This document shows, one piece after another, positions 1-64,000 of a stretch of 64,000 bases of DNA. A program made the position numbers and the translations under genes. Below the pieces are notes generated by a model. It searched no databases. It saw only the letters and a list, made by a program, of their open reading frames with translations, and was not told where the DNA came from. Source of the stretch: Anthoceros angustus (lineage: Eukaryota > Plantae > Anthocerotophyta); the NCBI GenBank assembly GCA_010909165.1, contig MU008180.1, forward strand, positions 929,884-993,883. The letters run 5' to 3'. The first letter of the stretch is position 1. Each line of letters begins with the position of its first letter.

Positions 1-962
1 CAAATGCTACATCATCCTCCTGCTGCATCCAGCCAATCCACAGTCCATGCGTACTACCTCTGTCCAGCTTCACACCCCGCTGCTTCTCTATGGCATCCAT
101 GGCTGTTTCCACCAGGAAGCTCTTGAACCGCAGGCTCTCTTCAGCGCGAGTGTGCGTTTCTGTGTTCACCACGAAGTCATGCACTTCGCAATCGTTCCCC
201 GCTGCAACACGCATTATCCACCCCCACAAATTAAAGATATCAGCACATACTGCACAAATCCGTGGCCAGTTGGTGAGCATCGGTGTAGGAAATTGCACCA
301 CCTTTGTCTTTATCCCGCCGGGTGGGTGCCAAGCTGTATGGTATCTCCCACTGAACTCCACTCTGGTCGCTCCTTGGAGTGGGCGTGGGTTTAGCTACCT
401 TGTCCGAATGACATATGTTGATGAACACCTGGAATCCCATTGTTGCCCAGAGCCTTAAAGATCGTCAACATTTGCATTCTACTTGCTCTTCAGGGAGAAT
501 ATCCATGTTCATCATGCAACCGTCTCTACCTTACCTTGCCATTGGAGATCTTGTTTTTGGTCTTGGCACAAAAATCAACCTGAGGAATAATGAGCTCCTT
601 CCCATCCATGGAGAAATTGGACCTCTCCTCCATCATCTTAATGTAGCCTTCCGCCTCCTGCCCACATAAAGATAGCTCAACACCAGTCGCAAATGCAAAT
701 CCAAGCACCATGCAATCTCAAGCCTTCCACACCCTAACCTCCTTGCTAGCAGGCTCCGAGATTTCCTTCGCGTACTCGTCCAGCAACTCCATGAACTTAG
801 GGTCTTTCATGGCCTTGGTCAGCCTGCCCAGTTCCTGCGGCATCATCAAGCAGGAACTCGTGTGAAATGCAAACTCTGGTTGCTCTTTACAGCAATCTCT
901 CCAGGACGGCTTCTCAATACCTCGTGCGTCAGATTGAGCTTCTCCAGCACAGCATCTGCCAT
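1..962 (-). CDS. DNAAF2: Kintoun/PF13-like PIH1-domain axonemal dynein assembly factor (5' part; continues beyond window start)
   Basis: GT-AG spliced exons (921-962, 739-834, ~531-659, ~301-430, ~58-200) give MADAVLEKLNLTHEELGRLTKAMKDPKFMELLDEYAKEISEPASKE...VFINICHSDKV...WEIPYSLAPTRRDKDKAGNDCEVHDFVVN. This matches the Kintoun N-terminus (L..EE..RL..A..DP.F.....YA.E...P) and PIH1 motifs (F.N.C, W..PYSL.P). Confidence 0.8.
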
Positions 963-1867
963 TTCCAGCCTATTCCAGAACTACACAAAATCTGTCTCCG
1001 GCGTAGCACAGCATTCACAACGTGGTCTTACCCACCTCTAAACCGATCCCACATGCCTTCTCCACCCTCCGTGCTCACGGCGCACATCATCATGTTCCTT
1101 GCCTAGCTTATTAATCTTGCATGCCCGTTTAACACATGCACGCAGGCCGCATTGCCTAAAGCCATCCAAACTTCGGGCTTGACAAACCCTGCTGGTGCGG
1201 CTGAGCTTCTGCAACGATCAAACATGTGTCGGCAGCATTGTTCGAGCTGGATTTGCGAACTATTCTGAGCCCAGTCTGTTGAATACGCACTTCGGAGCTC
1301 CAATTCTGGGCGGAGGAATCTGCCGCACTTCACAAGGGCTTGACAGGGCAATTCCTCAGGGCAGTTGTACGGACATCAATCACCACGTCACGATTGCCTC
1401 CAGATGCTCGCTTGAAGACAATCCGAAGCCAAGATCGCACCTGAGCTCCAGACACCGTGAGACGGTTTGTTTACCGTTCATCACCGGTATCCCCGTCACC
1501 AGTCACTGGCAGTGTCCAGTTCCCCCTAATGTCAGACCTTTTCCACCAAGAAACAGGTACAAATTTTAATAAATCTTGGATCGATGTCCTGAGCTTATGG
1601 TTTACTGATTTGCTACCAAATCTATAAAAGTGGCTGGATATGAATCATACAGGCAACTCGATTTTTATAAGGTGAACGAACAACAATTTGAATATGGAGC
1701 ATTATGATACGGGATGAAAAGTCAAAGGGAACGAAAATATATAAATGATCATCAATAATTCAAAAGCATTTCCAAATGGAAATAGTATCTAAGCTTTAAT
1801 ATATATTTAAGAATTTCAACCTCATAGTTCGTCTTAAAATTTATTCAAGAGCTTGGTAGATGTCAAT

Positions 1868-4800
1868 ATGCGCCATCCACATTTCTCCCCAGAACTAGAG
1901 ACTGGACTAGGAGATGTAGAAGAAGCAGAGAGTAGACCAGGAGAAGTGGAAGAACCAAAGACTAGATTAGCAGAAGCAGAAGGATCGGCGAATTTACAAT
2001 TCCTACCACAAGCCGAGATAGTAGAGGAGCAACAACAAGAAATTCAAATTTCGAAAGAAGATTCAAATGAGTAAGATAATCAAATGTATAACAATGTTCT
2101 TGTTAACAAATGATGTATAGTTGTGAGGATCATGTAAAATGTTATTTTTCCTTTTTGTGTAGAGGGAAAAAGGGAAGCTTCAAGAAGGGGGACCATCTAA
2201 GGAAAATACGAAGAGCCACTGCAGAACGTTTCAATGATGTGTTTTTGCTTGCAAATCGCAAAAACGTTGATGATGTCATCACCCCAGGAAGACATGCGCT
2301 AACAAATGCTCAAGCCAACCGTCGAGATTGGTGGAAGCCAAGATTTTCTGAGCCATTAAAAACCTGGATTTTTGGAAAGGTGCTTGATCCTCGAAGTCAC
2401 TGGGTTCAGAGTATTAATAAAGCATTGCTTATATCTTATGCCCTAGGGGCCGCTATTGATCCACTCTTTTTGTATGTTATTGCTGTGCACCATGATCTTA
2501 AATGCATATATGTGGAGGGTCTATCTCTGGTTGTGTTGTGTCTTCTGAGGAATATAAACAATGGTATGATAATTTTCTACATGCGACAACAATGTAGATT
2601 GAGTTATTTGTATGTGGATTCTATGCGTATAGGAAGAGGGGAGTTGGTTTTCGATCCAATTCGCATAGTGAAACATTATCTAAAAGGGCCATTTGCATTT
2701 GACTTTATTATGATTTTACCAGTCGCAGAGGTATTTATTTTTTATCATAGGATTTATGCAAATATTGAAAGGTGTTCATAGAAAAATAAATAAGATATTA
2801 GTATGAGTTGTTGAACTTGTTTTTCTTGGTTCACTGATCAAGTCTTCTTTTTTATGCAGTGCACTCTTTGGATAATTGTTCCTAAAATGATTCGTGGAGG
2901 AGTGAAATCTACATACATAATCAGCGTGATTTTAGTAACTTTTTGGTGTCAATATTTTATCAAAATATTTCATGTTTTTCACTTGATGCGTCGTTTACAA
3001 CGTGTAACTGGATATATTTTTGGAACACCGTGGTGGGGTTTCGCTCTCAATGCCATAGCATATTGCATAAGTGCCCATGTAAGGTCAATAACAAATTTCA
3101 CCTATTCAATAATGAGGTAGTTCAACATTTTTAAAAACTATCCTTTGTAAGATTATTAGAATTTAGATGATTCTTAATTATGCAAGAAAAAAATAAAAAT
3201 TGATATATCAATGATTTTATATCACATACGTAATGAATGTTCTGGATTACATTAATAGGTTGCTGGTTCCATATGGTATCTCCTCACGATGCAAAGAGTT
3301 TCAAGATGTATGCGCAAAATGTGTGACAATATTTCAGGATGTGATCACAAAGTAATAGGATGTCCAACTGGAACACTCTATCATATGAACCTAATACCAA
3401 ATAGCCATCAAACAACATGGAGTAATGATCCAAGTGTCTTATCTACTTGTTTTGGATCAAGTCCTTCCTATAATTATGGAATTTATCAATCTGCAGTTCC
3501 ATTAGTGACAGAACAAAATCATATTCAACGTGTCTTGTATCCATTTTTTTGGGGATTAATGACTTTCAGGTAGGCTATTGTTTATTGCCGATGAATGATA
3601 TTGTAAAAAAATTGAATAAAGATATTCAATAAATAAATATTTTTGTTTAATTTAGTTCTTGTAATCGTATATTTCTTTTTATTGATGGCAGCACATTTGG
3701 CAATAATTTGACACCAACAGATAATTTACTAGAAATCGTGTTTTGTCTTTTCATTGTAATATGCGGGCTACTTCTTTTCATGCTACTTATCGGTAACATA
3801 CAAGTAAGCACCCAAATTTAATTTACATGAGATTCAGTAGATAAATATTTAATTATAAATTAATGTTTAATTAACATATGTTTAAAAATTAATTTATAAT
3901 ATTAATATGGTTAATTAATCATATATTATTAATTATTAATATTTAATATTATCATATATAAATATTAGTATATTATTATATATTATTAATAATATCTTGA
4001 TCAAAATCTATTGTCAAGTTCAAGTAGGTATTTCTTCAAGCTATGAATACAAGAAAAGAAGCCATGCAATTGAGGGTTAGAGATCTAGGATGGTGGATGA
4101 AAAGACGTCGCATATCCTCACGTTTGAGAAAGAGAGTTTTTCACTATGAACGTGAAAAATGGGCAGCTATGAGGGGCGTTGACGAAGATGAATTATTGCA
4201 AGACCTCCCTGAAGGTTTGAGAAGAGATGTTAAACGACACTTATGCATAGACCTTATACAACAGGTATATTGTGCATGTAAAATAATAAAGCTTGCTTTA
4301 GGTCTTCCAAGAATAAAACAATATTCATGTACACCTAATGTGCTTTAAGAAAGCATTATGTGCTGAATTACTTGGACATTTTTGTGATTCACTCTCTTGG
4401 TGTGTAAAATGCTAATTCAATGTTCTTCTATCTTTTTAGGTGCCCATTTTTCAGCATCTTGATGATCTTGTGTTGGATAATATGTGTGATCGTCTCAAAC
4501 CTTTTCTTTATATAAAGAATGAATTGGTAGGAATTGGCTCCTAACTTAGATGAATTATACTCTACAAGTACAATGAATTGTTTCTACATACTCTTGCTAT
4601 CCTTTTATGTTCTTAATTTTGAGATATACATGCATATACTCCAGATTATAAGAGAAGGTGATCCCACACGAAGGATGTTATTTATATTACGAGGAGTTTT
4701 GGAATGTACACATACTCTCTACCACTCCAAGATAAGCCAAATAGTGCTCGGCTCTGGACAATTTTGTGGTGAAGAATTGTTATCTTGGTGTTTAAAACAT

Positions 4801-5205
4801 GCGGGTTCTGAAGCTAATGTTCCATTACCTCCCTCAACGGCAACTATCATTAGTCTAGAAGGAACAGAAGTTTTTGCATTCGAGGCTGTAGACTTGAAAT
4901 ACATTATTGATCATTTTAGATACATGTTTGAAAGCAAGAAATTGCGAGCAATCACTCGCTATTATTCTCCAAGTTGGAGAACTTGGGCAGCTGTAACTAT
5001 TCAATTTGCTTGGCTTAGATATTTACATAGGCAAGGAAAAATTAGAAAAAAAAAGAAAAATCTAGAAGTAAGTTCAAATGATAGCGAATCTTCTCATTCT
5101 TCTTCTTCTCGTAGGAAAAGTGCACTTGGTAAAACTCCTTCTGATCAACTCCACAAGTTTAGAGAGATAGCTCATTTTTTCCACCTAAAACCAAGTTTTT
5201 CCTAA
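1868..5205 (+). CDS. CNGC: Cyclic nucleotide-gated channel, group IV-B (CNGC2/CNGC4-like), multi-exon
   Basis: Exons encode VLDPRSHWVQ, TGYIFGTPWWGFALN, pore FFWGLMTFSTFGNNLTPTDNLLEIVF, C-linker WWMKRR...LPEGLRRDVKRHLC, CNBD GQFCGEELLSWCL...LPPST and IQ motif WRTWAAVTIQFAW. First exon/start is less certain. Confidence 0.92.
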
Positions 5206-5751
5206 AATTTTAACTTATACTGCGTACCTGCCTTTGATTTAGGGTTCTCCGTGTTGAGTATGTGTTTGAAAGGAGAACGCTCCTTGTTGATGAAAATAAA
5301 AACCACGTAAAAAAAATTGTTGTCTTATGTTATGGGGTCAGTCCCAGCAGAAATGCTAGATTAATGCATAATGATGTGTGACCAAGCCGTGGGGAAGGTA
5401 ACTACTTCAAAGCCTGAAAGGAACGACGAACTCCATAGCAGAGTTGCAAGAGATGTGTCGGTCGCCCGGAACGGAACTGCGGTCAGCATTTCTGGTACAT
5501 TTCAGCGTGGATCGCCAGACTCAGCTCATTGATCCTGCCATCCGATCGCTGATGAGAAGAGCCTCCTGGAGGAAATTGGGTATGGATCAAGTGCAGCAGG
5601 GCGTCTTCTTACCTGAGTAAGGGCCAGGCCGCAATGGGGTACCGACTACCGTGTGAGCTGTGAGTCGGGGAGATGGAACACAACCGTCTCGGCGGGAGAA
5701 CGGCACGGACTCAGGGCTGCAGCAAGAAGAGAAGCCGGTAGTGCAGATGAC

Positions 5752-8700
5752 ATGTCGCTGCATGTCTGCAGCAAGCCAAGTTCGCTGGACCAGTGTTGTA
5801 GCTGCGAGGAGCAGGAGCCGCAGGATGGCAACGACCTGCCGATCGAGGCACAGTTTGCAGGGAGGAGGAAGTTCGCGGACAAAGGGTTCCTTCCCAGTCC
5901 TGGCGGCAGCAATCGAGGTCTTGGCGTGTACAGGGGACGGGAATGGCACGCGGGCCAGTGCAATCTGGAGGGACATAATTTTGAAGTGCATGCCGACGAG
6001 GCGAGCGGCTGGCATGTCCCCCACCACATGCGAACCAGGAGCGGGGATCTTTACACAAAGATTGGGTGGGACGAGGAGGCCCACGGAATGCAAGACAGCG
6101 TTGACGAGGACAGCGATGAAGAAAGCGTGGGGAACGTGGGAGGTGACAGGTTGGAAGGGGAGGAGTGGATTACCAGTGGTGGCGGGCGATATGTCGTCAA
6201 GGGACAGGGCTCCTGGGGCGATGGCTCGGGCACTGGCTTCTCTGCGGACCCGGAAGGACTTTTTTCGACGACTTTGAAACTTCTTTCGGGGCGCTCCCGT
6301 GAGGCGGAGAGAGAGCCAGGGCATGCCGGGGTGGCAAGAGTGTTAGGCTTCAACAAGCAGCGCGGAGGTATCCTTCTTTCTCCTAGAGGCGTCACAGGCT
6401 TCAAAGACTGGTATTTGAAAAGAACCTCCCTCGCCAAGGCAACCAGCAAGTTGGAGGCTCCTCCCAAGTCCAAGTACATTCGGAAGCTGGTCTTATCCTC
6501 ATGGAAGCACAACGGAGCGGGGGCAGCCACGGTGTGTAGTCCAATTCCCTGTCTTTGTTGCTCAGCACCACGTCTGCTTGGCCTTCTAAGTTGTTCCGTC
6601 ATGAAACCACCTGGTTGCAGATATTCTCCCTTCTTTGTAAGCTGCCTCTGCTTTCTTCGCCTATTGTGACTCTCAAGGCTCTGATAACGGTGCACAAGTT
6701 GATGCAACAAGGACCAGCAGAATGCTTGGTCTCCTGCTATGCCAAGCTACCAGTTTTGAAGGAGGTGGTCAACAGCTGGGCTTCTCCGCTCAGTAAGGGA
6801 GGGTCTTATTGTCCACTCATCTGCGCCTACGCATCAATGCTGGTTGAGAAGACCAGATTTCACCACAGCTTCCCGGCTTTCGCGAATAACTACTCTGTCG
6901 ACTTCACTAGAACACCCAACAGTGAGAACTACGTACCTATCACAACAGGTGCCCTAGCATGCCTGCAGAATATTCAAGACGATATACTCCAGGCTTTGAA
7001 CGAGGGCTTTTCACTCCTGAAGGAGAAACGTACCATGCAAGGAGAGGATATAGTTGGTAACGGCGTGGTCACTGTGACTGAAGGAAATCGGAACCAAGCT
7101 TCCCATAAAGGAGGAGCTTCTGATCCTGTCGGTCTGATAGGAGCAGTTTTGATCCCCGTCTTGAGGGAGGCTGACCTGGTGTATGATATATGCTGGTATT
7201 TGATATCATCTCTTACATCAATGGCCACTGAGGATCAAGTGCCCAAGGCACCAGCTTCCCATGAGCTAGTAATAATGACAAGAAAATTTGAAGCACAGCA
7301 CAGAATGCTGCGCAGGATGTTTGACCAGGCTCGATGTGAGCCATCGATAGCCTGCAGCGTAGCTCCACCAAGCCTTCGGCCGGAACCCCCACGAGTTCTC
7401 ATTAACGAAGTGGCTATGTTAAGTATGGATGAGAGGTAAACAACTGCAGCATGTTGTGTGGTTGGAACCTCCGACATGGCGTCTACTTTGCCGTTTAACC
7501 TTTCTCTCACACAATTCTGTCTGTAGCTCAAGGGTTGAAGCTCTAGACTTCGAGGAGTCTCCAGATAACGTGGGAATTCTGCTCAAGGAAAACGAAGGAC
7601 TAGATTACACGACTCCAAAGTCCAGGCCTCAATCTGGTTCTGAGCATGACAAGACTGAAGCAAGGGACGATGAGATACTCCTCCATCCATCAGACAGCAA
7701 GCTCCTTCAGTTCCCTTCTGCAGGCTCCTCCCATCAGCGCCAAGAAGTGAACAGTGGACCCATCGTTGGAGGAGTCGGAGCAGCAGCAGCTGCTGCTATC
7801 CAGCGATTCGCTGCAGGTCTGACTTGAGTCTGTAATATGTTTCCACGTTCATGGCAAGCATCAGTCTGTCTACAGGTGGAAGTGCTTTGGTGATGACGTT
7901 CCTACATTGCTTGATGTTGCTTTAGGACAAGCCGAAGCTCGAAGGGCAGCTGCATCAGAATGTCCGCTCACACCTCCGGGTGGTTTCAAGAACATCAAGT
8001 TGGAGCCACCGCCTCCAAACTTTGGACGAGCGCATTTCACTGGGCTTGAGCGACCATCAAAGCCACAGCACACTCGGGGCAGCGGACGGGAATGGAGCAG
8101 CTTTGATGATGAGGTGTTTTATCATCAGCACTACGCTACGCCTTCCAGTCCCACACTTCACCAGTGTCCCAGGTTTTTGTCTCCAAGAGAGCAGGCTGTT
8201 TCAAGGCCTTCAGAGGCATTACACGCTGCAGATCATGGTCATGCAGCATCACCACAGAAAAGAGGCTGTGAGAGTCCAGGGTACACCAGCTTTTCAATGG
8301 AGAAAGCTAAGCAGAACAAGGACCTGAGAAGAGGGCACGAAGGAACCAGAAACAGTTGTTGCCTCTTTGATGGGCCCGCTATGGCAGCCTCTGGAATGTC
8401 CACAGAACATGCTACATTCGCCCGACTATCTAGTGTCTCTAGAAGAGATGGTCCTCCGGCGCTTGAGGCTGCAAGTGTGTCATTTCAACACCACCAGCAT
8501 GCCTCACAACAGCAGCAAACATCACCAGCAAGCTGTCGTCATTCGAAGGAGATGGGAGATCCGTATGCACATGACCTTCAGCTATTAGCTGAAAATCAAG
8601 TGGAAGCGCCATTGATCCAGTTGGAAGTGCCCCTGATTGATGTGGATACACCCCTTGTTCACTTGAGGAATCCTTCACTAGATTTTGAGCAGCCTTCCTT

Positions 8701-10626
8701 GATCGATACAGACTTGCGTCCCACCAGACTAGAAGGATCATGTCAGATGGACGTCCCTGCCGACAGGCTAGAAGTACCATGTCAGACGGAAGTGCCTCTG
8801 ATAGATTTGGATGACAGCAGGGTACCTACTGGGGACTGCAGAACTTTAGGGACAGAGGAGGCGTTTGCTAAGTTGTGCTTTGGAGTCAACTCAGCGGTAA
8901 CCGATCGCCTTCTCATGGCTACTGAAGATGTGCTGCCAACTGCACCAGCTTCATGGCAGCTAGGAGCTGCCTCCATGTCAGACTCGACAGCTTGGAAGGA
9001 CGATTTACATCCTGTCGGACTGGGTCGAAATAATGCGAAGATGGAGACTCTGCCGAAACTGGCTAGCGTAGCAGACTGGGAAATTCCTCCCTCTGAGCTC
9101 AAACTTGGTCCGAAAATTGGGCAGGTAAATCCCTTCCCAATTCCGTGCGCGGGCTGGTTGCATCAAAGGTATCAAATGTTTGCCGGAGAGTTACTTGAGC
9201 TCGTGCTGTCCGTACGTGCAGGGTGCCTTTGGTGATGTCTTGAAAGGAACATGGCAAGGCACGGATGTCGCCGTGAAGCGTCTCCAGAATGCTTTGGTGT
9301 CTGGTGTGCTGCAGGCATATGAGGACTTCAGCCGTGAGGTTGTCTTCTCTTTGAACTTGCACCTTTGTGTGAGGTTTAGCAGAAGCAGCACAGGTTCTTT
9401 AATGATGAAGAGCTCGGGAAGAAAGCAATTGACATTTGCAGCAGGTGCTCTCACACTGCTAAAGGTCTACATTTCCTATGAGTTGGGTGGACGATGACGC
9501 CCATTTTGATATGTTCTCGTTGGTTGCAGGTTGCTCTCGTCATGAGGTTGCGCCATCCAAACATCATTTTGTTCATGGGCGCATGCACAGTGCCTCCAGA
9601 AGTGTGCATAGTGATGGAATATGCAGCCAATGGGAGCCTCTATAGTGTGCTCCATAATCCGAACATTGCAATTGACATGGCCACTGTTGTGCGATGGGCA
9701 ACAGAAGCGGCTCGCGGAATGAACTACCTCCACACGCGCAGGTATTACTGAAGCTCTAATCCTTGCTCTTTCTGACGTGTCTTGAATATACAAAGATGAT
9801 AACCGTGTCATTCCTTCGTGTATGTGAAAAACACACTGCTGCGCTTTAAACAAAAGGGCTAAGATGCATCTGGTAATGAAAAAGGAATCTAGGACAATCC
9901 TTTAACATCGTAGGTATCGTCTCAGCCCTCTGCCTTTTGTTGGTGAATGTGTGGACCAGTCCTGCAGTTGTTCACCGTGACCTTAAATCTGTGAATTTGT
10001 TGGTGGATGAGGATTGGCACATTAAAGTTTCAGATTTTGGCCTTGCCATGACTAAGCAAAACGCATATGCCTACACACAGGTATTCACTTGCAGGCTTCC
10101 TATTACAAATCCTTCTTCTTGTAAGGGAATTAACAACCATGAAATAACACAAGGCGTGTTTCACCAGTATAGATGCCAGCCTCTCCTTCTGCCGCTTACT
10201 CTGTCTTGGAATTCCAGGTAGGAACATGGGGTTGGATGGCACCGGAAGTACTTGATGCTGCACCCTACGATGAGAAAGCTGATGTCTACAGTTTTGCAGT
10301 GGTGCTTTGGGAGCTTGTGACAAGGAAGGAACCCTTCAAAGGTTACCACCCAATGCAGGTAACCACAATGTGTGTAGCCTTCGTCAGTTCATGTTATGCC
10401 AGTTTTTTGGTCGATTACGTTCCACTGCAGACAATCCACCTGTAAAATTATGTGTTGAACCGTGCAGATCATGAGAGCGATTGATCGAGGAGAAAGGCCA
10501 CAGATACCTGATGGTTGTCCTCTTCCTTACAAGCACTTGATTCAGAGGTGCTGGTGCAGGGATCCTAGGCAAAGACCCACATTTGAGCAGATATTGGAGC
10601 ACCTAGCAGGCATAACTATGCTCTAA
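5752..10626 (+). CDS. ANTH (Sla2/HIP1-like) domain + Raf-like/TKL Ser/Thr kinase, putative fusion protein
   Basis: ANTH: [25 protein letters not shown] / [24 protein letters not shown] / [13 protein letters not shown] (6420-6900). Kinase: [66 protein letters not shown] (9076-10626). Start, one linker splice junction (~7620-7876) and the last exon are uncertain. Confidence 0.78.
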
Positions 10627-13600
10627 CCAGTGCTGACGAAGCCCCCATTCTACTGAGGCTGTGTTTATCCTGCAGCCGGTTCCCCAGACAGCTCATCATC
10701 AAGTGAGCGGGTATGGGCCTTTGTCGCTTACATAATGCTTGCCATATTCTGGTCAGGGTCGGTGGTTTAAAGGAAGCATTCTGCACCAGGTAACCAGCAC
10801 AAGGTGGACTTGCTACCAACTGAGAACAGCACGGCTCTGCCTTGGGAGCGCTCAGGGATGTGCTGGTAAACTTGAAGCGGTTTCCTTCCCCATGCTTACA
10901 AATGTGAGCTGCCAACGAATGTGGACAACTCTAGACAGACTATGTCAGTCACGCACCTGTACAGTGGGCCCTCGTCAGATGCTGGTTTCTTACAACATGC
11001 TTTGGAGACACCAACAGGATTGAAACAGACACTTGACATCCTGTTGCGCCTGTCCCTGTTGCTGCCTGGAGGGGGGGTGGGGATAGGTAGAACCCACAGT
11101 TGGCGAAGGCGCGCCCACTTCCGTGTGTATCTCCTTTGTGTCTTTGTCGAACATTTTGGCTTGATCATAACGGCCTGATGACAGGTAAGGAGGAAGTGCT
11201 TGGGAGCTGGAAAGAAGAGCCTTGAAAGCTCCTTGTAGAGAAACAGAGCACCTGTGTGTTGCATCTGATAGCGAGCTTCCAGCGACTTCAAGCACGCTGT
11301 TACGCAAATCTTATCGCCAACTATGTACTTCTAGCACGTTGTTGCTGCAAATTCTATTGCCAGCTACCACATAGACTTCGATTGAAGATAGTTCGCCCAT
11401 TGACTTTGCATGTGGCTTATGCTATCAGTGTGATACTTAAAACAGCAAGGTGATGGGTACCTGTACAAGTGTTAGCGGTCTATTCCACAACTTAGTTCAT
11501 CTGGCACCTCGAGCACTTTGACTATCCAGCCTCCTTGTGAGCATTCACGGGAGGAGCTTCTGCTCAAATTGGTGAGCGCCATCAACTCGCAAACCCACAT
11601 AAGTCTCCCCATCCATTAGAACCTCAATCCCTCTATGGCGGGTGGGAAACAAGCAAGGCGACCGCCAGGACCTTGTTAACATCTGAATTGCGATTCCCGC
11701 CATGGGTGGTGAGGGGAGGCAGAATCTGGAGGGGAAGGAAGACGGCCGTTAGCAGCAGGCTGGAAATTGGTACGCAGAGAATTGTGACGAAGCGCTCTGG
11801 GTCTTTCTCACCTACATACGTGGAAGGTAGCAGTCATGGTACGTGCCAGCAGCTCCAAAAATACATCCTGTGGAGGGAGTTGATGCAGTATCCTCACAAA
11901 CCACAGTGCTCCTCCTGAGGGTACCGACAAGCAAAATTTTATTCGTCCCAGCAAAACCTGAATTGAATGCCGGGAGTCACGTTCAGACAGACCGCTCGCC
12001 GCTCGCCGCTTGGACCCACCCGGTTCCGAGGTGTATCTAGAAGTCTTTGCAGCCTCCAGCTAAGACTTCTCCAGGCCCACAGTATGTACCTCCATCATCT
12101 CATACCACAAGAGCAGACGTGTAGAAATTGCAATATCAGGCTTGGTAACGAGTCTTTCAAGGGGCGGCCCGGTGACAAGAGTCTTTTGAAATTGATGAAA
12201 TTTGGTAGGACGCCGCGGCCCAGGCCTCTCCCTGCCCGCGCCCCTAAAGAAGCCTAATATTTTAGCTAGGACACGACTTGCAAGTTCCGAGACATGACTC
12301 TTCACAGCGTTACACATTCGCAGCAAAGTAAAGAAAGCCTCGCTGCAGCAGCTGGATCACACAGACCGGAGTTTACCGCACGGCTTCATCGGTGATGTCG
12401 CTTTCCTGGCACTCGCGAGATTGTAGACTGCCTTGGCGGTGTCGGAGAGGTAGACTGTGTGAATGCATTATTTTACACCTTCCATCGGAGCGCCAGTCAC
12501 TGTGCGATGAAACGTGTTGTAATGGAACTTGACATGCCAGGAAAGATACCTTGAGAAGAGACTGTGATTCCGATGAGGTCAGCTCTGGCAGCACCATACA
12601 ATATGTGCGATAGTGCATACAATATGCCTGTTATCTTCCTTGGAGACACATCCCTCGAGCTCCGTACTTTAGGGCTACTGGTTTAGTCTGCATGGAAGAG
12701 TAATGCAGCTTTTGATCGTTCAGTTGAACTGATTTGCAGGCTTCCAGGTGCATCTGTTGACTGGAGGCAGGTATCTTCTGCACAGAGGAGTACATCATGC
12801 TGCAGCTTTACCATGAGTTGAGCTGACTTGCTGGTCCTTGTGTTTGATTGGACACTTGTCTACTGCATGTGTCCAAGACGGCATACCTGTCTGGTGCTTG
12901 ATGCTGTGAGCCGTGGCACGCAGAAATGAGTCTGGAAGCTGATGACTACAAATCACCTTCACGATATGGTCATGGTGCCACAAATCATGTAGTTTACTTT
13001 TGAAAGACACTTTGAGGAGTGCGACACCTGTGGATATTTAACTGTCTTCTGTTTTGTGGAATTGATGTGAACAAGTCACAAGCAGAGGCCTCCGGGAGGG
13101 AGATGCAGATTCACACAGTGTCGGGTGTCATGTACAAGTGACAGGCTTTGAGGCGTTGAGCAATAAAAGCGGGGAATCAGAATGCGTTAATTCAGGCTGG
13201 TCGGGTGCGTCCTGACTTGATGAAAAGGAGTGGCGCTGCTGTTCACTCGAAAGATGAAAGAACAGGGTGCTGATTGTGCCGAACGGGTGGTTGGGAGGTT
13301 TAGGCGTGGATAATATTTCTTGAGGGGAATGAAGGTTCATACGTACACCATATGTCTGACTCTACATGCATAGAAAACGCTAGGGGTGGAGGACTGGTAG
13401 CCGCAAAGGAGGATGGATTGGCCCTAGGGTTCTTTATTACAGCCTTACATGTGAGCTTTTGGGGAGAAAGGGATTCCCTAGAAAATGATGCCCGTCCAAG
13501 TAACACGAGTCGTGGCAACCTCGGTCACAGGGAGAGCCGGGACCGCGGCCCGGAGTGTTGAGTGTTCGCGTTCCTGGCCTCTAGTCAATGTACGGAACCC

Positions 13601-14875
13601 AGGGGATACAGAAGTATGCATACATGTGTACAACATGTATTTGTACGTAGAGTGGTAACGGGATACGTAATGTGTACGTACAGCGTTAGCTGGGCGATGG
13701 TGGAGGAGCACTGGAGTCCGGCAGGCGAGCGGTTGGGAGAAAGCGGCTCTTGGTACATTGCGAAGCGGCTCCAACAGAAGAGGGGGATAACGCACGTCTG
13801 TCAGGCTCAAGGATGGAGGAGGGTGGAGAGCCTAGGCTGGCCGGGGCCCGGGACGCTGGCGTGGCCGTTCCTGGGCATTAGGGTTTTGGTGCAGTACAAT
13901 GGCGGGCAGGGGATGATTTGTTCGCTGCTGCTGCATTGCAACTTGCGTCATGCGCGTCCAAATTGGGCAGTTGATCCGATTGGTCATGCGTAATATCCGT
14001 CTCGCATGACATGAAGGCATTAGATGGGGTGGCTTCCTTCTGTTGGCAAATCCACCTGGGGGGGGGGCGGGGGGCAACGGACGGGCGGTACCAGGCAAGG
14101 CAGCAGGGCGCACGGTTGTGAGGAACAACGTTCGGTGCGTAGGTACAGCACAGCGGCTGGAAGTGGAGCTGGAATGTGTAAGCAGAGAGCCCAAATGAAT
14201 TGTCTCATGATAGCGGGAGGCGTAGCAACAGGGATGGTGACAAAACGAAGGTGTGGAGCGAGATCTGGGTGGTTCAGCAAATCGTCCAGACTAGCTTCCT
14301 TCTCCAGCCTTTGCCTGGCCGCACGCTTTCCCAGGACGCACAAGCCAAGCCCCAGTCCAGGACTCGTCCAGCCCCTCGGGCCTCGCCTGTGATGATGCTT
14401 TGATGCCCCGGCCCTGGCCCAGACTGACCTCGGTCTTTAAGCGAAGCCGAGATCTCCAGGCTGCATAATGATTCCTTCATCAGATGCGGGCAGCCCGCAG
14501 GCCGAGAGGAGAAGGCAGCAGTCCAGTCAAGCCCGGTCCTCTTGCGTCCCATCCCTTCCCTTTCCTCCCCTTTTCTTTGCTTTTGTATGCTTTTATGTTG
14601 ATGTATGCATGGAGGGTTCGGCTTTGGGTGGGGCTGGGGCCTGGGACAGTGAGCACGTGATGCCTGATGACATGGGCAATTGGGCATCTCCAGGTCCGGC
14701 CGCTACTAAGCAGCACCCCGTCTCCGTCCCCGTCCCCGTCCCGGAGGTGGAAGCCAAGTTCCAACTCCTGTGCTTTTGCTCTTTTGTTTTTGTGTTAGGT
14801 ACAAGTTTCCGACAAGCTGCTTGCGGCCGTTTGCCGTTGCTTTGTAGGTATGCAAATGCTTTTTTGTGTAAAGCC

Positions 14876-17257
14876 GGCCGGGGCCAGGGCCGGTGCCGGG
14901 GCCGGGGCCGTGGCCGGGGCCGGCAGGTGGGGAAGGGGCAGGGATCGGCATGCAGGCCGCTGCCCTTGTCGTGCATAAAGATGTATGCCTTGCGCGCAGG
15001 CGCAGGCGCAGGGAGCTGGCCCAGGATGCCGCTCCCACCCCAATTTCCTTTGTCAAGCCAATTCTTTTCCTTCTCGTTTCCTCCATCAGCCTCCTGCTGC
15101 CTCCCTTCCAAGTTCCTCCCTCCCCCCATGCCCCCTTCCTCGTTCCGGCTTCCGGCTTCCGGTTTCCTGCTTCCTGCTGTACTAGACGACAGCAGCAAAA
15201 ACAGCAAGAAGGCGGTAATGTTGTACCATGAGGGCATGTACATCCGCATGTACATGTACAAGAAACCAACTTGCATGTGGCATCCACGCAGCAGGCTGGC
15301 GGGCTCCAGCTTCCCGGCCCCGACTGCGGCCCCGGCTCCAGACGTGGGGGCGTGTGCGATGCGCATCACGGGGGCGGTGTCGGAGTCACTTGACTCAACT
15401 TCTCGTCCCAGTCTCCTGGCGTCAATAGGGTTTTGAAAGCCAGAGCTGAACCAGTCGACGGGGCTCGATCACGACTCCCGGCGACCGGGTCCCAGGGCCC
15501 CGCCTCCGACCGGGCCAGCCGGTGCCGCTCCCACTCTATTTCGGGCCGGGGCCCCGACTGGAACGTGGGACGTTTCTCCAGCGTTCGTCCGCACTCCGAG
15601 TCCCAGGCCAGATGGCCCCATGGCCCCATGGCCCCATGGCCCCATGGCCCCATGCCCCGATGCGCCCTCATCGCTTTCCTTCTTCCCCCCGCCTCCCCGC
15701 CCTCGCTGACACACGCCTCGACTATGTTGCGCCCCAAAATGCGCTGCCCAGCCCTCCCCGAGCCTTGTCGAAGCCGAACGGGGGCCCCCGCACCCCCGTC
15801 CTTCGGCCACCGGCATCACCGGCTGGGACTCTCGGCAATCGGCACTCCGAATCCCCATACATCACAAAGGCATGTGCTAACACCAACAACAACAATTTTT
15901 ATCCCTGTCCACTGACCGAGGCAGCATGGACGCCAAGCCTGAGGGACGCAGCCGAGCTGAGCTCCGAGTTCCGACATCCAGCAAGCCCCTTCATTGAGTC
16001 GAGTCGAGTCGAGTCGAGTTGAGTTGAGTGGAGTTGGGCACAATTTTTGGAGAGTTTGCGTTGGAGATAACCATCCAATTCCGAGACCGATGGCGATGGC
16101 GATGGCGAAAGCGAAGGCGATGGCGATCGCGGCCGCACTGGTCCCGTCTGCTGGCTGCTGTGCCGCTGGGCTGCCTCGTGTCAGACCTGGCGAGATTGGC
16201 TACACCAAAGCGTGTAATAATATATAACATATAAAACAACTGTAGCAGCGGTTGACTTGGATCCCCCGCGAGCCAGTCCCGGCCCAGTCCGGGCCGTGCG
16301 CATGACACGACATGAAGGGGAAAAAGAGGCCGGAAATGGAAAACATGGTAATGGGCTTATGGAGGGTAGGTGCGGGCACAACAACAGTGCGTGCAGTGGA
16401 GTTAGGCGGAATCGCAAACGCGCTGCTGTGTGAACGCGCGCGGACCAGTTGGCGGTGACCTGGCTCGCACACCCGGCAAGCATGAGGCCTGGGATAGGGA
16501 GAGCGTAAAGGCGGGCACCGGCCCCAGCCGGTGGCCTCGCCTCCCCCCGCCAGTCTACGCTCGAACCCAGGGACCAAGCAGCCCAGGCCAGGCCGCAGGC
16601 GCAAGGAAGGACGGAAGGAAGGAAGGAAGGAAGGAAAGAAGAAAACAGAGTCAGTCACACAACCAGCCATCCACGCTCCGCCCGGAAGGTGTCCGCGGAG
16701 ACGAAGACGAGCTGCCGGCCTGTGAGATCGTCTCCTGGTCTGGAGACCCCCGCGTACCAACTTCCGCTCCCGCCTTGGGGTGGTGAAGAAAAGCGCGCAT
16801 TTTCTTCGCCCTGCTGCCTTTGTCTTCCAAGGCTGCTGCCGGCTGCGACATCTCTGTCTTCTCTTCTCTGCTCTTCTCTTCTGCTGGCTTGGACTTGGCC
16901 TGGTGTCTCCGGTGTACGGCCATTCGGGCAGGAGCAGCGTCAAGGGCGTGATTCGCCGGAGTGACGTGCGAGGGAGGAGCGGGGTGATCGCTGATGCCGG
17001 CAGGAGGGGGAGGTGGAGTGTGCTACTAATTCGCGCCAGGGGCAACGCCCACCAGGCGTTTGTGGCATGAGAGTGTTGTGGGTCGAGTGGTGGGAGGCTG
17101 TGTGGCGGATTGCACGGCCGTGCTGCCGAGATCGGGGCTTGGGGGAGTGAGGGAGGAATTGATTGATGAAAGAGGAGGAAGATAAATGCGCTGCGCCTAC
17201 AGGTGTTTGCCTGCTGCCGCCAGCTGCTGGGTTGGGTTGGTTGGGTTGGGTTGGGTT
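14876..17257. repeat. Cluster of GC-rich microsatellites upstream of RBOH
   Basis: (GGCCGG)n ~14876-14925, (CCCCATGG)n ~15614-15655, (GAGTC/GAGTT)n ~15996-16035, (GATGGC)n ~16088-16126, (GGAA)n ~16605-16637, (GGTT/GGGTT)n ~17229-17257. Confidence 0.85.
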
Positions 17258-17366
17258 GCGGTGGTGCCGTGCTGTGGTGGAGGAGATTTGCGTTGCGGGG
17301 AGGGATTTGTTGGCTGGGAGCGAGTAGACTAGAGTAGCGGGCCGCGCCGGGCCGGGGACGGCCGCA

Positions 17367-20300
17367 ATGGCGCACGGCAAGCCGCCTTTGGGGCGCACCG
17401 ACAGCGCGCGCTCTCACGTGCTGGACATGGAGATGATGTCCATTGGGAGCGGGAGCAGCAGCACCAACAACTCCGGGCAGCTGCACTGGCAGCTGCCGGA
17501 CGCCTTGGCCAGGGATCGGGCCGATCGAGATCGGGATCGGGATCGGGATCGGGATGGGGATGACGACGGGATGCTGGAGGTGATGCTGGACGTGCACAAC
17601 GACTCCGTCATTCTGCGGGGAGTGCACCCGCCGCCCGGGGTGAGTTTGAGTGGGAGCACGGGGGACAGCGGCCCGCTCAGCTTGTGGGCGTCCACCAATG
17701 CGTCTTCCAGCTTCTCCGACCCGCCGAGCAGGACGGAGAGCCTGGGGGAGGAGATGGAGCAGCACGTCACCACGCTGCTCGGGGATGGGTGGGAGAGGAA
17801 GCCGGGGACGTCGTTCAAGAGATCCGCCTCCGCCAGGATGAAGCAGATCTCGCAGGGGATAGGTAGGCTGTCCAGGAATGGGTCCTCGGCCAGGGTGAAG
17901 TCTGTCACCGCGGAGCCCAACGGGCCCAGGATGGTGCGCTCCGTCTCCAGCGCCGAGCACGCCCTCGAGGGGTTACGGTTCATCAACAAGGCCACCATCT
18001 CCGACGACCAGAAGTCCAAGTGGGAGGAGGTGGAGCAGCAATTCCACAAGCTCAAGGGGCCGGATGGGAGGCTGGCCAGGGCGGACTTCGCTAACTGTAT
18101 AGGTGTGTGTGACATGGAGCCTACCTTCGGACCCCTGCTTTTTCTTTTCTCTCCTTCCCTTGCCTTTGCTTCCCACACTCATCACCCTGCCATTTCGTGG
18201 CTGCAGGAATGAAGGACACCAAGGAGTTCGCCCACGAGCTGTTCGATGCCCTCACCAGGAGGAAGGGGCTCAAGGTCCAAACCATCAGCAAGGAGGACCT
18301 TTATGACCTCTTCTTGCAGATCACGGATCAAGGCTTTGATTCTCGAATGCAGATCTTTTTCGACTTGTGAGATACCCCAGCCTGCACCCTGCACCCCTGC
18401 ACCTTGCTCCAGGACTCCGAGTTTGCTGCTGCCTATCCTAAGCAGCTCCTCTCATGTTTTGCATTTGCGCTCTGCTGCAGGTGTGACAAGAATGGGGATG
18501 GTCGCATCACGGAGGAGGAAGTGAGGGAGGTGTTGATGCTCAGCGCTGCCGCCAACAAGCTGTCCAAGCTCAAAGAGCAGGCTGAGGAGTATGCTGCGTT
18601 GATTATGGAGGAGCTGGATCCTACAGATCAGGGGTTTATTGAGGTTGGTAGTCGTCGTGGCCATCGCAATCACAGGCCCATGCCTTTATCGCTTCCCGAA
18701 AGAGTTTTTGACATGCTATTATGCCTTTTATCCTGCTCCCTGACCCCACTCATGTGCTCTTTTTACCCGGAAATCTTGGCAGCTCTACCAACTGGAGACG
18801 TTGATGCACGGACCTGTCGGAGGATTTGGTAGGGAAGCAGTGTTGCAGTACAGCCAGACGCTTGTGCCTCAGAGGCAGAGCAACAACTTCGTGCTCTACA
18901 CTCGCCACACCCGCTTTTTCCTGCAGGAAAACAAAAGGCGGTTATTTATTGTTCTTTTATGGATTTTGGCTATGGCGGCCCTCTTCACCTGGAAGTTCCT
19001 TCAGTACCGCAGGAGGAGTTCATTTGCGACTATGGGCTACTGTGTGTGCACGGCAAAGGGTGCAGCTGAAACTCTCAAGCTCAACATGGCAATCATTCTC
19101 TTGCCAGTGTGCAGGAACACCATCACCTGGCTTCGCTCAACCTTCCTGGGGAAAGTAATCCCCTTCGATGACAATTTGAATTTCCACAAGGTGCCACCTC
19201 TTTTGAACTCTGTTGCCTCCCTGGATTTTTGATACGTCTCTGGCCGCGTCTGTGCTCACTGTGGGAAAGTTTGCCTGGCCAGCTCATTGCGTCCGGCATT
19301 GCGTTGGGAGTGCTGGTCCATGGAGGGGTTCATTTGGCGTGTGATTTTCCCAGGGTAGCTGCTGCTCCCTACGACAAGTTCGATAGGACTCTCGGAGATG
19401 ACTTCAAGCACAAGCAGCCCAACTACGTCTTCTTCCTCATGAGCGTTGAGGGCATCACTGGAATAGCCATGGTCATTCTCATGACCATAGCTTTCTCATT
19501 GGCTACTCGCTGGTCTCGACGCAATCTTGTGAAGTTGCCCTGGCCATTCCACAACATGACAGGCTTCAATGCCTTCTGGTACTCTCATCATCTCTTCGTG
19601 CTCGTCTACATCCTGCTCATCGTCCACTCGCTTTTCCTCTTCATGTCACACGGCTGGCTGCAGAAGACGGTAAGCACCGTTGTCTACTGGTTTGCCTTCT
19701 GCAGACAGCAAGGGCGTTATGTGCTTCGGGGATGGCTCAAATCATGTGCTTCTGTGATTGCAGACATGGATGTACCTTTGTGGCCCTTTGCTCCTCTACA
19801 TTGGAGAGCGAACTCTTCGGGCTTTCCGTGCGGGACGATATCATGTGAAGATTGTTCGGGTATGTATCTCCAGCAATGTCCTTGTCGTCGGTGTGTACGC
19901 TTGCTACTCCCCGTAACTCATGAATCGGCTTTCTGTTTGCTCTCCAGGCTGCAGTCTACCCTGGCAATGTGCTAGCCTTGCACATGACCAAGCCACCGGG
20001 ATTCAAGTACAAAAGTGGGATGTACATGTATCTCAAGTGCCCTCCGATCTCAAGTTTCGAGTGGCATCCATTCTCGATCACATCCGCTCCTGGTGATGAC
20101 TACCTCAGTGTGCATATCCGTACCCTAGGAGACTGGACCAAGGAGCTGAGGAGAATATTCCAAGAGGCCAACGAGTCGGCGCACAAGAATGGTCTGCAGA
20201 CTAGGAGTGGCAACTTGCGAACCATGCTTGACACACGGTACGCACCGTCAACACCTCACGCCTCCTCACTGTTGCACTTGCTTGCTTCCTTGCTTCAGCT

Positions 20301-21281
20301 GTGCTGCACTTGCTTCCTACCAACACGAATCTCGAGACTAACTCGTGTGCTTGGCTAACAGATCTTTCCCTAGGCTGGAGATCGACGGCCCGTACGGAGC
20401 TCCTGCGCAAAACTATAAGAAGTATGACGTGCTGCTCCTGGTAGGGCTCGGCATCGGTGCCACCCCTTTCATCAGCATCCTTAAGGACTTGCTGTACAGC
20501 TTCAAGGAGGACTCTGCTCACGTAAGTCCCCGACTAATTGGCTGTTTTTCACACACATGCCATGTGCTCTATCCCCCCCTCCTTTCTTCTGACACAAGGG
20601 TGACTTTGCAGTCGGACACTTCCTTCGACTCCTCCAAGCCAGACGAGAGTCCTGGGCCCAAGAAAAAGAGGAAAGGGCCTACCAACGCCTACTTCTACTG
20701 GGTGACAAGAGAGCAAGGCTCCTTCGAGTGGTTCAAAAATGTGATGAACGAGGTGGAGGAGAACGACCACAAGCAAGTCATTGAGATGCATAACTACCTA
20801 ACCAGTGTGTATGAGGAAGGGGATGCTAGGTCTTCCCTAATTATGATGATTCAGGCTCTGCAACATGCTAAGAATGGCATCGACGTTGTGTCCGGCACAA
20901 GGGTATTCCCCTCCATCCTCAATATGTGCATTCTTGGTGACACCGTCAAACGTGTATGACCATATTTCTGTTCAAACCATTGTGGCTCACCTGGTGCGTG
21001 TTGGTGCAGGCTCGAACACACTTCGCGAGGCCAAACTGGAAGAAGGTTTTTTCAAGGCTGGCGGCTACACATCGGGGCGAGAGAATTGGTGAGTCCGGCA
21101 CAGCGCTTCTGCGTCCATCTCATGCCTCCTCGCTGTGTCTAACACGTTGCTGTGCTGGTGTGCTTTCACAGGTGTGTTTTACTGCGGATCTGCAGTGTTA
21201 GCCAAGGAGTTAGACGCGCTATCGCGGCACTACACTCAGAAATCCAACACTAAATTCAAGTTCCATAAGGAGAATTTTTAG
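17367..21281 (+). CDS. RBOH: Respiratory burst oxidase homolog (plasma-membrane NADPH oxidase with EF-hands)
   Basis: [18 protein letters not shown]-hand [46 protein letters not shown] motif [24 protein letters not shown] motif [13 protein letters not shown]-terminal FHKENF-stop at 21279-21281. Confidence 0.97.
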
Positions 21282-22077
21282 GCTGGTTATTTGGCTTATC
21301 TAACAACACATCACATCCACTGAACCATGCTCCGCCTTGTAGATTATCGACCACGTCCTGTAAGATTAACTATTTAAGAGCCAGAGTTGTCGGTGTACGC
21401 CTTTCCCTGAGGGGCAATAGGTCGTCTGACTAACCCCCCAGGCAAGTACTGTCTCCTCATCGTCTCACCTGGCTTGAGAGCTTGAGAAGGAGGAAATTGA
21501 AGGAATGGACCCGCGACCCTGATCTGACCAAGGGAAAGGGGGTTCTGTGCTGTGCTACGTCACTTGAAATTTGTTTCCCGCTAAGGAAGTGCGGACTGCA
21601 ACACTAGCATGTATTGACTGTTGGCAGATGTTTTCATTTGTCGCGATTGGAAATGGTTTGTCAGCTGTCACACCATGTAGTACAATGTTTATGATCGATC
21701 CCTCGTCGACTCCTCGATTGATGTTTACAGGACTCTTTGGACATAAATTTTATTGGTGATATGTTGCCAAAAAGGGCTTGGCACATACGAGAGGGTTTCC
21801 ATGAGAAGAAGAAGTATCAATCCAGTAAAGTCCTCGGGAACATTTTTATTTTCGCTTGATGCCCTTCTTTTGTTACTTTCAAGGCCATTTTATGGTGATA
21901 TATCCGTATTGAGAGAACGATGGGTGACTCCATCTACCATAGCGCATATAAGGAAACATGAGGGTTATGATACAAAGAATAACTAAGCGCTATGTCTGAA
22001 GCCAATTTCATGCATCTCATGTCATGACCACGAGCTTGATGCGCCTACATACCACCGAGATCGTCCTGGATGCACCC

Positions 22078-22170
22078 GGCCAGCTGTCATCCCGGTCCTC
22101 TATATTGCCCTTATAAGTACCCTTTGGCCAGCTGTTATCCCGGTCCTCTATATTGCCCTCATAAGTGCCC
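22078..22170. repeat. 48-bp tandem duplication
   Basis: ggccagctgt(c/t)atcccggtcctctatattgccct(t/c)ataagt starts at 22078 and 22126; partial third copy near 22218-22245. Confidence 0.85.
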
Positions 22171-24399
22171 GTCGGAGGGTGATGGATACTCACAGCGAAA
22201 AGAATGCGTTCTCTGTAGTGCCCTTATAAGTGCCCTTCGGAGAGTGTCCACTGCCGAAAGAATGTCATGGAACAGGAGAGGGGTAGCCTCGCTCTGTGTT
22301 ATGCATGATATGCTTTAGCGCAACACTTGATAAATTTATAAAGGTCCTTCGCTAATGCAGGAGGAAGAAGTGGCTTGCCTACATTCCTATATATTTAGTG
22401 CTCAACATTAACCTTAGATGTCACCGCTCCAACCACTCTCGCACCTAAACAATTTAGGATAACATGTTCATGGGTGAGGGATCCCGCGTAGGGTCAGTAA
22501 CTACTGCGTCTACCACCAAACTTGGTTGCCTCGGACAAGGTACAATCGACCTTGACCGTCTGACCTGTACATAGAGTGTAACAAAGCTCCCTCCAAGCAC
22601 AATGAGTCAATGTACCTCCCATGCATAATGACGCTTTCACAGGTTTATCTTACTAGGGTTGAGTAACTGTATTCCCTTATGATGGGCGCCACATGTGTCA
22701 TGCGCATGATAAGTCTCGTTGCTTAAGAGACTTCTCCTCTTGTTCGTGCGATGTCTAGCAAGGTCTTCTTGGAAATTCTCAGCAACCCTGCAAAGTGGCA
22801 TCAGAAATGGCTATCTACTAGTTACTTATGGCCGAATTCATTCCTATCTGCTGCGTGGTACTTGTGGCTGGCGACCGTGTTTCCAGCATCACAGAGAAGA
22901 CAATAAGTTTCGAACATCAAGGTGGTCTCACATCCTTTTTTGAAGGATAGGATGGGGAAGACCAGCCCATCTAGATGGGTTGGATGAACGTATATTTGTT
23001 TGAGAACAGTCTCGCTTTTTTAAGAGCTCATTTTCAAAGAACCTGAATACCCTCTGGCTCTTCAACGCTTCATACCAAAACAACCTGAGAAACAGCAAAT
23101 CTCCCACATTTGCGGAAATAACGACAACAACTGCAACAAACACATCTAACCATGATCCTCCACCAGCAGGATTCTGCTTAATGGCTACACAAATGAGGCC
23201 CAACCATACATTGGCAAAGTGGTTCCACTTGTGTTCTTTGAACATGGACACCCTCTACTCATTTCCATGAGACCATACTTCCTCCTTATGCCGTAGGAAC
23301 ATCTCTATAGTTACCTATGGAATCTGACTCTTTGAAAACTGGGCGGATGGTATGCTTCCACCCTTATGCGCCTCTGGGATCAAATGGGTCTGCTGGAAAT
23401 ATCAAACTTTCCACATCCCTAGATGACTCCGGACAGTCGCGTCCTCTAGGACCTTCGAGTCCCCTCTCGTTGCTCTCAGCCATCAGGTATACTCTTGTAC
23501 CAGAATAAGGCTCGATAGAGCCATTTTCGTACCAGGTATAGCCATTCCATCTCTAACTCCTTGGCATACCTTTCAAAAGCGTCCAAATTTCGAGACGAGA
23601 TTTGGATTGGCTTGCAATCAAACTCTGGTATAGGGTTCTTCTTCCTTTTGTCTCTAGTAGGAGGTCCTTACAGAATTATTGTGTTAGGTGGAGGTACACG
23701 CACCCAAGGGGTGGGCAGGAAGCCAGTACCCCCGTTAATATACACTATGGGGGTTTTGTGTCTTTTATACTCCTAAGGGGGTTTCCAATGGGTCTTGAAT
23801 GAGCGTTTTCTGGTACTTGGTCCCAAAAAGGGTTTAGAAAAAGGGAGGACACTTGCGCTGAACATAACATTCATGTCCATATCATGCCGGCAAAGGGTAT
23901 GCACCATGGCTTCAGTTTAGGCCCAGTTAATGCCCATGTATGAGGACCATTTGTGCCGGTAAAGTTGTAAAATTATGAGCATTCTACGGCAAATCTATGG
24001 CTAAGCATGGTAAGAATAGCCTTCACCTTCGGGTTTCATACAAGACTTCGAGAACACTCATGACCATTGGATTTTGAGGGTCCTCAACTCCGGAGGAGAC
24101 CCTCATTCTTGACAATTTGAGTCACAAGAGGTCGGCCGACCGACGTCTTGGGACCTGACTTGTAGACCGACTCCTTATTTGCAGGCAACATCGCGTCTAT
24201 TTACACAGCAGTCTCAAATTAATGCTGTGCTCCACGTTTTGGCGGGTACATAAACATGCCCATATATTCTTCGAGAACGAAGCTGCACATAGTATATTAC
24301 GAATGAATGAATGAATGAAAATAGGTTCATAGGTTTTTAGAAAATGGGTGCAACCATGGCATGAGAGAAGAGTTTCAAAATACGCATCCATAAAGAGGA

Positions 24400-24660
24400 C
24401 GCTGGCCGGACGGCGCCCTTCCCACGCATGCCCTGCCCATGGGCACCGGCCGACCGGCGCCGTTCCCCAACACGTCATGCCCATGGCCGTCGGCCAACCG
24501 GCGCCCTCTCCATGCACCCCCTCCCCATGGGCCTGGCCGGCCGGCGCCCTCCCCATGCACGCCCTCCCCATGAGCGCCGGCCGGCCGGTGCCCTCCCCAC
24601 GCACGCCCTCCCCAAGGGCGCCGGCCGGCCGGTGCCCTTCCTATGCATGTCCTCCTCTAG
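24400..24660. repeat. GC-rich ~44-bp minisatellite, about 6 degenerate copies
   Basis: Unit resembles ggccggccggcgccctccccatgcacgccctccccatgggcgcc; related fragments near 24810 and 25792. Confidence 0.85.
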
Positions 24661-24923
24661 GCCGTCATAGATAAAATAAATAAGTAACACTTGAAGTTTG
24701 AGATAGCTTGGCATAGTTGTTTGAGTGGTTGGGAAAAAGTTGAGGAATGAGTAGGTTGCGGGTTTAAACCTCTTAAAGTTTTTAGTAAACCAATTTTGTT
24801 GATTTTAAGGGCGCTGGCATGCCCTTGCCCATGAACCCATCTGCTATCAATCCGAATGATATGGTTTGATAGAAGGGCTAAGTGGGCATTGACTCACATG
24901 TCTTTATTTTGGCCAGCATAGTT

Positions 24924-25023
24924 AAGAATTTGTAGTTTTAAACCCAAAATCATGGGAAATATCTTTCGATCAACAAGAATTTGTAGTTTTAAACCCAAAA
25001 TCGTAGGAAATATCTTTCAATCA
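24924..25023. repeat. 51-bp tandem duplication
   Basis: aagaatttgtagttttaaacccaaaatc...ggaaatatctttc starts at 24924 and 24975. Confidence 0.85.
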
Positions 25024-26934
25024 TTGATCGTGAGTTTGAAATTATATATAACGATATATTAATGGTCGCAAATTATAAAGGAATCAAAATGGTGGAGAGA
25101 GCTATGGTTCACTCAAGTTTCTTCCGTTTTATCAAGCTCATTGGAGGCCGCGACCATTATATTGTGGAGGTCATAGCTCCTAGGCATGTGTTTCAGTCTT
25201 GGACACCATCTTTGCGATCAACCAAGGCTGTACATTGTGATTTGACATGTGAAAGAACTCATATTTTTGCTCATTCAATTTGAAACATACATTCAAACGG
25301 TTGGGGGAATGGGTTATTGTTTGATGAAGGCAATGATTCAAACCCGTGAAAGCCAAAACCCGAGCAGGAGAAAATGTCCTCATAAACCAAAATGACAAAG
25401 GAATGATGCATAGGTTACGACCACAGCTGCCGGACGCTTATGCAAGTGCTTGATGAGGCAGAAGTTGGGCAGAACAAAGACACCAAGTCCATGGGCAAGA
25501 ACGACGGTTTTGATGACCCGGAAGTGGAGCACATGTGGAACTTAGAAGTGGTCATACATTCAGTGTTGGCTCAAGGCCCGGATGAGTTACTGATTGGTCC
25601 TCATGAGGGACCATTCACGGCGTAACCGCTCGCACATGCTTGTTTTAAAGTTTACCGTTTTTGTCCCAGTCGATGTGGACGCCGCCATGTTGGCGTTCAC
25701 ACATAACCTTCGGTTTTGTTTCTTTCCAAAGGAGAACCATGTTTAGTTTTGATCTAAATTTATTGAATGGTGTCCATGAACACATTACGGAGGGCGCTGG
25801 CCGGCCAGCGCTCTAGACAAGCTCTCTATCATGTCAATGGAAAGAATGCAGACTTTCTGATTGTGGACGGAACAACAAGGGTAATGTCATTTTGAAGAAT
25901 GGGCTAAAACCCTCTTTTAAGGATTGTGTCGATTTCGTGAAGGGGGTCCAAAACCAAAAGAAAGGGGTTCGTATATTAACCTCCTTACAAAATTATGGTG
26001 TTACCTCCAATCCTCGCAATCTTCACCAACTGTCCAATTTGAGCACAAATAGGGATAGCAGTTGGAGAGAGGGAGGAGCAAGCTATCAAACTAAGGAAAA
26101 GGGAGAGCAAAAGATAGTGAGGGTGGGTCAGATATTTTCTATTTCTAGTAGAAACAGGTGCTAATGTTACCGGTTCTTGTAACGGTTTTGGGCTTATTTG
26201 TAATGTTTTGGGAGGATTTGTTCAGAGAGCATACATTAAACGTCTAAGTAGGTGGCACATTTTCATATGGAGAAGGAGGAGAGAAGGTAATAAATGTTAA
26301 GTTGGAAGAGATGTTCTAGTTTCTCTCTTTTGATATAAGATATCCCAAGACTATGCAAAGAAGAAGAGAGATGGATGTAAGCGTGCAGAGATGGGACCCA
26401 TATGTTATTCTTTCCTATTGTCTTTAAACATGTGACACTTCCATTCCATGCCTCTTTTGTAATATTGAAATGTTACAAAGTTAGGCTAGCAGTTCACGCC
26501 TCTCTTCCATGCCAAAGTTTTGTTACACTTTTGAAGACTATAACAACTACTGTAACAAAAAAGCATAACAATAGCCCCCTATTTCTAGTAGTGTATGGAC
26601 TTAATTGCCAATAGAATAAGTGCTCTCCCTCGTATGTGTCTCTAATGTTGTAGATGATGATAAAAATGATATTTTTGTTATTCGGTTGAGATTCTGTTAG
26701 ATAAGTGGACAAAAAGACAACTAGACAAACAATGTCCGATCCACGCAATAAAAAGGGGTTGACCGAGCACGTAGATTGTCCTTTGCTAGTGTGCCGGACC
26801 TCAAGAGGAAAACTTACTCTCAAATGCTTAGCTAGATAAAGTCCCTGTGAAGTGGTTTACCTTATTTTTCATTTCATGATTTGCTACTACCTAACTTGAT
26901 CCATCGGGAAAAGACGAATGTAATGACACAGGTC

Positions 26935-27237
26935 CCCGGATCATCATCTCCTAGGCCCCCTTTATTCCCGAGGCCCGGATCATCATCTCCTTGGCCCCCT
27001 TTATTCCCGAGGCAAGGCCGCATAGAAGCACATATATTTCAGGAAGAAATTATGAATCTAGGGTTAAATACTATTTATTGGGACGTACCAAGAATTATTT
27101 TCTAGATTTCCTCCAGATCCGGCTTATCGGATTCTCCAACATCTGGTTTTCAGGCAGAACCGCATATAAGTAGAGGCACAGATGAGTATTGATTGATAAA
27201 TTTGTAGAGGCGCAGATGAGTATTGATTGATAAATTT
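26935..27237. repeat. Two short tandem duplications (39 bp x2 at 26935; 34 bp x2 at 27170)
   Basis: cccggatcatcatctcct(a/t)ggccccctttattcccgagg at 26935 and 26974; gtagaggc(a/g)cagatgagtattgattgataaattt at 27170 and 27204. Confidence 0.85.
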
Positions 27238-28298
27238 TTAGTGAATTGATCGAGTAATGATAAGTGTTGGATGAATTTTGAAACTTTGACGAATTTGTTT
27301 TTGAACTTCTACCAAAAGATTTCATAGTATATTTACCAGACAAAGATTTCTTTCACTAACCTTATATTATAGTGAGAATGTAGATATCATGTAACAGAAA
27401 AATTTAAGATAAAAAATTATAGCTGCTAAAGCACATACATATGCAAATCTTTCAATAGCCATGTTTACGCCAATCTGTGAGCTAGAATGATTGTACATTG
27501 TATTCGCAAGAATAATCCGTGCCTCCGTAGCAATCGATACATTTGGCAAGACCTAAAAATCAGACCAACTTCTTCATGAGAATGATACAAGTCATGTAGA
27601 AAACAGGGAAGACCCCATCCAATCTGTCGGACGGGCTATTCTCGCCTGATTTTCTATCTTCTTGGTTCCAAACTTTTAGTGTGCGTAATACTCCCGACCT
27701 CTACTGCCAACTTCCCCAATTATGTCAAGCGGAATCCGGCGTGCCCATCTCTGGGACGACAAATGGGGTGATTTACACTGGTAGATGTGAGTGCACAAGA
27801 AGCGACGTTCGAATGAGATAGGAAGTCCATAACCATAATTCGGAGCGCACGTCCGTTGTATCCGAGGGCCTCTCTATATGAAAGGTTGTGATTCCGCAGT
27901 TCGGCAGATTTGGCATCTACCACCTATTCCCGACCATCAGGTTTGGTTCCAGTTAGGTCAGATTTACTTGGCAGTTGAACTCAGCTTTCCTCCAAAACTC
28001 AAGTCTCTTTTCAGACGTCAACTCCATGGATCGACCGAGCTGATTTTGCTCTACTGTTCTGCTCGATGTTAGCTCCAGGCAAGACGGGTAAAGCAGCATG
28101 CACACTGTTGTAGATGGCCACCAGGACAGGATACGAGCATGGAGTGACGGGATCGGCCACCGCGTTTTCGGGTCCACCAAAGCTCGGTGGAGTAGGTAGG
28201 TCGCACACACTCTGACCACCTGCAACATCTTCCTATGGTGACGCTGCCGCTGCTACTTGGAGCTCCTGGAGTGTGCCACTAGCTCTCACTTCAGTTAC

Positions 28299-29702
28299 TT
28301 ACTGCTTACGCTCAGCAGCTCTACGCCCTGCAGACAATGCCACCTTCTGACTGTAGGCCGAATTCCATGGCCCTCCTTCCCTAGCATAGTAATCCATGGG
28401 GTAATCACCTACAGGTGCCTCTTTCCTCCTATCTGACACACAGCACGCTTCCTCTGCTGCACTACGAGCAGCATTAGACACCCCCCCATCCAGCCCACAG
28501 CCGGCCCTGCTGCTACACACAGCTTCCTCATCCTCTGGAAGCCACCATGGCTGCACGAAGCCCAACGCCACCTCTGCCTCGTAAGGCGTCAGCAGAGGCC
28601 TGACGAACGCCTCTCCCCAGTCGATAGAAAGGCGAGGACAGGCTATCTGAACCCAGGCATCCACAGAGTCCTGGAACAGCGCAATCTTGGCAGGAGACAG
28701 CTCCGATACCAGGAAATTCACATACGGCAGGCCGCGAGCCTCCAGCCGGCGCTGCACATGCTGCAGGATCCTGGGATTTCCCTGCCGCCCTAGCGTCCCC
28801 AGCACTATCCCCCACTGCTTTCCGGTCCGAGCCAGCTCGATGGCCTTCCTCCGGGCCTCCCGCATCCCCCTCTGGTCGTACTCCTCGAAGGTGAGCACTC
28901 GGGAGTAGGGGTCGTACCGGAAAGCCTTCACGCTGGGATTGGCGATCATGAACGCCTCCAGATGGAACCTCCCGTCGGAGACAAACACGAGCTCGTCCAG
29001 GGACCCCGCCGGCAAGGACGGAGCAGTGCAGCCCAACACCTCGCCCGGGGAGAGTGGCTTGGACTGCGGGACCAGCAGGTGAGGAAAATCAGCTGCCAGG
29101 GCCTGCTTGGCGGCGTGGATGGCGGTGGAGAACTGGATGGTCCCGGCAAGGGCGATCCGCGATGAGGAGCGGAAGTTGTGTTTCACAGCAGAAACCAGAT
29201 GGTCCACATCGATCTGTATGTCCACGAAAACATAGAGGCAAGGAATTGTGGTGACGTCCAGCGGAACCAGGCAGCTGTGGCCGTAGTGCACCAGGAACTG
29301 GGCTCCCAGAGCGACTGCAGAGAAATCATCCACGCAGCACGCTCCGTAGGTCACATCTCCCAGCACAAAGCACTCCTCCACATCTGCAAACGCCTCCAAG
29401 ATGTCGCAGATTGCTAGGGAGTACATGAGCAGCCCCTCGGGGAGCTGGAGTGCCACTTTCTTCGCCCCTGCCTGCTTCACGCGCCAGATTGTCTTGGGTA
29501 TCTCCAGATTGTAGTTCCCGGGCAGGACGCCCATGGCCGCCTTGAGAGCCGGGTCATTGAGGATGGAGTCCGGGACCTGCTGCCGAACGAACCTACGAGG
29601 AGCAGGGGCCTGCTTGGAGCCCACCTGTTGATGCAGCTGCACGGCCCCCTCGACTGCACCGCTGCTGATACGGGTACTGGCCATCGCTGCCAGATCTCCC
29701 AT
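28299..29702 (-). CDS. DPH1: Diphthamide biosynthesis protein 1, intronless
   Basis: Single ORF with [88 protein letters not shown]. First in-frame ATG at 29702. Confidence 0.96.
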
Positions 29703-29825
29703 TTGTGGCGTTGATGCAGGTGTTTTATAGGTTTCTGAGCTCGGTGGGTTTTTTGTCTTTCCACTTCCAGACACAGATGGGGGGATGCTGTCTGTGTCGC
29801 AATCTTTGCTTCTAACAGGTTTGAG
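29703..29825. promoter_or_regulatory. Putative bidirectional promoter DPH1 / kanadaptin
   Basis: Only 123 bp between divergent ATGs. Confidence 0.55.
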
Positions 29826-32800
29826 ATGGAGGACACGATGGGAGCAGGAGGGGGGGTGGAGCGAGAAAATTCCGGTGCTCAGGCTGAATTGCTCTCCGCT
29901 GCTGCTGGCCAGGCCACGGCTGTGTCCACAAGCAAAGGGATGATGGGTCCACCCCCGCCCAAGGCCAGCGCCGATGGGAAGGCGGAGTTCAAGGCCATGG
30001 GTCCGCCTTCAGCAAGGCCAAGGCCGAAGCCAGAATTGGATGGCCAGGGAAGTGAAGGGGGATTGCCATCCACCTCTGGGAGCGTGGCAGACGATGTTTC
30101 CAAAGGGAAGGGTGGGATGATGCTTCCACCACCTCCGCCTGTGGCAATCGATGGGTCTCAGGTCGTTGTTGAGGTTGCCGTTGGTGGAGGGGTCACCGGG
30201 GAGGGCAGTATAATCCAACCTCGAGAAAAATGTGGTCGCATGCCAGTGAACCCACCGTATGTGAAGCCGGCTTGGAGTGCCAACCCACAGCACCCGTTGT
30301 ACATCGAGGTGCTGAAGGAGGGCTGTATTGTTGACAACTTGGACGTGTGAGTGTGCAATATGAACTGGTTTTTTTCGCTACTGCAGGTCGTTGTTGGAGG
30401 ACCGACCTTAGGTTGCCAGAACTTTTGCTGATCTCTTTGTCGGAATTTAGAGTTGCAGATCAGTGAAGGCTGCCTACATGTTTGGAAGAAGTGATGCTTG
30501 TGACTTCGTGATAGAGCATCCCACTTCGTCTCGTTTTCATGCAGGTAGTATGGATGGTTTGCTGCAATGCTGCCGTCTACAGATGTCAGTGTGGCAGCGT
30601 TTCTCCCTGTTTGAGCTCCGTCTTATAGTTGATTTTGAGTGTTTGCAGTGTTGCAGTACAAGCATACTGGGGAAGCTTTTATCTATGACTTAGGGAGCAC
30701 ACATGGTACATTCGTGAACAAGTCTCAGGCAGGGTTTACTGTCCTAGCAATGTGCAACTCTGTTTTCCATATTCTCAACATGTCTTGTTCTGAGTTGAGT
30801 CTTTGTCATGCTATCTGAGGATTCAGTCTGAGCCCTGGATCACTGCTTTTTCTCTAGGTTGAGCCGAAAGTCTATGTACCAATACGAGTAGGAGATATCT
30901 TGCGGTTTGGCCTGTAAGTTTACCAGTCTTCTATTTTGTCATGGACCACTTGTTACGTAAGTGAAATTGTAGTTGTGCATTTGACTTCTAGCCCAGCTGT
31001 CATGAAGTAGAGTTAAAGGTCAGTAGGGATTAATTGTGTAAGAGTGTTGGTATTGCTGGCTATTGACTGCTGGAGTGGTGCAGCTCATCGAGGTTATATG
31101 TGGTACAAGGGCCAACTGAGCTAATGCCACAGGTACTGTCACCTCCATCCCCTGGCTTATTCCAACAGGCACACATTCTTGTGTTGGCAGGCACAATCAG
31201 TGGTTGTTGGTTGTGCAGGAATCTTTGTCCAAGTCTCAAAGGGCAGCTCAAAGAGCACTGGAAATGGCTCTGGAGAGAAGAGACCAAGTGGAGTCCGTCC
31301 AGCGAGCAAAATCTGCAGCAATTGCTTCTGAGGGTATCACATGGGGTATGCAGGAGGATGCAGAAGAAGAGGAGGAAGAGGTAGCCAGATACTTGAAAGT
31401 GCTGCATCAGTGCTTTTGTGAGCTTGATGCAGGTCTGCTCATATTGATATCATACGTCGTGGTGCAGGAGAATCTGGATGAAATTACCTGGAGGACGCAC
31501 AAGGGCCAGCTTACAGAAAAGCAGCAAAAGACTCTTGAGAAAGTTCACAAACGTCTTGAGAAGGTGCCCCCTTGTTTGACCGAATGATGATGTCCCTGCT
31601 TAAGCAAAGGTTAATTTGCTGTTCCTTGATGTCCACAATAATCACGGTTCTTCTGATCTGGCAAACTTTTCTGTGCAGCTGGCAAACCTGAAAAAGGAGA
31701 TTGATGCTATTCAAGCCAAAGAAATTGCACAGGGGGGCCTCACACAAGGACAACAGACACAAATAGCTCGAAATGAGCAGCGGATACAGCAGGTCTGCGT
31801 AGGTGGGTGCTTTGTCAGATTGTCTTGATTGGTTGTTGTTGGTTGTAACCAATGCCTGGTTTTCATTTCCAGCTCATGGAAGAGTTGGAAACATTAGAGG
31901 AGACGGTGAATGAAAGTATTAGGGAAAGTCTTGGTGCTCGATCTGTAAAAGGTGATTCAAAGAAGGTGTCAGCATTTGATGAGGAAGATGGCAACTCAAG
32001 GTATGTACAATGAGGCACCCACTGAAAGGTGTGAAGATGGTCCGGACCGTCTTTGTAGGAGTGACTGCTGACTAGACGATTCATGGTAAACAGTGACGAT
32101 GAGTTCTACAATCGAGCTGGTGGTGGGAAAGCAAAAAAGAAAGACGAGTCAGGTGAACCAAAAGTTGAGACTGCAGAGTCCCTCCTTGAGAAAAGATCTA
32201 GCCTTCTTGAAGCAATGGAGAGGGTAAAGGTTGACATGAAGTGTGAGGACGAAAAGAAGGCTGATGGAGGAGGGTCAACAGACAAGGCAGACAGAGTGGA
32301 TCCTCTGGATGCCTTTATGATGAGTGTCTCTCAAGACATGGGTAAGCTCTGTTGTTTATCGAGTACGGTTTTGATGGCTCTTATAGGTAAAGCTTCGGTC
32401 CCTGTTCTCATTGTTGGATATTCATAGCGAAATGGATGGGGCTGTCACAGAAAAGGACAGGACCACGAAGCTTATGAAAAAGCTGGAAATCCTTCAAGCA
32501 GAGGTAGACAGAGTAGAAAGGCTTCTGAAGATTGCAGATCCAACCAAAGAGGCTCTGCGGAAATGGGAGGCTAGAGCCAAATCATCACAGGGGGAGAGAT
32601 CTGTTTCCAATGCATCCCTGATTGCAAGCAGAGCAGTTCGGAGGAGTGTGGCTGCCAGTGACACCTCGACTACTGTTCCATCTTCCAATGGAATGGGCAA
32701 GCCTCTAGGTCAGCAAAATACAGAGAGTAGTGAACAAAAGACAGCTGAGAAAAAGGTTAGTCCAGGCCCAGCTGGCGAAGTTGATACCAAAGTAAACAAT

Positions 32801-33423
32801 CAACATGTGCTGCTTGAAGGACCTCTCTGGCTTGGTGCTCCTAGGCCTGCAGAGAAGGAAGTAACCATCACTAAGGCGCGAGGTGATGAGAGCAATGCGG
32901 GCGAAGAGTTCGTAGAGTACAAGGATAGGCACAAGGAAGATGTCCTTGCTGCGCCTTCTGCTGAGCCAGCTGGTCTCATCCTGCAGAAGAAGCCTGAAGC
33001 ATCAGAGCGCAAGGAAAATCAACAGGCTGTTGTAAGTGAGGAGAAACTCCAGGATGCAGCAGATGCAGCTGCTGCCGATGCTGTTGCCCTCCTACTTCGC
33101 CACAAGGGTGGATTGGCATTAGCAGTTGAAAAGGAAGCTGCACGAGAAGCAAAGGCCAAAGCCAAGAAAGCAGCCCGTCAGGTGAAGAAACGAAAGCTGG
33201 GGTCTGAGAAGTTTTCGGAGGAAGGCGGAGAGGACAAGATGGACTTCGAGGCTTGGGTCCCGCCTGCAGGTTGGTCTCCCTATAGTGCACAGTCCTTTTT
33301 TCTTTTTCTGGGAGTCCTATAGAAACCGGGAATGTTTCCGGTTTGTGCTGACGGCACTCGTCATTTTGTGAAGGACAAACTGGAGATGGGAGAACAGCCC
33401 TCAACGACAAATTTGGCTACTGA
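29826..33423 (+). CDS. SLC4A1AP: Kanadaptin-like FHA-domain nuclear protein, multi-exon
   Basis: PPY.KP.WS, FHA motifs [19 protein letters not shown] and [54 protein letters not shown]-terminal [21 protein letters not shown]-stop. A GC-AG intron donor is likely at ~30729. Confidence 0.9.
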
Positions 33424-33686
33424 CATGAGGAGAGCCCTGACAACATAGACATTTGTTAGTCTCGTTCCATGGTATTTGTAAGGCGGAGAGAACTTTTGTG
33501 TCGTCGTTCTTGCAAGGACTACTGTGAGTCCGGAGCATCTGCAGATGCATGTGTGGGTAGCAACAAACCGTGTCCAAGGGTGGAACGATAGGCACAACAG
33601 AATTCATGCTGGCCATGTTCTCTGTATTCCAATTTCCACGCCTGCTTGCGAGATTTACATCCTCTGGGGCTCAGCACGTCGCAGCC

Positions 33687-34079
33687 TCAAAGAAAAGGGG
33701 TATAGTACATACTTTTAGGAGACCCGGAGTTCCCAACCTGCACGAATCTTCCGGAGGTATCGGAGTCTGAATCGGAGTCGAAGGCGTGCGTGGTGGATGC
33801 GTTCTTACGCTTCTTCCTGTCAAAGAGGCGGACGAGCGCCGTCCACGGCGCTTTGATGAAGCTCCACAGCACGCGCGTCCCTCGGCGGCCAACGCGCCAG
33901 ACCAGGCCCTTCCGTCTCCTTCGTCCGGGTGCCGGTGCCGACCGATCTGCAGAAGATCTTAGACGCTCGCTCGGATCATAATCTGCTGACCCCATGCCAT
34001 CCTGGCTAGTCCAGGATCTCCTCCTGCCCGACAGCTTGGTTCTCACACGCCGCCTCAAGGAGATGAGGAAGGGCGCCAT
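33687..34079 (-). CDS. Small basic hypothetical protein (~130 aa)
   Basis: GC-rich ATG-initiated ORF MAPFLISLRRRVRTKL...DSDSDSD...YYTPFL; no recognisable domain. Confidence 0.3.
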   Translation of the reverse strand: MAPFLISLRRRVRTKLSGRRRSWTSQDGMGSADYDPSERLRSSADRSAPAPGRRRRKGLVWRVGRRGTRVLWSFIKAPWTALVRLFDRKKRKNASTTHAFDSDSDSDTSGRFVQVGNSGSPKSMYYTPFL

Positions 34080-35329
34080 TCCGCATCCACCGATGCCAAT
34101 GGTGATGAGCCGCAACAAACAGCGATCAAGCACACGGCGAGATGCATATCAAGGGCCCCTTTCCCTCCTCGGAATACCTGTCTGCTGGAGCCATGGCGTT
34201 CCTTGATAAGCTTGGGACCGAGGCAAGGGACATTTTTCCCTCGGTGCATTAGAGAGGGCAGCTTCCAAGGAATCCCACAGTCCCTGGAATAATATCAAAT
34301 ACCAGCCGCCTACGTGACGTGCGCTTACAGGAGTGAAAAGAGATAAGGGTGCCGAGCACTCATGCACGGCTTCGGCCGTTATGAGGTACATGCTGTCTTT
34401 GCTGGTAGCATGCCAATCCCCGAAGGCCGAAACCGGTCGTGAAGACATGTGGACACGTGAGCGGCATGACGACATGACCGAGGGTGCTCACTGCCGTGAC
34501 AATGCTGGTGGCTAGAGTCCTGACTTCCCTTGACGTCGTTGTTGCTTGTCCATCATCCAGCAGCTTTATTAACTCTTTCACCTATGCTAGATATGTAGGG
34601 GTTCAGGGATATGGGAGTGGGCTTCTTCCAGGGACTCCATCTGTTTTAGAATTTGACCAAGCAAACGCGTTTCAAGGAGATACAATCGGCATTGCTTTGC
34701 AACTAGGAGGCACAAGTTGCATGGTTTCTTGAGGTTTTCCTTCAAGCTTCTAACATGTCGTGGACGAGCAAGAGAGTGGGATGGTAGTAGACGTATTCAA
34801 GACTTGGGAAAGCTTTGTGACCGCACATTCAAGCTGCTCATCAGCTTGCGGACTGCGAGTGCATGCGGGCTCTTAGTGCATTGCTCATGGCAAGTGTACA
34901 CTTACCTCAAGGCAGTGGGTAGCGTATGACCTCGCTCGTAGTCACTGGAAATCTAGAGAGCAAGTCGACATGACGGAGTTGGTTAGATTACTTCTTATGC
35001 TAAAATTATAATTATTTTTTGGATATTTTAATTATCTTCTAGGTGGTAAGATGCGGGTCAAGCTATTTTTTTTTTGTTGGAATATTTTGGACAATAATTT
35101 TACCCTCAAAGCTAGTTGAAGAAGCATGACACTCAAAAAATTATATCTACTACTAGGTTGTGAATTTTAAGAGGGCTTTCAACTGTGTGCCTTGAGACAA
35201 ACTTTTAAATAAATTGAAATATTTAGAGATGACTCCACATATGAGGCCTACTTCTATAGCTCTGTACAGAGAAGTTTATGGTCAAATCCAAACTACTCGT
35301 GGCTTATATACTCATCACATACCGTTCCA

Positions 35330-36446
35330 GCTTGAGTCCATGAAGGTAATTCATGTCTTCAAATATTTTTGGATTGTCCATTGACGAACTTGAAGAGTGG
35401 CTTGTGATCTTGGCATTCGCCCATTCTCCAAAAATATCCTAATCCTCTTCTATGCTAATGATATTGTGTTTTTTTCGCACACCTCGTAGGCAATGCTATA
35501 ACAACTTTATGTGCTATCAGACTTCTCAAAGGTCTCGCTAACGCTGTCAACATGAGAAGGACTTCTCAAAGGTCTTGTTGTCAACATGAGAAGGACAAAG
35601 ATTTTCCGCGATTGAACTTGAAAGATTTTAAGAGTCATGCAAATTCTGATACGAAGGTCAAGAAGTGGAGATGGCCCCTCCTATACATTTCTTGGTATCA
35701 CTATTTTTTGCCCCAAGTTTAATTGAACTTCTTCCCCTCTTCTCGCCACAAGTTTAATTGAACTTCTTCCCCCTATTCTCGTGCTACCGGCTTTGCTTGT
35801 ATTCTCCATTGAGCTTTATACAGAATGAATATTCAAGATATTAACGTTGAGAGGGCCTTTGAATACGTTGGTCATTCCCGCTGTCATATATGGTGCAAAA
35901 CTATGGGATCTGAATCTCTCCTTTTCCTCTTTGACCCGTTACCTGTCTACGAGTTTGCCGATTTTCCCCTTGTACTTAAAGGCATTTTTCGCCCGCCCTC
36001 TTTCCTATCCCATCTTCACCTCCTTGATATCACCAACCCCAATCTTCCCCCTTCCCACTTCCTTGCCTATAGGTTTTGCCAATCATTTTGACTCAATACT
36101 GACTCCAAGGCCATTTTTTGTTGGCTCTCCTGTCAATTGGCATAAAAGATCAGGTTTGAACCTTTTAGACTCAAGCTTGGCCAACTCTCTCCAACTCTCC
36201 TCTCAACGTTTTCTCTCACACTTTCGCTCCAAGCACCTTATCCACAAGGACCTCAAATTCATATATCTTCGTCTCACTTGATCTCCTTTTCCATTCGCCC
36301 CTCCTCTTAAGCCCAAATTCTGTATTTCCAAGGAGGAGTTTCATGTTAATCTGGTTTCCAGCACTCCTGCTCCACTTTAGGTCTCCTCTCTTGTAAGCTC
36401 CAATCACCTCCGGATCGAGACCGACCGTTGGCTTAAGCCCCAACTC
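35330..36446 (+). mobile_element. Degenerate non-LTR retrotransposon (LINE) reverse-transcriptase remnant
   Basis: ILILFYANDIVF (YADD-derived, 35451-35462), GLVVNMRRTK, YTFLGI and TLVIPAVIYGAKLW in RT order, broken by stops and frameshifts. Boundaries approximate. Confidence 0.75.
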
Positions 36447-36449
36447 CTT

Positions 36450-39400
36450 AAGGCCAGGCTACTCCCATGCCCTCATTCATATTCTTCTCGCATGCATTCC
36501 CCGTGCCTACTTCCATATCTGGGCACTTGTGTATATGTTCCCCGTGCCTACTTCCACATATGGGCACTTGTGTATATGTTTGAACATATATGCCGTAGCA
36601 TGTCTGGCTTGACCGCCTCACTAAACACATCACATCCCCTCTCCGCGTTTCTCCACTTTTGACAAGCACCCAATAAAGTATGCCATACTCCAACGTTAGG
36701 CAGTACTAGCTTTGTCTCTGTCTTAGCTACAGCTAGTGCATCGTTCAGTTGTCCTTCACGACCAAGGAGGTTTACCCTGCCTGTGTAAAGGTCCACACTG
36801 GGCATGATGCCACAACTTTTGCTCCTAGTGTCAAAGTACTCTCGCCCCCTATTCACTAGACCTTTGTGGCTACATACTGCTAGGACACTCAGGAGTGTGA
36901 CACCATCCGGCTTGATGCCGTCCTCACTCATCCTAACAACGAAGTCAAAGATGTTTTCACCGTCTCCTTGTCGGGAGTATGCTGCAATGAGTGCATTCCA
37001 GGTGGCAACATTTCTTTCCTGCAATGCCTCAAACAGCTGTTGTGCATCACCCGTACTGCCGCATTTTCCACACATACTCATCAAACTGCCAGCTACAAGC
37101 ACATCAGCTTCAAGTCCTGGCTCTTTAATCTGTGCATGAAGCTGCCTTCCAAAATCCAAAGCTGCGACAGCTGCACAAGCCTGGAGAAGGCAAACAAATG
37201 TCACAGAATCCAGTACAACAATGCCTTCTTGTTGCATAGCACTGTAGAGACTAATTGCTTCCTGCCCCATGCCCTGCTGGGATATCCTGCTATCATGGCA
37301 TTCCATGTCACCACATTCTTCTCCCCAGTCCATCAAACAGGGCCTGAGCCTCCTTCAGGCTGCCACAGTTTGCATACATGTTGACCAGACTGCTCGCCAG
37401 AAATACATCAGCTTGAAAACCTCGTTCTCTGATTGTGCATCAAGCTGCCTCCAGTGTTCCAACGCCAGGGGGCCCACACTTGCACAAGCCTGGAGGAGGC
37501 ACATATGGTCACAGCACTGGGTTCAGCCATGCATTCTCATTGCATGTCACTGAGAAGATCAAGGGTTTCCAACCCCATCCCTGCTGGCAAAACCCTGCTT
37601 TCATGGAATTCCATGTCACCATATCGTTCTGAGGAAGTCCATCGAACATTTTCTTAGCATCTTCTAGGCTGCTGCACTTTGCATACATGTTCATCAAGCT
37701 GTTGGCCACAACCACATCAGCCTGAAGACCTTGTTCTCTAATTGCTGCATGGAGTTGCTTCCCCTGCTCCAAAGCTGGAGAGCCTAAACTTGCACATGAC
37801 TGCAGGAGGCACACAAAGGACACACTGTTGGGTTGAGAGATTCCCTCTTCTTGCATAGCCTTATAAAGACAGAGAGCTTCCATCCCCATGCGCTGCTGGG
37901 AATATCCCGCTATCATGGCATTCCATGTCACCACATTCTTCTCCCCCAGTCCATCAAACAGGGCCCGAGCCTCCTTCAGGCTGCCACAGTTTGCATACAT
38001 GTCAACCAAACTGCTAGCGACAAACACATCAGCTCAAAGCCCTTGTTCTCTAATTGATGCATGGAGTTGCTTCCCTTTCTCCAACGCTGGAGTGCCTAAA
38101 CTTGCACATGAAACAGGAAAGTCATAGAAACAGGTACAATGGCATTTTCCATTTGCATAACCCTGTAGAGATCAATCCCCTTCTGAGAATATCCTGCAAT
38201 CATGGCATTCCAGGTGAGCACTTTTTTTTGACTTAGTCCCTGGAACACACACAGAGCATCCTCTTACCTACCCCTTTTCGCATATATGTTCACCAGGCTC
38301 CCACCTACAACAACTTCAGCCTGAAGTCCTTGTTCTCTAATCTGCTCATGAAGCTGCCTCCCAGCCTCCAAACTAGCGGTGCCCACACTGACACGTGCCT
38401 GCAGGAAGTACACAAATGTCACAGAATTCGGCATAATGATGCCTTCTTCTTGCATAGCTTTGTAAAGGCAAAGCGCATCCCCACCCATGCCCTGCTGAGA
38501 ATACCCTGCTATCAAGGCACTCCATTCAACCACATTTCTTTGACAAAGTCCGTCGAACACACCCTGCACATCCTCTAGGTTGCCACACTTTGCATACATG
38601 TATACCAAGCTGTTGGCAACAGAAGCTTCGTCCTGTAGTCCTTGTTCTCTAATTTGTGCGTGAAGCTCCTTGCCCTCTCCAAACCTGGGAGGCCCACACT
38701 TGCACATGCCTGCCGGAGGGATGCAAATGTCACAGAATCAGGTAAAGATATGGCTTTTTCTCTCATATCCCTGTAGAGATCTAGGGCCTCTTGGCCCATG
38801 CCCTGCTGGGAATGTCCTGCTATGATAGCACTCCATGTCATCACATTCTTTTTTCCAAATCCCTCAAATACAGCCCGAGCATCCTCTAGGCTGCCACACT
38901 TTGCGTACATCTTTACCAGGCTCTCTCCTACAACTATGTCCGCCAGAAAACCTCGTTTTTCAATTTCAGCATGAAATTGCTTCCCCTTCTCCAGAGCCTG
39001 AGTCCCCATGGTTGCACATGCCTGCAGGAGGGAAACGAAGGCCGCACTATTGGGTAGAAGAATGCCCTCTTCTTGCACAGCACTGTAGAGAAGAAGCGCT
39101 CCCTGCCCCATGCCCTGCTGGGAATATGCTGCTATCATGGCATTCCAAGCCACAACATTCTTTTGACCAAGACCATTAAACACGCCCTGAGCATCCTCCA
39201 GGCTGCCGCACTTTATATACATGCTCACCAAGCCGTTGGCCACTAAAATATCAGCCTCAAGTCCTCCTTTTATAATTTGTGAATGAAGGTGCCTCCCCCT
39301 CTCCAAAGCCGAGATGCCCACACCTGCACATACTTTCAACAGGCACACAAATGTCACCAAATTAGGTGAAGCCGGACCTTCCTTTTGCATAGCGTCGTAA

Positions 39401-40771
39401 AGAAGAAGGGCCTCCTGCCCCATGCCCTGCTGGGCGTATCCGGCTATCGTGGCACTCCATGTCACCACATTTTTTCGAACAAGTCTGTCAAATAGGCCTC
39501 GAGCCTCCTCTAGGCTGCCACAATTTGCATATATGTCCACCAAACTGGTAGCAAGAACTACATCAGCCTGAAGTCCTCTTCCTCTAATTTGTGCATGAAT
39601 CTATTTCCCCTCCTCCAAAGCTGAGCTGCCCACACTTGCGCATGCTTGCAAAAGGCATACGAAAGTCACAGGATCAGGTGCTATGCAACCTTCTTGCATA
39701 ACTCTGAGAAGACGAAGGGCCTGCTGGCCCATGCCCTGCTGGGAATATCCTGATAGCATGGCGTTCCACGTTACCACTTTCTTTTGCCTAAGTCCATCAA
39801 ACACGCCTCGATCATCCTCCAGACTACCACACTTTGTATACATGTTCACCAAGCTCCCGCATAAACCAACATCAGCCTGAAGTCCTCGTTCTCCTATCTG
39901 TGCATGAAGCTGCCTACCATTCTCCAAAGCTGAGACACCCATACTTGCACATGCCTGCAGAAGGCAAATGAATGTCACAGAATTAGGTGCAGTCACGCCA
40001 TCTTCTTGCATAGCACTGTAAAACCGAAGGGCTTCCTGATCCATGCCCTGCTGGGAATATCCTCCAATCATGGCATTCCAAGTCACAACATCCTTCTGAG
40101 GTAGCCCGTCAAAGACCATTGAAGCGTCCTCCAAGCTACCGCACTTGGCATACATGTCCACCAAGCTGCTACACACAAACAAGTCAGGCTCAATGCCACT
40201 AGCAAAGACATCGGTATGCACCTGCTTCCCAGATTTCAAGTCTCCCCACCCACACGTCCATAGCTTCTTGCAACCTGCGATGAGAAGCATACCTTCGGAG
40301 GATGTGGTTGCGCAGGAACGTGTCCGTTTCATACCCCTTCTTCAAGGTGAGAGCATGAACACGGCGAGCCAAAGCCAGAGCCAGATCCTTCTTAGCCACA
40401 CATTCTTTTAGGACCGTATAAAACAGAGATTCGGAGATGTCAGCTTGGGTGTTCACAAGAGCTCCCAGAGCCTCAAATGTCTCAGCGAGCTGCCCCTGCT
40501 GACATGACTTGCTCACGGTTTCAGCTGTGATCTCTCTTCCGTATCCGGCATGTCTGCGAGGGTAAAAATCATGGGGAACGATAGAGTTGGATGTACGGGC
40601 ACAACCACGCATGTGCACGTTCAGAGCAGCCACCCCACAAGTTGACGTGTTGAATTCGTCGAACCGCAGGTTATCCTGAGGCTCCCTTGGCCGGGGATCA
40701 GGGGAAGAGCAGCTCTCTTGATGGTTGCTGTCCCGCCACAGGATGGGATCCGAAGAAAATTGTCGCCACAA
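36450..40771 (-). pseudogene. PLS-class PPR RNA-editing factor pseudogene (inverted paralog of 41207-45432)
   Basis: At least six ORF fragments with SLVNMYAKCGSLEDA / VVTWNAMIAGYSQQG / SVTFVCLLQAC repeats and E-domain VWHTLLGACQKW, broken by stops, frameshifts and deletions. N-terminus (TAETV...QQGQL...SLFYTVLKECV) closely matches the + strand gene. Confidence 0.88.
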
Positions 40772-41206
40772 GAGATCCTAGTTGTTGGAAGATGCCTCTC
40801 CAGCCAGACATCCTTTTGCTGCGAAGGTGCTGCACCTCGCGCCATCGTTGTTTGCCAACACTTTGTCCCAAGAACCCCTTCCTCGGACGCCCGGCGCCCT
40901 CCAAACAGCCATGGGCCGCAGGAGAATGCAGAATGCGTGCGAGGTGGATCAAATTTGAAGCTTTGAAGTTTGCCAATGGTAGTTCCTGAAGGATCAGACT
41001 ATTTTTTATTGCGACTTGACAAGGAGCAGACTTGATTAACAGGTACATGCCACCGCCAATCGAGGCGAGAATCGGAATCTCATCCAAGGGATAGCAAATG
41101 TTTGTGATATTTCTTCAGGACAGAGGAAGACTTCCCGGACACCCGTGACTTCTGGGAGCGAATCATTTGGAAAGAATCGAATCGCCGGGTCGGCGTGCTT
41201 GTATGC

Positions 41207-44200
41207 ATGCAAGCTCATCCAAGCAGATGTCTGGCTGGCGACGGAAAATTCTGGCGAGTTTTCCCGGATAACAAGCCACAGAAGAGGAGCTGCCGCTCCG
41301 GAGTCCCAAGAGTTCCTCTGGTTGAACGGCTTTTACGAGCTAGCTTGGTGGATATGCAGCAGGCTCTGAATGTTCCGATGGGTCGTGTTCAACCTGCATC
41401 CAACTGGGGTGTACCAGATGATCGTGACCCTGGCAGGCCTGCAGGGGGCATGACGGCTGAAACTGTGGACAAGCTAGTTCAGCAGGGTCAGCTGGTTGAG
41501 GCCGTCGAGGCTTTGGGAGTTCTGGTGTACATGGACTGCCGTATTGCCAAATCTCTCTTTTACACAGTCCTAAAAGAATGTGTAGGTAAGGAAGGTCTGT
41601 CTCTGGGTCGCCGTGTTCATGCCCTCAGCGTGAAGAATGGGCAGGAATCAGACACGTTCTTGTGCAACCACATTTTGCGAATGTATGCTTCCCATGCGAA
41701 GTTACAAGAAGCTATGGATGTGTTCACTATGGTTGCCGAACCAGATGCCTTCATGTGGTCATCTATAATATCTGCGTACGTTAAGCATGGTGAGGATAAA
41801 CAGGCCATACAACTGTATCATCGGATGCGGAGGTCCAGTGTGAAGCCAGATGGCCATGTGTTTGTAGCAGCCCTTCAGGCTTGTGCAAGGGGAGCAGACT
41901 TGCATTGTGGCCAGCAGGTGCATGCTGATGTTTTGGCTAGTGGAATTCAGCATAATGTGTTTGTTGGTAGCTGCTTGGTGGACATGTACGCAAAGTGTGG
42001 CAGCTTGAAAGAAGCGCAAAAAGTGTTTGACGGGCTTCGTCAGAAAAATGTGGTGACGTGGAGTGCCATGATAGCAGGATGTGCTCAGGAGGGCAAGGGG
42101 GAGGAAGCCTTTCATGTATACAGGGCTATGCAAGAAGAAGGCATCGTTACACCCAATTCTGTGACGTTTGTGTGTCTCCTGCAGGCTTGTGCAACTGTAG
42201 GTCCCTCAGCTCTGGAGGAGGGAAAGCATCTTCATGCGCAGATTAGGGAACGAGGTCTTCAGGGTGACGTAGCTGTAGGTGGGAGCCTGGTAAATATGTA
42301 TGCAAAGTGTGGCAGCCTAGAGGATGCTCGCCGCATATTTGACGGACTTGCTGAAAAAACTTTATTGACTTGGAATGTCATGATAGCAGGATATTCCCAG
42401 GAGGGCATCGGGAAGGAAGCCCTTGATCTGTACAGGGCTATGCAGGAGGAAGGGGTGGCCAAGCCCAATTCTGTGACATTTGTGTGCCTCCTGCAGGCAT
42501 GTGCAAGCGTCGGCACCTTGGTTTTGGAGGAGGGTAAAAAGCTTCATGCACACATTAAACAACAAGGACTTCAGGCTGACGTAGCTGTAGGTGGGAGCCT
42601 GATAAACATGTATGCTAAATGTGGCAGTCTGGAAGATGCTCGGGGCTTGTTTGATGAACTCGATTTAAAAAATGTGGTGACGTGGAATGCCATGATAGCT
42701 GGATATTCCCAGCAAGGTATGGGGCAGGAAGCCCTTGCTGTTTACAGGGCAATGCAAGAAGGTGGCATGGCTGCACCCGATTCTGTAACATTTGTTTGCC
42801 TTCTGCAAGCTTGTGCTTTGGGCACCCTCTCCTTGGAGGAGGGGAAGCAGCTCCATGCACAGATTAGAGAACGAGGGCTTCAGTCTGACGTAGTTCTGGG
42901 TGGGAGCCTGGTAAACATGTATGCAAAATGCGGCAGCCTAGAAGATGCTCGGGGCGTGTTTGACGGACTTGGTCAAAAAAGCGTGGTGACATGGGGTGCC
43001 ATGATAGCAGGGTATTCACAGAAGGGCATGGGGCAAGAAGCCCTTGGTCTTTACAGGGCTATGCAAAAAGAAGACATGGCCGTAGCTGATTCTGTGATAT
43101 TTGTGAGCCTCCTGCAGGCATGTGCAAATCTGGGCACCCCGGCTTTGGAGAATGGGATGCAGCTTCATGCACACATTAGAGAACGAGGACTTCATGCTGA
43201 TATAGCTGTAGGTGGGAGCCTGGTGAACATGTACGCAAAGTGCGGCAGCATACGGGATGCTTGGGGGGTGTTTGATGGACTTGGGCAAAAGAATGTAGTG
43301 ACCTGGAATGCCATGATAGCCGGATGTTCCCAGCGGGGCATGGAACAAGAAGCCTTTTCTCTTTACAGGGCTATGCTACAAGACGGGCAGGCTGTACCTG
43401 ATTCTGTTACATTCGTATGCCTCCTGCAGGCGTGCGCAAATGTGGGCACCCCAGCTTTGGAGACGGGCAAGCAGCTTCATGCACAGACTAGAGATCAAGG
43501 ACTTGACGCTAATGCAGTTGTAGGTGGGAGCCTGGTAAACATGTATGCAAAGTGCGGCAGCCTAAAGGATGCTCAGGACGTGTTTAATGGACTGAGTCAA
43601 AAGAATGCAGTGACTTGGAATGCCATAATAGCAGGACATTCCCAGCAGGGCCTGGGGCAGGATGCTCTTCGTCTTTACAGGGCTATGCTACAAGACGGGC
43701 AGGCTGTACCTGATTCTGTTACATTCGTATGCCTCCTGCAGGCGTGCGCAAATGTGGGCACCCAGCTTTGGAGACGGGCAAGCAGCTTCATGCACAGACT
43801 AGAGATCAAGGACTTGACGCTAATGCAGTTGTAGGTGGGAGCCTGGTAAACATGTATGCAAAGTGCGGCAGCATACGGGATGCTTGGGGGGTGTTTGATG
43901 GACTTGGGCAAAAGAATGTAGTGACCTGGAATGCCATGATAGCCGGATGTTCCCAGCGGGGCATGGAACAAGAAGCCTTTTCTCTTTACAGGGCTATGCT
44001 ACAAGACGGGCAGGCTGTACCTGATTCTGTTACATTCGTATGCCTCCTGCAGGCGTGCGCAAATGTGGGCACCCCAGCTTTGGAGACGGGCAAGCAGCTT
44101 CATGCACAGACTAGAGATCAAGGACTTGACGCTAATGCAGTTGTAGGTGGGAGCCTGGTAAACATGTATGCAAAGTGCGGCAGCCTAAAGGATGCTCAGG

Positions 44201-45432
44201 ACGTGTTTAATGGACTGAGTCAAAAGAATGCAGTGACTTGGAATGCCATAATAGCAGGACATTCCCAGCAGGGCCTGGGGCAGGATGCTCTTCGTCTTTA
44301 CGGGGCTATGCTAGAAGAAGGAGAGGCTGCCCCCAATTCGGTGACATTCATGTGGCTTCTTCAGGCATGTGCAAGTGTTGCAGCTCTGCATCTTGGAAGG
44401 CAACTTCATGCACAGATTAAGGAACGAGGGCTTGAAGCAGACGTGCTTCTAGCTGGCACTCTGATAGACATGTACGGAAAGTGTGGTAGCATGGTCGATG
44501 CCCAGCGGGTCTTTGAGGCACTTCCCGAAAGAGATGTTGTGGCCTGGAGTGCGCTAATTGCAGGATACACCCGTCAAGGAGACAGTGCCAAGGTCTTCGA
44601 CTTGATTGTCAGAATGAGAGAGGCCGGCATACAGCCAGATAGCATCACATTCCTTAATGTGCTGACGGTATGCAGTCACACGGGTCTAGTGAACAAGGGG
44701 CGAGAGTACTTTGAGGCTATGAGCAGACACTACGGCATCATGCCCACTGTGGAGCACTACACGTGCATGGTGGATCTCCTGGGACGTCTAGGCCAACTGG
44801 ACGAATCACTAGCCCTAGTGCGCACAATGCCTGTACTGCCTGATCGTGCAGTTTGGAGCACCTTATTGGGTGCTTGTCAAAAGTGGAGCAACGTGGAGTT
44901 GGGACGTCATGCTTTTGATGAAGCAGTGAAGCTAGACAAAAGAGATGCTGCAGCGTACGTACTGATGTCCAACATATATACTGGTGCGCAGTTGTGGGAG
45001 GAGGCACAGGAGTTGCAGGCAAGGAGAAGAGGGATTGGGGCATGGAAGCAGCCAGGCCAGAGCTGGTGGACGGACATGGACGGCCTGGTGCATAGTTTTT
45101 CGGTTAGGGATAAGAACCATCTCGAGAGTGAAGCAAGGCTAAAGCAAGTGCTCCCTAAAGCAAACAAAGTAAACAAAGAAGGCTGCGTGCCACATCTGGA
45201 ATCGTCACTTGCAGACATGTCTGATGATACAAGGGAGCTTCTGGTGTGCGCGCACAGCGAGAAGCTGCCTATCTCATTTTCTCTAAACAAGACACCCAAG
45301 GACCCAAATGCATGTAGTTTCACATCAGTCGGTTGCAACACTTGGACTAATTTGTTTGTAGCATCGGCAAATCAATCTTTGCGCACTCAACAAAATGCTG
45401 TCGCGCAACTGACTGCAACGATCGAAGGCTGA
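41207..45432 (+). CDS. Long PLS-class PPR protein with E1/E2 and truncated DYW:WW domain; one frameshift at 43761-43763
   Basis: About ten 104-aa P-L-S triplets, then P2/L2/S2, E1/E2, PG box AWKQPGQSWW and CAHSEKL; no CxxC or DYW end. ORFs 41195-43834 and 43729-45432 join if CCC at 43761 is read as CCCC. Confidence 0.88.
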
Positions 45433-46168
45433 CAAAAAATCACGCGGGTGCAGCACCCAGTCGGCCAAGAACACCTTTTACATGGCGAGCATAGCGGCTG
45501 GAGTTCCTGCGATGCCAGGCATCCACATGGAATTAGGCTAACAGAAACGAAGCTTCCGTTCAGATCAGTCCTGGAATAGTGAATTTATAATGAATTTATA
45601 GTGAATTTATATCGCACATTTTATTTCCACAGGCGGTCCCATAGGACGTCTACCACAAGCAGGCCCAGAGGGCTTTTTATAACAGACGGTCCCGTAGGTC
45701 CATGAAATGGGGATAGGTGGCACCTCATCTTAGCACTGACGTTTGATTTGATTCGGGAGTTCTAAAAATTTCATGTCTAGATTTTGAGTTGTAATGAACT
45801 TGTGTCTGGATTTCACTCATGGATTATATTAAGATGTTACTCTTGGGCATCTCTTGGACTATATTAATACATATGTATTGTCTTACGTCCCTAATCTAAA
45901 ATGATTAAAACTCTTAAATAATAAAGAAAACTTTAGATGAATAAAAAATTCTATGTAGAAAACATGAACCAAAAAATATTCTTTAGGGCTGTATTGTTAG
46001 CTTCAACCCACTCCAACCAAAAAAAATCTTTTCAGGTCCACTAAGGATGGGATTTCCGTAGTTGGAGCATTTTGGTTTCTGGGGTATTTGCACCAGGGGT
46101 ATTCCCTTCATGCACCCCATCCATCTACCGGTTTAAGCGTAAGGAGCATAACAGGGGCAATGAGTATG

Positions 46169-47407
46169 CTATATACGCCGCCGCTTATTTCCACGACTAT
46201 TAGAGATTTCATCACAACCAATTTCTTTAATTCTTTTAATATCTTTAGTGTCCTTCTTCTTTCGTAATTCCTCGGAAATTTCATGACAATCAATTTCTTT
46301 AATTCTTTCACCATCTTTAGTGTCCTTCTTTCCTAATTTCTTAACCTTGATTACTTTAGCTTCCTTCGTCCGCGGCTTATTTTCACTATTGATAGGCATT
46401 TCATCTGAACTAACTCTTTTTAAAGCTTTACAATTCATCTTCTCTTTAGTGTTCTTCTCCTCTTGTAATTTCTTAACCTTGATGACTTTAGCTTCCTTGG
46501 TCCGCGGCTTATTTTCACTATTGATAGGCATTTCATCAGAACTAACTCTTATTAAAGCTTTACAATTCATCTTCTCTTTGGTGTTCTTCTCCTCTTGTAA
46601 TTTCTTAACCTCGATAACCTTAGCTTTCTTCTTTTGTCGTAATTCCTCAATAAGCTTGGCAGCTTCCTTCTTTTGTCGCAATTCCTCAATTTTTATTTTC
46701 TCTGGAAAATCCTCAATTTTCTCTTTTTGCATGATAAGCTTGGCAGCTTCCTTCTTTTGTCGCAATACCTCAATTTTTATTTTCTCTGGAAAATCCTCAA
46801 TTTTCTCTTTTTGCATGTCCTGAAGAATTTGCATCTTGACCTTAAATGCCTCAGCTTTGTATTTTTGTCGTTTTTCCACAGAACGCAACATTCGGTAGAG
46901 AGCATTTACTGTCAATGGGAATGGCCCATTATTTAAAGACAATCTGAATCTATGATAAGATTCTGGCAACTTTTGGAGAATGAAATTTATTTTTGTCGCC
47001 TCAGTAAATGGTTTACCAACACTTTGTATATCATCCATAATAGAAGAAAATTCCTTTATAAACTCCCTGATAGATTGCAAGGGTTTCATCTTCAAATTAT
47101 AGAGTCGCGCTAATACCTTGTGTCTATAGGTAGAACGCAGAGCACTCCAAACTTCTGCGGAAGTCTTCTTTCCAATAATTTGACCATTACACTGATTCTC
47201 AATTGACGAAGTCAAGAAGTCATAAGCCTTGTCTTCTTTCTTTTGCCAATCAGCTTGTTCAACAGTACCTTGTCTTGGACATACCTCATTACCATTAATA
47301 ACAGCCCATTCATTTGTGAGAAAAGCTCGGACCTCAAGTTGCCACGCTGGAAAATTATTCCCATTATACTTGGGAACACAATACATAACATTATTATCCA
47401 AAGCCAT
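46169..47407 (-). mobile_element. Ty1/Copia-derived gag-only ORF (412 aa) with K/E-rich tandem repeats
   Basis: PKYNGNNFPAW, WQKKEDKAY, TSAEVWSALRSTY, L.NLKM...SIREFI.EF, IL..LPESY are Copia gag (UBN2-like) motifs. No CCHC knuckle, protease, integrase or RT follows. Internal 84-bp and 129-bp duplications. Confidence 0.8.
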
Positions 47408-47549
47408 TAAGAAAAAGTAATAAGACTAGGTACTCTTAAAAATATAGATAACGATACTTATAGAGTAAGTAGAGTAGGGCTTTTCTTAAAGATGTCTTAT
47501 AGTAGATGGGTCACACCATCTCTACTAGTTCTGTATAATATATATATAT

Positions 47550-47978
47550 AGTAAGGAACCATGCATGAGAGGCTTGCAAGCTTGGGATTTAAGTTAGTAA
47601 GAACGAGGTTAGTGGGAAAAGTAAGCCTTTCTATTTAAGGTGAACCCTAGAAATTCATTCTAGCACTTGCATCCCACTCTTATTGAGCATAAGATTGGGG
47701 TGTCTAGATGCTATGGGAGCCTAGAGTGTGTACCTAGAAAGGAGTTGTGACGAGGAGACCGAGGGGAAAGAGCTATGCACCTAGCTGGGGCAAAGATAAG
47801 GAGCTCTATCTGATCTCTCATGTACTCTTGCTATAGTAAAGAGCAGCAATAGAGGTGCTGCCTGCGAGCTGTCGTATGGAAGGACGGTGGGCTACTTGGA
47901 GGCCTAGTGCTGGCATCTAGTGTGTATTGTTGCTCTTAACCAGGTGCTTGCCTTCCTTGCAAGAAAGGGGGTGTTACT
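47550..47978. mobile_element. Putative solo LTR (429 bp) with AGTAA...TTACT termini and TATAT target-site duplication
   Basis: Begins AGTAAGGAACC and ends GGGGGTGTTACT; TATAT at 47545-47549 and 47979-47983; internal TATA-like CTATTTAAG at ~47631. Confidence 0.6.
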
Positions 47979-48932
47979 TATATTTTATATAGGGGTTGAA
48001 TATTCGTAACCTAGAGTGTACTAGGTCGAAGTTGAATATGCCTAGTTTAAAATCTACTTATAGCGATAACTCCATATAGTATACCAATAGCCATTAAAAA
48101 AGAAAATATAGTACATAATTACTTATAAGAGGATTCGGTATAATGGTTCTATTTACTTGACTACCTAGTAGATGTGACCATCTTTTACCTACTCGTGATG
48201 TGTGAGCCGTTGAAGGTGGGGTGGTGGTCGAACGTCCCTGGTGATCGATTCATCGACTTTGTGGCTTCTATAGACTGTTCATATGCTCTTATCGGCTTTG
48301 GACGAGAATTTCAGTCCTATTTCGGAAGATCGCGTTGTGCTTGATAGTGCTTGATTGAACCCGCAGTCGTTCCGAGCTTTGCTCGTCGACATACGCTCCT
48401 CCTTAAGGGAAGTGGTATAATTCCTCGGCCTGGCAGTGAAGGTCTGTCTTCCTGCTGGGATTCGTTTGGCTCTCGTTTTCAGTTCTAAGTAGCTCCCTTT
48501 GTATCCGGCGGTAATTCGTCATTCTTACTCTAATAGACCTCTCGCTGCAGTTCACGAACATATACAACAGGAGTTTGTAGGACTCCGCGGACAGGCTGGA
48601 CTCATGGAAGCGAAATGTTCGGAAACCAGTGCTGAAACCGTGGAGGACCTTCATGCTTCCAAATCACTTTGTTATGCAGTCCGGAAACCCTGTGTACGGT
48701 GTACTCATTCCGTGTTGTTCATATCCTGCCGGGAACGTCCCAGTTTTTCGCATATTTCACCAACTCAGGGGCCAGGTCGCTTTAAGTCTGTCCTTTCACG
48801 CTTATGAAGTAAGGTCCCTTTGCATGACCTGGATTTCATGATCTCGCCGTCGTGGATTTGGAGACACTGCACACGACAATGGCATCGTGCCATGTTTTTC
48901 GATAGGACTTCATGGACGGAAGCATGAAGGAT

Positions 48933-51900
48933 CTAAGTAGTGGATAATCCTCGTAAACGGGCGAAGGATTTTGTTTGCAACAAGTAGCCATGTCTTGATG
49001 GTAGTAGGGTCGCTGTGCTGTCCAGGAGCGAGGAGGTCAAGGACTTCAGTTCAGCATCTTCCTGAGGCAAATACCCAGGGCCAGTCAGTACGGGACTTCT
49101 GACGGGGGATTTGAGGGTTAAAGATGCAGATGTACTACGACATGACAACCTGCGGTGTACAGGGACTGGGACTCACCTGGAATACGAGAAGTAGTGTGTT
49201 GCATACGTCCAATATTTCATTTCCTCGTTGCATCTGTTCATCGGTTGGTTCAGGGAAGATACCGAAGAGAACATAGAACAGAGATATATAATAGGGTAGG
49301 GTCCTGCGGATGATGTCTCACCTGGGCACCTGGTTCGTCAATAGCAACAACAAGTCTCTCCACAAGATCGCGAGAGATGGTGCTTAGTTCTTCAATATAT
49401 GTTGGGTCTCCGTAATAGAGGCTGTCATTACTGTCAACCTGTTTGAACATAATCCATCAACACAATTCAGGAGCAAATCATCAATCTACACAGGTTCACT
49501 TGCCGGAAACTCCTCTCCAAAACAATGTACCTGGTCGTTTTCTACATGATAAGGTAAGGCCTCTTGAGAAAGTGCCGCAACAGTACAAAGGAGGCCACAA
49601 AGAACCTGAATTTTCCTCCGCCCTGGTGTGAGCCTGATAACGTGGCAAATGTGGTAAGTTGCAAGAATCGAATGCACTTATACAAAGCAGACAGAGAGTT
49701 TCGGATTTGTTTTAGAATCGAATGCACTAATACGAAGCAAACAGAGAGTTTCACATTTGTTTTAGTGAGATTACCATGGATGAGTTTCTAGAACAGTCAG
49801 CAAGCCCTTGAGAATATATACAGCTCCAAGCTCAGGGTGTCCTGTTTCAATCAGTTGATTTGGAAAAGGATCAGAGTACACAAAAACCAACAAGCCTGTG
49901 ACATCAAAAGCAATCCGCCTACACAGAGGGTGTTGTCTGAGGATAATACCAGGAGCCAAAATGAGAAAGGACGAAAGCTTCTGAAGAAAAACAACAACTT
50001 CCTCAGCTGACTCCTTAGTCCGCTCTGCTGTCAGACGACAGCACTTCCACTGAGAATCCATGTTCATCAGCGCAATAAATTCATGGACCACAGTTAAGCA
50101 ATTCTATTTAAGCATCTCTAGCTGGGCCTTCCACATTTACGCCATGAATTTGCATTACCATCCTCGCTTTGCACCTCCTGTAAGCTCGTTATTGCACTCT
50201 TCACAAGCCCATCACAGTGAGAGAGCAATGCATTTAACAATGCCACCTGCCATAAAAACCCACATACTTCAGGACACCAGTTCTTACTCGAAAATGAATA
50301 CGGCTCACCAGGCACTCACCTCTGCAGTTTCTAGAAACAGGTTGGCGCGATTGATGAGGCTGTTAACAGATGGTATGGTGATCTCATTGAAAGTCACACA
50401 AGCTTTTACAAACTCCGAAGTGCGATGTGTGTGAAAACCTTTCACTAACTTCAGAGCACGAATGGCAAGCCAGTTGCTGGCATGTATCACTGTAACCTGC
50501 AATGCAAATTATCAATGAACAACTAACTTCGAAAACAGAGGAACTACCTGTGCTAGTTGACAAGGCAGCTGCTCACAGTTAGAAAACAGTATTCTCTGGC
50601 TTACAGTGACCTCTGTCGACACACGTAGAAGAGCATTGTGCTCGTGCCTTAAATACATGCTAACTGACACACAACCAGCTTGCCACAGCTACAAGGCTCT
50701 CACTTCTAGTACGACCAGCCCTCAGCAAGCTTGTAGAACATGAACAAAAAGAGCAAATACATGGGTAACCAGGAGCATAGACCTACCCGAAGAGAATCCA
50801 TGTTCGAGAATGTTGCTCGACAGTCTACCAGGAAAGCAAGGTGTTGCTCCAAATCTCGTCCAAAATCAACCTGTTTGACAAACTAAGGTTTAGCTACAAA
50901 CTTTGACCCACAGACATTAAAGGTGCATTACAACCATGCTCTATCCTCGATTGAGTTATTGAAGACTCAGACAGAAAAGATGGGCCATGTGCATACAAGG
51001 TGCAGCTGGTGTGTAGTATATCAATCTGACAAGCCCACAAGACGTCCTGCAAATTCTTACATCCACAAGCTTTCAGATAATTGGACATGCCGTACCAGCT
51101 GGACAAAACGGACAATCAGCCTAGTTATCTGCCGTCGATCATCATCACTGCTGAGACTGTCAAGTGAGTCGTGAAGAACCTTGGAAAGCTCAAAAATGAA
51201 GTGCCTGGTCACTGGGTCACGGAAACTCTGGTTGTTCCTGAAGAGAAACATTTTCCAAAAGAGCAGAAAGTGAAACTGTCATCAAGAGCCGCTCCTGATA
51301 TGCCCCCACGTTCTAGCACATTTCCATCGTTACCCCAAATTCAAGTACATACAAGCAGTTGACAGAAAAGCCACCTGGAGACCGAATTCATTATTCGCTT
51401 GTAGACTGATATTCGAGTATCACCGTAGAAAACATCAAGAAGTCCAACAAAATGGTCCTAAAACCAAGTTCAAGCATGTGAGGATATAAACTTGAACTCT
51501 CAATACTGAAGGATAAAGGTTTCTTGCATGCAGATTTCTAGGCATTTCAGTCTGCTCACTCAGAATGTTAGTCTTATGCAAGTGCAACCTAACAGCATAG
51601 AATGAAACGGCAAGAAATTACCAGGGTTAACAGATGCGTAAGATCTGTGTAGTGTGTCACCAACTTGAATACTATTGACTCCAAGAGTGCAAGAACAGTG
51701 TCATTGGTTTCATCTTTCGTTACATGTTTCATAATGTCCCTCAGTATCACATTAAGTTCAACCTCCTGTTTCAGAGCAACATGTAAGATATCCGAGGGCA
51801 AAAGAGCAGCCAGAAAGAACTGCTGATAACTAAGAATAAGAACATGTACAGTGCAGTTCTGTAGGATGTAGTCCGTGAAAGCATCAGCTACTGACAAGTA

Positions 51901-54726
51901 ATCTGTCAGCTCTGTGTACTTCATGACAACCTACAGAAGATAAAATAAACACTTCATCAGGCACATACATGGGTATAGCAAACAAGACTCAACCAGAGGA
52001 AGGGAGAAGAAAAGTGTGCAACCTTCCACACATTATTCAAGACAGGAAGCCTGAATTCCCTTGGAGGGCTGCATTCACAAAGTTTGGTGCCAAGCAATCT
52101 GTAATTTAAATGCTGGGCAATGCAGTCAACAGAGGAAGTTATCATAAACCCGTGTGGTTGTTAGCCTTGAGCATCATCAAAAAACTGGAGCAGAGGATCT
52201 CCATAGCGAGAGCAGTTCACTGCTCACCTGTGCCATGGAGAGATCTTCAGAGCTTTGAACAAATTTTGAGAGAGACAATGAGTGGTTTCCAACAAAAGTG
52301 GCAGGCAACTGCTTCAGTACATGATGGACCACAACAGATACAGGAGCAGCCTGTGCTCCGTTTCCTGAACCAACATGGCCACCAAAAGCTTGTAAAATCA
52401 GGTTCATTTGCTCCTGCAAAGTCACAAACATGCTACCTTAGAAGGGGCCTAAAATCATAGACCAAGAACTCTATAAAGCAGCAGCTTGCAGCAGAGTCAT
52501 TCACCTGGTTGGCATCCTTGAAGATACAGTGTATCATCCACTCAATGGCTGGTTCTATCAACATCAGATAAAGCCGGCGATCAACTCCAGCCTTATGATC
52601 AAATTCGCCACCAAGTGCTCTCCTAAAGAGAAGCAAGTAGTCATTTAGGCCGCTGATGAGATACCCTGTTTGAGACAAGGAAGCCAATTACTGCCCCAAA
52701 GCAAGTAAATAATTCCTAGAGAAGCAGATCACACCAAGTAGGGGCTTCATCCAGAGCACCTAGGCCTTTAACCCTCATGCCAGAAACTACTCAAATTCTA
52801 GCAAAATACACAACCTCGATTGCCTCGAGGGATAGCTGCTGGCACTGGCAACCCCCAAATGCTGGTAATCGCACAATATGTCTTCATTGCGTCAGTTGGG
52901 CCTGGCCGCCCATTAACAGCTCACATTAAAGCAACCAGGCGAACCACTCTTAACACTTCCAGGACTACAAAACTACAGCAGCCTGGGATATGGGGGCAGG
53001 CTATAATACATGCAAGCCTGTGCTTCGGGAGATTAGATGAGTGAAGTTACCAGTCTCCAAAGGGATCAGAGCTTGACCCCTACGGGCTAGATAGACACGA
53101 GCGTACGCAGCAGCCAAAGGATCGGCCAACCCCCTCATCATGCTATTCAAACGCTGGAAGGAAGACACAGGAGGGTCCCGCTCCATAAATTGCATGCATC
53201 GCAGAATGGCAACTTCAAGATATCTGCCAAATCCATATTCCAAAAATGACTGGATAAGACTCTGGCCTTCTTTGTTTTATCAATGTCACAACCGCCAGAA
53301 CCATTGTGCAACATCTTTTAAAGAAGAATCGGCAGACATGTGGACACTGACAGCTCCATACATGCGGGGAAGGAGTTCCCGAATGGACCCAATCTTGAAA
53401 AACCAATTTCCACACGTGTCCTTTGCTTCCTGGCGAACATCCTCTGAGGTCCAGTTCACTACAGGCACCATTGAAACAAACAATTGAGTCTTAGGCTATC
53501 GATGGTAAACGACATTTCTCATCCATACCATCAAAGGCCTCTTTGATGTGAAATAGCAAGATATCCGTTTCTTTGTTTATACACAAAGCTTTACTGATAC
53601 CTGGAAGCTGCTGAATCACGTTGCCACTTTCATCCGTCTCAGCCTTTTTCTTTAAGCGATTCCAGACCAAGTTTCCAACGGTGTCCATGACATCTGTGAC
53701 CAACACAAACAAGGTTGGATAGAATTGCGGTACTGAAGTGTCTGACAGCAGTTTGGCAACCTGCCAGAATTTGAAAAATCAGTGTCAACCATGTGCAGCT
53801 TCCGCAGCATCTTCAATTCACCAGATATCGAAGGCAATAATGAAGCGCTTACTTTAATGGACAGTCTCAGGGCAGCAACTCTCTCCTCGTTCAGCCAAGC
53901 CTGAGCAATTTCATCCTTCAATTCCTTCAGCCGTGTCACATACTCCTGCTGGGACAAGATCTTGACATCCTCACGAGCATGGCTGTCCGGGTCTTCCAAC
54001 TCCTCCAGGCGTGCAGCAATCAGAGACTTGCCTCTCCCTGCACCAAAGAGGAAACCATACAACTTAACACAACTGCTCCCCATATCTGCTGCGTGAAAAA
54101 GAACAAAGATGTCCTTGGCCTCTGCACAACCTTTCGGCTCCTTGGAAACGATGTCAAAAGTCTGCAAAGAGAAACCGGAAGTCAGTCAGCAAGCTCCAAC
54201 ACCTTCAATACACTGCCTTCCACTAGAATTCAGCCAAGGGAGCTGACTTACAGCAGACACTGTAATGGTCCCTGTCCAGCTAAATCTCTGCATAATTGAC
54301 AGCTTGGTGGCATCCCATTCTGCGGCTGCTGCATCCGCCTGCTGATCCGATGCTGGCTTGGGGCCGCGTCGTGACGGTCTCGACAGTGGTTGAACATCGT
54401 CTATGGATGAAGCTCCTTGCCACGAACTGGACCGCAGGGGATCATCGAACGAACTCTCCTGCGGCTTGATCTCCTCCGGCTGAAAGGAGTGAACCCAGAA
54501 TTAAGTCACGTCACAACACTCCCGCACCCACAATCGAAAAAGGCCGCTTTCGGCAACAAGGTGTGGGCGCCCAAACCTCGGCAACGGAGGCTCCCCCGGA
54601 CGCACTGCGGTGACGGCCCTTGTGCAGCCCACCAGATCTACCCACAAGAGGATGATCCAGGGCGGGCTCCCTGCGCAGGGTACAGAGTGCTTCCTCGGCC
54701 GCGTACTCCCGCTGCCGGTGCTGCAT
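48933..54726 (-). CDS. VPS35L: VPS35-like Retriever complex subunit (C16orf62 homolog), many introns
   Basis: [12 protein letters not shown]...DHPL N-terminus, [94 protein letters not shown]; last exon ends ...GLSTT-stop at 48933. Confidence 0.92.
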
Positions 54727-54856
54727 CGCGAACTGCGGCATGCTGCCCGCATCCGCACCTTAGGCTGAGAACAACTCCACCCGAGCCACCTCCTATTACT
54801 GCATTTCGGAAACGAGGATGCACGGGACGTGAAGCTGCGATCAGAGCTGGAGCGAG
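54727..54856. promoter_or_regulatory. Putative bidirectional promoter VPS35L / APH1
   Basis: 130 bp between divergent ATGs. Confidence 0.55.
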
Positions 54857-55630
54857 ATGACTGCTGCCGCGGGAGCGGGATACACGTTGCTGGCGCTGGG
54901 CCCTGCCGCAGCGCTCTTCGTCACAGTCATCGCCCACAAGCCGTTTCTGGTGATCACAGTGCTCTCCAGCGCGCTGATTTGGCTCGTGAGCTTGATCTGC
55001 ATCTCGGCCTTCTGGCGGGCCTTTCTGCCTGCATCGACGGACCCCTGGCTCTACGCCTTCATCCTCGTCTCAGCCGTGGGGGCCCAGGAGGCGGTGCGGC
55101 TCCTCTTCTGGCGGCTCTACGGGCGCCTTCTGCGAGCCTTGGACGACCTGGCCGTGAAGCTTTCCAAGCCGAAGCTCCTGCTAATTGACAACATCCAAAT
55201 TGCGCTGGCTGCAGGGCTGGGCCACGGCGTGGCGCATGTGCTCTTCTTCTGCCTCAGTTTGCTGGTTCCTGCCTACGGGCCTGCCACCTTCTACTCGGAC
55301 GCATGTCCGCGCATGCCATTGTTCCTCGTCACGGCTCTCACCTCGCTGGGTTTCCTCCTCATCCACACCTTCTCCATGATCATCGCCTTCACCGGCTACT
55401 CCGACGGCACCAAGGCTCTGCAGCTCTTCCCTCCGGGCATGCACATGCTGGCAGCTTTGCTCACTCTCGTCAACACCACCTCGCAGGGCTGCATGGTGGG
55501 TGTTCCTCTCATTCTCAGCTGCGCTGCTGTGACCCTGCTATTCTGCTGGAAAATTCTGTGGGATAAAACGGGGGAGGACGCTCATGCTCGCGCCAGCATC
55601 ATGGATCGGGTGCCAGTGACTGGGCTGTGA
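54857..55630 (+). CDS. APH1: Gamma-secretase subunit APH-1, intronless
   Basis: MTAAAGAGYTLLALGP, KPFLV...WLVSL, QE..R, ALAAGLGHGVAH, GPATFY, conserved His in LIHTF and MHMLA; multiple hydrophobic helices. Confidence 0.93.
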   Translation: MTAAAGAGYTLLALGPAAALFVTVIAHKPFLVITVLSSALIWLVSLICISAFWRAFLPASTDPWLYAFILVSAVGAQEAVRLLFWRLYGRLLRALDDLAVKLSKPKLLLIDNIQIALAAGLGHGVAHVLFFCLSLLVPAYGPATFYSDACPRMPLFLVTALTSLGFLLIHTFSMIIAFTGYSDGTKALQLFPPGMHMLAALLTLVNTTSQGCMVGVPLILSCAAVTLLFCWKILWDKTGEDAHARASIMDRVPVTGL

Positions 55631-56199
55631 TGGGCAGGGGCTGCGATTTTCCATGCAGGAACATCTCGCCAGTTTTGGGTTGCTCTGCTCTTCTTTCGGA
55701 ACATTGATTTACATGTATGCGGTGTCAGGAGTTTTACTTGCCGCGATCCAGTCCAGTTAACAGGATGACCATGAGCTTGTTCAGGCATTCTGCAAAGACC
55801 TTGTAGCATTCGGCCACGTTATTGCATCTCGCTGAGAACGAGCACCGAATTCGGCAATCATCGTGAAAGAAGGAGCTGTGATGCTGTGATCGAACGAGTG
55901 ACTCAAGGGAGAACTGTGACAGGTTCAAGCGGCGGAAATTTACGGGCTGAGAGCTAATGGGCTGCTTCCTGGCGGTGTAGCAACTTGCAACGGCTTGACT
56001 GTTTTACTGAAGTGGCGGCCTGTATGACTCACGTCATGTACATATCCAGCCTTCAATGTTAAACAAAGCCCTACTGCGCTCCGCTGTCGGGGCCAGAAAT
56101 GGGCCCCGAGCCTGCCATGTTCGCCGGCTCCGCGAATTATTCCCTGGCGAACGAGGTGGCCAGTCATGCCTCCGCGGCGCTTGTGGAGGAGGGTGCATT

Positions 56200-57800
56200 G
56201 ATTGATGCCTTCAGGCACACAGACAGCTTTTCTTGCGTGTTTGCGGAACCAATTTTTGGGTTGGGGGAGTTTGTGTTCTGGACGATTTCTGATGAGGTGA
56301 GGATGTTGGGTTCCAGCTTCGCTCAGCTGGGTCGGTGTCGCTTGCACTGCCGGGGATGATTTTGGAATTCGCCAATGTGCGCACGAATGGAAGGAATTCT
56401 TCGTTTCTGTGGCTCACGTGAGAGTGTGGTGTTGCAGGTGGACAGGATTTGCGATGTTGTCAGGGGCTGGAGTGTGGATTTTGTTGTGCGAAGGTTGGTT
56501 TGTGTTGGCTTTTGTGGAGAATTTGGTGGGGGCGGGCCTGACGGTCTGCATTTAGGGTTGAGTCCTAGACGGGGGTCCAGTGGAAGAGGCATGTGTTTCA
56601 GTTCGCTCCATCATTAGCTAACATATGAGCTGATTGTTTGTACGTTACAACTTGCGGGCCTGTGGACATTTTCTGTTCAGGCTTCTCAGTTTCATGGTGA
56701 GGGACATCTCAATGATAGATTTGCACTCAGTGTGACAGTTGTGTCTTGTTGACAGACGTAAGTTCGATTAAGTTTTGGAAGGCCCTTAGTGTTACCGGAT
56801 GGTGCTCATTTAAGCTGACGTTTTTCATGCCTTTTTTGGTCCTCCTAGGTGTTTATTAACCCGCGGCTCAGCTGCGAGCAAAGACTCTTTCTGATGGTAC
56901 TAGTTCCTTCCAAGATTGTATAAATGGTTGGCTGGTTCTGTTTCCTGTATATTTTCCTAGCTAATGTGTATGACACCTTTGGAGCGAAATCGCAGTCCAT
57001 AACATCTAGAGCCCTAGACCAATTACTATGGCAGCGTTCTTTGGATCCAAGAGTCTTGAGGTGTGTTTTTTTCTGCATGGCTGTAGCTTCTTGGTGCTGG
57101 ACATTGTGTACAGGCTCAAAGTGTGTCTAATTTTAGAACTGTATCGGTGATGTAGAGGGATTGTGGCCCTTGCTTGCCCGAATCAAGACACAGGCTTGCT
57201 GTTTGGATATCTGGTAAGTCTGTTGGAAGTCTGACATTGCAAATGTGTGATCGGCTTTGAGCGGCAAGTACATGCTAACTCGACAAGCACCTACCTTGTG
57301 GCAGCTATCAGCATCTCCGAGCTTGCTGGCCTCATATGTACGTGTGACTGTGATGTGCAGATGGAAGTGTTTGCTGGCTTGGTTTCCAACAGCCACCTTC
57401 AGGATCCTTCTGACGTGGAGTGTGCCAGTGGTGATTCAATTGTGGCTGTTTCTTGCTCTACTCAGGTTCTGCTGTCACCTTCCTGGCTCCATTTGCTGCG
57501 CTAGTAGTGGCAGTAGCCCCTGCTTTTTGAATCGTTTCTGTAGTCATTATGTCCTATATGGGAACTATCGCAGATGGCAGAGGAGGTCAAAGTTACACAC
57601 ACGTTGTGCCAAAACTTCTGTATAGAAGAGGTCTATGTTGCAGCCATGCCTTTTCAGGTTGGTGATGCCGTTCCACCAGAATCAGCTTGTTTCAGTTGCT
57701 TTTCCCTCCTTCATGTGCCCGGATATATGCATGCTTCTAGTCGATGATATTTCTTTTCCTGATGAATTCAGGTGAGGAGAGCAGTCCTTGGAGCCCTAGC
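56200..57800 (+). ncRNA. Possible spliced non-coding transcript or long multi-intron leader
   Basis: Several + strand splice-like signals (gag|gtgagg ~56296, ttctgttcag 56680, gac|gtaagt ~56758, ttggtcctcctag 56848, ctg|gtaagt 57213, cag|gtgagg ~57771) without a convincing ORF. Confidence 0.25.
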
Positions 57801-58892
57801 AGGTGGTGAAGATCTGAGTGACCTGGGTTGTGGGGATCTGGAAAAGAGTTCTTCTTCATATTGCACACCCATCTGCTGCATAACGCTGGAACCTTTGCTG
57901 TGCCCGGTGGGTAGATATTCAGCTAGTTCCCTTTTGACACTTCTTGAGGTCTTCGCTGAAAACGCTGAGCCCCTGTTTTTGCTGTATCCAGAACGGAGCT
58001 GTTACCTGTGATGTGGTTGCTGTTATTCAAAGAAGTCAGAAAATCCGCAAGGAACATGCTGTAAGTCCTTTGGTCCTTCCTGTCGCACCTGGGGTTTGTG
58101 TAGAACCACCTTCCTGTCCTCTGCAAAAACTCGTGCCCTTCTTGAACAGTCGGTTTGGATCTGGACTGACTTGTAACAGGCCGTTTTTGTGTGGGCAGTT
58201 TCTGTACAGGGGCAAAGCTTTGTTTGCCTGGCTGGGGACATCAACAATACCGATGCATCCCGAAACTCGGTCTCTAGTCCGGCCCACAGACATATATCGA
58301 TTATCATGATTCACTGCTTCTTTTGAAAGCACCATTTCCTAGAAAGCTGCATATTCAGAAGCCTTGTTGTACATTATTAGTTTCAGCCATGGCTTCTAGT
58401 ATGCAGGCAGGAGCAGTATTTGCAAACCATGAAACCACTATTTGATAATTGAGTCGAAACGATAGATGTCTCTTGAATCCTTCCTACTCTAACCCCTCCT
58501 TGTGGCTTGAGCAAGGAGCTAGAGGCTGTACCAGGACTGTTGTGACTGTACTTCGTACTCTGGGATACCCCGTCCAGTTTGTGGAGGTATCTATTTTATG
58601 TAGGACAGGACTTTTATAATTCACTAAGCAAGCTCCTAAAAGGTGGGGACACGTGTCGGAAGAAGGAGCCATCAACTGGGTTCCCATATCCAGTCCGCTA
58701 TTCCACCCCGTCGCTCTCGGAAGCATGGAGCGCATTGGATGTTGTGGTGTATGGATGTGGAGTTGGCGGGCAGCGAATGCGCAGGCCAGGAGCTTAGGAA
58801 GTTCTCAGGTCAGAGCGGAGCATAGCGATTAATCTTTGGTAGGATCCCCAGCAGGTGCACAGGACTGGACTGGAGGGGGCCAGATTGCGGGC

Positions 58893-61170
58893 ATGGCTAG
58901 CACATTTGCGCTGAGGAGACCTCCCTTGCTGTCCAACGCAGTCCTGGAAAATCCGTCCAGGTTGTTGGACCCACAGGAGGCATGTGGGAAATGCGCGTTA
59001 TCCTACTCCAGATTCCCAGGTTTCAGGAATTCCTTGCACAGAGGCAAGGAATCGCAAGCAGGATTCTTCGGAATTGTGCAGAACCTGTCACCCCTGCAGC
59101 TCTCGGAGAGGAGTTGGGGGCAGGTGGCCAGCGCCACCTCCATCCCCTCGCAGACCCAGCTACAGGCTGAGGTGCCCCTATCCACAGGGATCAGCGTGGG
59201 CAAACTGGCGGTACAGGGCCCGCGGGAGGAGATGGAGGATGACTTCGTGGTGGAGCCCAATGCGCCCAAAGGGTTCACTTACGTAGGAGTGTTCGATGGG
59301 CACGCCGGCTTCTCGTCGGTCCAGTTTCTAAGGTACTGCCGGGTTATTGCGCGCGCTGCCTGGGCTGTGGAGCTTTAGTGGAAGGGTCTTGGGCCACTAA
59401 TCTTGGATAAGCCTGGCAGGTGTATGCTGATTGCGAGCATGATACCTTGTCACCATACTTGTACAGGGAGGAACTCTACAAGGAATGCATTTCTGCATTA
59501 GACGGTGGAAGTTTGTTGGAAATCGACGACTCTTCAGGTGCAGAAGCTGCAGTTGCAAGTGCCTTTCTTCAGACTGACGAGAGGCTACTGGCAAGGTCTC
59601 TTCTTTCCTTGGATTGTCCCTGATGCAGGCATGGTTAACAGAAATCATGTGCTATGGTGACAACTCTGGATATTGAGAGCTGTGTTGGCGCCCCTCGTTT
59701 GCTGTGTCCGGAAACAGGTTGCAAGAACCTGGAGCGCAAAAGGAATCTGGGGCAACTGCAACGGTCTTGTTCGCACGCGAGGACCGATTGCTGGTTGCGC
59801 ATGTTGGGGACTCCCGTGTGGTAATGGCCATATTTTTGAAGCTTCCCTCCTCTTCTCTCCCCACCAGGCTGTGCAACTGTCGTCCGCATCGCATGGTTTT
59901 TTCCTTGCTTGGAGCTCATTCCTGCTTTTGGGGCATGTGGGAGATGTTCAGGTGCTGTGCCGTGCTGGGAAAGCTGAACAACTGTCTGAGGATCATCGTC
60001 CTTATAGTAACAAGAAGAAATCGCTTGCCGAAGTCCAACGAATTAAAGATGCCGGCGGCTGGGTAGGGAATAGCTCGATAGCCTTTGAGGAAGCTCAGGG
60101 ATTTTGAGAAGCGCAACGAGCTTGCTGGACCTGACAGTCCACCGTCATGTTTTCCCCAGGTGACACATGGGCGCGTCTGCGGAAACTTGTCTGTGTCGAG
60201 AGCATTTGGAGACATATCATTCAAGACGGAGAGAAAACAGTGTGTTTACTTCACTGAGATACACTTGGTTAATGTCCCGTGGTGATGTACAAGCGTCACC
60301 TCCTAACTGTCATGCCTGCAGGTTTATCGAGGAAGGGGTTAAGACGAGATTATGGACAAGGGCATTTGCATCTAGGTGAGGTTTTGCAAATTTCGGATGC
60401 AGATATCTTTGCCATTGATGCCTCTCAATGGGAATGTTGTTCCAGGGATGCCACCTGACACGGCCTGGTGCAAACTGTTGGCATGTTATGGCATGGATGT
60501 ATGCACAGTGTTGATGTCAAAGGGGATTGGATCACAGCATTGCCGGATATTTCCTGTATGGAAGTAACTCCAGATGTGGAGTTTCTCATCGTGGCCACAG
60601 ATGGATTATGGGACTCGTTGAACAGGTAGCTGCCTCTCATCTCCTGCTCCACGTTTCAGCGTGGCGTCACTGAAGGACTCACTAAACCTGCGTTGTCTGC
60701 AGTGACGAAGCTGTGCGATTGGCGAGACGGCTGTTGAAGAAGCATGGAGACGTGCAGGTAACTGACTTGTCTCATAATTAATTACTGCTCTGCGTTCTCA
60801 AGCTATCTTACTCTTCTGTTGTCCATGGCAGCTCACCTGCGAAGCTCTGGTCCAACGTGCTCTGGTGAGGTTTTCTCTTGAGATTTTTTCTTCTCTTCAG
60901 AACTTTTCTTATCAGATGTTGAAAGTACATGAGCATGTTTGCTCACACGATTGATTTCTGCTCTGCTCAGGATCGAAATGGCCAAGACAACGTGACCATT
61001 GTCATACTGGACTTTGGGTATGCATTCCTGTCTCATCAAATCGACTTTGAAGGTTCGTTCTGGCTTTATCTCCTAATCCGCTGCGAATCTTGAGCAGGAG
61101 ACGGCTTCACGAAGACGAAAGCTGGTGGTCCAAGATTGTGGACTATGTGTCTTCGTTACTGGACTTGTGA
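58893..61170 (+). CDS. PPH1: Chloroplast PP2C, PPH1/TAP38-like, multi-exon
   Basis: Transit-peptide-like N-terminus, [92 protein letters not shown]; ends WWSKIVDYVSSLLDL-stop. Confidence 0.88.
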
Positions 61171-61277
61171 ATGATCTAGGAAATCACGCTGCATAGTTGT
61201 CTCACCAGCCTGTAAGTTAAACGCAACCCCGTGTTGGAAATGTGTTGGACGTGCAGCAGAACAGACATGTATGCATG

Positions 61278-62605
61278 TCACATTGTTGTCGACGTCCGGT
61301 CGCACAGCCCGGACGTCACCGTTCTTGGCTCTCCCAGAGAAGGCCGACTTACGGGTACCAGGTCTAGGTCGAAGACATCTGAGAAAGCTTCCAGCAAGCG
61401 CTCATGTACCTTGCCCAGTAGGGCGCCAGATTGTTCTTCATTCAGTTGCAGGGGCGACAGTATTCGTGCAATGCTTCCCACTGGTCGATCAGCTATGCCG
61501 CATGGAACTATGCGTTGGAATGGAGTGAGATCGGTGTTCACGTTGAGTGCGAGGCCATGGTATGTGAACCACCTAGAGACACGCACACCCACGGCGGCCA
61601 CCTTGGCGTTGCCTGCCACACGATTGGCAAGGCAGATGAGTCAGCTGCAAATGACCGCGACCTAACAGTCCAACAAAAGGAGAGGGAGAAAGGAACCTAC
61701 CAACCCAAACCCCAGTGAGCCCCTCCACCCGGGATCCTACTAAGCCGCAGGCTGTCCATAGCGCGCGAATCACCACCTCTTCCAGAGCTCGGAGATACCA
61801 ATGTAGGTCCTGGCGATGGCGACGTAGGTCGAGGATGGGATACATCACCAGCTGCAGTCTCCACCAACTTCCATGGTCACCTCCACGCCAGCCTGGTCGC
61901 TCAGCAGTCTAATCACGACAACGCCCTATCCTACAGTCGTCAACATGACGAGCAGGAGGAAATTACCTGGCCAGGACCATGATAGGTGACCTCCCCGCCC
62001 CGCTCTGTGCGGTGCAGCTCGAAGGGAGGATCATCCCTGTCGAACCGTAAATACTCATCCGAGCTCATTGTCCCCATGGTATACACCGGCGGATGTTGCA
62101 ACATAACCAGCGTGTCCTCGCACTGTTGTTCCCCTTGGCTCAGCGCGGCACAGCGGGCATCAACCAGTGACTTCTGCCATCTCCAGGCCTCAACATACGG
62201 CACCAGCTGATCGAACATGTCGTAGCACTGGCACCTGACGGCATCACAGAACTCCCGCCTGTAAGCACGGCCTCATCCCCGCCATAACAAACAAGCAGCT
62301 GCCGCAACAAACCTGCGCTGCACCTGCAGATGCAGATCCGGCGTCTTCATCCGTGCCGGACGAGCTGTGCGCTCTACCTGAAACACACAAAATAAAATTG
62401 TGTGGCGAAAACAACAACGATTGTGTAAAGGCGAGGCGAGGCGCGGAAGAGGAGAATTACAGAGAGATCGGAGTCCCGGCTGAGGGAGCATCGCAGGAGC
62501 AGAGAAGGCCGGCAAGCTGCAGCAGCCGCCATGGACGCGCATGGACGCCGATTCTGCGATTTCGATTTGTTTGGGTGGTATCCCTCGAAGGAGCCTGGCG
62601 AGCAT
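61278..62605 (-). CDS. LIP2: Octanoyltransferase LIP2/LipB, likely plastidial
   Basis: [69 protein letters not shown]; N-terminal transit-like extension (start uncertain). Confidence 0.9.
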
Positions 62606-63455
62606 AGAACAAGAGCAGGGCGGGAGGGTAGGGAGGGCCGGGCCGAGGCTGGCCGGCTCGGGGCTGGCCAGGCCTCTTTCTATGCTCAAGCGGCTCTTTT
62701 TCCAGCAGGGAAAGTCGACTTTTGGGAGTTTGGGAATATTTTCAAACTTAAAGTAATGGAGAAAACGTAAGGAAGGGCAGGCTGAGCGAGCGAACGCCGC
62801 CTGATTCGAGTCCCTCGGATCTCCGTCCCTCCCTGTGGCATCCGTGCCCAGTGAAATGCACGAAAGCAGAGCCAGGCCAGCCAGGATCGACAGCCTTTGA
62901 CGGTGGACCAGATCAGGGGAAAAGGGAGGGACTGCGCGCCCGTGCATCATCAGCAGCTTCAAATTATATCACGGGCATGGGCTGGGCGAGGCTGAGGGCA
63001 GCAGCAGGCAGCGATGCAGCGGCAGCAGATGCCATGGATGGGAACCCTAGTCGCGGGAGCTGCTACGGGGTTGGGTGCAGGGGCCTGCTGAGGCGGATCA
63101 GGGGCACAGGTTTCAGGTCTCGCGCAATTGGATCCCGGTAGGGGTTTCCGGTGCTGTGCCTGGGGGCACGCCAGTGTGCAGGATATATTGCCCTCTTTTC
63201 ACTGCTCGGAAGCTAGTCAGAAATGCCATAACATTTGTCATTGAAAATGTGTCAGGTGCGTTTCTGTGCCTCTGCGTATGTGTATATGAGTGTGCGAGTG
63301 TATGTATGTATTCGTTCCGTGTGCTGAGAGCTGTGGTTTGAGCTGAAGGACATTGGCTTTGCACTTCAGGGCAGTTGAGAAGCAGTGTGACTGTGATAGC
63401 GACGAGGCTGTGGGATGTTTTGGTGACGCTCTTGTCATTGGGTGTTTGGTGGCAG

Positions 63456-64000
63456 GTAAAAAGCCGATCATCCAAAGAATTTTATTTTGGAGTGGGAATC
63501 AGTGTGGGCTTTGTAGTTGCTGTATTAGGCTGCTGGGGCCTTCATCTTCTGTGGAAGTTTTGGTTAAGAGGGAAGGGATCTGACTACATTGCCTCGTTCG
63601 ACCCTGAAACTTCAGTTTTAGGATCTACAACAAGGTTTTCCTTTGTGGAGCTCCAAACTGCTACCAACCACTTTCGGGAGAAGCTGGGTGCTGGGGGATT
63701 TGGAGCAGTGTACAAGGGAGTGCTGCAGGATCAGACAGTTGTTGCAGTGAAGCAACTTGAGAGGAAAGGTCAAGGCGAGAAGGAGTTCCGGGCAGAAGTT
63801 GCCACTATAGGGAACACTCATCACAAGAATCTGGCACGTCTTTATGGCTTCTGCTCGGAGGGAGCCCATAGGCTTTTGGTGTATGAGTACCTCTCAAAGG
63901 GCTCCCTGGACAGATATCTGCTAAGATGGAGTGATGAGGAAGAGATCGAGTTCAATCGTCCACTTCTGAATTGGGGGACCCGATTTAATGTGGCGTTGGG
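63456..64000 (+). CDS. Receptor-like kinase, SD-2-type kinase domain (TM + kinase N-lobe; runs off window end)
   Basis: TM FYFGVGISVGFVVAVLGCWGLHLLW, then RFSFVELQTATNHFREKLGAGGFGAVYKG, VAVKQLE, GQGEKEFRAEVATIG, HHKNL.RL.GFC.EG.HRLLVYEY, LNWGTRFNVAL. First exon unresolved (~62977-63110). Confidence 0.88.

What the first reader, a model, noticed from the sequence alone, without database searches (positions are those of the whole stretch)
5752..10626. Sla2/HIP1-type ANTH domain apparently fused to a Raf-like kinase: a candidate endocytic coat kinase
Seen: same-strand, closely spaced exons encode a disordered N-terminus, an ANTH domain, a long disordered linker and an intact Raf-like kinase ([21 protein letters not shown]). 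The ANTH segment [20 protein letters not shown]...[13 protein letters not shown]...EKTRFH resembles Sla2/HIP1 (K..S..E..PK.KH.R) more than typical plant AP180/PICALM proteins. Known: ANTH domains bind PI(4,5)P2 at clathrin-coated pits; the animal coat kinases AAK1/GAK are NAK-family kinases; plant Raf-like MAPKKKs usually carry PAS, EDR1, ACT, PB1 or ankyrin N-termini. Inference: this may be a seed-free-plant protein that couples membrane/coat binding to Raf-type signalling. I cannot confirm from sequence alone whether the architecture has been described before.
Basis: partly seen in the sequence, partly recalled or inferred. Interest (0 to 1): 0.82.

Follow-up and report, generated by a model that had tools for sequence, protein, structure and literature searches.

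The report
Sla2-type ANTH domain fused to kinase
This plant gene really does encode one long protein that joins a membrane-lipid-binding module of the yeast Sla2 / human HIP1R endocytosis type to a Raf-like signalling kinase; the same fusion occurs in liverworts (Marchantia MpMAPKKK22) and early green algae, and I found no paper that describes it.

Summary
Observation confirmed. Nine + strand exons (5752-10626) splice through canonical GT..AG introns into one 1277-aa ORF. It has a disordered N-terminus, an ANTH domain (Pfam PF07651), a linker of about 480 aa and a complete TKL/Raf-like kinase.

The fusion is not an annotation accident:
- Marchantia MpMAPKKK22 aligns in order to all nine exons.
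- Riccia, Calypogeia, Mesostigma and Prasinoderma proteins share the layout.
- A 2971-nt contig from another organism carries both domains in one uninterrupted ORF.
- A related genomic contig has the same exon borders, and pN is below pS in every exon.

The ANTH is of the Sla2/HIP1R type. A family profile hits Sla2 at 3.9e-36 and HIP1R at 4.2e-33 over the whole domain, against 4e-6 for CALM/AP180 over the first 80 residues. [quoted passage not shown] The PI(4,5)P2 motif, a WSSFDDE motif and clathrin-box-like motifs are conserved.

A role as a coat or membrane kinase is inferred, not shown. No RNA evidence for this genome could be obtained. I found no paper on this architecture, and a 2012 survey calls Sla2-type ANTH unikont-specific. 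The scan's other notes on this feature cover this same stretch, not other DNA.

The parts
5752..6531 (+). Exon 1 (aa 1-260): start codon, conserved but unassigned N-terminal region, and the first ANTH helices
   Evidence: First in-frame ATG. The related contig L002 begins with the same Met-Ser-Leu and aligns from residue 1. Nucleotide conservation with L002 stops at 6533. Pfam ANTH profile 5-38.
6436..6477 (+). PI(4,5)P2-binding signature K-x9-K-x-K-Y (KATSK..PPKSKY)
   Evidence: One match where 0.01 is expected by shuffling. Conserved in the liverwort orthologues and in P0029, P0046 and P0047.
6621..7435 (+). Exon 2 (aa 261-531): the body of the Sla2/HIP1R-type ANTH domain, with a loop inserted relative to Sla2
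   Evidence: Pfam ANTH E 8.9e-16. The only meaningful PDB sequence hits are Sla2 and HIP1R ANTH. 44% identical to MpMAPKKK22 residues 278-543.
7527..7816 (+). Exon 3 (aa 532-628): disordered linker ending in a conserved Gly/Ala-rich island ([18 protein letters not shown])
   Evidence: Aligns to MpMAPKKK22 residues 585-644. The island is in the liverwort consensus and in L002. The blastn block 7756-7818 ends at the donor.
7926..9124 (+). Exon 4 (aa 629-1028): long linker and the start of the kinase domain
   Evidence: Acceptor AG at 7924-7925. The L002 conserved block starts at 7924, and in L002 the intron sits at the same place and holds stop codons. dN/dS is about 0.29.
8093..8119 (+). WSSFDDEVF: a WxxF-acidic motif, candidate AP-2 appendage ligand
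   Evidence: WSSF is conserved in the window, in L002 and in all five liverwort proteins. W..F motifs also occur in the Prasinoderma linker. Binding is inferred.
8612..8812 (+). Array of clathrin-box-like motifs (LIQLE, LIDVD, LIDTD, LIDLD)
   Evidence: Three strict L-phi-x-phi-[DE] matches where 0.88 is expected (p about 0.06). The array is a conserved island in L002 (blastn block 8619-8715). One box (LIELE) is conserved in liverworts.
9222..9338 (+). Exon 5: Gly-rich loop and VAVK lysine (AAG at 9276-9278)
9530..9741 (+). Exon 6: alpha-C helix to hinge of the kinase
   Evidence: Pfam PK_Tyr_Ser-Thr 5.5e-16. Best PDB hit is Arabidopsis CTR1, 8.8e-17. 86% identical to MpMAPKKK22.
9960..10080 (+). 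Exon 7: catalytic loop HRDLK (9973-9987) and DFG (10033-10041)
   Evidence: 88% identical to MpMAPKKK22.
10218..10358 (+). Exon 8: activation segment with GTWGWMAPE (10221-10247)
10468..10626 (+). Exon 9: C-lobe end and stop codon (10624-10626)

Best explanation
The locus is one gene for a 1277-aa cytosolic protein, the orthologue of Marchantia polymorpha MpMAPKKK22. An N-terminal Sla2/HIP1R-type ANTH domain with an intact PI(4,5)P2-binding signature is tied to a catalytically complete TKL/Raf-like kinase. The tie is a disordered linker of about 480 aa that carries conserved short motifs: a WxxF-acidic motif and clathrin-box-like motifs. Shown here: the architecture, its conservation from prasinodermophyte and Mesostigma algae to liverworts and this plant, and purifying selection on every part. 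Inferred: the ANTH docks the protein on PI(4,5)P2-rich plasma membrane, the linker motifs hold it at clathrin/AP-2 coats, and the kinase then phosphorylates coat components, cargo or downstream signalling proteins there. On this reading it works like the animal coat kinases AAK1/GAK, with a different kinase and a different targeting module. The family seems to keep the membrane end of an ancestral Sla2-like protein, with a kinase where Sla2 has its actin-binding end.
For: One ORF with 8 canonical introns. Pfam ANTH and kinase hits fall in consecutive exons. MpMAPKKK22 aligns in order to all nine exons, and the HSP ends match the exon borders. ANTH plus kinase lie on one protein in Marchantia (two species), Riccia (two species), Calypogeia, Mesostigma and Prasinoderma. 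Contig L001 carries both domains in one uninterrupted 961-aa ORF. The related genomic contig L002 has the same start codon, the same exon order and an intron with stops at the 7816/7926 junction. Nucleotide conservation blocks end within 1-3 nt of most of my exon borders, and 10-17 nt outside two acceptors. pN is below pS in all exons, with dN/dS 0.01-0.08 in the kinase exons where dS could be computed, 0.03 in the ANTH head and about 0.3 in the linker. The family ANTH profile hits Sla2 at 3.9e-36 and HIP1R at 4.2e-33 over the whole domain, against CALM/AP180 at about 4e-6 over the first 80 residues. The AlphaFold model of the orthologue's ANTH (pTM 0.80) matches Sla2 and HIP1R ANTH first. The K-x9-K-x-K-Y signature and the WSSF and clathrin-box motifs are conserved. 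The kinase has every catalytic motif, and its best PDB hits are CTR1, MLKs and ZAK.
Against: A single transcript is therefore inferred from ORF integrity and orthology. No lipid, clathrin or AP-2 binding and no kinase substrate has been tested for any family member, as far as I could find. The clathrin-box count in the window is only marginally above chance (p about 0.06). Only one box is conserved in most liverworts, and none is found in Calypogeia or Prasinoderma. ANTH domains also bind SNAREs and ubiquitin, so coat localisation does not follow from the domain alone. Fold similarity barely separates the Sla2-type from the CALM-type (TM 0.74-0.83 against 0.61-0.77).
Confidence: 0.65

Rival explanations
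1. The fusion protein is real but is not a coat component. The ANTH serves only as a phosphoinositide-dependent membrane anchor, or as a ubiquitin/SNARE reader, that places a MAPKKK-type kinase at the plasma membrane, cell plate or endosomes for stress or developmental signalling. The linker motifs would be incidental.
For: The kinase is of the plant Raf-like/TKL kind, whose characterised members act in signalling cascades (best PDB hit CTR1). The clathrin-box enrichment is weak and not conserved across the whole family. Published work shows that ANTH domains of CALM, HIP1R and Sla2 bind ubiquitin (PMC8648300, found).
Against: The ANTH subtype is the one used by the endocytic mid-coat proteins Sla2/HIP1R. 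WSSF-acidic and LIxL[DE] motifs are conserved islands in an otherwise fast-evolving linker. Distant relatives combine the same ANTH and kinase with SH3 or ArfGAP modules typical of membrane traffic.
Confidence: 0.27
2. Two adjacent genes: an ANTH-only adaptor ending near 7827, and a separate kinase gene starting downstream, joined only by my splice model.
For: If intron 3 is retained, the frame meets a stop at 7825-7827, so a short ANTH-only isoform is possible. There are no RNA data from this genome.
Against: Sequence on both sides of the junction is conserved inside single proteins of liverworts. L002 has the same junction. Exon 4 has no in-frame ATG for about 130 codons and is under purifying selection. 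L001 encodes both domains in one uninterrupted ORF.
Confidence: 0.05
3. The locus is a silent or decaying copy in this genome.
For: None, beyond the lack of expression data.
Against: The ORF is intact at 1277 aa, all splice sites are canonical and all catalytic residues are present. Constraint against the L002 relative is strong.
Confidence: 0.03

Closest known systems
Marchantia polymorpha MpMAPKKK22 (BBN19151.1, 1189 aa) and its liverwort orthologues (M. paleacea, Riccia fluitans, R. sorocarpa, Calypogeia fissa)
   Same: Same order of parts: N-terminal region, Sla2-type ANTH, long linker with WSSFDDE and a clathrin-box-like motif, then a C-terminal TKL kinase. It aligns in order to all nine exons, with the kinase exons up to 86-88% and the ANTH 44% identical. 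In the ANTH tree the window groups with the liverworts at 100/99 support.
   Different: The window protein is longer in the linker and has more clathrin-box-like motifs (3 strict, against 0-1). It lies outside the liverwort clade. No function is published for MpMAPKKK22 in the library searched.
Sla2 (yeast) / HIP1 and HIP1R (animals)
   Same: The ANTH domain is of this subtype over its whole length, including the K..PK.K[HY] lipid-binding head and the FH..P.F.(G)N segment.
   Different: No I/LWEQ (THATCH) actin-binding domain, and no detected central coiled coil. The C-terminus is a protein kinase instead. In the ANTH tree no I/LWEQ protein falls inside the green ANTH-kinase clade, which has 100/98 support.
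AAK1 / GAK (NAK-family coat kinases of animals)
   Same: The proposed logic is the same: a kinase held at clathrin/AP-2 coats by linear motifs in a disordered region.
   Different: The kinase here is TKL/Raf-like, not NAK. AAK1 and GAK have no ANTH domain. The resemblance is functional and inferred only.
Plant Raf-like MAPKKKs (CTR1, EDR1, PAS-, PB1-, ACT- and ankyrin-bearing groups)
   Same: TKL kinase domain with the GTxx(W/Y)MAPE signature. CTR1 is the best solved-structure match to exon 6.
   Different: The N-terminal module is ANTH. In the searches run, the kinase domain is at most about 47% identical to any kinase outside the family, against 55-98% for the green-lineage members compared with MpMAPKKK22.
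Plant AP180/PICALM/ECA ANTH proteins
   Same: ANTH fold, PI(4,5)P2 signature and clathrin-binding motifs in a disordered tail.
   Different: A different ANTH subfamily: the profile E-value is 4e-6 over the first 80 residues only, against about 1e-36 for Sla2. These proteins have no kinase.

Membership tests
ANTH domain (Pfam PF07651) | Score above the Pfam gathering threshold | tested here: met
   Exon 2 scores 58.1 bits against a cutoff of 21.5, E 8.9e-16, profile 41-171. The exon 1 tail supplies profile 5-38. The orthologue P0081 scores 84.9 bits.
ANTH domain (Pfam PF07651) | PI(4,5)P2-binding signature K-x9-K-x-(K/R)-(H/Y) on the first helices | tested here: met
   [14 protein letters not shown] at aa 229-242. 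One match where 0.01 is expected, and it is conserved in orthologues. Lipid binding itself was not tested.
ANTH domain (Pfam PF07651) | All-helical ANTH solenoid fold | tested here: met
   Tested on the Marchantia orthologue, not on the window protein. The AF2 model has pTM 0.80, and its top PDB matches are all ANTH domains: Sla2, HIP1R, then CALM and AP180.
Sla2/HIP1/HIP1R family | ANTH of the Sla2/HIP1R subtype | tested here: met
   The family profile hits Sla2 at 3.9e-36 and HIP1R at 4.2e-33 over the full domain. CALM/AP180 score about 4e-6 over the N-terminal 80 residues only. Of 65 library hits to exon 2, 20 carry I/LWEQ.
Sla2/HIP1/HIP1R family | C-terminal I/LWEQ (THATCH) actin-binding domain | tested here: not met
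   No PF01608 hit in any exon translation, nor in any of the green-lineage orthologues scanned. The C-terminus is a kinase.
Sla2/HIP1/HIP1R family | Central dimeric coiled coil that binds clathrin light chain | not tested
   No coiled-coil predictor was run. Pfam finds nothing in exons 3-4.
Plant Raf-like MAPKKK / TKL kinases | PK_Tyr_Ser-Thr-type kinase domain with all catalytic motifs (GxGxxG, VAVK, alpha-C Glu, HRDLKxxN, DFG, APE) | tested here: met
   The best solved relatives are CTR1, MLK1, DLK, ZAK and TAK1.
Plant Raf-like MAPKKK / TKL kinases | Raf-type signature GTxx(W/Y)MAPE (MAPK Group 2002 classification, from my own knowledge) | tested here: met
   GTWGWMAPE at 10221-10247.
Plant Raf-like MAPKKK / TKL kinases | Placement inside one of the named B or C Raf subgroups | tested here: inconclusive
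   The nearest non-family plant kinases found carry ACT (42%), PAS (46%) or PB1 (36-39%) domains, or are Brassica proteins of about CTR1's length (39%). None is close, and no kinase tree was built.
Plant Raf-like MAPKKK / TKL kinases | Phosphorylates a MAPKK | not testable with these tools
   Needs biochemistry.
NAK-family coat kinases (AAK1/GAK) | NAK-type kinase domain | tested here: not met
   The listed PDB hits to exon 6 are TKL-group kinases, and those to exon 8 are TKL kinases first, then STE20-type kinases. No AAK1, GAK or BIKE appears among the 60 listed for either exon.
MpMAPKKK22 orthogroup (green-lineage ANTH-kinase) | Full-length alignment in order, and monophyly of the ANTH with family members | tested here: met
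   tblastn of P0081 covers all nine exons in order. The clade with liverworts has 100/99 support, and the wider green ANTH-kinase clade has 100/98.

The most novel reading that the evidence does not exclude
The green-lineage ANTH-kinase is the direct descendant of a Sla2/HIP1R-like mid-coat protein of the last eukaryotic common ancestor. In it the actin-binding THATCH end was exchanged for a kinase. It still co-assembles with epsin ENTH domains on PI(4,5)P2 at endocytic sites, and it turns coat assembly or membrane state into a phosphorylation signal. Mosses and vascular plants would then have lost this module. That would overturn the published view that Sla2-type ANTH is confined to opisthokonts and amoebozoans.
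Probability: 0.15. Interest if true: 0.85.

Novelty: new variant of a known kind. Interest (0 to 1): 0.62.

Why it matters
Plants are usually said to lack Sla2/HIP1R. One survey (PMC3473312) assigns that ANTH subfamily to opisthokonts and amoebozoans only. Here a Sla2-type ANTH is found across the green lineage, always joined to a kinase.

This matters in three ways:
- It pushes the origin of the subtype deeper into eukaryote history.
- It adds a Raf-like kinase class whose targeting module is a phosphoinositide/coat-binding domain. The known targeting modules are PAS, EDR1, PB1, ACT and ankyrin.
- It offers a directly testable link between endocytic membranes and kinase signalling, because Marchantia polymorpha has the orthologue (MpMAPKKK22) and is genetically tractable.

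The apparent absence from mosses and vascular plants, if confirmed, would be another case of an ancestral trafficking or signalling component kept only in some bryophytes and algae.

Tried and rejected
- **Word-index search, Riccia ANTH region.** It found only three liverwort proteins.
- **Word-index search, family alignment.** It was swamped by generic kinases and added only Calypogeia.
- **Word-index search, kinase domain.** This search added Mesostigma and an unnamed ENA protein.
- **Fold search.** It confirms the ANTH fold but separates Sla2-type from CALM-type only weakly. The sequence-profile comparison is the discriminating test.
- **Outgroup rooting of the ANTH tree.** Not possible, because I had no AP180/PICALM sequences by reference. 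The tree is unrooted or midpoint-rooted.
- **Literature.** Nine searches found no description. They combined ANTH, Raf-like, MAPKKK, MpMAPKKK22, Sla2 and plant terms. Subscription journals are not covered.
- **L001 as transcript evidence.** I considered whether L001 proves a transcript. Its library type is unknown and it ends in Illumina adapter. I therefore use it only as proof of one uninterrupted ORF spanning both domains.
- **Handling of the joined model.** The joined 1277-aa model was never typed or sent to a database tool. All database searches used single exons by reference, or proteins the tools returned. The joined translation existed only as a scratch file inside scripts. There it served for the ORF check, local tblastn against the two fetched loci, motif counts and one tree row.
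Full report
**Observation.**
The + strand between 5752 and 10626 holds a series of open frames. Their translations score, in order, as ANTH and then as a protein kinase.
- ANTH (PF07651): the exon 1 tail matches profile 5-38. Exon 2 matches profile 41-171 at E 8.9e-16, 58.1 bits against a cutoff of 21.5.
- Kinase (PF07714/PF00069): exons 5-9 cover profile positions 9-258.

I placed splice sites by frame and consensus. The nine exons are 5752-6531, 6621-7435, 7527-7816, 7926-9124, 9222-9338, 9530-9741, 9960-10080, 10218-10358 and 10468-10626. Joined, they give 3834 nt, one ORF of 1277 codons plus the stop, and eight GT..AG introns of 89-218 nt.

The join reads ..FAAG|QAEARR.. across it.

**Is it one gene?**
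Five independent lines say yes.
1. An exhaustive HMMER search with exon 2 found only 65 relatives among 1.84 billion representative proteins. Ten of them also carry a kinase domain.
2. Named single proteins with ANTH followed by a C-terminal kinase come from several species:
   - Marchantia polymorpha, named MpMAPKKK22 (BBN19151.1, 1189 aa), and M. paleacea;
   - Riccia fluitans and R. sorocarpa;
   - Calypogeia fissa;
   - the streptophyte alga Mesostigma viride (1445 aa);
   - the prasinodermophyte Prasinoderma coloniale (1132 aa).
3. MpMAPKKK22 aligns by tblastn to every exon, in order, and the HSP ends coincide with my exon borders. Exon 3, too diverged for the default threshold, aligns to residues 585-644, in the right place. 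The liverwort consensus contains the same sequence on both sides of the 7816/7926 junction.
4. The 2971-nt contig L001, from an unidentified GC-rich organism, encodes ANTH and kinase in one uninterrupted 961-aa ORF. This cannot be an exon-joining artefact.
5. L002 is a 7014-nt genomic contig from a closer relative, 37-95% identical at the protein level by segment.
   - It has the same Met-Ser-Leu start and the same exon order.
   - Its intron at exactly the ..AG|QAEAR.. junction contains stop codons.
   - blastn conservation blocks between the two genomes end within 1-3 nt of most of my exon borders, and 10-17 nt outside two acceptors.
   - pN is well below pS in every exon. dN/dS is about 0.01-0.08 in the kinase exons where dS could be computed, 0.03 in the ANTH head, 0.15 in the N-terminus and 0.3-0.5 in the linker. 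Synonymous sites are near saturation, so the ratios are rough.

**What kind of ANTH?**
- Exon 2 alone hits only Sla2 and HIP1R ANTH structures in the PDB at a meaningful level (E 4e-6 to 5e-3) and no CALM or AP180.
- A profile of the family's ANTH region (alignment A3) hits Sla2 at 3.9e-36 and HIP1R at 4.2e-33 over the entire domain. CALM, PICALM and AP180 reach only about 4e-6, over the first 80 residues.
- Twenty of the 65 library relatives are canonical Sla2/HIP1R proteins with I/LWEQ.
- An AlphaFold model of the Marchantia ANTH (pTM 0.80, with two low-confidence loops) matches Sla2 and HIP1R ANTH first and CALM/AP180 next. The TM-scores overlap.
- In a maximum-likelihood tree of 49 ANTH domains, the window groups with the liverworts (100/99 support).
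- A wider clade holds the Mesostigma, Prasinoderma and unnamed algal-type sequences. It is separated from all I/LWEQ proteins (100/98). The tree is unrooted.
- The lipid-binding signature K-x9-K-x-K-Y is present (aa 229-242) and conserved.
- The I/LWEQ domain that defines Sla2/HIP1R is absent. The protein therefore shares the ANTH subtype but is not a member of that family.

**The kinase.**
All catalytic motifs are intact: the Gly loop, [15 protein letters not shown] and GTWGWMAPE, followed by the conserved Asp and Arg of the C-lobe. The best solved relatives are Arabidopsis CTR1 (8.8e-17 for exon 6), then MLK, DLK, ZAK and TAK1. It is therefore a TKL/Raf-like kinase, not a NAK-family one.

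Compared with MpMAPKKK22, the kinase domain of the other green-lineage members is 55-98% identical. In the searches run, no kinase outside the family exceeded about 47%. The nearest plant ones carry PAS, ACT or PB1 domains, or are Brassica proteins of about CTR1's length. I did not build a kinase tree, so its place among the Raf subgroups stays open.

**The linker.**
Pfam finds nothing in exons 3-4. Even so, several islands are conserved against a fast-evolving background:
- a Gly/Ala-rich segment at the exon 3/4 junction;
- IKLEPPP;
- the WSSFDDE(V/I)F motif, conserved in the window, in L002 and in all five liverworts;
- an array of clathrin-box-like motifs at 8612-8812, which is a nucleotide-level conserved block in L002. 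One box (LIELE) is conserved in four of the five liverworts.

Statistically the box count in the window is only marginal: 3 where 0.88 is expected, p about 0.06. Earlier scan notes s1-680409 and s1-680521 pointed to these motifs. The first WxxF of the latter note (at about 7877) lies in intron 3 under the supported model.

**Mechanism (inferred).**
1. The ANTH binds PI(4,5)P2 at the plasma membrane.
2. The linker motifs engage the clathrin terminal domain and the AP-2 appendage.
3. The kinase acts on nearby coat, cargo or signalling proteins.

Distant, unnamed relatives combine the same ANTH and kinase with SH3 or ArfGAP domains, or with a second kinase. This fits a membrane-traffic setting. 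The main rival is a plain membrane-anchored signalling kinase with no coat role.

**Distribution and novelty.**
Named members come from liverworts, Mesostigma and Prasinoderma, plus this genome. Other agents' notes take this genome for a hornwort. I did not test that, beyond finding that its ANTH lies outside the liverworts.

No moss or vascular-plant member appeared among the top hits of the kinase-domain search, where family members score at 61-98% identity. That search is word-limited and length-limited, so loss in those lineages is a hypothesis only.

Nine literature searches found no paper on an ANTH-kinase or on MpMAPKKK22. De Craene et al. 2012 (PMC3473312) state that the Sla2/HIP1 ANTH subfamily is specific to opisthokonts and amoebozoans. 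The sequences are in public databases with automatic domain labels, so the architecture is catalogued but, as far as I can see, not described.

**Surroundings.**
- Upstream on the same strand lies a CNGC-like gene (cNMP-binding domain plus IQ motif) ending at 5205, in AT-rich DNA.
- Downstream, the first recognisable gene found is an RBOH-type NADPH oxidase on the + strand, from about 17.4 kb.
- Another TKL kinase N-lobe lies at the window's end, 63564-63908.

Database searches used single exons by reference, or proteins returned by the tools. The joined model was not typed or submitted to any search tool. It was used only inside scripts.

Noticed in passing
window 4534-5205 (+), probably extending upstream to about 1500: The last exon of a cyclic-nucleotide-gated-channel-like gene (cNMP-binding domain followed by an IQ-type motif) lies in markedly AT-rich DNA (GC 0.22-0.39). 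This borders directly on the GC-rich (0.50-0.59) ANTH-kinase gene.
   Followed up: partly
window 63564-63908 (+): A second TKL-type kinase N-lobe (PK_Tyr_Ser-Thr 6.2e-16), 31-37% identical to the kinase N-lobes of MpMAPKKK22, the Riccia sorocarpa protein and the Prasinoderma protein. It is cut by the window end.
   Followed up: partly
window 17367-18212 (+): An ORF with a respiratory-burst NADPH oxidase (RBOH) N-terminal domain (PF08414, 9.8e-16). It is the first recognisable gene found downstream.
   Followed up: no
window 6085-6215 (aa about 112-155 of the model): A conserved N-terminal island ([21 protein letters not shown]) is shared with L002. Its core, YVVKGHGSWGD, is in the liverwort consensus. 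It matches no Pfam family and its function is unknown.
   Followed up: no
window 7756-7816 and 7926-7960: A Gly/Ala-rich hydrophobic island ([18 protein letters not shown], then QAEARRAAA) straddles intron 3. It is conserved from this plant to liverworts. It could be an amphipathic or membrane-inserting helix, or a dimerisation element.
   Followed up: no
proteins P0029, P0065, P0047, P0233, P0042, P0050 (unnamed Logan/JGI/ENA/NCBI contigs): Other eukaryotes combine a Sla2-type ANTH with kinases in different layouts. Seen by Pfam: ANTH-SH3-kinase (P0029), ANTH-ArfGAP-kinase (P0065) and kinase-ANTH-kinase (P0047, P0233). Seen by BLAST only: a reversed kinase-then-ANTH order (P0042, P0050). The source organisms are not identified.
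   Followed up: partly
L001 2944-2971: The Logan contig ends in Illumina adapter sequence (AGATCGGAAGAGC...). Its last ~28 bases are therefore not biological.
   Followed up: yes
It is probably not translated.
   Followed up: yes
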